A stretch of 63,162 nucleotides of DNA, counting the filler, from Globobulimina sp. (lineage: Eukaryota): NCBI GenBank assembly GCA_003354225.1. It is 31 parts of 31 records of this genome, joined end to end, with 100 filler letters (N's around TTAATTAATTAA, not from the genome) between each part and the next. Parts side by side here need not be neighbours in the genome. Positions count along the whole stretch, not along the records: positions 38,788 to 40,727 come from PIVH01010376.1; 30 more parts are not named here. One strand, 5' to 3'. Below the pieces are notes generated by a model. The model was not told where the DNA came from, did no database searches, and was given only the letters and a program-made list of their open reading frames with translations. Positions 1 to 63,162 of the stretch are shown in pieces. The first letter of the stretch is position 1. Every line of letters begins with the position of its first letter. The position numbers and the translations under genes were made by a program.

Positions 1-148
1 CATTTATTCCATAATTAAGTACAAATCATTCAAAATATAATAAACCAAATATGATAAAAAAACAGATTTATGCAAAAAGCCACAGAAAAACGTTACGAAA
101 TTATGTTATTTGGGTAACGTTTCAGTGTCAGATACAATGCATAGAATA

Positions 149-1220
149 TCATATACCATATAACTGAGTGTCTGTGGTGTGGACAGTGCCGATGCTGTGA
201 TTGGACGCAGTGGCGGTTAAAGCGAGTGATGGCGCCGTTTGTTTATGGCGTTTTTTTCGCTTTTTTTTCTTTTTCTGTTTCTGCAAAGGAGATAGCGGTG
301 AAATGACATCATTTTTGGCCGAATGTGTAGAGGAAACATTCGATGATCGTTTGTGTTTTTGTGTAGTCACCGTATCATCAGATATTGTGATGGATATTGT
401 TTGCGATTTTTTCGTGTTTAAATGAACGTGCAACGGACTGAAGATATGCAAATCATGTTCACTTTTGTTGATATCCTGGTGATTTAATGAGTGGTCGGAT
501 GAAGAATAGCCGATTGACGGCGTGATGACTAATTTGCCGCCATTGGGATGGCTTAATTTGGATTTGGAGGCTGCTTCGTGGATTGCTACCAATTTATTCA
601 TTGCTTGCTGACTTAATGATGGATCTATTTCGTGCAAAGGTAAGTGCTGAGAGTGTTGTTGTGCATTAAGTGTCAAATCTGAATAAGCGTTGGTGACTGG
701 TGTCTGTTGCACGCAGTGAGTGTGTTGTTAGTTTGTATTGTGTTGCAATGCATGGATAGACTTAACAAAAAAGTTAGCTTCTCCATCAATAACATTTGAA
801 GAGGAATGGGATTGGGATAACGACCGCATTGTCGCTGGAACTGAAAAAAAAACAAAAAACTCACATACAATTTTCCACTGTAAAAGTATTTAGTTATTTT
901 GCCACAGGTATCTTGCCACCATCGTAGTTTAGTATCTTCATCAAAAGAAATGTAACCATATTATATGCATTCCATCCGCGCTCAACGATATATATATGAT
1001 AACACTCAAAAATAATGACAAATTGTATTGATATTGGATCGAACACAAATGGACTTGAATATGATTATAATATATTTATATATATACTATCACGCTACAA
1101 CGCATATTCGCAGCCATCAAATCATTCGCATTGCCATCATCCACGACATTGAACCGAAACTCTGTGCTGTGATTGCCATGAAACAACCATTCGTATCGCA
1201 GGTGGCTATAGTTTGAAACT
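149..1220 (-). CDS. Hypothetical multi-exon protein; C-terminal exon is Ser/His-rich with a basic (NLS-like) tract
   Basis: ORF 149-712 with KKKKKRKKRHK; upstream open segments bounded by GT..AG (for example 841-868). Exon structure is uncertain. Confidence 0.35.
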
Positions 1221-1593
1221 GAAAATATATGCACATTTATGCAGGAATCGCAATACCAAAGAAATAAAATTATAACGCATTATTACCACAAATTATATAA
1301 TGCTTCATATCCATCGCACATTTATTAATTCAGTCGGTAATGTACAACGTAATGAATATCAACAGAATACAAACCGTCCTGTGGCTGACACACTGATTTT
1401 ATACAATTTTAATTATGCTCACAGCCTTGAAATACACCAACAATTATTACATGAACGTCATTTTTGAGTGCTATCACAGTGTACAATGCATATAATATAA
1501 TAACATCAGTTGTTTTATGTATATCTTACAAATCAATGCCATCTCAGATGTCGATATCAAAATTTTCTTTTTACAAAACAGGTAAAGTACGCA

Positions 1594-1943
1594 ATGGACA
1601 ATAAACAATCAAAAGAAAACAAACAACGCTCAGTGCCACCAACGCCTCAATCAAATGAACAAAGTCCTAACAAAGCAAACAAGCAAAACGATGATACCTC
1701 CAAACCATTAATCGATTTTGATATGTTTTTAGAGAATAAAGCAGATGAAACGGATAATGAGAGTGATAAATGTATGCATAAAGTCAATGACTGCAAACCG
1801 ATAAAACGAGTGATTGCGGCATTAATATATTATGAAATATTAAATGAGCGACAAACTGCGAATAGCAGCGGACAGAGAATATTTAGCGAGTTTTTGTGTG
1901 AAATGTATGCAAATTATTTGGATGACATCGCTCATTTCGTGGT
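1594..1943 (+). CDS. Hypothetical protein, N-terminal fragment (truncated by contig end)
   Basis: ATG at 1594, open to the linker; DCKPIKRVIAALIYY...YLDDIAH motif. Confidence 0.55.
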
Positions 1944-2043
1944 NNNNNNNNNNNNNNNNNNNNNNNNNNNNNNNNNNNNNNNNNNNNTTAATTAATTAAN
2001 NNNNNNNNNNNNNNNNNNNNNNNNNNNNNNNNNNNNNNNNNNN
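1944..2043. other. Synthetic contig linker (first of 30 identical ones, spaced about every 2040 bp)
   Basis: N44-TTAATTAATTAA-N44; stop codons in all six frames; flanking contigs are 1939-1943 bp in decreasing length. Confidence 0.98.
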
Positions 2044-2390
2044 ATGTCGCTTAAAACCGCCTTTTTTTACAGTGCTCCACCGTTTACTTGCCATGATGTT
2101 CAGTTGCAAAAAAAAACTCAATATTTAGCTGGTATTTTGGTTTAGTTTGGAAAAAGAAGACATCGATCAATTAAAAATAAAAATAATAAAAAAAAAACTC
2201 TTTGTGCCAAATAAATCGACTCAAAATCAATAAAAAAAATAACTAAATCTAAGAAAAACTAAATAAAAGAAATATATGAAAAATGGAGGGGAAAAAATAT
2301 ATATTGCACATTCAATAATAACTTATTAGAAAACATACAAAATCATGAAAAAAAACAACAGTCATTTATAGCATTTAATATCAATAACTT

Positions 2391-3986
2391 TTAAACTTGT
2401 AATACCGTCAGATCTCGAATGTCTGACGGATCGCATGGCAATTCCGGACCATTTACAGTTTGTTTTATGCGACAACCAACACAGGAATTCGGCGCACAGT
2501 TAATTTCCTCCACAAATACAGAAGTCCCCGTAATAAACGTAGTACCATCACACGATCCATAGCCACTGCAATCAATTCGACCGAGACTCACCTGAAATCC
2601 CTGTTTGTTTTCAATCACAAACGTGGCGTCCTGAGCAGCAAACTGTCCACCCATTAAAAATCCGGTTAAATGTTCAATTGGCTCCACTCTCGAAGGACTA
2701 TCCATTAATTCGATGATAAAATGTGAATTCCTACACGACTCTACCGAACTGCACACAAATTCAAACCCATTCATCGGATTTATAATCCTCTTCGTCTGCG
2801 CAAAACATGCAAGAGGGTCTTTACATAAATACTTTGGCAAATTCATAAAACATTGCTCCAATCCGGTGGCCGTAGTACATGATGGACCACAGATGCAATT
2901 ATCGACAGTAACCTCGCCGATAAAATCAAATACCGCATTATTGCAAGCATCTGGCTGTATGCATTCCAAATCGGTGATAAACACCTCATCACAGCCTTCA
3001 TTGCGTACAGTAATATGCAGCCCTTCGCAGGACAGCTCACTGTTACATAATATCTTCTTTATCTCAAACCTGCCGCGAACCGGAGAAGTGCAGCTCTGCG
3101 CTGGTAAAATAATCTCAAGCTCCAACCCTTCGCATGCCGATGTTCCTGGATTTTATATGTATATATATCTGAATAATACAAATGCAATTAACACAAACCT
3201 GCGCATTCTAATATAAAACCATCCTTTGGATAAGATATGCTAATCTTTGCGTCTTTGCACGACATCTCGCCATCGCAATCCACAGAGCTCACACTCGTGG
3301 CTGACATGACAGTCTCTGCACAGGCTTGCACGCCTTGACAGTCAATGGACGCACCACTCGACGACACAAAATCGCCACTCACACGAATATCCCGCACACC
3401 ATACAAACCATTGGAGCCCGTCACTCGTAATTCATGGCAGGGATAGCCCTCAAAGCCACATTGCACCGTCTGGCACATACAGCAATCATAAGGGGTCACG
3501 CACGCGATACTGCCATAGCTATCGGTCAATACGTCAGTCGCCGATCTGCATTGATCATACTCATTAAAGGCGCCATTTGGACATAATTGGTCGTATGCAC
3601 CATATTGATAACCAAAAGGTGTGGGTCGTTGGGTTGGCGCGAATGTGGTGGGAGACACACTCGGATGCGGTGTGGTCGGTGCTGACGTTGTTGGTGAGGC
3701 TGATGGATTGTTGGTGGGCCTTTTGGTTGGGATATTTGTTGGATTTTTGGATGGCGAGGTAGATGGATTAAATGTGGGTGATTTGGTGGGTGATGGAGAT
3801 GGCATAATTGTGGGTTTTTTGGTGGGTGAGGTAGTGGGTGTTTTTGTGGGCGTTGCAGTATTAGCGGTTGGCCGATTTGTGGGTTTTTGTGTGGGTGTTT
3901 TTGTGGGTGATGCGGTGTTGGCAGTTGGCCGATTTGTGGGTATTTTTGTGGGTGTTTTTGTGGGTGATGCGGTGTTAGCGGTTGGT
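2391..3986 (-). CDS. PT(Pro/Thr)-repeat protein with Cys-rich C-x5-C repeat domain, 5'-truncated, 2 exons
   Basis: PTxxP repeats followed by C-x5-C units (DCQGVQACAE, DCDGEMSCKD, DCSGYGSCDG); GT-AG intron 3146-3198 joins ORFs 3188-3805 and 2391-3125 in frame. Confidence 0.8.
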
Positions 3987-4338
3987 NNNNNNNNNNNNNN
4001 NNNNNNNNNNNNNNNNNNNNNNNNNNNNNNTTAATTAATTAANNNNNNNNNNNNNNNNNNNNNNNNNNNNNNNNNNNNNNNNNNNNCAAAACTTTTAATT
4101 TCCTAAAAACACTCTTTTTTTCGATTTTTTGGATTCCCTGAAAACAATATTTCCGTGAAAACAATAATTCCCATGATTCCCTTAAAAAAATAATTCCGAT
4201 GATTCCCTTAAAAACCATAATTCTTTAAAACCTCAAAATCTTTTATTCCTAACAATCCACTTTTTTCCGTCTTTTTTTTTTCCCGGAAAAATAATCATTT
4301 CCACAAACTAAAATCTCCTCAAACTCAACATTTGCAAT

Positions 4339-5750
4339 ATGGACGACGATGAAAACAATGCGTCACTACTACCACCTCCGCCTGAAATATATGCTCCGCC
4401 TCAAATGCCTCGGTCACATAAAAAGTTAAATTTTATCTATTTGTTTTCTATCTGTATATAACAAAATATTACAACAGAGATGTTTATATACAAACAAAAT
4501 CATCGCGTCAGAAAAAATGGAATGAAACGGTATTAGCTCATTGGGATGATAGATTTAAAACTTTGAAAGATGGAGTTGGTGAATATGAAGTTGAGGCCTG
4601 GCTGGAGAAAATATGCGACCGAATTGCAGAGATGCATGGTATTCATTCTTCTGATATGCATTTTAAATATAAACGATCCAAAACAAATATAAAACGAAAA
4701 CCTGCATTACGCCTTGAAAAATACTCATTTGAATACGTCGAACCATTACAAGACACTTTATATGTTTATATTAATGGTATGTTTATATTAATGATAACAA
4801 ACTGAAAGATGATAGATTTATATTAATAGAGGAATGTAGCAATAGCGATTGCCCAGTAAATGATAGTGATGAAAAGAAAAAGAAAAAAAAAGCAAAGAAA
4901 AAAGCAAAAAATAGAAAACGAAGAAATTATTCACCATCTGATGAAGAGGAGGTACCAAGAAAGAAAAAAAAAACATGTCAGAAAGAGGAGTATGATTACA
5001 GTGAAAGTGGATCAGATTATGATGAAAATAAAAAAAATAAAAATAAAAAGAAAAAGAAAAAAAATGCAAAGTCAGATGATGATGAATATTCGAGAGCAAT
5101 GTATGGACAAACCATGGATTTGATCGTTAAGAAACACTCAAAAAATTTAAACGGCGATGGTTTAGTAAAATTTTGTGATTTAATAGTATGTAAAATGTAT
5201 TTTATATTTATATTGCATTCCCTTTAATATATATAATATATATAAGTGTGCCAAACCTAATAAGTATGAGATTAGCCAGATACCAAATGAATTAAATGCA
5301 TATTTAATTAATGTGCAACCTGTAAATACTGGTTCTTACACAACAAAAACAACACATCCAACTGCAGCACCATCACAAGCTCCAACTGTACAGACACCGC
5401 CAGCACAAAACACAATGCAACAAATGATGGAATTTGCGAAAATATTCGGCGGATTAGTTCGGCAACAACAACCACCGCAATATTATGCTTCACAGCAACC
5501 ACGACAACGACCACAATATTATGCATCACAACAACTACAGCCACCGCCACCTCCACCTCCACCACAACAACAACCACAATATTTGGCACCACAACCGCCT
5601 CCACCTCCACCTCCACCACAACAACATGCTTATAATTACTCTCAATATCAAGAGCCTCAGCCTCCGTTACCAATATATAATTCACCAACAAATACACATA
5701 TTACTGTTGATGATGGTACAATTCAACCGTTAGAGCTGGAGGACATTTGA
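4339..5750 (+). CDS. Hypothetical multi-exon protein with Lys/acidic middle and Pro/Gln-rich C-terminus
   Basis: ATG at 4339; open segments joined by short AT-rich GT-AG introns (approximately 4777-4829 and 5187-5246); PPPPPPQQQ tracts. Confidence 0.55.
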
Positions 5751-5828
5751 TAATCACTGCAATCACGCTTTGACATGATTTACTATTTAAAGACATTGTT
5801 TCTTTTTTTACAATGCGCCACCTTAATT

Positions 5829-6029
5829 ATTGGCAGTTATATTCCTCGCTCTCTCCACCGCCCAATGTACTCGCTATAAATGCCATAATATTGGCAGTTA
5901 TCCCTCGCTCTCCACCGCCCATTGTACTCGCTATAGATGCCATAATATTGGCGGTTATCCCTCGCTCTCCACCGCCCATTGTACTCGCTATAGATGCCAT
6001 AATATTGGCGGTTATCCCTCGCTCTCTCC
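5829..6029. repeat. 57-bp tandem minisatellite, about 3.5 copies, running off the contig end
   Basis: Unit TTGGC(A/G)GTTATCCCTCGCTCTCCACCGCCCATTGTACTCGCTATAGATGCCATAATA at about 5829, 5891, 5948 and 6005. Confidence 0.9.
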
Positions 6030-6129
6030 NNNNNNNNNNNNNNNNNNNNNNNNNNNNNNNNNNNNNNNNNNNNTTAATTAATTAANNNNNNNNNNNNNNN
6101 NNNNNNNNNNNNNNNNNNNNNNNNNNNNN

Positions 6130-7620
6130 CCGGAACTGCCGCAGACACCGCCGCCACCAAAACATGAGCCGGAGCCGGAGCCGGAGCCAGAGGCGAAAAT
6201 AGAAACGGAAGCAGGTGTTTTCATGCTTTCTTGATTGAGTGCAAGGATAGTGTCTCATTGACAAATTTCAAATATTTAACCTTAAATCAACACATTTTTA
6301 CCGTTGTAATCTGCATAAAATTGTAGAAACTATCAAATTCAACGCACTTTTAAACTGTTTCTGAATACAAATGTCTTAACAGAAAGGGGAGGCGGCGTAG
6401 AAGAAATCAGTGAGGTTTGCGATGTCGGAGAGGAAATATTGACGGTGGCAGATATGGGCGACGATGATGCAGAGACCATCACAGAGGCAGTCGTCAACAG
6501 TCGCGGTGATAAAATGATTGCTTTATTTGCAGACATCTTAGTGTCGTGTTACAAGACGATCGGTACAAAATATGTGTTGTTAAACGAGTTGGAACGATTA
6601 ATAAAAACCTCATTTCGCGACAATACGCCGTATGAATTTGACATTATTGAGTTAGATTATGTTTGTTTTCTGCAGTTATTAACGCAAAAACAGTTAGAAA
6701 TGAATATGAAGATTGTGAATATTGAGAAAAGGTTAATGGATAAAAATTGTAGCAACGACATTATAAATGGTAAATGCCCCGAAGTGGAAACGTATGTTGT
6801 TATAAATACAAAGGAGAACGAATCGGAGAGTGATTCACCGGAAATAACGGAGAATATTAAATATTTATCCGCTTGTAATGTAGTGTCGAAATTGAGTCCG
6901 AATGACGTTTATTATCATTTGAAGTTAATTCATTCTCAGTGTTCTGTGGATAAATTGTTAGATGGCGTTGGCGTGGACAATATGAATAATATCAATTCTT
7001 TTGATGAGATTGCGAGGGAATTGCGGGAGAATAATATCAGTGGCGGCCGCATTTTAGAGATGAAATGGTCAGAATGGGAAATGTTGCATGAACTGAGTCG
7101 GTATGACCGCGATCATCAGGACTTTGTGGAAGACATTGTGATGGATTTTTTCTTTCCCTTTGTGACCGGGGAACAGTTAAGCAACCAAATTGTGCAATAT
7201 TTGAAACATCAGAGCCAGAATCCGAATCAGAATGAGATTTCGATATTTAATGAGGAACAATTACGGTCGAAATTTACTTTATGTGTCGATTATGGCATAT
7301 TTTATAACGATGCGAACAATACAATCTCGCCAATCCTTCATTATTTTGTGAAGAAATGTCAATTGATGGACTGTAATCGTTTGTTGTTGCTACATAAAAA
7401 TATCTCCGTCGATTGTGTGATGGGGGAATATTCTTCTATGCATATCGCAGCGTGGAGGGGGAAGTTTAAATTATTGGCTTATTTGACCAATTATGGCGGC
7501 AATCCTTTGGTGAAAAATAAAAAGGGCGAAACTGCTTTTCAAGCTGGAAAAAAATATAGACAAAAAATAAAATGGTATATTGCGCAATTTCCGCAATTTA
7601 ACCAATTGCAAGCACAATAA
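6130..7620 (+). CDS. Ankyrin-repeat protein with possible SAM-like domain, 5'-truncated
   Basis: SMHIAAWRGKFKLLAYLTNYGGNPLVKNKKGETA ankyrin consensus; LRENNISGGRILEM is SAM-like; upstream PEPEPE exon joins via an intron ending at 6382. Confidence 0.75.
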
Positions 7621-8172
7621 AAGCACTTCATATCAATTGGGACAATAATACAATTTGATTTTGTTAATTTTTTTTAATTTAGTCATATAAACCAATATTC
7701 AATACATGCTCGTTACGCATTGCACAAATCCAAAGCACTTCCTATTTTTCGGAAAGTATCGTCTGTTTGCAAGAGTTAAGGGTTTTAAAAGTCTATAAAT
7801 TAGGATGTGTTCACTTTTTTAACTCGAGTGAATGAGGTGAATCTCAAAAAGTGATCATGTTTTTGAAGAAATGCAAACTTTGCGTTTGTGAAGCATGCTT
7901 TTTATCAAGGCTGAATTTAATAGACGTCGGAATATCAACTCGCGAGCTAGCTTCTCCGATGTAGAAACAATATATTTTCTATGTCCATGATATGCACGTT
8001 TTATTTTGTTTGTTTTATTTTATCCCCTTGGGAAAAGCGAATTTTTTGAGCTTACCATGGGTTTTGTTTACTNNNNNNNNNNNNNNNNNNNNNNNNNNNN
8101 NNNNNNNNNNNNNNNNTTAATTAATTAANNNNNNNNNNNNNNNNNNNNNNNNNNNNNNNNNNNNNNNNNNNN

Positions 8173-9155
8173 ATTTGTTTTTTTTGCAGTAATTTTTGTT
8201 GTTTCTCTGCTAAGCTTTTTTGTGCCATTCGCTGTTTTCTCCGAATGTTTTTATGTTTTTGTTTTCTGCTTTTTTTGTCTTGACTTAACATGGTTTTATA
8301 TACAAATTGATGCTCTTCGTATCTTTTATTTTGTCGTTGCATGTATTCTCTACGTTGTTTTTCATTCATTTCTTGTGTAAAACGGAGTTTTTTATTTTTC
8401 GTTTTTATTTTTTTATAAATTTTTTCGTTTCTGTTTTTTATTTCTTTTTGAATCGATTCCTGTGCTTTCTTTGATTTTTGTTGATTCAAAACATTTGTTT
8501 GCTTTATTTTATTCACAATATTTTGAATATATTCATTATGTCTTTGCGTGGCCTCATCAATAATATGATGCGCTTTTTGTAATTCTTTTACTTTTTGCAC
8601 TCGCTTCGCTTCACTTTGCCATTTCTTTGAGATCAAAGTGTTTATTTTTAACGTTTTTTTCCTCGCAGTTTTGTTGTGTAAAATTTCATTTTTTGCAAAC
8701 TGTTTAGTCAATTCATTATATTTTACGTTTTTCAATTTTAATTTTATGGCGCTTTTATTTTCTGTATTTGTTTCTGTAGTTTTTTTTGGATTCCATTCGT
8801 TTTCAATTAAGTTTTCCCGAATAAAATCAACTTGTTTTAATAATGTTAATCGTTCTTTTTCCGCAAAGGTTCTTCTTAATTCTAATACAGAGAGAGGTAC
8901 TTTTTTATTTTTGGGAATTATTTTGTTGTTATAGTCCGTAGGCAATAACTGTAATGGATCAACACCGCTCCTCCGACAAGCTTCTCGAGTCCGCGATGTT
9001 AGCTGCGTTTCATCGCTCGGATGTATGCGTATGTTTGATGCAGAAGGCAAGCGAGGAAATAATGTTCTTGATTTTAGCCTTGCTGTATCTAATGCAGATG
9101 AGTTCGATCGCATCATAGTGTTTCTTGAGTACATTGGTCTATCAGTTAATGACAT
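8173..9155 (-). CDS. Basic coiled-coil protein, 3'-truncated
   Basis: Long K/Q/E-rich ORF; RTREACRRSGVDPLQLLP N-terminal motif. Confidence 0.65.
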
Positions 9156-9486
9156 TTCATTGACAAGCAAAGCAAATGGTACTTACTATGAATATGCATG
9201 AAAATTATGATACTTACTTGTGATCGGATAGAATCATAATTTGCAAACTGTTGAAACTTCAGAATGAAAGCCATTATCCAGGAACAACAGAAAAAAAACT
9301 GTATGTTAAGGTTGTATATCCTTGCACATATACTGATATACAAACAGATCATGAATAATTATGCATGATCTATTGTTAAATTAATGCTGTTCAATTGCAA
9401 GGTCAGTTTAATGATAATGTTCAATTGTAATGTGTGTAATGTGTAATGATATCAATATTGTTATATTCAATTAAATTCCATCAAAT

Positions 9487-9714
9487 CTATATCCAAATCT
9501 TTGCCCATAACAAAAGAAATAGGAATCCAAGCCCAGTGAATGCAGCGGCAATGATTGATACAATCACTTCTCCAACCAATGACTTTTCGTTTTGTCGTTT
9601 AAATTGCATTGTAAAAAACCATGCTGTAAACAGTAATCCAACAGACAATAATCCTATAAAATATTGGAAAAAATGATCCGGATCAATCGGTGCCTCTAAG
9701 AACTGTTGCTCCAT
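9487..9714 (-). CDS. TMEM258: Oligosaccharyltransferase subunit TMEM258/OST5
   Basis: 75 aa with two TM helices; GLLFTAWFF and GLGFLFLLLW match the TMEM258 motifs GMFFTAWFF and GFGVLFLLLW. Confidence 0.88.
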   Translation of the reverse strand: MEQQFLEAPIDPDHFFQYFIGLLSVGLLFTAWFFTMQFKRQNEKSLVGEVIVSIIAAAFTGLGFLFLLLWAKIWI

Positions 9715-9801
9715 GTTTTTATCTATTGATACAACGAAAGGATGATGTTCGATCTTGCTTGCTTTCTTTCTTAGCTTTTAACAAAAAACATTTAGCAAAA
9801 A

Positions 9802-10114
9802 ATGTTGTCATCAAACGAACAAAAAGTGAATGAATACACATACGACCATCCATTATCACACTTATATACAATAGCGTTCATAACAAAGAAAAACAAATCA
9901 CATCGCCTATATATCTCAATTTGTGCGTACTTAGACATTCAATCATTATGTCGTATCAGTTGCAGCAGCAAAGAGTTTAATTTTATTTCATTATCTGAAG
10001 ACATTTGGAAACAATTATGTTTATGTAAATGGACTGAATTAAAAATGGCTAAAAATTTACAACAAGATCCGTTTCCAATTTATAAATCTTGTTACAAACG
10101 TAAAGCAGTTCAAG
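9802..10114 (+). CDS. F-box protein, N-terminal fragment
   Basis: LYISICAYLDIQSLCRISCSSKEFNFISLSEDIWKQLC fits the F-box consensus. Confidence 0.75.
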
Positions 10115-10214
10115 NNNNNNNNNNNNNNNNNNNNNNNNNNNNNNNNNNNNNNNNNNNNTTAATTAATTAANNNNNNNNNNNNNNNNNNNNNNNNNNNNNN
10201 NNNNNNNNNNNNNN

Positions 10215-11804
10215 TATTTGAAAAAATTAAGCAAGGCTTTATAGCGGAGGTTAGGGAGGGATACGGACCATTTTTTCCATCGGATTTGCCCGTGTCCAGT
10301 GAAGCTATGGCATTTATCTCTGGAATGCTGAAATACTCCGTGGCGGATAGGATGACTGTTGATGAGTGTTTAGGCCATCCATGGATTCGGGGCAAATCTT
10401 ATGATAAAACGTTGCCGAAAACAGTGTTCGATTCGTTGTGCAATTTCGATCGGACGTGCCGGTTTAAGTTGATTGTGTCCAAATTGTTTTCACATAAATT
10501 GGACCCGACGCGTTATGCGCAAACACTCGAAGTGTTTAAGAAATGGGATAAGAATGGGGATGGCGAGATATCTTTGCAGGAATTTAAGGTAAAGCAGGGA
10601 ATATATATATGCATTTGAGTGGTATTTATCAACATTTTTAGTATGAAAAAAAATGGATTTTGAACAGTAACGCTTCTGGAAAACATATAAAAGTCAAATA
10701 CGTTACAAGTAAAATGTGGAATGCTGTGATGAATAAATTGTTTACAGCATATACTGTTTGATGATATTTAATTTTTATTCATCTGAGTATTCCACATTTT
10801 GCTTGTGCACAGGTAACGTGTTTGACTTTTATATGTTTTTGAAAGCGTTGTTATGTCTCTGTCTTGTTCGAAATCTAATTTTCATACTAAACATTCTGAT
10901 AAATAGCAGCTAGCCTTCAATTACATATCAATGCACATTAATACTTTCAGATTGGTATGAAACAAACGACAGATTTATCAGATCAAGAAATACAAGAAAT
11001 ATTTAGCAATTTAGACCAAGATGATTCGCGGTCCATTACTATCGATGAATTAATCATTTCCTCTGCATACAATGCGTTGGTATCGGTGGATGAACGCTTG
11101 TATGCAACTTTTGCAGAGTTGGATAAAGACGGTGATGGTACAATTACTGTGGATGAATTAAGAAAAATTCTTTCCGAAAACAATATTAATGACGATATTG
11201 CTTCGGATGATATTGATTCAGTGATTGATGAAATTGATATTAACGGTGATGGTAAAATTGACGTATGTTTTTTCTATGTGTTTTATATGTTAATATTGAT
11301 TTAATTGACAGTATGAAGAATTTCTACATGCTCTGCATCCGCAATATAATGAAACTATTGTCCAACGGAATCAATCTAAGATTAAACACAAAGGATTTGG
11401 CACTTTTGATGAAAACCAATTCAATCAATTTCAGTCATTCTTAAAACAAACTGATTCGAAAACTGTATTGCAATATCATTGGAGTTAATTATTAATATTT
11501 GTTATATGTTTTATATGTTTTTATATTGTGTACAATTAAAATAGATCCAAAAGCAATGCAAAAGAATTTTAGCTTTTATAGGAAGGAAAAGAATCAAGTT
11601 ATAAACAAATTAAGTTCTTTGGAAGAAGAGGAAGTGATCGAAGTGGAGGAGAAAGTTCAAGTTGCAAACAAATCAAAAGTAAATACAGATTCTGAGAAGA
11701 AACACGCGGAAAAGAAAAACATCAAACCATCTCGTAATTTGATTCGAGAGAGTGATAACATGGATAAATATGATCCATCGCGTGCCTGTTGTGTTATGTT
11801 GTAA
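10215..11804 (+). CDS. Calcium-dependent protein kinase (C-terminal kinase lobe plus 4 EF-hands), 5'-truncated, multi-exon
   Basis: RMTVDECLGHPWI kinase subdomain XI; EF-hands DKNGDGEISLQE, DQDDSRSITIDE, DKDGDGTITVDE, DINGDGKID|YEE; introns 10589-10950 and 11263-11311, third intron ending 11544. Confidence 0.88.
10623..10904. mobile_element. Foldback/MITE-like element inside a CDPK intron
   Basis: Imperfect inverted arms of about 110-130 bp (TTTAGTATGAAAA...AAAACATATAAAAGTCAAA...AAAATGTGGAAT versus its reverse complement at about 10775-10904). Confidence 0.7.
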
Positions 11805-11936
11805 ATATAGATTGTGTTTATGTTCCCTTTTCTGTTTGCCTCATTTGAATCATTTTAGTTGTACAAATGAACCTATTTTTATGAATTGCGGATTTTAAAA
11901 ACAAAAAAAAATCAACATCGTCAATAAAATATCCAC

Positions 11937-12063
11937 TTGACTTTTTAGGTTCACACTTCTAAACACTTCTTTTGTGATTGACTAAGTTTTTTAAAGCTTT
12001 TTGCACCTGCATTAGGCTACATTTAGGGGCAAAGTGTTTAGAAGTGTGACCCTAAAAAGTCAA
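11937..12063. mobile_element. Short MITE-like element with 32-bp terminal inverted repeats
   Basis: TTGACTTTTTAGGTTCACACTTCTAAACACTT ... AAGTGTTTAGAAGTGTGACCCTAAAAAGTCAA (1 mismatch). Confidence 0.7.
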
Positions 12064-12256
12064 TTGTGTTCATTTTTTTTGTTTGAATGGCCTCAATTAG
12101 AAAGTCAGAAATGATAATTAGACTATGCTCAACTAAGTTTTTTTCGAGACCGTTACNNNNNNNNNNNNNNNNNNNNNNNNNNNNNNNNNNNNNNNNNNNN
12201 TTAATTAATTAANNNNNNNNNNNNNNNNNNNNNNNNNNNNNNNNNNNNNNNNNNNN

Positions 12257-12699
12257 TTACAACATCTAACGCAAAACTTAAAGAAGAAGAAGATAATAAG
12301 ACTGCTGTATGGGTATGGATTGTAATTGGAACTGGTGGCTTTTGTTTGATTATCACATTAATTATTTCTATTATGCTTAAAAGAGGAATGACAATATATT
12401 GTAATGTGAATAAAACAGAAGAATATTCACAGGATGAAACTGAAAGTGATTCGCATGACGAAGAGGCAAATCCAGAATTACAAAAGTTTATGGAGGAAGA
12501 TGTTGTAATCGATGACATTGACTATGAAGATATATATTCCAATGTAAATAAAAGAGTTAAAACAAAAGAAGATTTTATGGATGAAATCAGTTGTTCGGAG
12601 GATGAAACTGAAAGTGAGCAAGAGGCAAATTTTGAATTACAAAAGTTTATGGATGAGGATGTTGTAATAGATGCCATTGACTATGATGATATTTATTGA
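12257..12699 (+). CDS. Single-pass membrane protein C-terminus with a duplicated acidic cytoplasmic segment
   Basis: TM segment VWVWIVIGTGGFCLIITLIISIML, then two copies of DETES..EAN.ELQKFM.EDVVID.IDY.DIY. Confidence 0.6.
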
Positions 12700-12731
12700 A
12701 TTGTTTCATAGATGTTTTTGCGTTTGTTTTC

Positions 12732-13100
12732 GTATTGCTATTATTGTTTTTTTCTTATACTTTTTTTTCTAGTTTTTTTGCTATTATTTTTATTATACTA
12801 CTATTTATATTTTAATTACAAATTGAGACAATTTAATGGGTTAATTCCTTCCTTATAAATTTATTCACATCCGCTATGATGGATAATTATGGATATACAG
12901 CACATTGCGGGATGCACCGCGTGGAGGCTGTGTGTCGCATCACATGGTGTTTAAAAAATGATTATCGTTTGACGTTATCTCAGGCAACAAAGGAATTCGG
13001 GTAAATGTGTTCAGCTTGTAATTAAAATAAATATTATAATCAAAATAATAGCAAAAAAACTAGAAAAAAAAAAGTATAAGAAAAACAATAATGGCAATAC
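12732..13100. repeat. Inverted repeat (about 85-90 bp arms, about 195 bp spacer) between two convergent genes
   Basis: GTATTGCTATTATTGTTTTTTTCTTATAC...TTTAATTACAA versus TTGTAATTAAAA...GTATAAGAAAAACAATAATGGCAATAC. Confidence 0.7.
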
Positions 13101-13162
13101 AATTAAAATTAAAATAAAATATAAAATAGTAAGTAAATAAAACGTAGGCACAATAAAAAAAA

Positions 13163-14198
13163 TTATACAATTACACCAGCCGGGATCTCATTTGGTCCAT
13201 TCTGTGCTGGCCTCCTTGGAGGTATTGGTATTGATGCAATTGGTGGCATTGGTATTGGCGCAACCATTGGAGGTACAACTGCTGGTTCAACAACTTCAAT
13301 TGGTCGCGGTTCAACAACCTCAATTGGTGGAGGTTCCACAACTTCAATAGGTAGCGGTTCCACAACCTCAACCGGCGGATTTGGTGCTACTTCAGTCGGT
13401 GTATTTGGCGCCATTTCAGTCGGCGTAGTTGGTGCAATTACAACAGGAATCTCGGTATTTGGATAGTTCTGCGGCAACATCGGAATCTCAACCGGTATAA
13501 AATCAGGCAACACCGGAATTGGAGGCCAGGTAAGCGAGCCAGGCGTAGTGGTACTGGGCACCGCCGGCATCGACGGTATCACCAAGGGAGTGTACGTGGT
13601 GGTGGTCGTGGTGGTGGTAGCAAACGTAGGCGAAGGCGTACTTGGATCACACGGTACGCCCACACCGCCCACCTTCCGTTTAATCACACAGCCATCGCAG
13701 GCCCCTGCGGTGCAAAACACTCTTTGAATCTCCACATTGTTGCCGGTAATAAAGGTCGTGCCGTCACAAGCCTCCCTCTCCGAGCACACCACGTCAGCCA
13801 CAGACAGCAACACCGTGTCCCCGCCGCTCGTGGCCTGCGTGTTCACCAACGTCACCACCGCATCCTTGCAAGCCATCACGCCGCCACACTCAAAGCCTGC
13901 CACCCTCCGCACTAAATTGCCCGAACCGCCTCCAAAAATAAGATCCAATTCCAGCCCATAACAGGACTCGACCGCCATGCACATTAATAAGAAGTCGTTG
14001 GCTGGGTTGGTAATGGCGCGTTGTTGGTACGCACACGCCTCGAAATCCACGCATTCCATCGTCTGTACGTTGTTATAACACATATCGATGCCCGCGGCGT
14101 CAACACACGACGGCCCACACATACAATTATTCAGCTCCACTCCGCCAGTCACGGTGCTGCCGGCGTTGAAGTCGAATATGGCGCCGGTACACGCCTCG
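13163..14198 (-). CDS. Cys-rich repeat protein with Thr/Pro-rich and PPIEVVE-repeat tail, 5'-truncated; paralogue of 2391-3986
   Basis: NNCMCGPSC and ACDGTTFITG shared with DNCICGPSC and SCDGTTFITG of the contig-2 gene. Confidence 0.8.
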
Positions 14199-14751
14199 NN
14201 NNNNNNNNNNNNNNNNNNNNNNNNNNNNNNNNNNNNNNNNNNTTAATTAATTAANNNNNNNNNNNNNNNNNNNNNNNNNNNNNNNNNNNNNNNNNNNNTT
14301 AGCAATTCGTTCGGTTTTATTTTTAATGCGCCAATGGATAATGCCATGGCTACATTCGCCAAAGATTCAATATTTGCAAAGTCAATGCTCGCGGTTTTGT
14401 AGCCATTATTGGTGTTAGTATACATATTAACATTTATCGGTTTTTGTTACATGTTAGGTTCGATGAAATAGTGGCCCGGGTTTGTTACGTGCAATCAGTT
14501 ACCGTTTATTAATTATAACTGTCAGCTCTTAAGCTTGTGCGCACTGTGCAAGGATGTCTGAATGTGTCATATGTGATGCAAATAATATTAAATTGAATTG
14601 CAAATTGAACTTGTATAACACATCAAAATACAAAACAAAATCAAACACACATAATCGATACAAAACATATTATTGATTGCAGCAAATAAAAAAATAAAAG
14701 AGATAATAATAGTTTTGTTATATAATAATTAAATTCCATGCATATGTATAA

Positions 14752-14970
14752 TTATGCAAATTTAAAACATTCACATGTTGATAAGCAATATCTGTATGTC
14801 GTAGAACATGGAGTACCCATAAATAATGTGAAGACTCTCGTAGCCATACATGTCCAATAGAGACCGCAACATACGCCGCATGCTGCGTTTGCTTGTGCTT
14901 CGGTGGTCTTTACTAATAATGATATCAATACTAAACAGACTAATGCGTATACGAAAGTTGGTTTTGCCAT
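14752..14970 (-). CDS. Small secreted cysteine-rich peptide (72 aa)
   Basis: Signal-peptide-like N-terminus ending TEA|Q; mature part has 8 Cys (C-x2-CC-x5-C-x13-C-x6-C-x3-C-x-C). Confidence 0.65.
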   Translation of the reverse strand: MAKPTFVYALVCLVLISLLVKTTEAQANAACGVCCGLYWTCMATRVFTLFMGTPCSTTYRYCLSTCECFKFA

Positions 14971-15605
14971 TTTATGTCACAGAGTATATGATATATATTT
15001 TTTATTTGATGAGTGGACGGAAGTTGAGATGATAGTGGAATTAAGAAGTGAAGAGTTTTAAAGTTTGAGGTTTTTGGATGTTGAAATAAAATACAATATA
15101 AACAAATCTCCATTATAGGGATGACCACACTAACTCTTTCGTCATTTTGCTTGACTTGTGCGTTGTTGTATTGTGTATGAATTGTACTCATCAGATATGT
15201 TCTAAAGTTAGGCATGATAACACGTTTGAATACTTTGATCACACGTTTGAAAAGTTGATCACACCTTTGAATACTGTTTATTATGTTGCTATATCCAATA
15301 CAAGAAGCTGCGACAATTGTTTCAATCACTTTATTACACAGAATATTTTTCCAAGTCAATGCTGCCATGGCTTTAGGTCTCTGTTTTATTTGTTTGACGA
15401 TATATATATATATATCAGAAATTCCATAAAAAGCATCAGAAATTCCATAATAGTGAAATTCCATGTTATAATTTTTTGTTTGATATTTGTATATCCTTCC
15501 ATTTATTGTAGTTAGGATACATGGCTTTTTGTGTAAAACCAAATTTCAAATAAGATACAAAGATATCCTGCGAAATATGGATCATTACTAGAGTTTGCCA
15601 CACAA

Positions 15606-15972
15606 TATACGTACATAGAAACAGTGTGATTATTATGACGCGATCATAATATTAAACACGTATAAATACTGCTTCATGATACCATCGATTGATTTATGGG
15701 ATATGATATATGCATATCTAAACTTTGCATATGTTGATCGCAAAGTGAAAGCGGTGTCGAGATTTTACCATTCAAACATGTACCAAATAACTAAAACTTA
15801 GTGAAAATGAAAAATCTTGGCTGTTATCTTGATACTGCTTTCACTTTGCGATCAACATATGCAAAGTTTAGATCAATATATCATATCCCATAAATCAATC
15901 GATGGTATCATGAAGCAGTATTTATATGTGTTTAATATTATGATCGCGTCATACTGTTTCTATGTACGAATA
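15606..15972. mobile_element. Foldback/MITE-like element with about 150-bp inverted arms and about 60-bp spacer
   Basis: 15606-15763 is the near-perfect reverse complement of 15826-15972, with a few substitutions and one indel. Confidence 0.8.
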
Positions 15973-16339
15973 CTGTTTCATGTGATATTTGGTATGATAC
16001 AGCCAACAATGTAGTGGATGTTCTCATTCATTACAAAATCAATATGTCTCTCCTTTGCATGAGTCCAATGTTCTCATTTTACTGCGCAACTCATCACAGA
16101 TGGAATTAAAATATTTTTTGCGGGAAGGAAAATAGGTTAATAATAAAATGTTAAAGGTAACATTTAACTTTTTGCTTTTCAGTTTGAAATTACTGTTTTT
16201 ACTGTAAACTCTTTGAATTTACAGTTTTTTACAGATTATNNNNNNNNNNNNNNNNNNNNNNNNNNNNNNNNNNNNNNNNNNNNTTAATTAATTAANNNNN
16301 NNNNNNNNNNNNNNNNNNNNNNNNNNNNNNNNNNNNNNN

Positions 16340-17383
16340 TGGTGATAAGGGTGCTGGTAAAGTGTCATTATAAACCCATTGCTGGGTGCAAATATTTGCA
16401 ATATAAATGTCATCCGATACAGTTTGTGTGCCATCCATTTGTAAAATGGTGCCACCAACAATACCAATATGACAATGGTCAATGTTAAAAACACGTGTTT
16501 TTAGTACGCCTCTTGGTAATGTTAATGATGTTAATTCATTGCAAGAGGTTGAGGTTGAGGTTGAGGTTGAACTATGATTACAAATAGTGATGGTATCAAT
16601 ATATGTGGTCGAGGAAGAAGTTGATATTCTATCCATGCCGCCGACAGTGACAATATTGTTAGCTATCAATGTGCAGCCTATTCCATACATTGCTTTATCT
16701 AAATGTGTATATGGAAATGGACATTGTATATATGTTTCTGTGGCTAAATCAAAACATAAGATCGAGTCATAAATGGTTTGTCCATAATATCCACCAATCT
16801 GATAAATCATATTATTGTCAGCGTCATAGATAACACACGCTTCAAATCTTTCTGGGCAGCCGCCAGTTATCGAATATTGCAAATCATCACATTTTATGTT
16901 TGATGGTTGTTGATTATTATTTAATTCGTTTATATTACAGCACCAACACTTTGGTTTGTTTGTGCCGTCGGAGATGGATAACATACACATTCTATTGCCG
17001 TAAATGCCGCCTTCGTTTTGTGACTCGGATGTGAATGCTTTTGCATTTAAATATAAGCCAGGAAATGGACCGGCTGATTTGAGACCACTTCCTCCAGAAA
17101 ATGTTTGTGTAATTAAATAATCGACGGATCCTAAAGAATTAATTATTTTCTCAACATCTATACGGATACATTTGGACGATTCGCCAAATAATGATAGTTT
17201 ACCACCACAAAGGTACACTCTACCAAATGAATCTATTATTGTACTCATTGATGAATGTTGACTTGGTATTGATATCTCATTCCACCCAATTGGTGTTACA
17301 AAATTATTTATATCAATACCATTGTTACAAAATAAAAATAAAAATAATAGTATTAATGATGAAATTAAGCCTAGTTGTCCCAT
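16340..17383 (-). CDS. Secreted or membrane-anchored Kelch-repeat beta-propeller protein, 3'-truncated
   Basis: Hydrophobic N-terminus; repeated VYLCGG, IYQIGG, IVTVGG and IGIVGG Kelch blades. Confidence 0.78.
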
Positions 17384-17513
17384 CTTTTTGACTTATTGAC
17401 TAGAGCACTTCAAAAAAGTTTAATAAGGAATCTTTCGGATCAATAACATACGAAAAACGTAAAACACAAGAAATTTAATTACTGAAACAGTGCCCATATT
17501 ACATTAAAATATA

Positions 17514-17876
17514 TCATACAAAAGAGCCCATTCCCTGCGGTGCAGTCGCTACACCATATTTCCTTTTATTCAATCTGTCTCTGGCTATTTGCATATCTTT
17601 CTCTCGTTGTTTTTGGGCTCTCTTTTCTTGTCCTTTCGCCTTCTTTTTACTTCCTTTTTTCGTTATTGCTTTCTTTTTTGGCACAGGTTTTGATTTATTC
17701 TTCTTTGGTTTTGTGACAGATTTCTTTTTATTTTTAGATTTTGATCCTCCTTTTTGAATGACAAACACTTTAATCTCTATATTTTTGGCATTTTTAGGCA
17801 CAGAAACTTTGACTTCTTTCATTTCATTTTTCTTCTTATTGGTCTTCTTCTTCTTTGCTTTTTTCTTTGCGCTCAT
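17514..17876 (-). CDS. Small, very Lys-rich protein (H1-tail-like composition)
   Basis: ATG at 17876; KKKAKKKK, KPKKNKSKPVPKKKA. Confidence 0.55.
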   Translation of the reverse strand: MSAKKKAKKKKTNKKKNEMKEVKVSVPKNAKNIEIKVFVIQKGGSKSKNKKKSVTKPKKNKSKPVPKKKAITKKGSKKKAKGQEKRAQKQREKDMQIARDRLNKRKYGVATAPQGMGSFV

Positions 17877-17951
17877 CAAGAAGAGTTTTTTTTGTACAGC
17901 AAAATCTGATAAACTGAACTAGGTCACTGTCGACTGTCGACTGTCGCAACA

Positions 17952-18280
17952 ATGTCAGTAGCCCAATCCAACTCGTTTACCCATTCTCAAAGGGAGAAAA
18001 TTGCTCATTTTAAATCCGTTACAAATATTCAATCAGATGATATTGCTCGTTATGCGTTGCAAAAAACTAATTGGGATGTTACAAATTGCATTAGTTTATA
18101 TTTTGAAAACCCAAATTCATTTTTAAATAATAATAATAATAATGATACCATCATTAACAATAATAATAATAATAGTAATATTAATAATGATTCTAACAAC
18201 AATAATAATAATGGTCAGCAAACAACAATTGGTTATTATGCGAGTTATATCCCAGGATTAACATCATTGGGCTCTTTAAT
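17952..18280 (+). CDS. UBA-like (UBA_4) domain protein N-terminus (UBX/FAF or DCN1-type), truncated
   Basis: KIAHFKSVTNIQSDDIARYALQKTNWDVTNCISLYF followed by poly-Asn. Confidence 0.75.
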
Positions 18281-18568
18281 NNNNNNNNNNNNNNNNNNNN
18301 NNNNNNNNNNNNNNNNNNNNNNNNTTAATTAATTAANNNNNNNNNNNNNNNNNNNNNNNNNNNNNNNNNNNNNNNNNNNNACTGCAGTCACCAGTTGGCA
18401 TGCCACAGTGTACAGATTTCAACTTTTGGATTTGATGGATCACCACAATAAATTAGGTCAATAGTTGTGGCTACATAAGTGAAAAATACATCTTTATCGA
18501 AAAACTGTTCACTTTCTACATTATCTTTTAATCCGTCACTTTTCTTTTTAACTTTGACTTTAATAGAA

Positions 18569-18934
18569 ATGGCTGCAAGAGGTGGCATTTATAGACGATC
18601 TCAGGCAACACAAGATGACGACTCTGACGACGATGATACAGTATGTCATAAATTACTAGAATTTTCTCAGCAGCAAACAACTCAAACCATTATCATTTTT
18701 ATGTAGGAAGAACCAGGGAGAATGTACGAAGTGTTTGATAAATTTGTAAAACCACTGTTTGGAAAGGACAAAAAATGGTTTTGGTGGAATATTGGATTTT
18801 TCGGTGTGGCCTGCATTATGACAAAAACACATGGATTGTACCAATTGGACTGGATGACGGACTTTTTGACCAAGGAATCGCCGCTTGACAAAGCAATGCA
18901 AACTCAAATTCCTGGACAACAGCCTCGAATCTAA
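18569..18934 (+). CDS. Small two-exon single-TM protein (about 99 aa), possibly TOM6-like
   Basis: Exon 18569-18640, GT-AG intron 18641-18706, exon 18707-18934 in frame; WNIGFFGVACIMTK TM segment. Confidence 0.55.
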
Positions 18935-19063
18935 CAACTGAACTGACTTTCATTCCAATTCGAAAGCAACAACAAAAAATGTTTAAATATCATCTGATTA
19001 AACACAAACAAATCGAGCAAGGAAAGTTTGCACTTTCCAGTGCATAACACTTTCGATTCATTG

Positions 19064-19675
19064 TTATTGTTCATCCTCTTCATCATCCAATAAACCTGGG
19101 TTTGGTGCGAATGACACATTGCATCCACACTCAGAAACAACATTTGGATTATCAATGAGTACAAATGAAGTTTGAATAAAATCCTCCACAAAATCCAATT
19201 TAGCTCCTTTTATAAATCTTAATGAAGTTTTATCCACAATAAACTGTGCATTATTTTTTGTCAAAACAATATCTTCATCCTCTTCGACATCGGAAATGTT
19301 TGCAAATTCAAATTCATATTGGAATCCAGAACAACCACCCGATGATACTCCAATTCTTAGCATTAAGTCCTTTTCGTCACGCTTTTGTTTTAAAAAATTT
19401 ATTCTTTTGCATGACGCATCTGTGATAATAAAGGGCCATTTATCCGATGTTTGTGAGGCTGATTCAGTTGCAAAAGATAATGTTGATCGCCGGTATAACG
19501 ATCTAAAATGATTATTTTTACGATATTGAATGCATATGAAATGTGATGATCGATGTGATTGATAATATCCAATCTTAGAATGATAAGCAGCAGTATTATT
19601 TCGCAATAATTTTAATTTATAATGGTTTGAGAATTGTTTCAATGGATGACGGCAAAAGTTCAGTAGCGAATTCAT
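19064..19675 (-). CDS. ISCA2: Mitochondrial A-type iron-sulfur cluster carrier (ISCA2/HesB-ErpA family)
   Basis: GGCSGFQYEF and CGCNVSF motifs; Arg-rich, acid-free N-terminal transit peptide. Confidence 0.88.
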   Translation of the reverse strand: MNSLLNFCRHPLKQFSNHYKLKLLRNNTAAYHSKIGYYQSHRSSHFICIQYRKNNHFRSLYRRSTLSFATESASQTSDKWPFIITDASCKRINFLKQKRDEKDLMLRIGVSSGGCSGFQYEFEFANISDVEEDEDIVLTKNNAQFIVDKTSLRFIKGAKLDFVEDFIQTSFVLIDNPNVVSECGCNVSFAPNPGLLDDEEDEQ

Positions 19676-19733
19676 TGTAGGTAGGCGTATTTTGTGAGGT
19701 GTTTTTGCAAAAAAATTTCTGAAAAAGCGTTAC

Positions 19734-20321
19734 ATGAATACCAACAACATTAAAGAGAAAATAAACCAACTATTGACAATTCAAGAGAAAATTAACATTT
19801 CTGATCCCAATTTAGATGCAACGCATCCAACATTGGTACCGTGGGTTCAAGGAATGAGAAAGGCGGGTTATACAAATGAACAAATACAAATGTATTTGAA
19901 TCAGCCGGAAAAATCAACTACACCAAATACTACAAACAGTGGTTTATCAATTCAAGAGATCCCTTTGTATTATTTTTTTTGTAATATTGGTAAACCGTAT
20001 GCGAAAATACAACATTTTGCGCAAGATTGGCCACAAAGCCTTGAGTTACTGTCACAGTCTGCATCTGAATTTATCCATATCCTAAAAAATCACAACACCA
20101 CAACCATTATTGCTCAATGCAACAGCTACTGTATCGATGCTTTTTTATTTCAAAAACTATGTAATATATTCTTATTGGAAGTATTTATATCATCAAATAA
20201 ATTCAGAGATTTGTTCAAAATATTTAATAAACCCTTCTTAATAAGATATAATGCAACATTGATTGAAAAAAATTTGTCATTTTTTAATTTAAACTATTTC
20301 TTAGGAACTTTATCCGGTTAT
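19734..20321 (+). CDS. Hypothetical protein, 3'-truncated
   Basis: Open from ATG 19734 to the linker; head-to-head with ISCA2. Confidence 0.55.
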
Positions 20322-20421
20322 NNNNNNNNNNNNNNNNNNNNNNNNNNNNNNNNNNNNNNNNNNNNTTAATTAATTAANNNNNNNNNNNNNNNNNNNNNNN
20401 NNNNNNNNNNNNNNNNNNNNN

Positions 20422-20697
20422 TCGAGTGAAGAGGATTTTAATTATGCACAGGCAACTATGGCATTAATGGACAGATGGCAAAGAGGGGAAATCACAGAGG
20501 ATGAATACACGACGGAAATGAGACGGCTAGGTCGTCTAATCTTGGATGACCGTAATGATGATAATCGTAATTACAATACTGTGGGGGTGGATTTGGATGA
20601 ATGGAAAGATGGGGAAGAAGATTTTGATGATGAGGAAAATGTGGAAGATTTGGACGAGGATGAAGAGGAAAATGAGGATATGGAAATTGATGGTTGA
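20422..20697 (+). CDS. Acidic C-terminal fragment of a hypothetical protein
   Basis: Open from the contig start; D/E-rich tail. Confidence 0.45.
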   Translation, partial: SSEEDFNYAQATMALMDRWQRGEITEDEYTTEMRRLGRLILDDRNDDNRNYNTVGVDLDEWKDGEEDFDDEENVEDLDEDEEENEDMEIDG

Positions 20698-20796
20698 GGT
20701 GGATGAAATTGATATTCTTCTTTGTTTTTTGTTTTTTGTTTAGTTTCTCTATTTAACCTTACTAAAAATTTTTAACTTTTAATCACAGAAAAAGTA

Positions 20797-22104
20797 ATGT
20801 CGTCACCAGTTGATACGGACCGTACGGTGGAGAAGTTGATACAAATGCAATTGCGTACGATGGGACCATCCCGTGCTCAGTCATTTGGCAGGTGGTTGCA
20901 ATTAGATTTTGATAGTGACTGTCAAGTAAACGTAATCATTAAACTTGTCATCGATTCTGGCAAATGTAGCACCTTTGAAGATTTTGGTCAATTGTGGGCA
21001 AATTGGTTGGATTGTGGTCAAGATGACGAGGAGGAAGAAGAAGATGTGGAGGAAGAGGAGGAACAGGAGGAAGAGGAGGAAACAGATATTGAGGACTGTG
21101 GGATATGTTTACGGGAGAAATTGGAGGTTAACGATGTGGAGAGAGGACTCGATGTGGCTGCTCTATCCTCGTGTTCGCATACATTTCATTTCAATTGCAT
21201 TGATAGTTGGAAAAATGTTAAGTAATTCGTATGCGATTAACCGTATGTGATTAAATATATATTATATACAATATCACACAGATAGCGAATACGTGTCCTA
21301 CTTGCAGGGCGATATTTTCATTTATTAAACGCGGTTCTCGCGAATATGCAGTAAAACCACCAAAGAGAAAATATCAAGATATGGATGACTACGTGGCCGA
21401 GTTGATGGGGCGACCGTGTCTTATATGTAAACGTATGTTTTATTTTTAGTTGGATTTATTTTTTAGTTGTTTTTTTTTCAGAAATGGATAATGTGGATTT
21501 GGCTTTATTATGTGATGGATGCGATGAATGTTATCATACATATTGTGTTGGATTAGACTTCAATGTACCAGAAAATGATTGGTATTGCGATAAATGTTTG
21601 CTTTTACGACCGCATAGTTCTGATGAGGACAGTGATTTCAATCCTAATCCGGAGGAAAAAGAACAAAAGGAAACGGGTAATAAACGGAGGAAAAAGAAAA
21701 GAAAACGACAAAAGGAAAATGATTTATGCGATACAGAGGAGGAGATGAATTTTCTACAGAGGAGACAGAGGAGGAAAAATAGTCATAATCAAAATCTTAA
21801 AAGGGTGATGACCTTTAAGCAGCCTGTTAGAAGGAGAAGGAAAAGGAAAGGGAGAACCGTAAAATGTATATTCTCTTTGATAAAAAAGAAGAAAAAGAGG
21901 AAAAAGAGTAATAATCTATTATCTTTGATTAAAACGAACAGAAACAGAAAGAGCAAGAATTATAACAATAGCAAACGGGAAATGGATGATTTTAGTGGAG
22001 AAGAAATTCATTATGATAACAATAACAATAGCAAACGGGAAATGGATGATTTTAGTGGAGAAGAAATTCATTATGATAATGATGATCAGTTTTTTAAAGA
22101 TTAA
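20797..22104 (+). CDS. RING-finger plus PHD-finger protein (PHRF1-like architecture), 3 exons
   Basis: CGIC...CSHTFHFNCIDSWKN|IANTCPTCR RING across intron 21217-21281; CLIC|...LLCDGCDECYHTYCVGL...WYCDKC PHD across intron 21432-21481; 60-bp in-frame duplication near the end. Confidence 0.88.
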
Positions 22105-22462
22105 TAATGATTCGATCATGACTTGTTATTTAATACACTGTGTTTTTTTTTCTTAGTGTTTTGAAGATACACCGTGTTTTGGGTTTTCACAAATTTTTGT
22201 AGTACTTCGAAATCTTTAATCATGCCAATTCAAACAGCAAGGGAGGCCAGAGAAGAGGAGAAAAAATTCAAACAAGAAATGGCGGAATCAGGAAAAAAAT
22301 ATTATTACTTTAATTATTCGGAAAAGACTAAATTTGCAACGTGGCAATTTACAAATTATTTTNNNNNNNNNNNNNNNNNNNNNNNNNNNNNNNNNNNNNN
22401 NNNNNNTTAATTAATTAANNNNNNNNNNNNNNNNNNNNNNNNNNNNNNNNNNNNNNNNNNNN

Positions 22463-24403
22463 TTTAATTAATTATAACACATAGATATATTATATACGAT
22501 ACCTAGTGTTGGACGCCGAGAGGGAGTCACAAGAAGCCCTACAAAAAGCATTAAATGTGATCGACGCGACTCAATATAAAAGTACTGCGACTCATATCTA
22601 TTTCCCATTAATTATTGGTGCTCCGTGGTCAAAATTATCCATCGCAATTTCTCCAATACTCGGAATTAATGAAATGGGATCAATCAGTTGTGGATCAACA
22701 TCAGTTGCTTTGTCAGATACCACCAAATATCCTTATTTCTATAGAACTACTCCAACCGACGCATTGCAAGTAAATGGTATCCTTGCCTTGTGTTACCAGT
22801 TTGGATGGAGGGAAATCGCAGTGGTATATGTGATGAATGACGAGTACGGCTCATATTTCTCATTAGGCATTCAAAGGGAGCGCAAACAAAATAAATCACA
22901 TCCCATCGATATAACATCTATTGCTATTTCAAACGATGAAACACAATTTCGAACATACTACGACGCAGCCACACAAATAAAAGAATCAAATATTTATGTT
23001 ATTGTAGTTGTTTCCCATTCTGATTCTACATTATTTGATGTCTTTAAGGAAGAGGGTCTTCTTTCTTATCCCTATTACATTATAGGCACAGATGGCTGGT
23101 TTAGCACCGCACAAATAAAGAAATTGGCAATAAATGAACAGGATTTACAAGGATTTATAGGTTTAACTCCTTGGAACCCCGACAGTTTGTCAGATAACGA
23201 TTTGTATTCAAATAAATATCCGGAGATTTACGCTGTAAACAAAGCAAAGACGATATTGGAGCAGATTTTGGTGGATTGGAGCATAGAGGAAAAAAATGGA
23301 TTGGAGAATTTGCACACATACTCCAGTGAGGTTTTGAGTACAATGGTTTATGCGTATGATGCAATGTATGTAATTGCTAACGTCATAGAAAAAATGGGCG
23401 ATATAGCTATAACTGATGGAATGATCGATATTAATACCATTGATAGGATCATTACGGAGGAATTAAATTTTACGGGCGCATCAGGTCGGGTTGCATTCAA
23501 TGCAAACGGTGATCGCAAGTACGAATTATATTCAATTGGGAATGCATTGGCAAATGGAACTGTTGCGCAGATTGGCTTTTTTTATCAAGGTAGTGATGGT
23601 ACAATCAAATTAGAGATGGATGCAAATGAAATTCAATGGCCTGTGGCTTGGGGCAAAGTGGAGCCGCGATTAGATGTTGTGCTGCGGGGTCAAATTATCA
23701 CCATAGATACCGCAGTTTCAGTTGGCATTTTTGTATGTTTGGGTATTTCGTTATTGATAGCATTTATATTCATGGTATTAATATGTTATTATCGCAAGAA
23801 TATGATCATTATACATGCGAGTTGGAAATTGAATGTTAGTATGAGTATTGGCGCCATATTGCTTTATGTTGGTGCTGTGTTATTTGGTATTGACGAATCA
23901 TATATATTCGACCACTATGCATTGACTATTTTTTGTAATTTGCGGTTATGGATTACCAACATTTCATGTACCTTATTATTTATGCCGCTATTTTTAAAAA
24001 CATATCGATTGAGTCATATATTTAAGAAGGTTTTGGTAAAAACAGTATTCAGTGACGCAAAATTATTTGTTTATACCGCGATTTGCATTGTTGTGGATAT
24101 TATTTTATTGACATTGTTTACATTTTTGCCCGGATTGCAACGTAATTATGAAATAGCTGAGGAATGGATGTGGATTGGAACGTGTTCGTTTGCTGTGCCA
24201 CAATTTCATTGGTTATTTTTTGTGGTTATTTTATGGAAGTTATGTGAGTTAACATTTGGTATTTATTGTGGTTTAATAGTTTCGCGCATTGAAGACGGTA
24301 CAAATATATTACGAAGGTACGACGAAACTGGAATGCAATTGTTATCCATTTTAATTACATGTTTTGTGATCTCCAGTGCTGTCTTAATATTTGTATTTGG
24401 TGC
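22463..24403 (+). CDS. Class C GPCR, GABA-B-like (Venus-flytrap/ANF-receptor domain plus 7tm_3), partial
   Basis: IIGAPWS, STSVALSDTTKYPYFYRTTPTD, FTGASGRVAFNANGDR, ASWKLN, CNLRLW, KTYRL; no Cys-rich linker. Confidence 0.88.
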
Positions 24404-24843
24404 NNNNNNNNNNNNNNNNNNNNNNNNNNNNNNNNNNNNNNNNNNNNTTAATTAATTAANNNNNNNNNNNNNNNNNNNNNNNNNNNNNNNNNNNNNNNNN
24501 NNNTTTGAGCAAACAAGAAATAAAAATTATATTTGAGTAATATATTACTTTTAACTATCAACAGTCTTAACCTGTATACAACTTATCGCCAGTCTTGCAT
24601 TTTAAAACCAGATGATATCGATGATGATTTTCATGGATGATCATCATACAAAAGAATGAAGCTTTTCTATGAATATCTTCTTCTTCTTCTTCAAAACACT
24701 AAGAAATCGTGACTATTGTTTTTGTAATTCTGCGAAAAGAACCATATGCGCGCGATTTTCAAACATTGAGGAAACTCAATAAAAAACAAAAGCCGTACAG
24801 GTGAGTTATATATATTATAAATAAGTGATTAAAATTAATCTTA

Positions 24844-25614
24844 TCATGTTTCATTATTATCATTATCTTCATTAACATGTTCTGTCCGATATTTTTCTTC
24901 TTCTTCAATAATGCGATTAATTTCTGTTTGATCCATTTGTTTTATTAAAGTCGCAATTTTCGCGGATCCTAAATGTACCAATGGTGTAATTTTCATATAA
25001 TTTGCGGCTAATATTATCTCAAAAATTATTTTTTTCTGCAATGGATCAATAAAATGAGCATCCCACTGATCACTCACTATTTGATGCATATGAATACTAC
25101 GTATAGGACATGGTAATGGCGGCGGTTCAACACCTTTATGATGGCCTAAATATAATAAAATATGTTGCAAAGTGCCTGCTGGTACTTGTGATATCTGTAT
25201 TGTTTCTAAATTATTTATTTCATTCCCATTATATATTGCGGCCAATGTCATATTTCTACGAAATGTCAGATAACGATTCGTTGTTACCCCACCAGGCACG
25301 ATCTCAATGAATATATTTGTATTCCATCTTGAACCAAAATATCGACATAATATTTTTATGATTTCCTTTGTTAACGGATTAAAATCATTAAATACACCAT
25401 TGACTGAACAATATGTTCGAACATATCCATGAAGTAAAGTTGTTGTTTGTTTGTCATTATCTCGTGCATCAACATCACAATATCCATCTTTTAACAATTT
25501 AACTTGCTGCGATTGGGATAACCAGGTCTCTGCATCCTGGCTATACTCATACTGGTTCGTTAAATGTGTGTCGAAGACAGCGACGACGGCGTCTAGTAGT
25601 TCTAAGGAAGACAT
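24844..25614 (-). CDS. SKP1-like protein with atypical N-terminal extension
   Basis: TLQHILLYLGHH...WDAHFI...IFEIILAANYMKITPLVHLGSAKIATLIK SKP1 POZ/dimerisation motifs. Confidence 0.8.
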   Translation of the reverse strand: MSSLELLDAVVAVFDTHLTNQYEYSQDAETWLSQSQQVKLLKDGYCDVDARDNDKQTTTLLHGYVRTYCSVNGVFNDFNPLTKEIIKILCRYFGSRWNTNIFIEIVPGGVTTNRYLTFRRNMTLAAIYNGNEINNLETIQISQVPAGTLQHILLYLGHHKGVEPPPLPCPIRSIHMHQIVSDQWDAHFIDPLQKKIIFEIILAANYMKITPLVHLGSAKIATLIKQMDQTEINRIIEEEEKYRTEHVNEDNDNNET

Positions 25615-25666
25615 GGTCAGTAATGAAAACAAGAAGTCATTGAAGTAACATATCAATAATATATAT

Positions 25667-26444
25667 TTATTGAATCGAGTCTTTGATTGCATTTTTAATC
25701 TCTTCCTGCTGCGGTATCCTCGACACGTCCTGTCCCATGGCCAACAATGTAGGATTGGAAGCCAATAAATTCTTCGCAACTCTCAACACATCGTCTTTAT
25801 TCACATCCATGATGCGTTCCCTCCACATTTCCGGAGTTTTATGCGTCCCATACACTTGAACCTGCCGTGCAATATCCTCGAATACAATTTGTCGATTCTC
25901 AAACTCAAAGCAAATGTTACTAGCCAACGCTTGCTTGGCTCTGTCCATCTCCTTATCGCTCGGCGTTCGCACCAACATATTGACGGCTTCCCGCACCATC
26001 ACACTCGTCAACTCACTCGATTGTGCGCCATCGCAGCAACCATACAATGCAAAGATGCCGCTATCGTCAAATATGGAATGCGAGCACGAGATGTGATTGA
26101 TCCAATGGTACGTCCCCAACACCTCCCGATATAGCCGCGTATACATTCCCTTGCCGGGCCCGCCCGCACTGAAAGAGCCGCCGCCGCCCATTATCATATT
26201 CAACACACACAAAGCCATCAAATCATCCGATTTCCAGTTCTCGGTCTCGAATATCAACGAAATGTGCGTATCATTGTCGCTGTTGTTATCAAAGCCATAT
26301 TTGAATGTCAATTGGCCGCCGGTATACCGAGCCTGCTCATGTTGGATGGTACTAAATTGCTGATCGTTTTTTAAGTCACCAAAAGTTTCATTGGCGAGCC
26401 GCTCCAATTTGTTATGGTCGATGCCGACGCCGACACAAATCATT
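25667..26444 (-). CDS. PMPCA: Mitochondrial processing peptidase alpha subunit, C-terminal part
   Basis: Glycine-rich loop MGGGGSFSAGGPGKGMYTRLY; DSGIFALYG; FEDIARQV. Confidence 0.93.
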
Positions 26445-26763
26445 NNNNNNNNNNNNNNNNNNNNNNNNNNNNNNNNNNNNNNNNNNNNTTAATTAATTAA
26501 NNNNNNNNNNNNNNNNNNNNNNNNNNNNNNNNNNNNNNNNNNNNTTTCCCTTCCAACCAATCACCATTTCCCGTTCCATTCCCATGCAATTCATCCAATC
26601 CTACCAACCGGGGATGGACCGGCTATTTGCACTGCCTTTGTACGCCGGGGATGGACCGGCTATTTGCAGTTTGATGAGCATGCATGTCATAGCAGAGGCT
26701 CGTGTTTATTTAATTAAATAATAATAATATCCATATAATCCATATCCATCCCATCTCTTCACC

Positions 26764-26780
26764 GTAGGATTCGAACCTAC
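26764..26780 (-). other. Isolated tRNA-type T-arm / Pol III B-box
   Basis: GTAGG-TTCGAAT-CCTAC on the minus strand; no matching acceptor stem found. Confidence 0.5.
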
Positions 26781-27361
26781 ATCCATTTGGTTTGCTTTCC
26801 ATGTCTTTGATCCAAATACTCGTCACATATACACACAAAATGGTCAATATCTTCAACTAACTCCACTTTGTTCTTATCCTCGCAATCAGTGTTTCAGTTA
26901 TTAATTTTTTCTTGACAGCCTGAGGAGGTCTGTCATTTTTTCTCACCGCCTGGTATTTTTTTCTGACCGCCATAGCCGGCATAGCGCCAGTCTCTAATTT
27001 TTTTCCTCGCAGCCAGTCTCTAATTTTCTTTTGCAGACCGCCTAGGGCGTTCTGTAATTTTTTCTGACCGCCCGGTATTTTTTCCTGCTCAATCAATAGT
27101 CAATACAAACTGAACAAGGTTTTCAGCTTGGTTACATATTCTTGTTATTTAGTATTCTTGACTTCTTGAACTGATTGAAAATTAAAGTGCTGTTTGACAG
27201 AGTTTTTAAAAAATCAGTACTTATCGCCTATTATTAATAAAATTTTAATGAAAGAACTGAACTGAAAATAAGAAACCAAAACAAGAGCGAAACAAACAAA
27301 GAAAGAAGCAAATAAAAATAAAATAATAAAATAAAATAAAATCAAATAAAGTTGTTAAAAC

Positions 27362-28485
27362 TTATAAATCCGATGGTCCGTTATCAATTTTTCTCTTTGC
27401 TATCATATATGCTGTGCTTTTAAGGAGTATACAGCTTATCTCCGATATGATTGAATTTGCTATAATGTTATGATTTATATTGTATTTAGATCCGAATTGT
27501 TTTGAAATCCTTTTGATGAGTAGTTGGGCGGGCAAGCTCCACCCTCCACTTCTCTCAAATGCTATCGGTTGGAATTTCCAATGTACCGATTCAATATCTT
27601 CTCTATACTTTTTATATTTATTCCGAATAGCGTTGTCAGCCGACATACACGGAAAACGTATAGTGTCAGCCAACGAATTCAATTTATACGGTGAAACCAC
27701 CGTAACATCAAAAGCGTAATCCTGTCCGCGTAGATAATTATAAAAATATATATCCGCGGGTTTTGCACCAGAATCCAATAAACCTGGCTTTTCCTTTTCA
27801 ACTAAGAAGCCGGCTCTTTTCGCATAATTGGCGATGCAATCACGTACTTTATTGTGAGTGTACGTAAATACACCATCCTTGCTTCCACAATTAATACAAT
27901 GGGTGCCATATTCATCCATTTCCTTATCACAATCAATGCATGATTTATCGTCAAAATTCCAGTCAAAAATAGGCCACCCGTATCTTGAATAAGTGGCTAG
28001 TTTGTAAGGTATGGATGTTAATACTGTTTGCGGGCGTGTTGGTTTTGCACGAATCCAAGCTCCAGCATAGGGGGCTTTGGCTGTGGAATGTCGACTTTTG
28101 TCAATTGCTGAGATTAAATTTGACTCATAACGTTTTAATCTATATTCCTTAATATATTCAGATAACGTTTCTTGATTTAATAAACTGTTGTCACTTAATT
28201 TATCAATATTTATATTATAATTGTTGCAAAATTATTGCTTAAGTTTACTAAAATTGTCGAATAAATAATTTGATAATAAATTTGAATGAATCTTATCACC
28301 AATGGTTTGTATGTATGGAATTGCCTGAGCGTAGGAACCCAGATAAGCCGCGATTGAAATATCTTCAATGGTGCGTACTCCGTGTCCGCCTTCCTTAATA
28401 CCTAAGCATAATTCCATAAATTCAAAATCGGTAAACGATTTACCAAAAATCCGTTCGAATGAATATTTTAGTGAATAATCAAAAT
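27362..28485 (-). mobile_element. CRE-like non-LTR retrotransposon 3' portion (RT thumb, zinc knuckle, restriction-like endonuclease) with one in-frame stop
   Basis: LGIKEGGHG...AAYLGS, AGAWIRAKP, CIDC..DEYGTHCINC, THNKVRD, KPADI, DVTVVSP, KYKKY, FQPIAFERSGGW; one frame apart from TAA at 28232-28234. Confidence 0.85.
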
Positions 28486-28585
28486 NNNNNNNNNNNNNNN
28501 NNNNNNNNNNNNNNNNNNNNNNNNNNNNNTTAATTAATTAANNNNNNNNNNNNNNNNNNNNNNNNNNNNNNNNNNNNNNNNNNNN

Positions 28586-28808
28586 TAGCGATGGTTTGGA
28601 ATGTAGTGTTGAAAGGTCATTTGGTGCATCATCGCCGCGATTTTTTGCCGAGTATGAAGATGAAGTTATGATTGGTTTATTGTTAATGAACGTGGTATTG
28701 ATGGTAGCATTGATTGTATCTTGTTTTGTTTTATCAAAAGGAAATAAAAAATATCGTGTAGTCAGTATGAAAGAGTGCGGTGATGAACAAAACGCTTTGA
28801 AACAATAA
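28586..28808 (+). CDS. C-terminal TM anchor fragment of a membrane protein
   Basis: VMIGLLLMNVVLMVALIVSCFVL followed by a basic tail. Confidence 0.5.
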
Positions 28809-29556
28809 TTTTTGCATGTTTTCTGTTTGCAATCCGTATATTTTATGTACAATTTAACTTTGTTGGCCTAGGTCAACTTCGAATACTAAGTTAAAAACCA
28901 CTCTAGCTAACCCAAATATTCACATATTGCTCTGACTGGCATAACTGCGACAATGGTTATGCAAACTAGCAATAATATTAAGAAATTGAATTTGAAATAA
29001 TATTAAGAAATCGATATTTGCGTGTTTAGTTTCTGACAATTTCGAGTGCGAACAGTAGGTGACAAGGTCGAGTTCATAAAGCTAGTAGAAAAAACTATAA
29101 AGTATAAAGCATAAAGTATAAAGCATAAAGACATGAAACGAAACGAAACTCAGCCAAAAAAGTTAATTGTTGTTGATTTTGCCGCTTTTTTCATGAAAAC
29201 GCTCTAATCTGAATACAGTCTCGTTTGCCAATTGCATAGTATTGCAAAATTTCCAATGCATGTGTATATATGCAATAGATGGATCAACACCAATGCCATA
29301 AACGATATATTCCAAAAGATAACACCCGGTGAGCATATAACCCGGTGAGCAATATACTGCGTTTAGTGAGGAAAAGGTACGGTACACTGAATACTCAAAA
29401 TAGTTTTGATATACCAATAGGATCAATGTATGATCCCTGGACCTCTCAAGGGACCATATTGGATCCTATGAAAAAAGTTTGGGCGAGAGCTCTGTGACTA
29501 TTTGGTCGAAAAACCACAAAATAAATATATAGCAACGACAATATTATACTTAAAAG

Positions 29557-30444
29557 TTATTGTAATTTTAATGCACCACATGTTTCATCCAAACTATTAA
29601 TATCATTCAATACATCTTCATCATTAACAGCAAACATATCCGCATTGTACTGATTGTTTTCAGTCATTATGTTATCATTTCCTTTGGTAATTTTATCTGA
29701 ATATATATCAACATCACTTGAGATCCATTCATTAATATCCAAACCCGGAGACACAACAACTGGCGGAACAACTGCTGGTAAACCATACCTAACCACTCCT
29801 ACTCCTCCTCCTCCTCCTTCTTGCTGTATATGTATGTGCATATCTGTAAATTGCTGATCATGAATAACTTTCCCATGTTCCATTGCAAAACTTGCTGAAC
29901 TTATAACATTGGACTCTGATTTAACACGCATTTGAAGGGCCATTTCCTTGTTTTTAATCTGATTATAAACAATCACAACAAGCAGTATTATAATACAGCA
30001 TAAAAGAACAAATCCCACAATGATTGAAGCTATAATCACACCATAATTATTATTCTCATTTTGTTCATTCAATCCAGCCATACTTGTCGACGAAGCCATA
30101 TTTGTAGTTTGGACAGATGCAGCACCTTCGCGTATTGGGCTATCACTGGGTTCAAATGTTGCCGGATGCATTGTCGGTGATTGTGAATCTGAACAGATTA
30201 TATATAATGAAATTATTATTAAAGTTAGATTTATATATTTGGAAACTTAACATGTTGGCATATTTGTTGGTTGCGCTGTAGTGCCGGTAGTGGGTACCGA
30301 TGGAGCTTTGGAGGGAATATTAGTTGGAGCTGTTATTGGATTATTAGTTGGAGCTTTGGAGGGATAGTTGGTTGGGGTGGTTGTGGTTGGATTATATGAT
30401 GGAGAACTTGTTGGAATATTTGATGGGTATTTTGTTGGCTGTGC
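29557..30444 (-). CDS. PT-repeat single-pass membrane protein, C-terminal exons
   Basis: PTxxP repeats (30247-30444), intron, then TM VIIASIIVGFVLLCCIIILLVVIVY. Confidence 0.7.
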
Positions 30445-30626
30445 ATGTATATAAAGATAAAAAAGTATTTTCTCACATAATTCCGTGCATGTTTTCAAAA
30501 ACATTGTCAAATATTTATGTTTTCATNNNNNNNNNNNNNNNNNNNNNNNNNNNNNNNNNNNNNNNNNNNNTTAATTAATTAANNNNNNNNNNNNNNNNNN
30601 NNNNNNNNNNNNNNNNNNNNNNNNNN

Positions 30627-31366
30627 GACCGTGGCAATTGACTGGACATTGCCATATCTGATGGCTTTTCGTAATAAAATCGTATCGCTAGTATCGCTTG
30701 AGATGGCCTTGAACCTTTTTATTAAAATGTATAATGTAATGCAGCCAACAAGAAAATCCTGGACACCCATGGACACCGCAGCGCATTTAACAGGAAACGT
30801 TTGATACATATGTTGCGAAAATAATGTACAAATGGAATGTTCCATCCACATGCCTTTTATTGGTATAATTAATATGGAGAATATGAGTGTAAATTGTACG
30901 TTTACAAACCTTTTAAAACGTGTGGTCCGACCTGATGTACCCAAATTGCTGCAGCAGCAAAAAAATGGAGTGACACAATAATTACATAAAGTAAAAACAT
31001 GTTGAATTTCATTTGAAATGCGGTATTTTGAAAGGTATAATAGATTCTTCCAATTAATAAACAGTGTAAAATATATTTGGCAATAAAATAGCATAAAAAA
31101 TTTATTATATAAATATATTTACAGGAATTGATTGATAAATCGATGAATAAATCGGTCCGTAAAAATACCCAAATCGCACAGGCAATGCCATTGAATATAA
31201 AAACTAATATACAGAAGAATATGGATGTCTTTCCTCTTGCTGGCAAGGTGGAGAACATCAACGGCGTTGTTTTGAATATAACTAAGAAATGAACCATAAT
31301 GCCTATGCACCCACATGTGAGCATTGCAAGCACCCATAAAGGATTAATTTCAGGTGATTCAATCAT
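30627..31366 (-). CDS. Multi-TM (GPCR-like) protein, 2 or more exons, 3'-truncated
   Basis: Five hydrophobic helices; RIYYTFQNTAF motif; GT-AG intron of about 55 nt near 30855-30910 explains the frame change. Confidence 0.7.
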
Positions 31367-31490
31367 TGTGTTTTCTTGCACTCTTATTTTTTCCTTCTTT
31401 TTGAGTGCAACTGACAATGTCAGAATTTAAATGTTTTTTGTTTGTTTAACTAAATACTAAAATCAGAAAAACTAAATACTAAAACTGACA

Positions 31491-32363
31491 ATGTCAGCTC
31501 TTGAAGCAATGCTTTCTTCTGATATGGAAGCTAAGTTACAAATGTTGAACCATAGGTTGGTTTGTGCAAAAACTATGGATTTATTGGCCCATTTAAATTC
31601 ATCCCATATTATAATCAGTAAAACTAAACTGAGTCAAACCACACGTATTATTAAGCAGTTCATTTTAAAATTAAAAACATCGACATTTATCGGGCGACTT
31701 ACCGTTAATATAAATTATGACCAACACCGAGATGTAATTCAATTATTAGTTCCAATCAAAGAATTAGCAAATTCTTTACAATATTTAGTATCATTGAATT
31801 GTGATATTCATTATGTTAATGAAAAAGGACAAAATGCTGCACATATTGCATGTCAATATTCGAATGTGTTTGCATTACGATTGCTATACAAAAACGATTT
31901 AAATATGATATTGGAGGATAACAATAAATTGAGTCCGTTACATTTTGCGATTGAAAAATTAAGAAATGATCGATCACATCGAATACCACTAAAAGAATAT
32001 GGTGAAACATCAATATTAATGACAAAATATGCTTTATTAAATGGACAAAGTTTATTAAAAAAAATAGAGGTTAATCGATTTGGTTGTAAATATTTAAATG
32101 AATCAATAATTGATATCGCACTGACAAATAAATATGTTTTCTATGTATTATATAAAGGACATATGAGTTGTGTTAAATTGTATCAACAAATGAGAAGTAG
32201 CTCACTGAAATATGATAATCGAATAAATAAGGATATATTTGATGTAATATGGTCGTTTGCATATTATAAAATTTCAAAACATTTAGCATTAATATTCCAA
32301 ACAACAAATCAAAAACAGGCACATTTGCAAAAACGACAACGTGTACGATGGAGTAATGTTTGA
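31491..32363 (+). CDS. Ankyrin-repeat protein
   Basis: GQNAAHIACQYSN and LSPLHFAI ankyrin motifs. Confidence 0.78.
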   Translation: MSALEAMLSSDMEAKLQMLNHRLVCAKTMDLLAHLNSSHIIISKTKLSQTTRIIKQFILKLKTSTFIGRLTVNINYDQHRDVIQLLVPIKELANSLQYLVSLNCDIHYVNEKGQNAAHIACQYSNVFALRLLYKNDLNMILEDNNKLSPLHFAIEKLRNDRSHRIPLKEYGETSILMTKYALLNGQSLLKKIEVNRFGCKYLNESIIDIALTNKYVFYVLYKGHMSCVKLYQQMRSSSLKYDNRINKDIFDVIWSFAYYKISKHLALIFQTTNQKQAHLQKRQRVRWSNV

Positions 32364-33062
32364 TGACATTTATTTTGTTGCCTATATTATATTTATTTAA
32401 TCAATTTTTTTTCCTTTTTATTTAAATACATATTGTTCGGATTATAAACATTTTCGATTAATCAAATTTAGAACCAAAACAAAACTAAATAAAAATGGAT
32501 TTATTTTTGCCAGCGGACATTCCTATAATATTGGTAATAGCTGCAATATAACATAAAAACTGCTGCANNNNNNNNNNNNNNNNNNNNNNNNNNNNNNNNN
32601 NNNNNNNNNNNTTAATTAATTAANNNNNNNNNNNNNNNNNNNNNNNNNNNNNNNNNNNNNNNNNNNNTTTTGTGCGTGTGATTGTGTTAAGACATATGCT
32701 GCAGACAACACTTGACATTAATTAATATTCGAGCGGAGAATCAGAAAACACACGCACACACACACTGAGCTACAAAGTTTACTGTATAATACAATTGCAA
32801 ACACCATCAAATTGACTTTCTCCTTTCAAATAATACTCAAAAAAAACTGTAATCATTGTTTTCGTTTTCTCATCAAGTTGTAACTCATCACCTTTCTGTA
32901 AAACAATCTCAATTTGTTCATTAATATTTATTTCCTTCATGGATGCATTATCGATTTTGTAAGGAACTGACCTTTTATCCTAAATCCTCTTGATTTATTG
33001 TATCTAACTTATTAGGTACTCCTTACTTTTAAAACTTTACTTAAAAAACCCTTAGTTCAACC

Positions 33063-34607
33063 CTAGAACCAGGCTCGACCTACTACAATTTTGCTTATTT
33101 TCGAATTATCCAAAAGATATATATTCACAATTATTGCAGCAAGTATTTGTCCGTACATTTCATCGACATCCATATTAATATTAGCATTAATATGCATTTT
33201 GTAATATAATTGATATTCAGTGTCTGTATTAATTTTTTTATCTTTAATACTTCTCTCAATAGATTTGTATAACATTTTCATAAAATTTTTCCTATCGTTT
33301 AACATCTTTGCAAAAGTTCTAATAATATCATCAATGATATTATGCGTATTTTCATCCTTTAAATCCGTTTCTAAAATATATTCACAAATAAAATGGCATA
33401 CATTGCCACAAAACTTTGCATAATTTGACTTAAAGCACGCTTTCATAAATTCCACACATTTATTACAAAATGATTCAAATGGCTTCATTTCAAAGGATTT
33501 ACACTCATTCTCTGCTGAAACAATAATAAAATCCAAGTGTGATTTATATATTTTGCCCCACATTCCATTTTTCTGTGTGTCACGAAATGTAATTTTATCA
33601 TGTTTTATACCATTGCATATGGCTTCAATTTCCTTTTCAAACTCATCCAAAGTAACGCTACATAATCGGCTGTAATATAACAACTTACACATTCGCATAA
33701 ATATATCATTAAACAATTGTATCTCATTACGATCAGTATATTCATATTGCGATATATACTCAGTTTGTTTCAGTTTGAATCCATCCAACAAATCGTTAGA
33801 ATATTCTGTAATTTGTGACAAATATTCATCTCTTTTTTGTTGATTATTATCTTTATGTTTCTTATATTTCCGAACCATTTCTGGCAATTCATACTCCGAT
33901 CCGTACTTTGAATATTTCCGGATTTGTTTTAGTTTCTTTTTTGTTTTTTCTTTAAAGCCATATTTCTTAACAAATTTCTTAAATCCTTTGAGTTTTGGTA
34001 ACTGATATTTTTGTCTTAATTGCAATTCGATCCACAAATTAAATTTCCTCATTTCAATATGTTGTGTTTGTGCTACAACAAACAAATCCATTGCAATTAT
34101 GTCTTGATTCATAATCTCTAATTTATTGGGATATTCTTCCTCTAAATTTGCTTTGATTGCGATGCAACTTAACAGGAAAAAATCCATTTCCATATCCCTC
34201 ATATTTATATATTCATTTTCTTCTTTCTTCCCAGCAATGTCATCTTTATTCCTTTGGTTATCCGTATCAATATTTATTGGTGCAATTACTGCAGTGCTCA
34301 CCTCATCATTTTCTATTTCTATTTTTTCTTCATTCCCATCATCTATTTCACATTGATTATCATCAATATGCGGCAAAGCATTTGCGTTCATCAATCCATC
34401 CCATGTGTCATTAAATATATTCACTGGTGTTTCCAACCGATTTCCTCCGATTCGCACTGTTCTCGCACATTTACCATTTCTTAATTGTTCCAATTCCATA
34501 AACATCTCATGATCAGCATCGTCTTTCTCTTTCTCAGCCATTAATGTTTTATTCTCAATCTTCAATTGTTGAATATATGGGGTGTGTTGGTCCATTGTCT
34601 GCAACAA
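33063..34607 (-). CDS. Large hypothetical alpha-helical protein, 5'-truncated
   Basis: 514-codon ORF; FFLLSCIAIKANL...LF.VAQ...FNLWIE conserved-looking block. Confidence 0.7.
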   Translation of the reverse strand: MLQTMDQHTPYIQQLKIENKTLMAEKEKDDADHEMFMELEQLRNGKCARTVRIGGNRLETPVNIFNDTWDGLMNANALPHIDDNQCEIDDGNEEKIEIENDEVSTAVIAPINIDTDNQRNKDDIAGKKEENEYINMRDMEMDFFLLSCIAIKANLEEEYPNKLEIMNQDIIAMDLFVVAQTQHIEMRKFNLWIELQLRQKYQLPKLKGFKKFVKKYGFKEKTKKKLKQIRKYSKYGSEYELPEMVRKYKKHKDNNQQKRDEYLSQITEYSNDLLDGFKLKQTEYISQYEYTDRNEIQLFNDIFMRMCKLLYYSRLCSVTLDEFEKEIEAICNGIKHDKITFRDTQKNGMWGKIYKSHLDFIIVSAENECKSFEMKPFESFCNKCVEFMKACFKSNYAKFCGNVCHFICEYILETDLKDENTHNIIDDIIRTFAKMLNDRKNFMKMLYKSIERSIKDKKINTDTEYQLYYKMHINANINMDVDEMYGQILAAIIVNIYLLDNSKISKIVVGRAWF

Positions 34608-34845
34608 NNNNNNNNNNNNNNNNNNNNNNNNNNNNNNNNNNNNNNNNNNNNTTAATTAATTAANNNNNNNNNNNNNNNNNNNNNNNNNNNNNNNNNNNNN
34701 NNNNNNNCGTCACCAATATACGAATAATGTTACGTGACAAAATTAGGAATAATGCTACGTGACAGAAATAGGAATATTGTCACGTGACAAGTGTAACGTC
34801 ACCATGTTACATAACACTTCATGCTGTCATGAGGATAAATAAAAT

Positions 34846-36647
34846 TTATTGTGGTCTAATTGCTAAACAATTATTCGATGCAATTCCACGTCTTGGATGA
34901 TGATATTTTATTTTATGCAATTCCCATCCATTTTGTTTAAAAACGGAACCATTATTTTGTATAAAAACTGGTATGGAATCATATGGTTCGATAATTATAA
35001 ATTCTTTAAATACTGATTGTAACATTACAGATTTATTTATTCTCTTAATTCCATTCAATATTTCTATCAAAAAAATATCATTTAAATATATAGATTGTTT
35101 CCATCCATATTTTGAATTCATGATACTATAAATAATAATTTTTGTTAATTTTCTTTGAAATATAGTTAATAATTTCGTAAAGTTAATAGTTTCTCCATTT
35201 GTATTATCACTAATAATAAAAAATAATGGTTTTAATAATCTATATCCATAGCGATTCTTTTTTTCTTTTTCTCTATGTCGATTAATTTGATGTAAATTTA
35301 ACTCAATTTGATGAATATTATTTGCAAAATTTGCAAACAAATTGCTAATATAAACAGGAATATCCGATACTTCCTCTCTTGATTCATTTCCAAATACATT
35401 TAATGATAAATAATTTAACATTAAAAATGATAAGCAATGGACATCAATTTTCTTAACTGGATAGATTTTGATTGGAAATCCCATAAACATCCTAGCTAAA
35501 AAAAGAATAGGTTTAATAAACGCAGCATAATCCTGTTTGACTTTGATGTGATGAATGCTGAGAAAATCAAATTCTTGCAAACCACCGATAAAAAAACGTT
35601 CGTTTTCCTCTGTATAGTCACTAAAAAACTGACAATTAAAAAGATAATGTCCCGAACCACTGTTCCAAATGTCAACTACGAGCCCATCTGTTTTGGCAAA
35701 GGTTCCATGGGCAATCTCGAATTCTGTTAAATTAAATTAAGAAAAACACACATACTAAAATATCAAATGGAACACGTACACAACGTGACAAACCTGCAGT
35801 GATTGAAAGTGGTCCATAAATCCTAAAATTGGTTGATTGGAATAGCAGTTCTTTGGATAGTCCATGATAGAATATCTTTACTGGCGATTTTGACATCATT
35901 GTCCCGAAGCATTCAACAGTTTCTCTTAATAACCGGGCCCAGTTTGCAAAATAAGAATGTCGTTGTTTCATGGATTCATCACTTTCATTCCAATATATAC
36001 GACGGAATGTAGCTGTAAATTCATATTGTTGCGCACTGAAATTTGTATAAAATAATAAGCTCATTAAATGAGCAATTGTTATTAATGCACCACTTGCAAT
36101 ATCATATATTTTTTGCCAAATGGGTTGATTACAAACTAAATCGCAATCTGGATTTTTTAACCATGCATCATATTTAATTCGTGCTTTCAATTTTGTTTGT
36201 TCCCATTGGTCAATGCCAAAGGGTGCTACTTTATTATTCAACATTTCATCTTTAAAGGATGGATAAATAGCATCAACATACCAGTCACCTAATACATAAC
36301 CGGTATTATATTCTATTACTCGAGCATAAATCCGATTATATTCTTGTTTATTTCCTTTATAAAATGGCCAATACCAATATCTAACACCTGCAGAATATTG
36401 TGATTGAATATGGCCATATATCATAATATTCTCTTTACACACTTTACCAATTACTAATGCATCAGATTTATATTTAACTGATAACTTTTTTATAAAGTTA
36501 ATAATATTTGATTCATTGTTATTAATATCTATCTCTAACGAATCAGTCTCGTATTCTTCATCTAATATCATTGCATGAAATGCACCAAAGCAATTTGTAT
36601 CAATTTTATGTCGAAATATTTCATCTAACAATGAACCAACAAAACAA
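34846..36647 (-). CDS. Orphan protein with ADP-ribosyltransferase-like motif order, 2 exons, 5'-truncated
   Basis: Intron 35724-35793 fuses the two ORFs: IFYHGL...GPLSITA|EFEIA..FA..DGLVV...FSDYTEENERFFIGG. Confidence 0.65.
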
Positions 36648-36747
36648 NNNNNNNNNNNNNNNNNNNNNNNNNNNNNNNNNNNNNNNNNNNNTTAATTAAT
36701 TAANNNNNNNNNNNNNNNNNNNNNNNNNNNNNNNNNNNNNNNNNNNN

Positions 36748-36990
36748 AAGGAAACAGTTATTGATATGAAATGTGGTGGCTTTCATAATAGTGTGGAAAC
36801 GGCGGATATCAAATATTATTTATGGGGAGATAATGGATATAATCAATGTTTACATGTTCGTGATGCCAATCCGCCAGAATATATTGAGAAACCCTTATTA
36901 TTTAATTCAAATTATTTTGATACAGATGAAGAAATTCTTGAAATGTATCCTGGATGGAATGAAACACGAATAATAATTTGTAAAATTTAA
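36748..36990 (+). CDS. RCC1-repeat protein C-terminal fragment
   Basis: VIDMKCGGFHNSV...YLWGDNGYNQC RCC1 repeat. Confidence 0.75.
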   Translation, partial: KETVIDMKCGGFHNSVETADIKYYLWGDNGYNQCLHVRDANPPEYIEKPLLFNSNYFDTDEEILEMYPGWNETRIIICKI

Positions 36991-37302
36991 ATGAAGATGA
37001 AAGCATCAGACGATACATCATGAAACAATGTGATATTACATATCGGCATTTCTTTGATTGTATATAAAATGTTTTTTGTTGAATTATATAAAAATTGACA
37101 TTTTCACTGAAACATTTCCACTGCCTGCATGATACATGCACTCTTACATCATGATCAACGAAATAGACACTTACTTCAGTATGGAGTCCGAAATAATCCA
37201 AACATATCAAGACTGTCTGTTTGTACTTTGTTTTTGTGTTTCCCTTAAGGGAGACCCCTATTAAAACTGTTTTCAAACTTTAATAAACATTTCACCCTTA
37301 TC

Positions 37303-38687
37303 ATGTCTTCTTTGATTATACAACTTTTCCCCGCAATACATATGTTGATAATTTGGTCACTAACAATTGCTATGGTCAACCCGTACAACCTCCTAAAATC
37401 TGTAGAATTATCCCCATCAAACAGAGAAATGGATGGAGTGCGTGTAATGACGAATATCAATGAAGTAACAACAATTAATGAGCAATGGCACGTGCATATA
37501 GCTTCGCAAAACCAATGGCAATTTATTATATTTGTAGATTCTGCATTTAGTTTTGACGAATATCTTGACTCGACGATCAGTATAACTCTCAATACCAATC
37601 ATCATTTATGGAACCCAGGCAGTGCATTATTATTTGGCTTTACCTCTACAAACACGCACTATATTTCAGCAACAATTCCTCTGAGCTCTACAAACCATCC
37701 AAACCAAATATATCCGGCATGCGACCAATCTGTAACATCAACGCAACTATTTGCCAGTGGTGATATAGCCGCGCTTCCTAAGTATGATCGTAGTTGCGAT
37801 ATAGCGGCCGGTTCATGTGCTAACTGGAGGGACATGCTGCCGATAAATAGCGCACTCACTGCTGGATTACCAATTACATTTACATTAGAAAATCATCCCG
37901 ATACACATACATTTTCTCTGCATTTGGAGGCAAACTCATTCCCAACTGACTTCCGACAAACGTGTCGATTCGGTGCTACATTCCCTGCAAACAATATGTT
38001 TAAAATATATATTGCTGGTAATGACCCATCGCAGTCCTACGCAATCACTTCATTTGTGATTGAATCCGCAATAAAATATCCCACTGCATTCCCTACCTTA
38101 TCCCCAACTTTATCGCCAAGCAAAAATCCAACTTTATCACCAACCAAAGCCCCAACGAAAAATCCAAGTGTGCCACCAACCAGAAACCCAACTTTATCAC
38201 CAACAAAAAACCCGAGTCAGTCACCGACAAACCGACCAAGTGTATCACCGACGAAAAATCCAACTGCATCACCCACAAAAAATCCAACATCATCACCAAC
38301 AAAAAATCCAAGTGTTTCACCAACAAACAATCCGACAAATCAACCAAGTGTATCACCCACAAAATATCCAACTGCATCACCAACAAAAACGCCAAGTGTA
38401 TCACCATCAAATCCGCCGACAATGGCAACATTGTCACCAACCACAGGCAATCCAACAGCATATCCAAGTACATCACCGACAGCAAACCCAACCACAGCTG
38501 CTCCGACACCAAGACCTGTTCCTTATGGATTCGAATGGGGTCCACATGATAACCTTTGTCCCATCACCAATGAAGGACTGTTATGCAGTGCGACACAGGA
38601 TATTTTAGCAGCCGCTGATGGCATAATAGCATGTAATTTGCAACCATATGATTGTTGTATGTGTCCCCGTATTGAGTGTGGAGTTGG
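37303..38687 (+). CDS. Secreted PT-repeat plus Cys-rich protein, 3'-truncated
   Basis: Signal peptide; PTKNPT repeats; PRPVPYGFEWGPHDNLCP...PYDCCMC is homologous to the contig-2 gene. Confidence 0.8.
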
Positions 38688-39588
38688 NNNNNNNNNNNNN
38701 NNNNNNNNNNNNNNNNNNNNNNNNNNNNNNNTTAATTAATTAANNNNNNNNNNNNNNNNNNNNNNNNNNNNNNNNNNNNNNNNNNNNTATACAGGAGTAT
38801 AGGATTTCGACCTATCATGGGATGGGTGGGGAACCAATTTAGTATCTAACTATCCTGTGCATATTCATACTTTTTTTATTTTTTTTTTTTTTTTGTTTTA
38901 ATGGCCTCAATATAAGATATTAATAATTTCGCAGTTTTTAAATATTGATTGTAAATATCAATAATTTCAAATACTTTTTGTTATTTTTTGTCAATTAATT
39001 TATTAAAATAATCTGTTTTTTCATATTTTATGGATAAATCTAATGCTAACTTATAATAATTATATTATACACAATTATTTATAGCTGTTACTATATTACC
39101 GTACTAAAAATAAATCAGTACTAAATTAATAGCCACTGTTAAACACAAAAATAATTCGCAGCTATGTATTGGATGCGGTTAATCGTAATACATTCTTAAA
39201 AACATTCGGCCAGCTTCGAATAATAAATAATTCAACTACCACAATATGATGGATGTAATATTGTATTCTCATCAGAATTTATTCAGAAACAGCTTTGGCA
39301 TAAACCATATTGATACCCTTCATTTTCTCCACATAACCAAAATTTACTTGACACTCTTCGTTATTCATTGACTGTCATTCCTTGGTTTCAACATATTTAT
39401 CTTCCTTGGAAATAATTTATAATGCACCGGATAAAGCCATTGGCGATCAAAATCTCATTGTTTAACCTCAAAAATAGTTTGTAGGCGATTTGGATATCGA
39501 ATAACGTCCACACGAACAGATTCGATTCAATTAGTTTCTATTTGACCATAGTTACTTACAGAATCAACTAAAAGCAAAAATTCTTTAT

Positions 39589-40727
39589 ATGGGCTGCACT
39601 GATTCAGAAATGGCAGAACCAGACAAAAAAGAAGAAAAAGACGAGTATAAAATTACTGAGAATGAACAAAATAATTTATTGCAAGATTTTTTTTCAAAAG
39701 AAGCAGTAACAATTGTCGTTACAGACATTGGTTTAGGTGGAATGTCTGTATTTGATTATATTGAAAATAGCCTATCAGTGAAATCTCAAAACGCTGAGTC
39801 ATTACCATTTAAAAAGGTGAATTTAGTGTATTGGAATAGTCAGGTCGCGGATAGGTACACTTTACATCCTATACAAGAACAAATTGCTAAATTCGATAAG
39901 CAGCTAACTATGATGCAGAATGACCATCAGCCAGATATTATTTTAATTGCTTGTAACACCTTATCTGTGATTTATAACAAAACACCATTTTATTCCCAAA
40001 CAAAAATCCCAATTTTATCCATTGTTGATTTTGGTGTAAAATTATTTAATGATAAATTATTAACCGATAAAAAAAATAATTTAAATTCAATTATGGTGAT
40101 ATATGGCACTGTGACCACTGCAAAAGTCGGGCAACATAAAAAAATTATGAAAATGGATGAGAATATGAGTAAAAGTGGTGTTGATATGGATAAATATATT
40201 GTATTGCAAGGATGTAAAGGCGGTGCTACTGCTATTCAGGTAATATATACATATATTTTCTTATTTGTTTTAATTTATAATTCATTGCCAAGGGCAAAGG
40301 AGCGGACAGTGATGAGGTAAAAGCGTTAATTGATGGATATGTAAAAGATTCATATGAGCAAATTAAAGGTAATAAATTAGAATTAAAGGTGGATACAAAA
40401 GTATATGCGGGTTTATGTTGTACTCATTATGGGTATTCATATCCATTTTGGTTGGAATCATTAATAAGATATAAAAAAGAATATATTGATGATGACGATA
40501 ATAAGGAGATGAAGGATGAAATGCATGGCATTGAAATTATTAATCCAAATAATTCAATGGGTGCTTTTATTTCTGATAATAAGGTGTTTAAAATCAATGA
40601 ATTTAAGACGAAAATTGTAATGGATTTATCCGTGTTTTCGCCAAATTGTTTATTAGAAGAAATTGAAAGAGAATCAATTTCAAAATTATTACAGCAAAAT
40701 TCAGCAAATGTTTTATTAAAATGTGAA
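39589..40727 (+). CDS. Asp/Glu racemase family (MurI-like) protein, 2 exons, 3'-truncated
   Basis: VTDIGLGGMSV, ILIACNTLS, IYGTVTT, GLCCTHYGY; GT-AG intron 40240-40292 restores the frame; MGC N-terminus. Confidence 0.85.
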
Positions 40728-40859
40728 NNNNNNNNNNNNNNNNNNNNNNNNNNNNNNNNNNNNNNNNNNNNTTAATTAATTAANNNNNNNNNNNNNNNNN
40801 NNNNNNNNNNNNNNNNNNNNNNNNNNNGAGTCTACGCGTTGTATTTGTATTTATTTAGT

Positions 40860-41672
40860 TCAAGGAATAAATTTTCTGTAACGATCTCCATAAATGGTCA
40901 CAGTCCGCTGACACAATTCGAATGTGAATGTAGTGCCTTTGAACGGTACACAAATCATTTTGTTTTTATTTGGCAACAAAGTCACAATTCCCATTCTATT
41001 TTTTGAAATCAATACAACAATCCCTTCATAGCTCTCATAAAACTTTCTCGATTTACATTGAATAATTCTTAGCAAACATCCATGCAAATCAAGTTTCGAT
41101 ATAGTTTCATTGAAACGTTTCTTTGCATCAATCATTACACGATTTGCGTATTTACTCCATAACTTATATAAAGGCATAACTTTATTTATTGTTAATGTGT
41201 TTTTTGAGTTTTTAATACATTCCTTAATAAACTCATTATGCTTTTTAGTGTTTTTCAATCTCCATTTAAATGATTTTGGCTTTGCTGTCTTGCGAAATCT
41301 ATTCCATTTAAATATTTTTCTAATTTTGAGTCCTAACAAACCACCGTCACCGTCAATTCGCTTCGTTGCTGACGCATTATTAAGATCATTATTTGCATTT
41401 GTCATACGAACATGTTGTAACCCCAGGTTATTCCATGAATTTTGCCTGTTTTTATTCATAATACGGAATGTTTCCTCTCTTGCGCGCAAATTGAAAAAAT
41501 TATCAATGAATGAAGAATTCTTTGTTACGGACGCGTCTCGCTTTGATAAGGACGGAGTTGCTTTGATTAGAAAATTAACCACTGATTTAGGCAATTTCTG
41601 CGATACTTGAATGCTTGCATCGCCTTTATAGCGATGGACCCTTCTCTTCGGCATTGAGCGTCTCTTCGACAT
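40860..41672 (-). CDS. POP4: RNase P/MRP subunit POP4/RPP29
   Basis: PLYKLWSKY, KLDLHGCLLRIIQCK, EGIVV, VPFKGTTFTF, IYG. Confidence 0.85.
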   Translation of the reverse strand: MSKRRSMPKRRVHRYKGDASIQVSQKLPKSVVNFLIKATPSLSKRDASVTKNSSFIDNFFNLRAREETFRIMNKNRQNSWNNLGLQHVRMTNANNDLNNASATKRIDGDGGLLGLKIRKIFKWNRFRKTAKPKSFKWRLKNTKKHNEFIKECIKNSKNTLTINKVMPLYKLWSKYANRVMIDAKKRFNETISKLDLHGCLLRIIQCKSRKFYESYEGIVVLISKNRMGIVTLLPNKNKMICVPFKGTTFTFELCQRTVTIYGDRYRKFIP

Positions 41673-41786
41673 TATGTGTACTCACTAAAATTGAGTTGAA
41701 AGTCCTTGCACAAAAACATTTTAGTACAACTTGCAAGATTATTATCGTTTTGTAACGGTGAATTGCGCTCAACATCACAACACAGT

Positions 41787-42362
41787 TCAGGTTGGTGTGT
41801 CAGTATTTTCCTTTGGCATTTTTATGGTGAAATAACATTTCGGATACTGTGGTATATCAACAGTGACAGTTGCATTTCGTCCCAAATTTTTTATTGCCCC
41901 ACGGATCATTCCAGCAGTCACATTTAAATACAATAAAGCAACTTTTGTTTCTATTAAATTTGGATTTGGCTTATCTTGATTTGGTGGCTTGTTACTGATG
42001 GAATTTGAAGAGGATATTTTTTTGATCCATGGAAAATATGAATCATGGATCACATATGTTCCTTTATGATTGGTTTGCAACTTATCCACTTGCGATTTGT
42101 TGAAACAATAATTCCAAAAATCTTTACATAAAAATTTTATTATATCCAATTCACGGTTAAAACGTGCATGGTCTTTTACTAATTTTTCCAACAAACGTAT
42201 TCCTAAATGTTCACCAATGCTTTGTAATTTATCATATAATTCTGACTCTTCCCAATTATTCTCATCCGCCAATTGTTTATATTGTTGCACTAATGCCAAC
42301 AATAAATATTCCAAACATGAGGATGCCACTTCAGGCGACTGCTTGTTGAATGCATACGACAT
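41787..42362 (-). CDS. TRAPPC6: TRAPP complex subunit TRAPPC6/Trs33
   Basis: LDIIKFLCKDFW, VDKLQTNHKGTYVIHD, GMIRGAIKNLG. Confidence 0.92.
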   Translation of the reverse strand: MSYAFNKQSPEVASSCLEYLLLALVQQYKQLADENNWEESELYDKLQSIGEHLGIRLLEKLVKDHARFNRELDIIKFLCKDFWNYCFNKSQVDKLQTNHKGTYVIHDSYFPWIKKISSSNSISNKPPNQDKPNPNLIETKVALLYLNVTAGMIRGAIKNLGRNATVTVDIPQYPKCYFTIKMPKENTDTPT

Positions 42363-42490
42363 GGTTCAATTTGAGGTTTTTCGCTCAACGTTTTGCACAT
42401 TTTCTCGTGTTTAGTCAACAAGGATAGCCGCACAAATTGATAAATTCATATAGTTAGAAACCACAGCAACAACACAACCACACAGAAAAT

Positions 42491-42668
42491 ATGTTCATTC
42501 ACGTTAAATCATTGAATGGCAACAAAAATCAAATCAATGTCGATGAGGACGCCACAGTAAAACAAGTAAAGCTTATTTTACAAGAAAAGGAAGGCATTCC
42601 CGCAGAACAATTAAGAATTATTTTTAAAGGAAAATTACTAAATGACACCGACAAATTGGGGGATAAAG
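42491..42668 (+). CDS. Ubiquitin-like protein (NEDD8/Rub1-like or UBL domain), first exon
   Basis: MFIHVKSLNG...QEKEGIPAEQLRIIFKGKLLND; probable intron begins about 42669. Confidence 0.8.
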
Positions 42669-42967
42669 GTCTGTTGTTTTATTGATGGTGTATATTCCAC
42701 GCAAATTCGCAAATTTATCTCGTACCATCGCAGACATATTGTTTGATAAAAAAATGATGATATATTGNNNNNNNNNNNNNNNNNNNNNNNNNNNNNNNNN
42801 NNNNNNNNNNNTTAATTAATTAANNNNNNNNNNNNNNNNNNNNNNNNNNNNNNNNNNNNNNNNNNNNTAAAGTACAATAAATTATACACTTTGTGTCATG
42901 CGCATATACGTCAACACATCATAAAAAAAAAAGTAAAACCAGATTAACAATAAACTCACCGGCCAGT

Positions 42968-44032
42968 TCACCACTGACATAATTGATTTTTTTCAGCATT
43001 TCTTTTATTTCTTTGTTCCTTTTGTCTTTGTACAAAAGATTGTTGTTTACTACGTCTCCTATTATTATTGTTGTTGTTCACAATCGCGGCAGCTTTAAAC
43101 ATTCGATTCCTTCTATTCACAAAATCCTTACAATCCTTCATCATCCTACTTTTTTTAATTTGATTTTTATTGCGTTTGTATCGTTGATTTCTTTTCTTTG
43201 AATGTATCGATTTGAAGGCATCCGCCTCTTCTTTGGATAGCAATTTGGTGGTACTCTGTTTTTGGTATTTTGCTTGTTGTGATTTATAAATTAATCTCTC
43301 TTTTGCTGTTTGCAATTTATCCCTTCTCTGCAATAAATATAATTGATACGCTTTAAACCATGACATTGATTTATCCAATTTCTTGTAATTGGGGTTCAGA
43401 TGAATTAATTGTCTCCGCCATAAAATATCTAAATGTTGCCGCAAATGAGGATTTATTTTATATATTTTCTTCAATTCAGACGGTTTTAATGATCCATAAA
43501 TTTGTTGCACTAAATCTCCATTCAACTCACATGATATTTTACCAATGGACATTGCGTTTTGTTTCATGACACGAATACACATTTTTTGCAATGATGGCAC
43601 TGATTTATTGCCACCAAAAGCAAACATCCCTGAATTGGAATTATTATTATTTGAATTATTTAATCTCTGCCGCTTGTTATTTGTGTTATTATTTACATTA
43701 TTAACGTTTTCTGGTAATGGTCTTTTTCTGTTTTGTGTGATAGGTTTGTTGTATTTTTCTTGTTGTTGTTCTCTTTTGACGGATAATGTGGCAATTTCCT
43801 TCCAATTATTTACTAATTTCCATGCTATTTTGTGTATTTTTGAAGGTAAATCTGTTCGTTTGCTTAATTTATTCACAATAGCACCGACTCGCGTTGACTT
43901 TAAGGTTTCTATGCACATTTCCACCGATTCTAAACGGTCCAACATTTCAACTATTTCGCAATGGTCGGTAGAGTGTTGTAATATCGACACGCATGATTTA
44001 ATGTGTTCAATTTCCTGATTGTTCATATTCAT
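42968..44032 (-). CDS. Elongin A-like protein (TFIIS-N/LW domain plus BC-box)
   Basis: LKSTRVGAIVNKL...AWKLVNNWKE TFIIS N-domain; VPSLQKMCIRVM BC-box; LWRR...SWFKAY Elongin A domain. Confidence 0.82.
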   Translation of the reverse strand: MNMNNQEIEHIKSCVSILQHSTDHCEIVEMLDRLESVEMCIETLKSTRVGAIVNKLSKRTDLPSKIHKIAWKLVNNWKEIATLSVKREQQQEKYNKPITQNRKRPLPENVNNVNNNTNNKRQRLNNSNNNNSNSGMFAFGGNKSVPSLQKMCIRVMKQNAMSIGKISCELNGDLVQQIYGSLKPSELKKIYKINPHLRQHLDILWRRQLIHLNPNYKKLDKSMSWFKAYQLYLLQRRDKLQTAKERLIYKSQQAKYQKQSTTKLLSKEEADAFKSIHSKKRNQRYKRNKNQIKKSRMMKDCKDFVNRRNRMFKAAAIVNNNNNNRRRSKQQSFVQRQKEQRNKRNAEKNQLCQW

Positions 44033-44116
44033 AAACCACGTAAGTATTACAAATGTTAATAATATTTAAAGGGGGTTTTTTATTAAAAAAAGTTTAAAGA
44101 TTTAGTCCTAACCACA

Positions 44117-44773
44117 ATGGATTATCATGGAGGCGCAGGCAACACATACTCCAACTTTATCAAATCAACTGTCCCCAAGACACGCAAGCGCGACAATTCA
44201 ATCTGCTGGAATTTGTCTTGCTTTTTATGCGAATTATGGGCGCATTTTCCCACCTTTCATCCAATGGGACCTTTTCGATGTTGTTGGGATATTTTTATTT
44301 TATTGGCAGTGATATACACAATAATTGAGATGCCGTATACATTGACATTTGGTGTTAATGATTCTATTATTTTTGTTTCCTTAGTCATAGACTGTATAAT
44401 GGCAATTGATATATTTTTAAATTTCCATACAGCATATTTCAGTAAGTTTGATCATTTGAGATTAACAACTGATAAAAGATCCATTTGCAAGAAATACTTA
44501 CGAAGACGCTTCATATTTGATTTCATCGCAACAATTCCGTCTGGCTTATTGTGGCATGTTAACGTTAATTTTTGGTACTTGAAAGTATTTCGACTGTTCA
44601 GAATATTGAAAATTCTTCGAATGATAAGAATGATGCATATTTATTCCTTTCTACGCCAAGTCGCTGTATATAGAGAAGTCGCCATATTCTTGAAAATAGG
44701 CAAAATCATAGCACTCATGGTATTATTATCGCATTATTCGGCTTGGTTTGTACAAATTCATTTCGATCTTTGA
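44117..44773 (+). CDS. Cyclic-nucleotide-regulated/EAG-type cation channel, S1-S5 region, truncated
   Basis: FHPMGPFRCCWD, DIFLNFHTAY, FIFDFIATIP, S4 LKVFRLFRILKILRMIR, LLSHYSA. Confidence 0.85.
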   Translation: MDYHGGAGNTYSNFIKSTVPKTRKRDNSICWNLSCFLCELWAHFPTFHPMGPFRCCWDIFILLAVIYTIIEMPYTLTFGVNDSIIFVSLVIDCIMAIDIFLNFHTAYFSKFDHLRLTTDKRSICKKYLRRRFIFDFIATIPSGLLWHVNVNFWYLKVFRLFRILKILRMIRMMHIYSFLRQVAVYREVAIFLKIGKIIALMVLLSHYSAWFVQIHFDL

Positions 44774-45582
44774 TTGGTTTAATTACAATATTTGTGGTCT
44801 TCTATCANNNNNNNNNNNNNNNNNNNNNNNNNNNNNNNNNNNNNNNNNNNNTTAATTAATTAANNNNNNNNNNNNNNNNNNNNNNNNNNNNNNNNNNNNN
44901 NNNNNNNAAACAAAATATACGCTCTCGAAATGGAGGAATGATCGTAGATCACAAATGTAATAATTTTCCAAATATGAATCAACATGTCAATGAAATGTAA
45001 TAATTTTCCAAATATGAATCAACCTCGTTCAGCTTGATATCCTCAGCATCTTTACCACCGAAGAGTAAGTCCATCTCTTGGAATGGTATTTGAGGTTTCC
45101 AATTCACATTAAATTGGTTCTTGCACTCTTTCGTGAACCAGATCATCCAATGTCAACTCGATGTGTGCACATTATATTTATGTATACAATTGAGATCCCA
45201 ATAACAATCAGTGCGGTGGAAACTGTAATCATATAATTATCCTTGTTCATTGCTCTGTCTCAGTTAAATTGCTTACGGCAAAAGGTGGAAGTGGTTACGT
45301 ACGGTATCGTCAGCTAGCCCAATCTGACATGATTTCAAAGTTTTGTTACTCAAAAGTTTTGAAATCACTTCAAAAGCAGAAACAAACTCAGTGAAACTGA
45401 AAGCAAATACAGATCAGTTTGAGAACAAAGAAGAATGTGTGATTTAAATATATCGAAGATTACTGAGGCAACAATACACACACCAACACTCCATAAAACT
45501 TATTGAATTACGGTTAAGTAAACTCAGACCATTCATCAAAAAACAGTAAAAACCAAATCATTAATGTATTTTCAATCATCTT

Positions 45583-46569
45583 TTAGATGTTTACACCCAA
45601 ACTTTGTACTACTGCCCAAAATACATCAAATTGAAACGCTGTGATCACAATGGGAAATAACATGGATAATATCAGCCATACATCCAATGTCTTGCTTAAC
45701 TCTTCCCAAGTAATCTTTCCAGCTAATGCCAGACTTCCTTGAAACATAGATAAATTGAAAACGACGATCATCCAAATATAATTAAACAAAATAAATTGTC
45801 TAAATTGTTCATCATCCAATATTCCAATGTCATGTGATCTGTCAATGTTTGATGCAGTCGTTATGTAAAGTACCAGCGTCAACGTCGAAATCAAATGATT
45901 GTTCAAAATTGTAGTTATGCTTAGATGTCCAGTCCGTTGATTGTTTAATGAACACCATGAATTAAACGTATCTTTAAACACATTCCCAGTTGTGGTTTTT
46001 ATTTTCAATTGTTGTTTCCAATCTTCCATTGAAATAATTTGCAATGGATAAATACCAAAATACAGCAACAAATCTTCCAGTATTTGTCGTAACAGAAATA
46101 CAATACTAATGACACTAAAGATTTGTGAACAATTTTTCATCAAAATTCTTTGCACTGAATTTTCATAAAAAATCATCAATCTCATCACTGTCAACGTAGC
46201 TGATAGTAACAACAATACTTGGAAAAAATTCGCTCTGAATGCAAACTTGGAAGGTAATTTTGGAATAAGTGGGATAGCACTTATCATATTGATTGCAGCA
46301 AAGATACACCATACATTAACCATGAATAAGAAATCTTTTTGTTTACTTATTTCATCAAATATTTGAATCTTACCATTGATTGAAACCATCACCCATAAAA
46401 TGGTTCCAATAACCGTTGAAATTATTCCTGACATGTTATGAATTAAGATGAAGGGGTTTGTGATGTGGAAGAAACGTTTGTTCAATGAATACTTGACACA
46501 TTTAAATGTAAATTTTAAAATGTGCAGTTCCAATATCACTGAGATTAAATGTAATGCAATTTTTAGCAT
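45583..46569 (-). CDS. Hypothetical polytopic membrane protein
   Basis: 328-aa ORF with about 8 hydrophobic segments. Confidence 0.6.
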   Translation of the reverse strand: MLKIALHLISVILELHILKFTFKCVKYSLNKRFFHITNPFILIHNMSGIISTVIGTILWVMVSINGKIQIFDEISKQKDFLFMVNVWCIFAAINMISAIPLIPKLPSKFAFRANFFQVLLLLSATLTVMRLMIFYENSVQRILMKNCSQIFSVISIVFLLRQILEDLLLYFGIYPLQIISMEDWKQQLKIKTTTGNVFKDTFNSWCSLNNQRTGHLSITTILNNHLISTLTLVLYITTASNIDRSHDIGILDDEQFRQFILFNYIWMIVVFNLSMFQGSLALAGKITWEELSKTLDVWLILSMLFPIVITAFQFDVFWAVVQSLGVNI

Positions 46570-46947
46570 GCTAGCCGTAAGGTGAAGTGAATGTTGCTTG
46601 GATGATTTTGGATTTTATATCGTTTGGATTTTGAATTTGTGAATTGAAGGCTAAAAATGGAAAGAAGGCTAAAAATGGAATTATGATACAACATTCATAT
46701 TTCATAATCAATTGAACTTCATAATTCCGATCGTGGAGCACGATCAATTGAACAATTATAATAATAATCAATATGAATCATTTAATATATTTGTAAAATA
46801 TTATAAAAATCAAATACCAAATTATTTATTGCAATTATTTGTCGAAANNNNNNNNNNNNNNNNNNNNNNNNNNNNNNNNNNNNNNNNNNNNTTAATTAAT
46901 TAANNNNNNNNNNNNNNNNNNNNNNNNNNNNNNNNNNNNNNNNNNNN

Positions 46948-47546
46948 AAATGTTTCTGTTGACTGAAAATATTGATTTTAAATGGTTTGTTTGATATATT
47001 TTTCTTTTTTACCACAGGTTTAAAGTTTTTAATGTTTGTGGCTATATCACGGCATAACTGTTTATTTTTTGTGATACCAAAAGATTGACCAACATCTTTG
47101 CCAGATTTTAACAGTCGAATCTCTTTCCCAGTGCATTCACAATTTTTTATTTCATTCAAGAGTTTCTCATTCCATTTTTGTTCCAAATCCATGCTTTGAA
47201 TCCAATGCAATATGTCTGCATTACTCCATTTTGTCATTTTCTTGTATTTCCATAAATTGCTTGGTTGTGCAGCTTTTGTTTGTTTCGGTTTTACAGCTTT
47301 TGTTTGTTTAGATTTTACAGCTTTTTTGATGTCAACAGATTGGTTTCCTACAGTTGTTTCTTTTTGTTCTTGTTTCAGTTCAATTTTATTCTGATTTTTT
47401 TCAATCCAATCAATAGCATCATTGAGAAGAACAATATCATTGAACTTTTGTGCAGCAGCAAAGGAAATATCTTCTTCATATCCAATATTTATTAATTGCG
47501 AGTATAATACAACATAACCAAAATTATCTACCTTCTGCTGTGCCAT
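46948..47546 (-). CDS. Protein with UBA-like N-terminus and SAM-like domain, truncated
   Basis: QLINIGYEE...DAIDWI (UBA-like); KWSNADILHWIQSM...ECTGKEI (SAM-like). Confidence 0.6.
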
Positions 47547-47617
47547 TGTTATAATAGATAAGATGACACAAAATTATCCTACAAAAAACCACCAACCTTT
47601 TTCTTTTCCCACCAATC

Positions 47618-48871
47618 ATGTCAGCACGTGCACCCATCTCAGGTGACCAATCACTTCGTGATCACTTCTCTAAAGCTGATAGCGATCCAGAATTTGGTTA
47701 CTTGCACATAGTAATCAATTTCGACACCAATAAATTTGAAGTGAATAACTATGCATCAAATAAAGACCTTGACGACGATGCATTATTTGAACAAATGGTG
47801 ACAGAATGCGCTGAAAAAGAACATACTTTTTTTATAGTTCGCGATCCGACCCATAATAATGTAATAAAACCCAAACGCGATGAGCTAAAAGAGGACAATG
47901 ATGAAGCATCAAACTCCAAATCGCAATTAAATTTATACATTTTAATACATTTCGCGCCGGATTTATCCCCGGTAAAACAACGTATGATGTACGCCTCATC
48001 CCGGCCGTCATTGAAAGCCTTTTTAGGACATTCCGCATTCTCTCAGGATTATCATTGTTCATCCACAGTACGTATATTATATTTATTTTCATCGCAATTT
48101 CGCATTCTCACTAAAACCGACACAAATTCCCATGCCCAAACAGCCCGAATTGAGTATAAAGAAAATCATCGATGCGCGGACATTGCATCAGAGAATAGAC
48201 TTTCGTTCAGATGCTGAAATCGAAAAAGAGCAGGCCGTTAAGTGTGCGTTTTTGCGCATAGAGTGCAAGGATATTTTGCTTGTTTTTGACAGTCATTGGA
48301 CAGCGTGGCCACCGCAGCAAAATCCTCCGTGATGAAAAGTTTGCCGATTGATATCCAGGAATCGGCAGTCTCCGCCATAGATAATTATAAATCCGGAGCG
48401 TGTAAATGTGTGTTTTTGTCATTGACCAAAGGGACGCAAGGCATTGAAGGTGAAGAGAAGAAAGTGGATAAACTATCGGAACTACGCGATTTATTAAGTG
48501 ACAATGACCCAAAATATATATTGTTTTGGTACAGCAAATCCAAAGCAGAGAATGTCGAGGAAGAGAAAGAACAGTTCGGTGCTAAGCAAATATTTGGTTA
48601 TTATTGTCCGGAAAAAGCGGATCGAAAGTTCAGATTTGTATATTCAACGTGCAAAGCAAATGTGATTGAGTATTGTGCGAGTATTGGGGTTGAGTTTTAT
48701 GCCAAAGTGGAGTGTACAAATTCTAATGAGTTCAAAGAGGACTATATGGATTATCATGTTTTCCCCGTTAAAGAGAAAAAGCAAACATTTGCCATGCCCA
48801 AAGGCCCGAAATCTAGACGGAAATCAAGGTCAAAAAAGAAGAAGAAAATCAATCTCGATGACTTAGAATAA
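47618..48871 (+). CDS. TWF: Twinfilin (two ADF-H domains), 3 exons
   Basis: PDLSPVKQRMMYASSR, FGYYCPE...RFVYSTCK, C-tail FAMPKGP; introns 48068-48143 and 48237-48292. Confidence 0.88.
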
Positions 48872-48987
48872 CTTAGAAATTATTTTTNNNNNNNNNNNNN
48901 NNNNNNNNNNNNNNNNNNNNNNNNNNNNNNNTTAATTAATTAANNNNNNNNNNNNNNNNNNNNNNNNNNNNNNNNNNNNNNNNNNNN

Positions 48988-50927
48988 TTCTGTATAAGCA
49001 TTTCGTTACGACTTACGATAGAAATAAAACTATAAACTTTTTATACATATTACATATACAAAATAGAAATTATTTATAAGTATTTATAATTATTCGGGTA
49101 TAACAACGGACCAATCTTTATATTGCCTTTTCCCATATTGTATATCCAAAATGGTATCAAACAATTCCTTTGCCAATGGTCCAGCCCCTGCATTTGGATC
49201 ATTTGTATCCAATGGAATAACATAATCTTTACCCTTCCAACCAATTTTATTGACTGGCGCAATGACCGCAGCTGTCCCCGCCCCAAAAGATTCCATCATT
49301 CGATTTTCCTCAATGGCTTCAATAACGTCACTCATTGTAAAATATCTTTCAGTCACTTTAAATCTGTTCCAATCGCGAACCAATTCCAACACACAATCCC
49401 TAGTCACACCGGGCAATATTGTGCCATCCAAAGGAGCTGTCACCAATTCCTCTTCGCCATCTTTATTCCTCCAAAAGAAAAACTGATTCATTGTCCCAAC
49501 CTCAGACACAATATATTCTACATTCGAAGCATCCGAACTCATATCGCCACTCTTCATATTCTGCGGCAATAACCACATAATTTGAGAATAGCCCTTTGCT
49601 GCAGCTTCCACCTGCGGTTTAATGGTGGGCCCATAATTGGAGCCTAACTTCTTATCGCCGACACCGCCGGGCCAGGCACGCACATATTTGTCAGTCGCGA
49701 GCAACGAAACTGGCTTAAATCCGTCCGGATAATAGGGACCAACCGGAGAGAGAATGGTGTATAATTTCAAACTTTGTGCGGGTTGAACCATGATAGATGC
49801 AGTTGTACTGATTATGGTAGGTCGAATATATAAAGAATAGCCATATTGGTTGGGAATCCATGAACGTTCTAATTTTACCAATTCTGAGATGCAATGCATA
49901 AGTTCTCCGCTGTCAATTGCTGGGAAACACAACGCTTCGCAGGAACTATTTAAACGTTGCATATTTTTATCGGGCCGAAATAAACGTATTCGGTCATTGT
50001 CGTCGAGATAGGCTTTGGTGCCTTTAATTTGTTATATGTATATATTTATTTTGTAGAATATTATAATTATAGATACAGATACCATCAAATGCAGCTAATG
50101 AGTATTGAAATGACGATGAAGCGGGATCTACTTGGAATGGTGCATATGGTCTAATTTTTGGATCATCCCATCCATACTGCACAGTCCAATCAATTTCAAG
50201 CAAATGATCTGTCCATTCTTTACCAAATAATAACTCGTGATATGGTGATTTAGGTTTGAGATTGTCGCTGAGTTCAATTGTTAATGCTTTTGAATTCAAT
50301 TCATTTAATTTCTGCATTTTGCTAGTACTGCTTGTTGCGCGTCTGATGTTATGTTGAAGTGTGGATTTGAGGGATGTTCTGCCCAATCGGTTGCACATGG
50401 CCATGATGGATTTGCCAATAAGCTGTTTTTTTAAGAGTTTAAAAACTTTGAAACCTAGAACTCAACATTTTTGCAACATCTAGCTAAATTTAGCAACAAA
50501 TTGATTTTTTCCGTCTACAATCAATATTTAATACTGAATTATGTCAACCATATTTATTTGGCTTGGGTTTGTTCTGTGTTTGTTATAACTTTGTCTTGGG
50601 TTTGCAAATCCAGAACAAAGTCATAACAAAGGGGTTGGGGTTATCCAATGAAATATATCGTTGAACATAAACTTGCATTAACCGCAAAATAGACACTAAT
50701 CGTATTTCTTGGCGGAAACATTTCTCACCGTCCACACTCCACAGAGAATAAGAGAAAGCTAGTAAAAAAGAGTGGCATTATTGAGTGGCATTATTTGTGG
50801 CGGCAGTCTTCTGTATAAGCATTTCGTTACGACTTACGATAGAAATAAAACTATAAACTTTTTATACATATTACATATACAAAATAGAAATTATTTATAA
50901 GTATTTATAATTATTCGGGTATAACAA
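48988..50927. repeat. 119-bp exact terminal direct repeat of the contig (48988-49106 = 50809-50927)
   Basis: Identical TTCTGTATAAGCATTTCG...GGGTATAACAA at both contig ends. Confidence 0.93.
49090..50404 (-). CDS. BCAT: Branched-chain amino acid aminotransferase, mitochondrial-type, 2 exons
   Basis: FGKEWTDH, FDG|TKAY, LFRP, SLYIRPT, RAWPGGVGDKKLGSNY, EVGTMN, ILPGVTR, GAGTAA; intron 50022-50082. Confidence 0.93.
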
Positions 50928-51027
50928 NNNNNNNNNNNNNNNNNNNNNNNNNNNNNNNNNNNNNNNNNNNNTTAATTAATTAANNNNNNNNNNNNNNNNN
51001 NNNNNNNNNNNNNNNNNNNNNNNNNNN

Positions 51028-51531
51028 GGAGGTTATGTGATACATAAAGCTAATTTTTATACGAATAACAGCTAGTATTATACAAAAAACTACTGCAATT
51101 CCTCCAATTACCATACTAATTTTATTCAATCTATTCATGCATTTTTTTGCTTCTGTTGGTGCATTCGCATGCATTATTTCATGATGAATTTGAATAAAAC
51201 GCATAGTTCCAATAAATGTTAAATACACTGCCAACAAAACGTTTAAAACAATAAATGCGGGATAGGCACTGTCATCATTCGCCACTGCTGATATAGTTTC
51301 TGATAGAATGAAATCACTGTTTACATCATTTGATAACATCCTTTCATTTGTAAATTGCAAAATGTTGACAAACTATTACTTTTGTTGAATCAATACGTAC
51401 ATTTTATTTACATACAGCATAATGGCCAAGCCCCATAATAATGTGATAACCATTAGCAATGGGGCAATAACAGCAAATCTCTGTAGCTTTGGATATTTCA
51501 ATGTAACAGATCTCATGTTTGCCATTGGCAT
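51028..51531 (-). CDS. Frag1/DRAM/Sfk1 (TMEM150-like) membrane protein, truncated
   Basis: TM followed by TISAVA...AYPAF...MRFIQI...RLNKISMVIG pattern; short intron about 51341-51400. Confidence 0.6.
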
Positions 51532-51663
51532 TGAATCAAACAATACTCGTACATTCAGACCATGTTGTTCCCGCATCGACAACGCAGATGTTGCCTTAAA
51601 CCACAGCATTCGGAACAGTCTGTTTACATACACAATTATATTAAAAAAAAAACTGTTTTTATA

Positions 51664-52785
51664 ATGAGTTCACTCCTGAGATCACTGTACCAAGGCTTAC
51701 CTTTTATGCATACATGCAACAGAAGGTTTGTATCAATAGAAGCACGAAGAAAAGCAAAGCAAACCAGAGTTGTAAAACGTAGAAAATCTATAAGATCGGA
51801 ATTGTGCGAAGGTGAACCAGTAATATTACATTCCATGCAAGGCATTGACGACCACAGTCACAACAAAGTAGATGAGACTGAATGTATAGACACATCGTCT
51901 GAACCCACAAAATTGGTTGAAAACACATTTGAAAAGCTATTACCAGAAATTCGTAAACCAATCAAACCGATCGGAGAATATTTGTATGGACCAAACGCCA
52001 TTTATGCAGCGTTAAAATCAAATAAAAGACAGTTTTATCATCGATTATATCTATCGACAATCGGTGAAAACTATACAAAAACACCAAATGCAAAGATTTC
52101 AAAACGAAAACAGAATTACAATGATATAGTATCTTTATGTGACACTATGCAAATTCCGATAGAATATTGCTCAAAAAAGGAATTAAATCATTTTGTCTCT
52201 AAGAATATGCATCAAGGATTTGTATTGGATTGTGATGCCATGCAATTTCAAAATATTATGGATAATCCAATACCATTCAATGAGAAGTCAATTTGGATCG
52301 CATTTGATCACTTATTCAATGAGGAAAATGTTGGCGCAGTGCTTCGGAGTTCGTTATTTTTTGGTGTTGATGGCGTTATTTATTCAAATAGAAATTGCGC
52401 GCCCTTATCACCGTTAGTTGCAACAACGGCATCCGGCGCATTGGATTGCATTGACATTAGATTATGTTCACAATCGTTACACGAATATTTGCATGAAATG
52501 AAAGGAAAAGGATGGAATATTGTTGGATTGGATGTTGATAAAGATTCGGACGGAGATAGGCGGACTGAACTAATTAATTTCAAATCGTCAATGGAAAGGA
52601 AACCAATAATTGTTGTGATTGGAAACGAATCGCGAGGATTGTCTGAGGAAGTTGTAGATGAATGCGATGAATTGGTTTATATTGGAGGTAATAAAAATGC
52701 GTTGCAATATAATGTCGACTCGTTAAATGTTGCAAGTGCGTGTTCTGTGGCTTTGTATCACATTATGCAGAATAAGTTTTGTTGA
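51664..52785 (+). CDS. MRM1: SpoU-family rRNA 2'-O-methyltransferase, mitochondrial (MRM1/RlmB-like)
   Basis: LYGPNAI, HQGFVL, ENVGAVLRSSLFFG, ASGA, VIGNESRGL, VDSLNVASA; transit-peptide-like N-terminus. Confidence 0.85.
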   Translation: MSSLLRSLYQGLPFMHTCNRRFVSIEARRKAKQTRVVKRRKSIRSELCEGEPVILHSMQGIDDHSHNKVDETECIDTSSEPTKLVENTFEKLLPEIRKPIKPIGEYLYGPNAIYAALKSNKRQFYHRLYLSTIGENYTKTPNAKISKRKQNYNDIVSLCDTMQIPIEYCSKKELNHFVSKNMHQGFVLDCDAMQFQNIMDNPIPFNEKSIWIAFDHLFNEENVGAVLRSSLFFGVDGVIYSNRNCAPLSPLVATTASGALDCIDIRLCSQSLHEYLHEMKGKGWNIVGLDVDKDSDGDRRTELINFKSSMERKPIIVVIGNESRGLSEEVVDECDELVYIGGNKNALQYNVDSLNVASACSVALYHIMQNKFC

Positions 52786-53067
52786 ACAAAAATTTCTAGA
52801 AAATTCCACTCTTTATAGGGCTGATGAAATTCATGAAAAAAGTAAAGTACTGGTAATGGCAACTTTCCATATGAATTGTGCTATATGTTGTTACATAATG
52901 GAATTTTGTGTCTGCAGTGATGAGTTTATTAACTACCATCATTCATTTTGATATTTGCAAACCATTTNNNNNNNNNNNNNNNNNNNNNNNNNNNNNNNNN
53001 NNNNNNNNNNNTTAATTAATTAANNNNNNNNNNNNNNNNNNNNNNNNNNNNNNNNNNNNNNNNNNNN

Positions 53068-54306
53068 ATCAGCATCAATGTGCCGTTCCTGACCGGCGAC
53101 AAATACATTTTGCTGGACATTGGCGGCGGAACTTGCGACATCGCGGCACATGAAATAATGGGAGAATTTGCCATCGCCGAAGTGTTGCATCCGTCTGGCG
53201 GACCGTGGGGAGCGTCCAACATCGACGCAGAGTTCGAGCTGATGTTGGACGACATTTTCAGCAAAGAGTGGATGAACGAATTCAAACAAGTCTCTCCCAA
53301 CATGTACCAGCAATTATTGTATAACTTCATCAGTTTCAGCAAAATGTCCTTTTACACGAATAATAATGTCAGTTACCACGACGTGACATTGCCTTCCAAC
53401 TTTGGAGACTTTTTGATTGACAAATTGGAGGAAATGCAGTCGCCGGACTTGGACGAGGATGATGACGACGACTGGGATGCCGACGAGTTGTTGGATGAGT
53501 ATTTGCGGAAAAGGTGTTTGGAGCTGTACAAGAATGAGAAGCTGATAACGATGAACGAGCTGTCTTCGTCGGCGTATGTGCTGTCGCTACACTTTAATTT
53601 ATGGAAGAAGCTGTTCAACATCGTGGTGGATCCCATCGTGCAGCACATTGAGAAGATATTGGAGGATAAGAATATGCGGCAATGCAAGTACATATTCCTT
53701 GTGGGCGGCTTTGCCAATGCCAAATATTTGCAGGAGAGGATCAAGTATGAGTTTGGTGACCGAATATCCATTGTCATCCCGCAGTTGCCTCAGTTGTGTG
53801 TGGTGGATGGCGCTGCGCGGTATGGCTTGCGGCCCAATTTCATGAAAGTGAGGAGATTGGCCAAATCGTATGGGATTCAGACGAATAAATCACTCAATTC
53901 GGTCAAGGACTATATACATTTGTTTCCACTCAAATATATTGAGAATAATACCTATTTTGATGCAGAGTTGAAACAGAAATATGTGCAGCAATGTTTTTGT
54001 GTGTTTGCGGTGAAGAATAAAGCGATTAATATCAATGACCAGGCCATTCGCAAAAGTGTTTATAAGATGACCGCAGACCAAAAGAAAATGATGATTGAGA
54101 TCTTTTTGAGTCAGAAAGTAAAACCGATGACGACCAGCGCCGAAGACGGCTGCAAGAAAATTGGCAAATTGGTTATCGAGTTGCCCAACACCGAGGAATA
54201 CAAAGTTTGGGTCGAATTTCAATATTCGGACACTATGCTGACTGTTTATGCCTATCCAAACAACAGAAGAGACCTTAAAATTCAGTCTGTCATTCAGTAT
54301 CATTAA
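53068..54306 (+). CDS. HSPA12-type Hsp70, C-terminal part
   Basis: GDKYILLDIGGGTCDI, SGGPWGASNID, IFLVGGFANAKYLQ, VVDGAARYG. Confidence 0.88.
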   Translation: MSINVPFLTGDKYILLDIGGGTCDIAAHEIMGEFAIAEVLHPSGGPWGASNIDAEFELMLDDIFSKEWMNEFKQVSPNMYQQLLYNFISFSKMSFYTNNNVSYHDVTLPSNFGDFLIDKLEEMQSPDLDEDDDDDWDADELLDEYLRKRCLELYKNEKLITMNELSSSAYVLSLHFNLWKKLFNIVVDPIVQHIEKILEDKNMRQCKYIFLVGGFANAKYLQERIKYEFGDRISIVIPQLPQLCVVDGAARYGLRPNFMKVRRLAKSYGIQTNKSLNSVKDYIHLFPLKYIENNTYFDAELKQKYVQQCFCVFAVKNKAININDQAIRKSVYKMTADQKKMMIEIFLSQKVKPMTTSAEDGCKKIGKLVIELPNTEEYKVWVEFQYSDTMLTVYAYPNNRRDLKIQSVIQYH

Positions 54307-54491
54307 TTGACTGTTTTCAAATTGTTTATAATATTTCGTGTGTTTGTTTTTTCGTTTGTTATTTAGAAGCGATGGACATGAGATTTGTTTTTCGCAACGA
54401 TGATGAAAACAGAATGAAATTGAAAGGGATCAAGAATAAATGGACAGGATTTTGAACTACTGTCAAATGGAAACTTGCATTTTATTACGTC

Positions 54492-54812
54492 ATGTCTTCA
54501 ACTTGGACAATTGTGTCAATTGTCTGGTTCTTCCAGGGTGTTGTACATTTATTGACACTTATCTGCCTTTCTGAACATAAGCGATTCGTCGCAATTAATT
54601 GGTATTCTATTAGAACAATATGGCGTGCTAGTATCAATTTGGCCATGGTGTTCATATTTTTCTTGATCTACATTTTTGACAATTTCGACAATGACACATT
54701 CGGTTTCGTTCGATTAATTCTTATGGGGGTGCAAATAGCAGCATCTATTACATTCAGTGTTCTGTTTCTTGAAGAACGTCAACGACTTAATGAAAAATAT
54801 AAACAAATTTAG
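54492..54812 (+). CDS. Small 3-TM hypothetical protein
   Basis: 106-aa ORF with three hydrophobic helices. Confidence 0.55.
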   Translation: MSSTWTIVSIVWFFQGVVHLLTLICLSEHKRFVAINWYSIRTIWRASINLAMVFIFFLIYIFDNFDNDTFGFVRLILMGVQIAASITFSVLFLEERQRLNEKYKQI

Positions 54813-55106
54813 TTGATGTCTACTGTTAATGTTATGTGTTTATACAGTCAGAGATCAGTTATCTCTGATTGTACAGTCAGAGAGTTTAGAGATATATAGT
54901 ACTAGTTCTATATATAGTACTGTATACTATATATAGTATCACATCAACCACTATGATACCATTTATAGTATCAGTTCCATATATAGTAATATTACCATAT
55001 AATAGTNNNNNNNNNNNNNNNNNNNNNNNNNNNNNNNNNNNNNNNNNNNNTTAATTAATTAANNNNNNNNNNNNNNNNNNNNNNNNNNNNNNNNNNNNNN
55101 NNNNNN

Positions 55107-57023
55107 ATTTGTGGATATAATCTTAAAATCGCCAGTCTCCGCAGTTACGTTTATAGCACTTTGTGCTTTACAATTTTTAATATTTGTTGCATTGAATGTA
55201 ATATCGGTTGAACCAGATAATGCAAATAAGGCTGTCATGGCATTGTTTGATTTGGAATTATCATAAATTTCACAATTATCACATGCAAATGCTCCACTTT
55301 GCGTGATTGAAAATAAATGATCTGCAGAGTTATTGTGTATACGGCAGCCAACACATTCAATATCTCCAACATTCTCACCATTCACAATGCTCTCGGATAC
55401 GGTGTTATTATTAAATGTAGTGTCAAATACAGATAATGTTGGGTTTCTTAATGCATTTCCAACCTTAAAATTTGATGTCTCGCTTGTTTGAGCTATGATA
55501 TTTATCATTGAGGAAACCATATTATTTGAAAAATCTTCGTTATTAAATTCTAATCTGTTTACACTAAAATCATCATTGGAGTCAAACGCATCAAAGTCTA
55601 AAATATAGGAAGAGGCCGCTGTGTGAGCAAAATATTTGTTGTTTGAAAATTTTAAATTTGGTCTCAATACTTCATAGGTAGTCGCTGATAAATCACTAAA
55701 GGAGTCGTCAATGGCTATATCTTGTATGCTATACACCGGCGACGAGGTCATCCCATCAAATAAACAATTTTCGATATTCAACGAGGTCTCGGTAGCAAAG
55801 GACGATATCAATGAAGCCACTTTTGTTGTGTTTATAAGCTCATTGGACAATGTAATATTGAGTCCCGACTGTGTAAAATTGCAATATTGAATTAGTAATT
55901 GGTCGCGAATGGACAATTGAGATATGATAATTGTATGTGAGTCTGTGGAGGATGCAAATGTCGACGATTCTATGTTCATTTTAGAGGCATCCGGCCATTT
56001 AATTGTGTTGTTCCGTATGATTTGTATTGCTCTCTCAAATTCGGTAAAATGTGAGTTTAATACATGAACGGATCCAACATCGATTCCAGTCAAAAAACGG
56101 CGAGACGAATCGGCGAAAATATCTAATATCTTTAATGTTGCAGCACCATTTAAATAAATATAAGATCCTCCATCATTTTGAATGTCTGCAAAATGCCCGC
56201 CATCCAATGTGAAATTTAAGCTTAATCCATCACTGTAAATATCAAATATATTCTCATCGTCTGCATAGAGGCTTAAATTTAAATAATCACAATCTGAAAA
56301 TACTAATGATGCGGCAGTGGCAGATACACCTGGCCCTAAATATGATTTTAACACAGTTTGCCCATCAAACATTTTAGTTTGGTTCACAACCATTCGAGTG
56401 GCTGCAGATGGACTTAATATATTGACTTCAAATAAGATATCAAAAAAATCAAATTCCACATCAGATATGAAAATATTTAATGCGTCGGTGGCTCGCAGAA
56501 ATCCGTCGCTTTGGTCAAGGATGGAATTTTTACCAAAGTAAAAATTAACAGAACCATTAATATCAAAATAATATTCGCTATCTACATTATTAAAGGTCAG
56601 GTAATCAACATAGAGATCGATTTGTGTGGAACCTGCCGAATTAATATCAATTAAACTCGTCGTTGGTGCGGATACATCAAATAATGAGATGTTATGAATT
56701 GTAAATGTTTTAGAGGCAGTATTTGAGAAAGTATTTACAAAAATTAATTGTTGACTATTTGTATCAAAATCCGAATCCGAAAAATCGACGTTTATTAATT
56801 CTCTCTCACCATCGTCAAAGTAAATAAATGAGCCGCCAAAGTTTGAAATTTCTAAGTCTTTCAAAGTAATAATTGCATCATTTTGATTCGGTGCGGCATA
56901 GCCACCAATAAAGCCATTGAAATTTGGCGCGACGATTTGTGAGTCAGTGACAGAGAGTAAATCCATGTCTGTGATATTTGTAAAATGTATAAATTCATTA
57001 TTAACACGGCTTGTATTCCCCAA
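55107..57023 (-). CDS. Large right-handed beta-helix (pectin-lyase-fold-like) protein, internal fragment
   Basis: Over 630 codons open; recurring I.N..F..N units (IESSTFAS, IQYCNFTQ, IENCLFDG, VFDTTFNNN). Confidence 0.65.
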
Positions 57024-57359
57024 TATATCTAAATTGAATGCGCAGNNNNNNNNNNNNNNNNNNNNNNNNNNNNNNNNNNNNNNNNNNNNTTAATTAATTA
57101 ANNNNNNNNNNNNNNNNNNNNNNNNNNNNNNNNNNNNNNNNNNNNATTTTTGGTACCGTGAGCTCCAAACCTAAGAATCTACCAAAGCGCGCGGGACGGA
57201 GTCCCGCGCCACTCTCTTGCAGCGCGCACCCCAAGGCCCCTCCCCTCCCTGCTCGGTCGGTTCGGGGAGGGAAAGGGGGGAAGGTGGAAAGGGATGCTTC
57301 GCATCATTTTAAAAAGTATAAAATAGAGGCACATTTCATTATTTCACCACTCTATCATA

Positions 57360-58142
57360 ATGGCTGACGAATCGTTCTACATGTATCTGATGAGCCACAA
57401 GGGTCAGGCTGACAACAAATCAGTTGCGACCAATGTGGTTCCCTTTCATTATTCCAAAACCCTCGGAGAAACTGTTAAATGGAAGGTTGCTGCTCTACGC
57501 GGAAAAGTTTCAAAAACTTGGAGCACAACCCCACGAATCCAATGCGATATCAGAAGAACCAGTGCACAGAAGACAGATGATATCACTTTTGAGATCCCGG
57601 CTCAACGGATGGCCAAGGTTTCTGAAATGACGGCCAAACTCAGAGAAGCACTGAATGAAGCTTTGAAAGAACTGGATCAAAAACCAGAGGACTGGGTGAA
57701 GTTTGGTGGCTCCGGCTATGCCGCACGAAAAATCGTCGTACAACCGGGTGTCAGTATTATGTTCTCTGATGGTTTGAAGATGGTCTTGCGTTTGGATAGC
57801 TCTGAATATGCAGCTGGTGCACAACCCTTGAACATATCAATAAAAGGAGACTTGCTAAACAATGCCTACTACGATGTGCTGTACCTAACTTCTCAGAACA
57901 TCGAAGGAGTTCTGGCCAACAACACAGTGGTGAAAGCCCTTACAGAGATTACAGAAGATACAAAAATGTATGAGGCAGGCGATTCCATCGAATTCCACAA
58001 ATCAAACCCCACATATCACAATTGGATCAGTGGAGATGTGTCTGGCAAAATTGAAGTTAGGTTGACAAACAGCGTCGGGCAGCCGCTACAAATGGATGAT
58101 GGTTTCCTGTTTGTTGTACTACATTTTGTGAGAAGTATGTGA
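57360..58142 (+). CDS. Minor capsid protein (penton) of Maverick/Polinton/adintovirus type
   Basis: N-terminal SFYMYLMS...WKVAAL and C-terminal VLYLTSQNI...NPTYH...IEVRLTNSVGQPLQMDDG..FVVLHF match the recalled consensus FY.TL.S...WEV.L and LYVY.D...P.Y...I.I...G.....G....LHF. Confidence 0.78.
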   Translation: MADESFYMYLMSHKGQADNKSVATNVVPFHYSKTLGETVKWKVAALRGKVSKTWSTTPRIQCDIRRTSAQKTDDITFEIPAQRMAKVSEMTAKLREALNEALKELDQKPEDWVKFGGSGYAARKIVVQPGVSIMFSDGLKMVLRLDSSEYAAGAQPLNISIKGDLLNNAYYDVLYLTSQNIEGVLANNTVVKALTEITEDTKMYEAGDSIEFHKSNPTYHNWISGDVSGKIEVRLTNSVGQPLQMDDGFLFVVLHFVRSM

Positions 58143-58210
58143 TGCATATAGGATGCAAAATGATGCATAAATAGTATATAAATGTGTGATTTTTTACCAC
58201 TGTATCAATT

Positions 58211-58360
58211 ATGGCTATGTTTGTTCGTGGTGACGACTTGTTAAAATTCGGAATAAAACGTTTTACATATCAAGTCCCACAGCCTAAACCTAAACAAAAA
58301 CGAAAAATCGCTTATAAATTTAAGCCGAACAAAAAACCACGAACTAACAAAAATGCCTAG
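58211..58360 (+). CDS. Small basic protein (49 aa) between penton and hexon
   Basis: MAMFVRGDDLLKFGIKRFTYQVPQPKPKQKRKIAYKFKPNKKPRTNKNA*; TATA-like TATATAAA upstream; stop overlaps the hexon start. Confidence 0.5.
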   Translation: MAMFVRGDDLLKFGIKRFTYQVPQPKPKQKRKIAYKFKPNKKPRTNKNA

Positions 58361-59084
58361 AGCCAAGAAAAACGTGGCGAACGATATGGTAAAGTTAAAT
58401 TGTACCTATTACAATTTTAATAATGTATCAATCTATTCCTTTAGTTCTCCACGGAAAACGCTGTAGATGACTTCACTCAAAACTATACCATCGAAACTCT
58501 GCCATGCATAACAAAGATGCCAATAGTCGGGTCTGGAACACCTTTCAGGTTTCTAATAAAGTCGATAAAGGGCGAATACATCGATCCAAATCATCTGGTG
58601 TTGTATCTGAGGTTTAAAATATGGAAACGAGGAGCCGATGGCGCGAAAACTCCAATGCCTGAAGGAGAGAAGGTTGCACCCTATTGCGGATTTCTGTACA
58701 CCATGTTCAAGGTACAACTAATATTTTAAATGTTTTAACCGTTTTCTTAACCATGTTTTTTAAGGATATAATGGTCGACTTCAATGGTGTGACAGTGTAC
58801 ACAACGCATCAACAGTACCAACATTTGGCGTATCTTGGTATCTTGCTCAATGCGCCTCACTCAATGAAGAAAACTGTGCTGGAAATGGCACTTTGGAATC
58901 AGGACAAAGCTGGAGCATTCGATCTTGTAGACCCAAATATCTCAATGCTAAACCCCGGTGCTCACTGGAGAGCGCACAGAGTAGAAAAGTCCAAGTAGGT
59001 CGAAATGAAGGGTCCACTGCTTATAGACTGTCTGCAAGTTAGCAAGCCCATTCTAGATGGAGTCCATATCGGGTTGTCCTTTTT
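58353..59084 (+). pseudogene. Major capsid protein (hexon, double jelly-roll) N-terminal half with two introns and one in-frame TAG
   Basis: Exons 58353-58388, 58445-58711, 58765->59084: NDM|FST...PFRFLIKS..GEYIDPNHLVLYLRFKI...LYTMFK|DIMVDFNG...YQHLAYLGILL...NPGAHWR...SK*VEMKGPLLIDCLQVSKPILDGV. Confidence 0.8.
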
Positions 59085-59266
59085 NNNNNNNNNNNNNNNN
59101 NNNNNNNNNNNNNNNNNNNNNNNNNNNNTTAATTAATTAANNNNNNNNNNNNNNNNNNNNNNNNNNNNNNNNNNNNNNNNNNNNGGCTCTATGCATGCCG
59201 CATCAGATACCTTTTTTAGTTGCAATCATATTTTAGAAACGATTATTTGTATACAGATAAAGATAA

Positions 59267-59596
59267 TTAATTAATATATTGAGTGAACATAACTAGATCC
59301 ATCATTTGCGAGGCAGTTCTTTTTCGATTTAAAAGCATTTGTCGCGATGTAGCTGCAGATGCGGACGTATTTATATTTGTATTTGTGTTTAATAATGTTG
59401 GTAATGGAATCATTTGCGTGGTTTGAGAGTGACGATTATCGCGTGAAGATAAGGAAGGATATTGTTGCGGTGGAGATTTAAATCGATTGTACTTTCTTGA
59501 ATGTGGACTCGTGTGCGTGTTTTTGTATTGTGTTGCATCATGATTATTTTTTTTGACATAATCACCACTAATGGGATATTGTTGTGCATGTATCAT
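59267..59596 (-). CDS. First exon of a hypothetical low-complexity protein
   Basis: ATG at 59596; likely donor near 59290; truncated by the contig end. Confidence 0.4.
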   Translation of the reverse strand: MIHAQQYPISGDYVKKNNHDATQYKNTHTSPHSRKYNRFKSPPQQYPSLSSRDNRHSQTTQMIPLPTLLNTNTNINTSASAATSRQMLLNRKRTASQMMDLVMFTQYIN

Positions 59597-59792
59597 TGTC
59601 AGATGGTCGATGACTGATGCTGTTTAGTGGAAACTTTTTTTAGTTTCAAATACTACAAACGGTTTAGAACAAAACGTACGTTTCCTTACGGCCAAGATAA
59701 CTAAATAATATTTCGTATCTTGTTAATACTACACATAATATACACACACGAAAAAACAATAAAAGCAATATTAAATGTATATTTACTGTCAT

Positions 59793-60332
59793 TTATATTT
59801 GCGTCGTATTGGAATTCATTTCCAATTCCGTTGGCGAAGCACCTAAACCATCCAAATTGCGTGTTCCATCAAACAATTCTTTTTCATATTTTTTTACAAT
59901 TTTTCGAGAAGTGCATCGCAAAACACATGAAGTACAGCAATCATCTAATTGCATACAACATTTCTCGTAATATCCTGCAGAAAATGCATACGATAACCAT
60001 AAACTATTTATAATAAACACATTGTGTACGAAACGCATAGAAAAGGCAAAATATAAATGTACCAAATCATATTGATACAACCATCCACAAACTGTAGTAA
60101 TATGCCCATTGCAGCACCATATTCAGCGTCAATATAATATGCAGAGGCAGAGGCAATATATAATATGCAGAAGCGAACAATCCCACAAAATAATGTTGTA
60201 CTGAATGCGATGGTTGATAAGGATACATATTTAGAAGCACTGCTAATTAACGTTTTATATTGATGCTGTTTCTTCAATCCTGCACTTAACTTATTTCGTA
60301 ACGAACTTGCACTGCTCACAAAAACATTGCTC
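59793..60332 (-). CDS. C-terminal exons of a multi-TM (GPCR-like) eukaryotic protein
   Basis: SKYVSLSTIAFSTT...DGCINMIC|LWLSYAFS..YYEKCC..LD.CC; intron 60004-60062; acceptor at 60333-60334. Confidence 0.7.
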
Positions 60333-60432
60333 CTAGATATTTAGATACGCTTATTAAAGATAAATCGGATAGGCTAGAAGAACAGTGAAATAAATCTGTT
60401 TAGGACTAAAAGTTTCAATGCTATCATGACAG

Positions 60433-60438
60433 AAGGGG
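60433..60438 (+). promoter_or_regulatory. Shine-Dalgarno-like site
   Basis: AAGGGG 6 nt upstream of ATG 60445. Confidence 0.5.
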
Positions 60439-60444
60439 ACTAAC

Positions 60445-61123
60445 ATGACATCACAGAACTCAAAATTAGTACAAAGACCGTTAACCATAAAGGACCGTGA
60501 ACAATACGGACATATGCTGCATAGCGCCTTTAATGCTTGGTATTGGGATCATGGGTGGGGACGCGATTATTTTAGCTGCACACCCGATGAGGCCGCTGTA
60601 TTTTTTGATATTTACAATGACTTAAACCCGGGGTGTAGCATTGCATTTTTTGACCCTGAAACGGATGCCATGGCAGGGGCATGTTTTTACCATCCTCGCG
60701 ATCATCATATGAGCCTCGGCATTATGGCGGTTAATCCTGATTATTTTGGCCGCGGTGTAGGCAGAGCGCTAGTCAACGGCATCATTAAACAAATGGAAAA
60801 CCGCGGGCTAAACTCCCTAAGGCTTGTCTCTAGTGCGATGAATATGGATAGCTTTTCTTTGTATAACCGCTCTGGACTTGTGCCGCGAGTATCGTTTAAC
60901 GACATGATACTGGAAGTGCCCAAGGAAGGCATGGCGGTCTCAGTGCCAAAACAAGAATTTGTTAGAAAGGCCGTAAAAGGCGATGTTGAAGCGATGGCAG
61001 CGCTTGAATTTGAAATAAGCGGGATCAGTCGCAAGCAAGACTATGAGTATGCCATAGAAAACAAGCGTGGCTTCTTACATGCAGCTGTTCTTGAAAATGA
61101 AAAGCTTGCACGTGCAGCTCAGG
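60445..61123 (+). CDS. Bacterial-type GNAT N-acetyltransferase (tandem GNAT-like), 3'-truncated
   Basis: Motif A MAVNPDYFGRGVGRAL; SFSLYNRSG; intronless, higher GC, SD-like site. Confidence 0.85.
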
Positions 61124-61223
61124 NNNNNNNNNNNNNNNNNNNNNNNNNNNNNNNNNNNNNNNNNNNNTTAATTAATTAANNNNNNNNNNNNNNNNNNNNN
61201 NNNNNNNNNNNNNNNNNNNNNNN

Positions 61224-61584
61224 TATCACTTCGTACGACTTCTTCAGCTGCTGAGACAATTGTCCATCTTTGAATACCCCCATGATCTACGGTTGCAGTA
61301 TCAGCAAAACTTATCTCATATCGAGACCTTAAAATACGTCTAATTCCAGCAACACTCGAGTCAGCGGTTAGATTCGATACAATAATCGCTCTAAACATAC
61401 CAGCAACTGTACTTTGCGAATCTGCAAAAATCGCAGTTGTTGGAGGTGGCGGTGAGAGCATCCTTCTTTGATATCCTACATTCTCCGCTCTTAAGGCATG
61501 ATCTAAATTAAATCTCGTATTAATAATACTGTGGAAATTTGGTTCGTTATCAGCCAAATGATTCATTAATGTTTCTTGTTCATT
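61224..61584 (-). CDS. Hypothetical coding fragment, divergent from the next ORF
   Basis: Open from about 61584 to the contig start; protein-like composition. Confidence 0.4.
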
Positions 61585-61588
61585 TTAG

Positions 61589-62438
61589 ATATTCAACAAC
61601 AAGTCATTACTTAACAAATTTTGTATGGCGATTGTTTTATCGTTCAGAAGCACCGATTGGAATGGCAGATATTGTCCTTACTTTAGTTCAAATCTGTGGC
61701 GGTAATGCTGGTAATAATTGGGGTGTTTTTTTGCAGTCTTTATTGCAAGAAGAGCGATTTGTATTGCGAGGAGACGCTCAAAGAGAGGTATTTCGATTGT
61801 TAACAGAAGATTGGTTGCAATTGACTGACGCTGCACAGCAATCTTTACAAAATGGTCTAGATATGCAGCATAATGAAACCATTATTGCAGCATTGGGAGA
61901 TGGTTTAACAAACGCTTTGACGCCAGCTGCGGAAATATATCGTGAGGTGTTTGAAGTGTATAGAGTTTTATATCACCAATCACATTCTTATGCATTGGAA
62001 TTAGATGAATTATTACAAGATGCTGCTAATGCTGATCAATGTGTCCGTGTTCTTGAAAGGATAAGAGATGCAATAATTGCACGTGGCACAATACCAACCA
62101 ATATGTTAATAATATCAATAGGTTGGTTGATATCTTGGATTGAAGTAAATGGAGACGACACAGTGACATTGGATAACCAGGTAACATTAACAATTGTTGA
62201 ACGTTTAGCTATATTTGCGATGGGTAACCGATATGGATTTAATGATCGCCGTTGTGATTTGAGGATTGTTAGATCAAGACATCACGATCAAGATATATAT
62301 CTAAGAGCAAATACGTGTAGACCAGAATTAGTGCTTCCGATATTATCGCGCGGGGATCGTCATATATTTATAAGGGGGCTTGACCAACTATTTCGCTCAA
62401 CCAACCAATATGCAACAAACTCATTTACATCCATTTAA
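61589..62438 (+). CDS. Hypothetical alpha-helical protein (C-terminal part)
   Basis: About 280 open codons ending in TAA at 62438. Confidence 0.55.
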
Positions 62439-63162
62439 GGTGCAAAAGGACCACGTGTTGTTTTGACATATTTTGACAATTAATTAAAGGTGTTTTCAAT
62501 ACCCAATACCAACAATTGCAAAGTCCTATAATTTGTTATTTTGTTTTCATTAAGAATATTATAATAGTTCGCAACCATTTTTTGGTAAACAATGCCTTTT
62601 GGTATACAATGCCTACATTTTCCAAACACAAATATCACTGTACCCATTCCATAGTAAATTAGTTTTTATGGGGAAATTTTCACCCATTCACATTATATCA
62701 TTTGCATTTTCACACCAATTTAAATCAATGGGTTTGGTTGTCACCAAATTTCAAGACGGTAGGATTGCGCACAGACTTGGATTGTATATTTTCTCTAAGC
62801 TGCTGGTGCCTGGTGCCATGACAGCATGGTTAGTATGGTTAGTTAGCTTAGTTTTGTTAAAAATGTAGCTTTAAAATTTAAAATGTTATTTATTTATCAA
62901 AGAGCACCCATACATGGGGTATTGACCACGAATTATCCGTTTCTATCAATACCTCTCTAAATACACAGTCAATACTTGTTTTTGCATTATATTTATTCTT
63001 ATTTTATCGTTATTGATATGCATGATATATAATACTATGATATATAATGACATTTTAGAAGAAAATAAATTGTGGAGATTGGGGATATGTTCAGATGGAA
63101 CGATGGAGAAAATAAATGATGTTTACATCGGTCAATTAATGGCACAAAAAGGGATATCAAAC

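What the first reader, a model, noticed from the sequence alone, without database searches (positions are those of the whole stretch)
39589..40727. Intron-containing, putatively lipid-anchored bacterial-type glutamate/aspartate racemase in a eukaryote
Seen: the MurI-family motif set in order (TDIGLGG for DSGxGG, IACNT, GTxTT, CCTHY) with both catalytic cysteines; a 53-nt GT-AG intron (40240-40292) that must be removed to reach the second Cys; host-like AT content; and an MGC N-terminus. Known: cofactor-independent Glu/Asp racemases supply D-amino acids for bacterial peptidoglycan and are rare in eukaryotes; MGC is a typical myristoylation plus palmitoylation signal. Inference: a domesticated horizontal acquisition, perhaps recycling D-Glu from ingested bacteria or making D-amino acids at a membrane. 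The Ser-to-Ile change in the DSG motif may alter substrate specificity.
Basis: partly seen in the sequence, partly recalled or inferred. Interest (0 to 1): 0.75.

Follow-up and report, generated by a model that had tools for sequence, protein, structure and literature searches.

The report
Bacterial-type racemase in a foraminifer
A single-celled marine eukaryote has a real, spliced gene for an enzyme of bacterial origin that probably flips mirror-image amino acids; it comes from an unstudied branch of the family and has a changed binding pocket, but the proposed membrane anchor is not well conserved.

Summary
The gene is real and eukaryotic. The 53-nt intron (40240-40292) is skipped in contigs of 3 of 4 runs laid. 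The nearest named relative is a Bolivina argentea (foraminifer) protein, 75.5% identical and colinear across the junction. Both catalytic cysteines and the MurI fold are present. The gene runs off its 1.94-kb contig without a stop.

It is not MurI proper: it scores 26-28 bits against a cut-off of 147. It belongs to an accessory bacterial subfamily for which I found no characterised member; 5 of 5 host genomes checked also carry canonical MurI, and neighbours point to gamma-glutamyl metabolism. The foraminiferal proteins form one clade with other probable marine protist proteins. All placed members lose the pocket serine, so that change is clade-wide. The donor is unresolved; the Desulfobacteraceae-type copy in the same assembly is rejected as sister.

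The lipid anchor is doubtful: MGC is absent from both Bolivina proteins and two related contigs, though similar starts recur in two other clade members. Best reading: cofactor- and oxygen-free salvage of prey-derived D-amino acids, with specificity probably shifted from strict glutamate. Racemase transfer into eukaryotes is known, so this is a new variant.

The parts
38788..40727 (.). Whole contig holding the gene (G000:C10376, 1940 bp, GC 0.286), between two linker blocks; no other ORF of 100 aa or more except a 114-aa frame on the opposite strand of exon 2
39589..40239 (+). Exon 1, 217 codons
39589..39606 (+). MGCxxS start: myristoylation plus palmitoylation-like motif (consensus recalled); variably present in relatives
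39610..39612 (+). Second in-frame ATG (Met8); the first possible start in the X10 contig, which has an in-frame stop and no ATG in the 30 letters shown upstream of 39604
   Evidence: table 7, read in frame by me
39721..39741 (+). TDIGLGG motif; Asp46 kept, Ile47 where MurI and the bacterial subfamily have Ser
39856..39861 (+). Tyr90-Thr91, aligned to the Tyr-Gly of the MurI PYG loop
   Evidence: alignment with L171-L175
39952..39954 (+). Cys122, first catalytic cysteine (ACNT)
40240..40292 (+). 53-nt GT-AG spliceosomal intron, phase 0
   Evidence: table 5 (joint in X7, X9, X10)
40293..40727 (+). Exon 2, 145 codons, cut by the contig end, no stop codon
   Evidence: X7 contig goes on about 700 letters past the end (table 8)
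40419..40421 (+). Cys260, second catalytic cysteine (CTHY)

Best explanation
This is a spliced nuclear gene of a foraminifer for a cofactor-free, two-cysteine racemase of MurI fold. SHOWN: gene structure, removal of the intron in related contigs, a foraminiferal orthologue, both cysteines, the fold (on the paralogue P0003), descent from an accessory bacterial subfamily, and membership of one mainly protist clade that lacks the pocket serine. FROM KNOWN CHEMISTRY: Cys122 and Cys260 act as a thiolate/thiol pair that takes the alpha-proton from one face and returns it to the other, with no PLP and no oxygen. INFERRED: the protein is cytosolic, having no signal peptide unlike about half of its bacterial relatives. 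It salvages D-amino acids released from digested bacteria (peptidoglycan, gamma-D-glutamyl polymers) by turning them into usable L-forms, which also works under anoxia where flavin D-amino-acid oxidases cannot. The Ser-to-Ile/Val and PYG-loop changes probably loosen or shift specificity away from strict glutamate. The MGC start is an optional, lineage-specific addition. My odds: host gene 0.98; bacterial-derived 0.85; active racemase or epimerase 0.8; glutamate still the main substrate 0.4; salvage role 0.5; window protein acylated in vivo 0.35.
For: Splicing: joint skipping 53 nt, GT..AG, in 3 of 4 runs, 2 studies. Orthologue: P0096 271 of 359 identical, P0003 196 of 345; both Bolivina argentea in EukProt. 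Fold: model of P0003 pLDDT 88.8, pTM 0.89; the 31 best listed Foldseek rows are all glutamate racemases (E 1e-11 to 3e-8), aspartate racemases follow at 2e-6. Tree: window plus Bolivina 100/100; eukaryote-like clade 92/100 with the long branch P0430, SH-aLRT 100 for 18 rows without it; subfamily versus canonical MurI 100/100. Ser in 352 of 388 motif-bearing proteins; the 20 non-Ser rows placed all fall in that clade. Crude signal-peptide test: 183 of 352 Ser-type against 1 of 36 non-Ser. Bacterial context in 160 loci: CapA-like 32, D-Ala-D-Ala-ligase-like 24, N-formylglutamate amidohydrolase 15 and 12 (two clusters), succinylglutamate desuccinylase-like 11, gamma-glutamyltranspeptidase 9, alanine racemase 7. 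Two-cysteine mechanism: PMC8142540 passages. D-amino-acid use as a proposed role for transferred racemases in fungi: PMC5169069 passages.
Against: No activity, substrate or localisation data. My searches found no characterised member of the subfamily, and the solved structures hit are all canonical MurI. The base of the subfamily is unresolved, so nesting inside bacteria is not shown and no donor can be named. The neighbour counts include redundant loci and rest on one Pfam-scanned representative per cluster. CapA plus an ATP-grasp ligase suggests D-Glu synthesis, not salvage, in the bacterial relatives. The other clade members are mostly unnamed metagenomic proteins, and their diet is unknown. 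'RNA' is only a guess for X7, X9, X10. A transferred Asp/Glu racemase in Candida glabrata showed no obvious role (PMC5169069). The structure was predicted for the paralogue P0003, not the window protein.
Confidence: 0.5

Rival explanations
1. It is still a strict glutamate racemase: Thr91 or backbone amides replace the lost serine contact, and it recycles only D-Glu.
For: Best structural and profile matches are glutamate racemases; Asp46, Tyr90, ACNT, GTxTT and CTH are kept; bacterial relatives sit among glutamate and gamma-glutamyl genes.
Against: Ser is present in all 5 canonical MurI and 352 of 388 motif-bearing proteins but lost clade-wide here; PMC12744344 lists Ser11, Tyr42 and Gly43 among residues bonding docked glutamate; TIGR00067 score is 26-28 against 146.65.
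Confidence: 0.25
2. It is a membrane-tethered enzyme: myristoylated and palmitoylated, acting at the food-vacuole or plasma membrane.
For: MGCxxS is 1 of 2759 ATG contexts; the X9 contig aligns from 39588 and probably keeps it; P0208 cluster starts MGCGAS and P0294 starts MGNC.
Against: Absent from P0003 and P0096 as predicted. The X10 contig has an in-frame stop and no ATG before Met8, and the 30 letters shown before Met8 in X7 hold no ATG. Most non-Ser proteins lack it, though many N-termini are unreliable gene calls.
Confidence: 0.3
3. It is biosynthetic: it makes a D-amino acid for a host polymer or peptide, as the bacterial relatives may do beside CapA and an ATP-grasp ligase.
For: CapA-like gene adjacent in 32 of 160 bacterial loci, ligase in 24; G000 has a CapA-like ORF on a host-like contig, L181, GC 0.33.
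Against: No link between the two host genes (different contigs); no host ligase partner was sought; PF09587 rings in 7 of 14 control genomes, so it is common.
Confidence: 0.12
4. It is a non-catalytic or repurposed binding or regulatory domain.
For: Clade members P0213 and P0215 have changed ACNT to ACGS and CTH to CSH; P0211 and P0301 are joined to a phosphagen-kinase domain.
Against: The window protein and both Bolivina proteins keep both cysteines and their flanking residues across 57-76% identity.
Confidence: 0.1
5. It is a bacterial contaminant, or a recent transfer from the associated Desulfobacteraceae.
For: The contig has no linked host gene; the assembly holds a second, uninterrupted copy, L002, that groups with Desulfobacula 100/100.
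Against: Spliced intron; Bolivina orthologue; the AU test rejects foraminifera plus the L002 group as one clade, p=0.0003, although I chose that group after seeing the tree and used LG+G4; L002 GC3 is 0.40 against 0.24.
Confidence: 0.01

Closest known systems
Glutamate racemase MurI/RacE (TIGR00067; PDB 1B73, 1ZUW, 2JFX)
   Same: Two-domain fold, D-x-G-x-GG, ACNT, GT and CTH motifs in order, two cysteines.
   Different: 13-20% identity in the structural matches; far below the cut-off; Ser replaced by Ile; GDTxRxPYG loop replaced; Gln where MurI has Glu after the second-domain helix; about 100 residues longer; intron; eukaryotic host.
Unnamed bacterial MurI-like subfamily (TDSGLGG / CCTH; Ignavibacteriota, Bacteroidota, Zixiibacteriota, Desulfobacterales, Acidobacteriota and others)
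   Same: Same subfamily, 100/100 against canonical MurI; 38-43% identity for the two proteins measured; shared PDIILIACNTLS and LCCTH blocks.
   Different: Bacterial members keep Ser, have a loop 3 residues longer, often carry a signal-peptide-like start, and occur beside canonical MurI (5 of 5 genomes). Database labels 'glutamate racemase' are automatic.
Horizontally acquired PF01177 racemases of eukaryotes (PMC5169069; e.g. Candida glabrata CAGL0D01210g; fungal OpaE, PMC12661438)
   Same: Bacterial-derived cofactor-free racemase in a eukaryote, patchy distribution, function unclear or re-specialised.
   Different: Those cases are mostly fungal (15 of 17 events); the two named examples are aspartate-racemase-like and allantoin/hydantoin-type. 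That paper says Rhizaria were too poorly sampled to detect events.
Aspartate and broad-specificity racemases AspR, YgeA, RacX (TIGR00035)
   Same: Same superfamily; shows that pocket changes can broaden specificity (PMC12838360 passages).
   Different: Score 21-30 against a cut-off of 93.1; weaker fold match. The three other PF01177 genes of G000 are of this AspR-like side (two scanned), not this gene.

Membership tests
MurI glutamate racemase (TIGR00067) | Two catalytic cysteines in ACNT and CTH | tested here: met
   Cys122 and Cys260 align with the cysteines of 1B73 and L171-L175
MurI glutamate racemase (TIGR00067) | MurI fold | tested here: met
   Model of paralogue P0003; Foldseek TM by target 0.63-0.77 to MurI structures
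MurI glutamate racemase (TIGR00067) | Score at or over the curated cut-off 146.65 | tested here: not met
   27.9 for exon 1; 26.1 and 26.5 for full-length P0096 and P0003; controls L171 and L175 score 255 and 251
MurI glutamate racemase (TIGR00067) | D-S-G-x-G-G with Ser | tested here: not met
   Ile47
MurI glutamate racemase (TIGR00067) | GD(T/V)xRxPYG substrate loop | tested here: not met
   Only the Tyr is kept; Gly is Thr
MurI glutamate racemase (TIGR00067) | Racemises glutamate | not testable with these tools
   Needs an assay
Pfam PF01177 Asp_Glu_race | Gathering score 31 | tested here: inconclusive
   Exons scanned apart: 13.8 bits for exon 1, none for exon 2. No precomputed hit for P0003 or P0096. 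Many subfamily members carry the label, and the fold places it in the superfamily.
Aspartate or broad-specificity racemase (TIGR00035) | Score at or over 93.1 | tested here: not met
   21.3 for exon 1; 29.8 for P0096
Eukaryotic nuclear gene | Spliceosomal intron that is removed | tested here: met
   Joint in 3 of 4 runs; contigs only, RNA status a guess
Eukaryotic nuclear gene | Orthologue in a named eukaryote | tested here: met
   Bolivina argentea P0096, 99/97 sister
Eukaryotic nuclear gene | Physical link to host genes | tested here: inconclusive
   Contig holds no other recognisable gene
Bacteria-to-eukaryote transfer | Eukaryotic clade nested inside bacteria with a supported donor | tested here: inconclusive
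   Inside the subfamily (100/100), but the base is an open fork
Bacteria-to-eukaryote transfer | Patchy eukaryotic distribution | tested here: met
   Named eukaryotic sources seen: 2 EukProt proteins of one species and 1 MMETSP transcript; only listed hits and 30 clusters were examined
Dually acylated (N-myristoyl, S-palmitoyl) proteins | Gly2, Cys3, Ser/Thr6 (recalled consensus) | tested here: met
   MGCTDS
Dually acylated (N-myristoyl, S-palmitoyl) proteins | Motif conserved in orthologues | tested here: not met
   Absent in P0096, P0003, X10 and the shown letters of X7; probably kept in X9
Dually acylated (N-myristoyl, S-palmitoyl) proteins | Met1 is the start used and the protein is acylated | not testable with these tools
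   Contigs cannot show RNA starts
Spliced-leader trans-splicing (5' leader on related contigs) | One fixed leader end joined at AG acceptors; leader is not a transposon end | tested here: not met
   Three different junctions, none behind an AG in the window; the genomic copies are the end of a repeat, present as inverted arms in L083

The most novel reading that the evidence does not exclude
This is one member of an unrecognised family of cofactor-free racemases in marine protists with a re-tuned, non-glutamate pocket, repeatedly given membrane anchors or phosphagen-kinase fusions. In foraminifera it would work beside three more PF01177 genes as an oxygen-independent D-amino-acid system. Protist grazers would then be an uncounted sink or source of D-amino acids in low-oxygen sediments, which bears on D/L ratios used as bacterial markers and as clocks.
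Probability: 0.2. Interest if true: 0.75.

Novelty: new variant of a known kind. Interest (0 to 1): 0.5.

Why it matters
It gives an assayable handle on how bacteria-eating protists deal with D-amino acids without oxygen. It also points to a whole MurI-like subfamily with no characterised member in my searches, which databases label as glutamate racemase. The clade-wide loss of the pocket serine is a natural experiment on specificity. The general phenomenon, racemase transfer into eukaryotes, is already described, which caps the surprise.

Tried and rejected
1. Spliced leader. A shared 5' leader on X7, X9 and X10 contigs has 15 matches on 15 contigs of G000 against 1 for the control. It is the terminal inverted repeat of an element of about 290 bp (both arms in L083), the three junctions differ, and the longer junction pattern has 0 matches in G000. 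Rejected as trans-splicing. A transposon beside the start in sister lineages and template switching both remain open.
2. Donor among associated Desulfobacteraceae: rejected.
3. Viral carrier: 0 of 67 pattern matches in viral contigs encode a relative.
The Atlas gave only bacterial clusters for P0096 and no usable taxon for the P0301 kinase part.
5. No RNA holder is listed on record. X4 has no cover at 39525-39603 and its contig begins at 39604 next to adapter-like letters. Neither is used as evidence.
6. No Rfam match on the contig at E 0.1.
7. No earlier scan notes by sequence or words.
8. A source stating that Ser11 binds the gamma-carboxylate was not found; that role is recalled.
9. The careful 118-row mixture tree did not finish; its quick tree and a careful 62-row LG+G4 tree are used.
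10. An upstream coding exon: the frame is open 18 codons before Met1 with an AG in phase, but no contig joint supports it.

Full report
Setting. The window is not one chromosome stretch: it is 31 contigs of about 1.94 kb, sorted by size and joined by N-linker blocks. The finding fills the right half of one contig, 38788-40727 (G000:C10376). No gene neighbourhood can be read, so host origin must rest on the intron and on relatives.

Observation. The frame starts at 39589. Exon 1 has 217 codons, the intron is 40240-40292, and exon 2 has 145 codons and reaches the contig end without a stop. Unspliced, translation stops at 40320, before Cys260. Eleven GT-AG pairs could keep a frame open, so the intron needed outside support. 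Contigs of runs X7, X9 and X10 join across exactly these 53 letters with GT..AG ends, and X4 has loose ends of the joined form. These are contigs, 'RNA' is the tool's guess, and the table of joined forms in DNA runs was not given. The Bolivina protein P0096 aligns without a gap across the junction.

Relatives. The best hits are two EukProt proteins of the foraminifer Bolivina argentea: P0096 (271 of 359 identical) and P0003 (196 of 345). I therefore treat the host as a foraminifer by inference. Next comes a set of proteins without signal peptides, about 42% identical for the two measured. They are probably eukaryotic: one cluster holds an MMETSP transcript (P0292); P0294 has a 33-residue insertion from Val to Gln, as an intron read through would give; and several lose similarity abruptly, as at an intron. 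The domain of P0213, P0214, P0215, P0218, P0321 and P0430 is not shown. Below these lies a bacterial subfamily of about 300-350 residues: 80 GTDB loci kept of 120 confirmed, from Ignavibacteriota, Bacteroidota, Zixiibacteriota, Desulfobacterales, Acidobacteriota and others. The full-library profile search gave 250 clusters at E 1e-30, 150 of them listed.

Family. Exon 1 scores 27.9 and full-length P0096 26.1 bits on TIGR00067 (cut-off 146.65). Bacterial subfamily members score 53-61, and canonical controls 251-255. An AlphaFold model of P0003 (pLDDT 88.8) matches glutamate racemase structures first. So it works like MurI in fold and catalytic pair but is not a MurI member. All 5 of 5 bacterial genomes checked hold a separate canonical MurI, so the subfamily is accessory. 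Among 160 bacterial loci (redundancy not removed; two ORFs each side), the recurring neighbours are CapA-like (32), D-Ala-D-Ala-ligase-like (24), N-formylglutamate amidohydrolase (15 and 12), succinylglutamate desuccinylase-like (11), a TRAP transporter subunit (10), gamma-glutamyltranspeptidase (9) and alanine racemase (7). Two-component genes (24 and 19), secretion-tail proteins (16) and SusC/D-type genes (11, 10) also recur. This points to D-glutamate or gamma-glutamyl chemistry in the bacterial relatives (inference).

Origin. In a careful tree of 62 rows (LG+G4) the window protein is sister to P0096 (99/97), the three foraminiferal proteins are a clade (100/100), and the eukaryote-like set is one clade (92/100 with the long branch P0430). 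The quick mixture tree of 118 rows gives SH-aLRT 100 for 18 such rows. Rows were chosen by me; five of the 80 GTDB loci were left out as near-copies or fragments, and one search used 38 of the 80. The base of the subfamily is an open fork, so no donor is named. The second copy in G000 (L002, 629 bp, uninterrupted, GC 0.41) groups with Desulfobacula (100/100). Desulfobacteraceae are known associates of foraminifera (PMC9231491, passages), but the AU test rejects them as sister to the foraminiferal gene (p=0.0003, group chosen after the tree). No viral copy was found. One transfer into a marine protist followed by loss or further transfer fits best; ancient vertical descent is not excluded.

Pocket. 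Of 388 fetched proteins with the motif (of 434 held, redundant), 352 have Ser and 36 do not (Val 25, Ile 5, Leu 3, Asp 2, Ala 1). The 20 non-Ser rows placed in trees all fall in the eukaryote-like clade; P0429 (Ala) was not placed. The loop matching MurI's PYG keeps Tyr but has Thr for Gly. PMC12744344 (passages) lists Ser11, Tyr42 and Gly43 among residues bonding docked glutamate. That they hold the side-chain carboxylate is recalled, not read. A shift in specificity is therefore likely but untested.

Anchor. MGCxx[S/T] is 1 of 2759 ATG contexts in the window, and two other clusters in the clade start MGCGAS and MGNC; one Ser-type protein also starts MGC (P0266). Against: neither Bolivina protein has it as predicted; the X10 contig has an in-frame stop and no ATG before Met8; the shown letters of X7 lack it; X9 probably keeps it, with 9 of its 10 differences listed downstream. 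In those three runs the letters before the gene are the end of a small inverted-repeat element (15 matches in G000, control 1). I first read this as a spliced leader and rejected it.

Mechanism. The two cysteines form a thiolate/thiol pair (PMC8142540, passages). The best functional guess is cytosolic salvage of prey-derived D-amino acids without cofactor or oxygen (0.5). That foraminifera eat bacteria and that D-amino-acid oxidases need oxygen is my own knowledge. G000 holds three more PF01177 matches and a CapA-like ORF on AT-rich, host-like contigs; I did not check their splicing or ancestry.

Literature. PMC5169069 (passages, 12 of 17 places): more than 20 eukaryotic PF01177 lineages, 17 transfer events, 15 into fungi, Rhizaria undersampled. 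PMC12661438 (passages): 2348 fungal entries; OpaE the only well-characterised fungal member. PMC12838360, PMC11602996 and PMC9169614: passages only. PMC6053224 and PMC8153729: search listing only. A search for foraminifera with racemase gave 4 papers, none on a foraminiferal enzyme by title and abstract start; searches showed no description of this subfamily in their listings. The library lacks most subscription papers. Supplements of PMC8153729 could not be read, and only 1 short file of PMC11736642 was searched, with 0 hits; annotation tables there may list the gene.

Verdict. It is a new variant of a known kind: a real, spliced, bacterial-derived racemase from an apparently unstudied subfamily, shared among some marine protists, with a changed pocket and an optional anchor. 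Interest 0.5.

Noticed in passing
window 1-63162: The window is 31 size-sorted contigs of 1939-1943 bp joined by N-run linkers with a 12-letter core; any neighbourhood or ORF across a linker is an artefact.
   Followed up: yes
L083:780-1069; also L084-L090 and 7 more places in G000: A small inverted-repeat (MITE-like) element family, about 290 bp in L083, sharp end beginning CATAG, no clear target duplication seen. Its end stands just before this gene in contigs of X7, X9 and X10, at three different junctions, two of which lack the MGC start.
   Followed up: partly
L002 (G000:C40988:1-629): Uninterrupted copy of the same racemase subfamily that groups with Desulfobacula: bacterial DNA inside this eukaryotic assembly.
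   Followed up: yes
L184:317-952, L185, L186:318-1154: Three more PF01177 genes on AT-rich host-like contigs, AspR/YgeA/CuyB-like; L184 has Ser in place of the first catalytic Cys (ASNT), and L185 and L186 look like paralogues.
   Followed up: partly
L181 (G000:C219:2523-3497): CapA-like (PF09587) ORF, GC3 0.26, among eukaryote-looking ORFs; L182 is a second, bacterial-looking fragment.
   Followed up: partly
proteins P0211 and P0301: Two members of the eukaryote-like clade, on different branches, are joined to a phosphagen-kinase (PF00217) domain.
   Followed up: partly
proteins P0213 and P0215: A sub-branch with Asp at the serine site and ACGS / CSH in place of ACNT / CTH, on 13-15 kb contigs; domain of life unknown; possibly another substrate or inactive.
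   Followed up: no
L021, L124, L143, L146 and others: A recurring bacterial gene set: CapA-like, this racemase, D-Ala-D-Ala-ligase-like, N-formylglutamate amidohydrolase, sometimes alanine racemase; seen in Desulfobacterales among others; may make an unknown D-Glu-containing polymer or peptide.
   Followed up: partly
window 39234-39524: Upstream stretch is repeated: 80% match to L180 and diverged copies with a 34-letter insertion in X4 and X9 contigs.
   Followed up: partly
protein P0003: Bolivina has a second, more diverged paralogue; no host copy of it was found in G000, which may be incomplete.
   Followed up: partly
window 13163-14242, 53020-54306: Two long ORFs have GC3 of 0.54 and 0.61, well above the rest (median 0.30); the second looks Hsp70-like by eye.
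   Followed up: no
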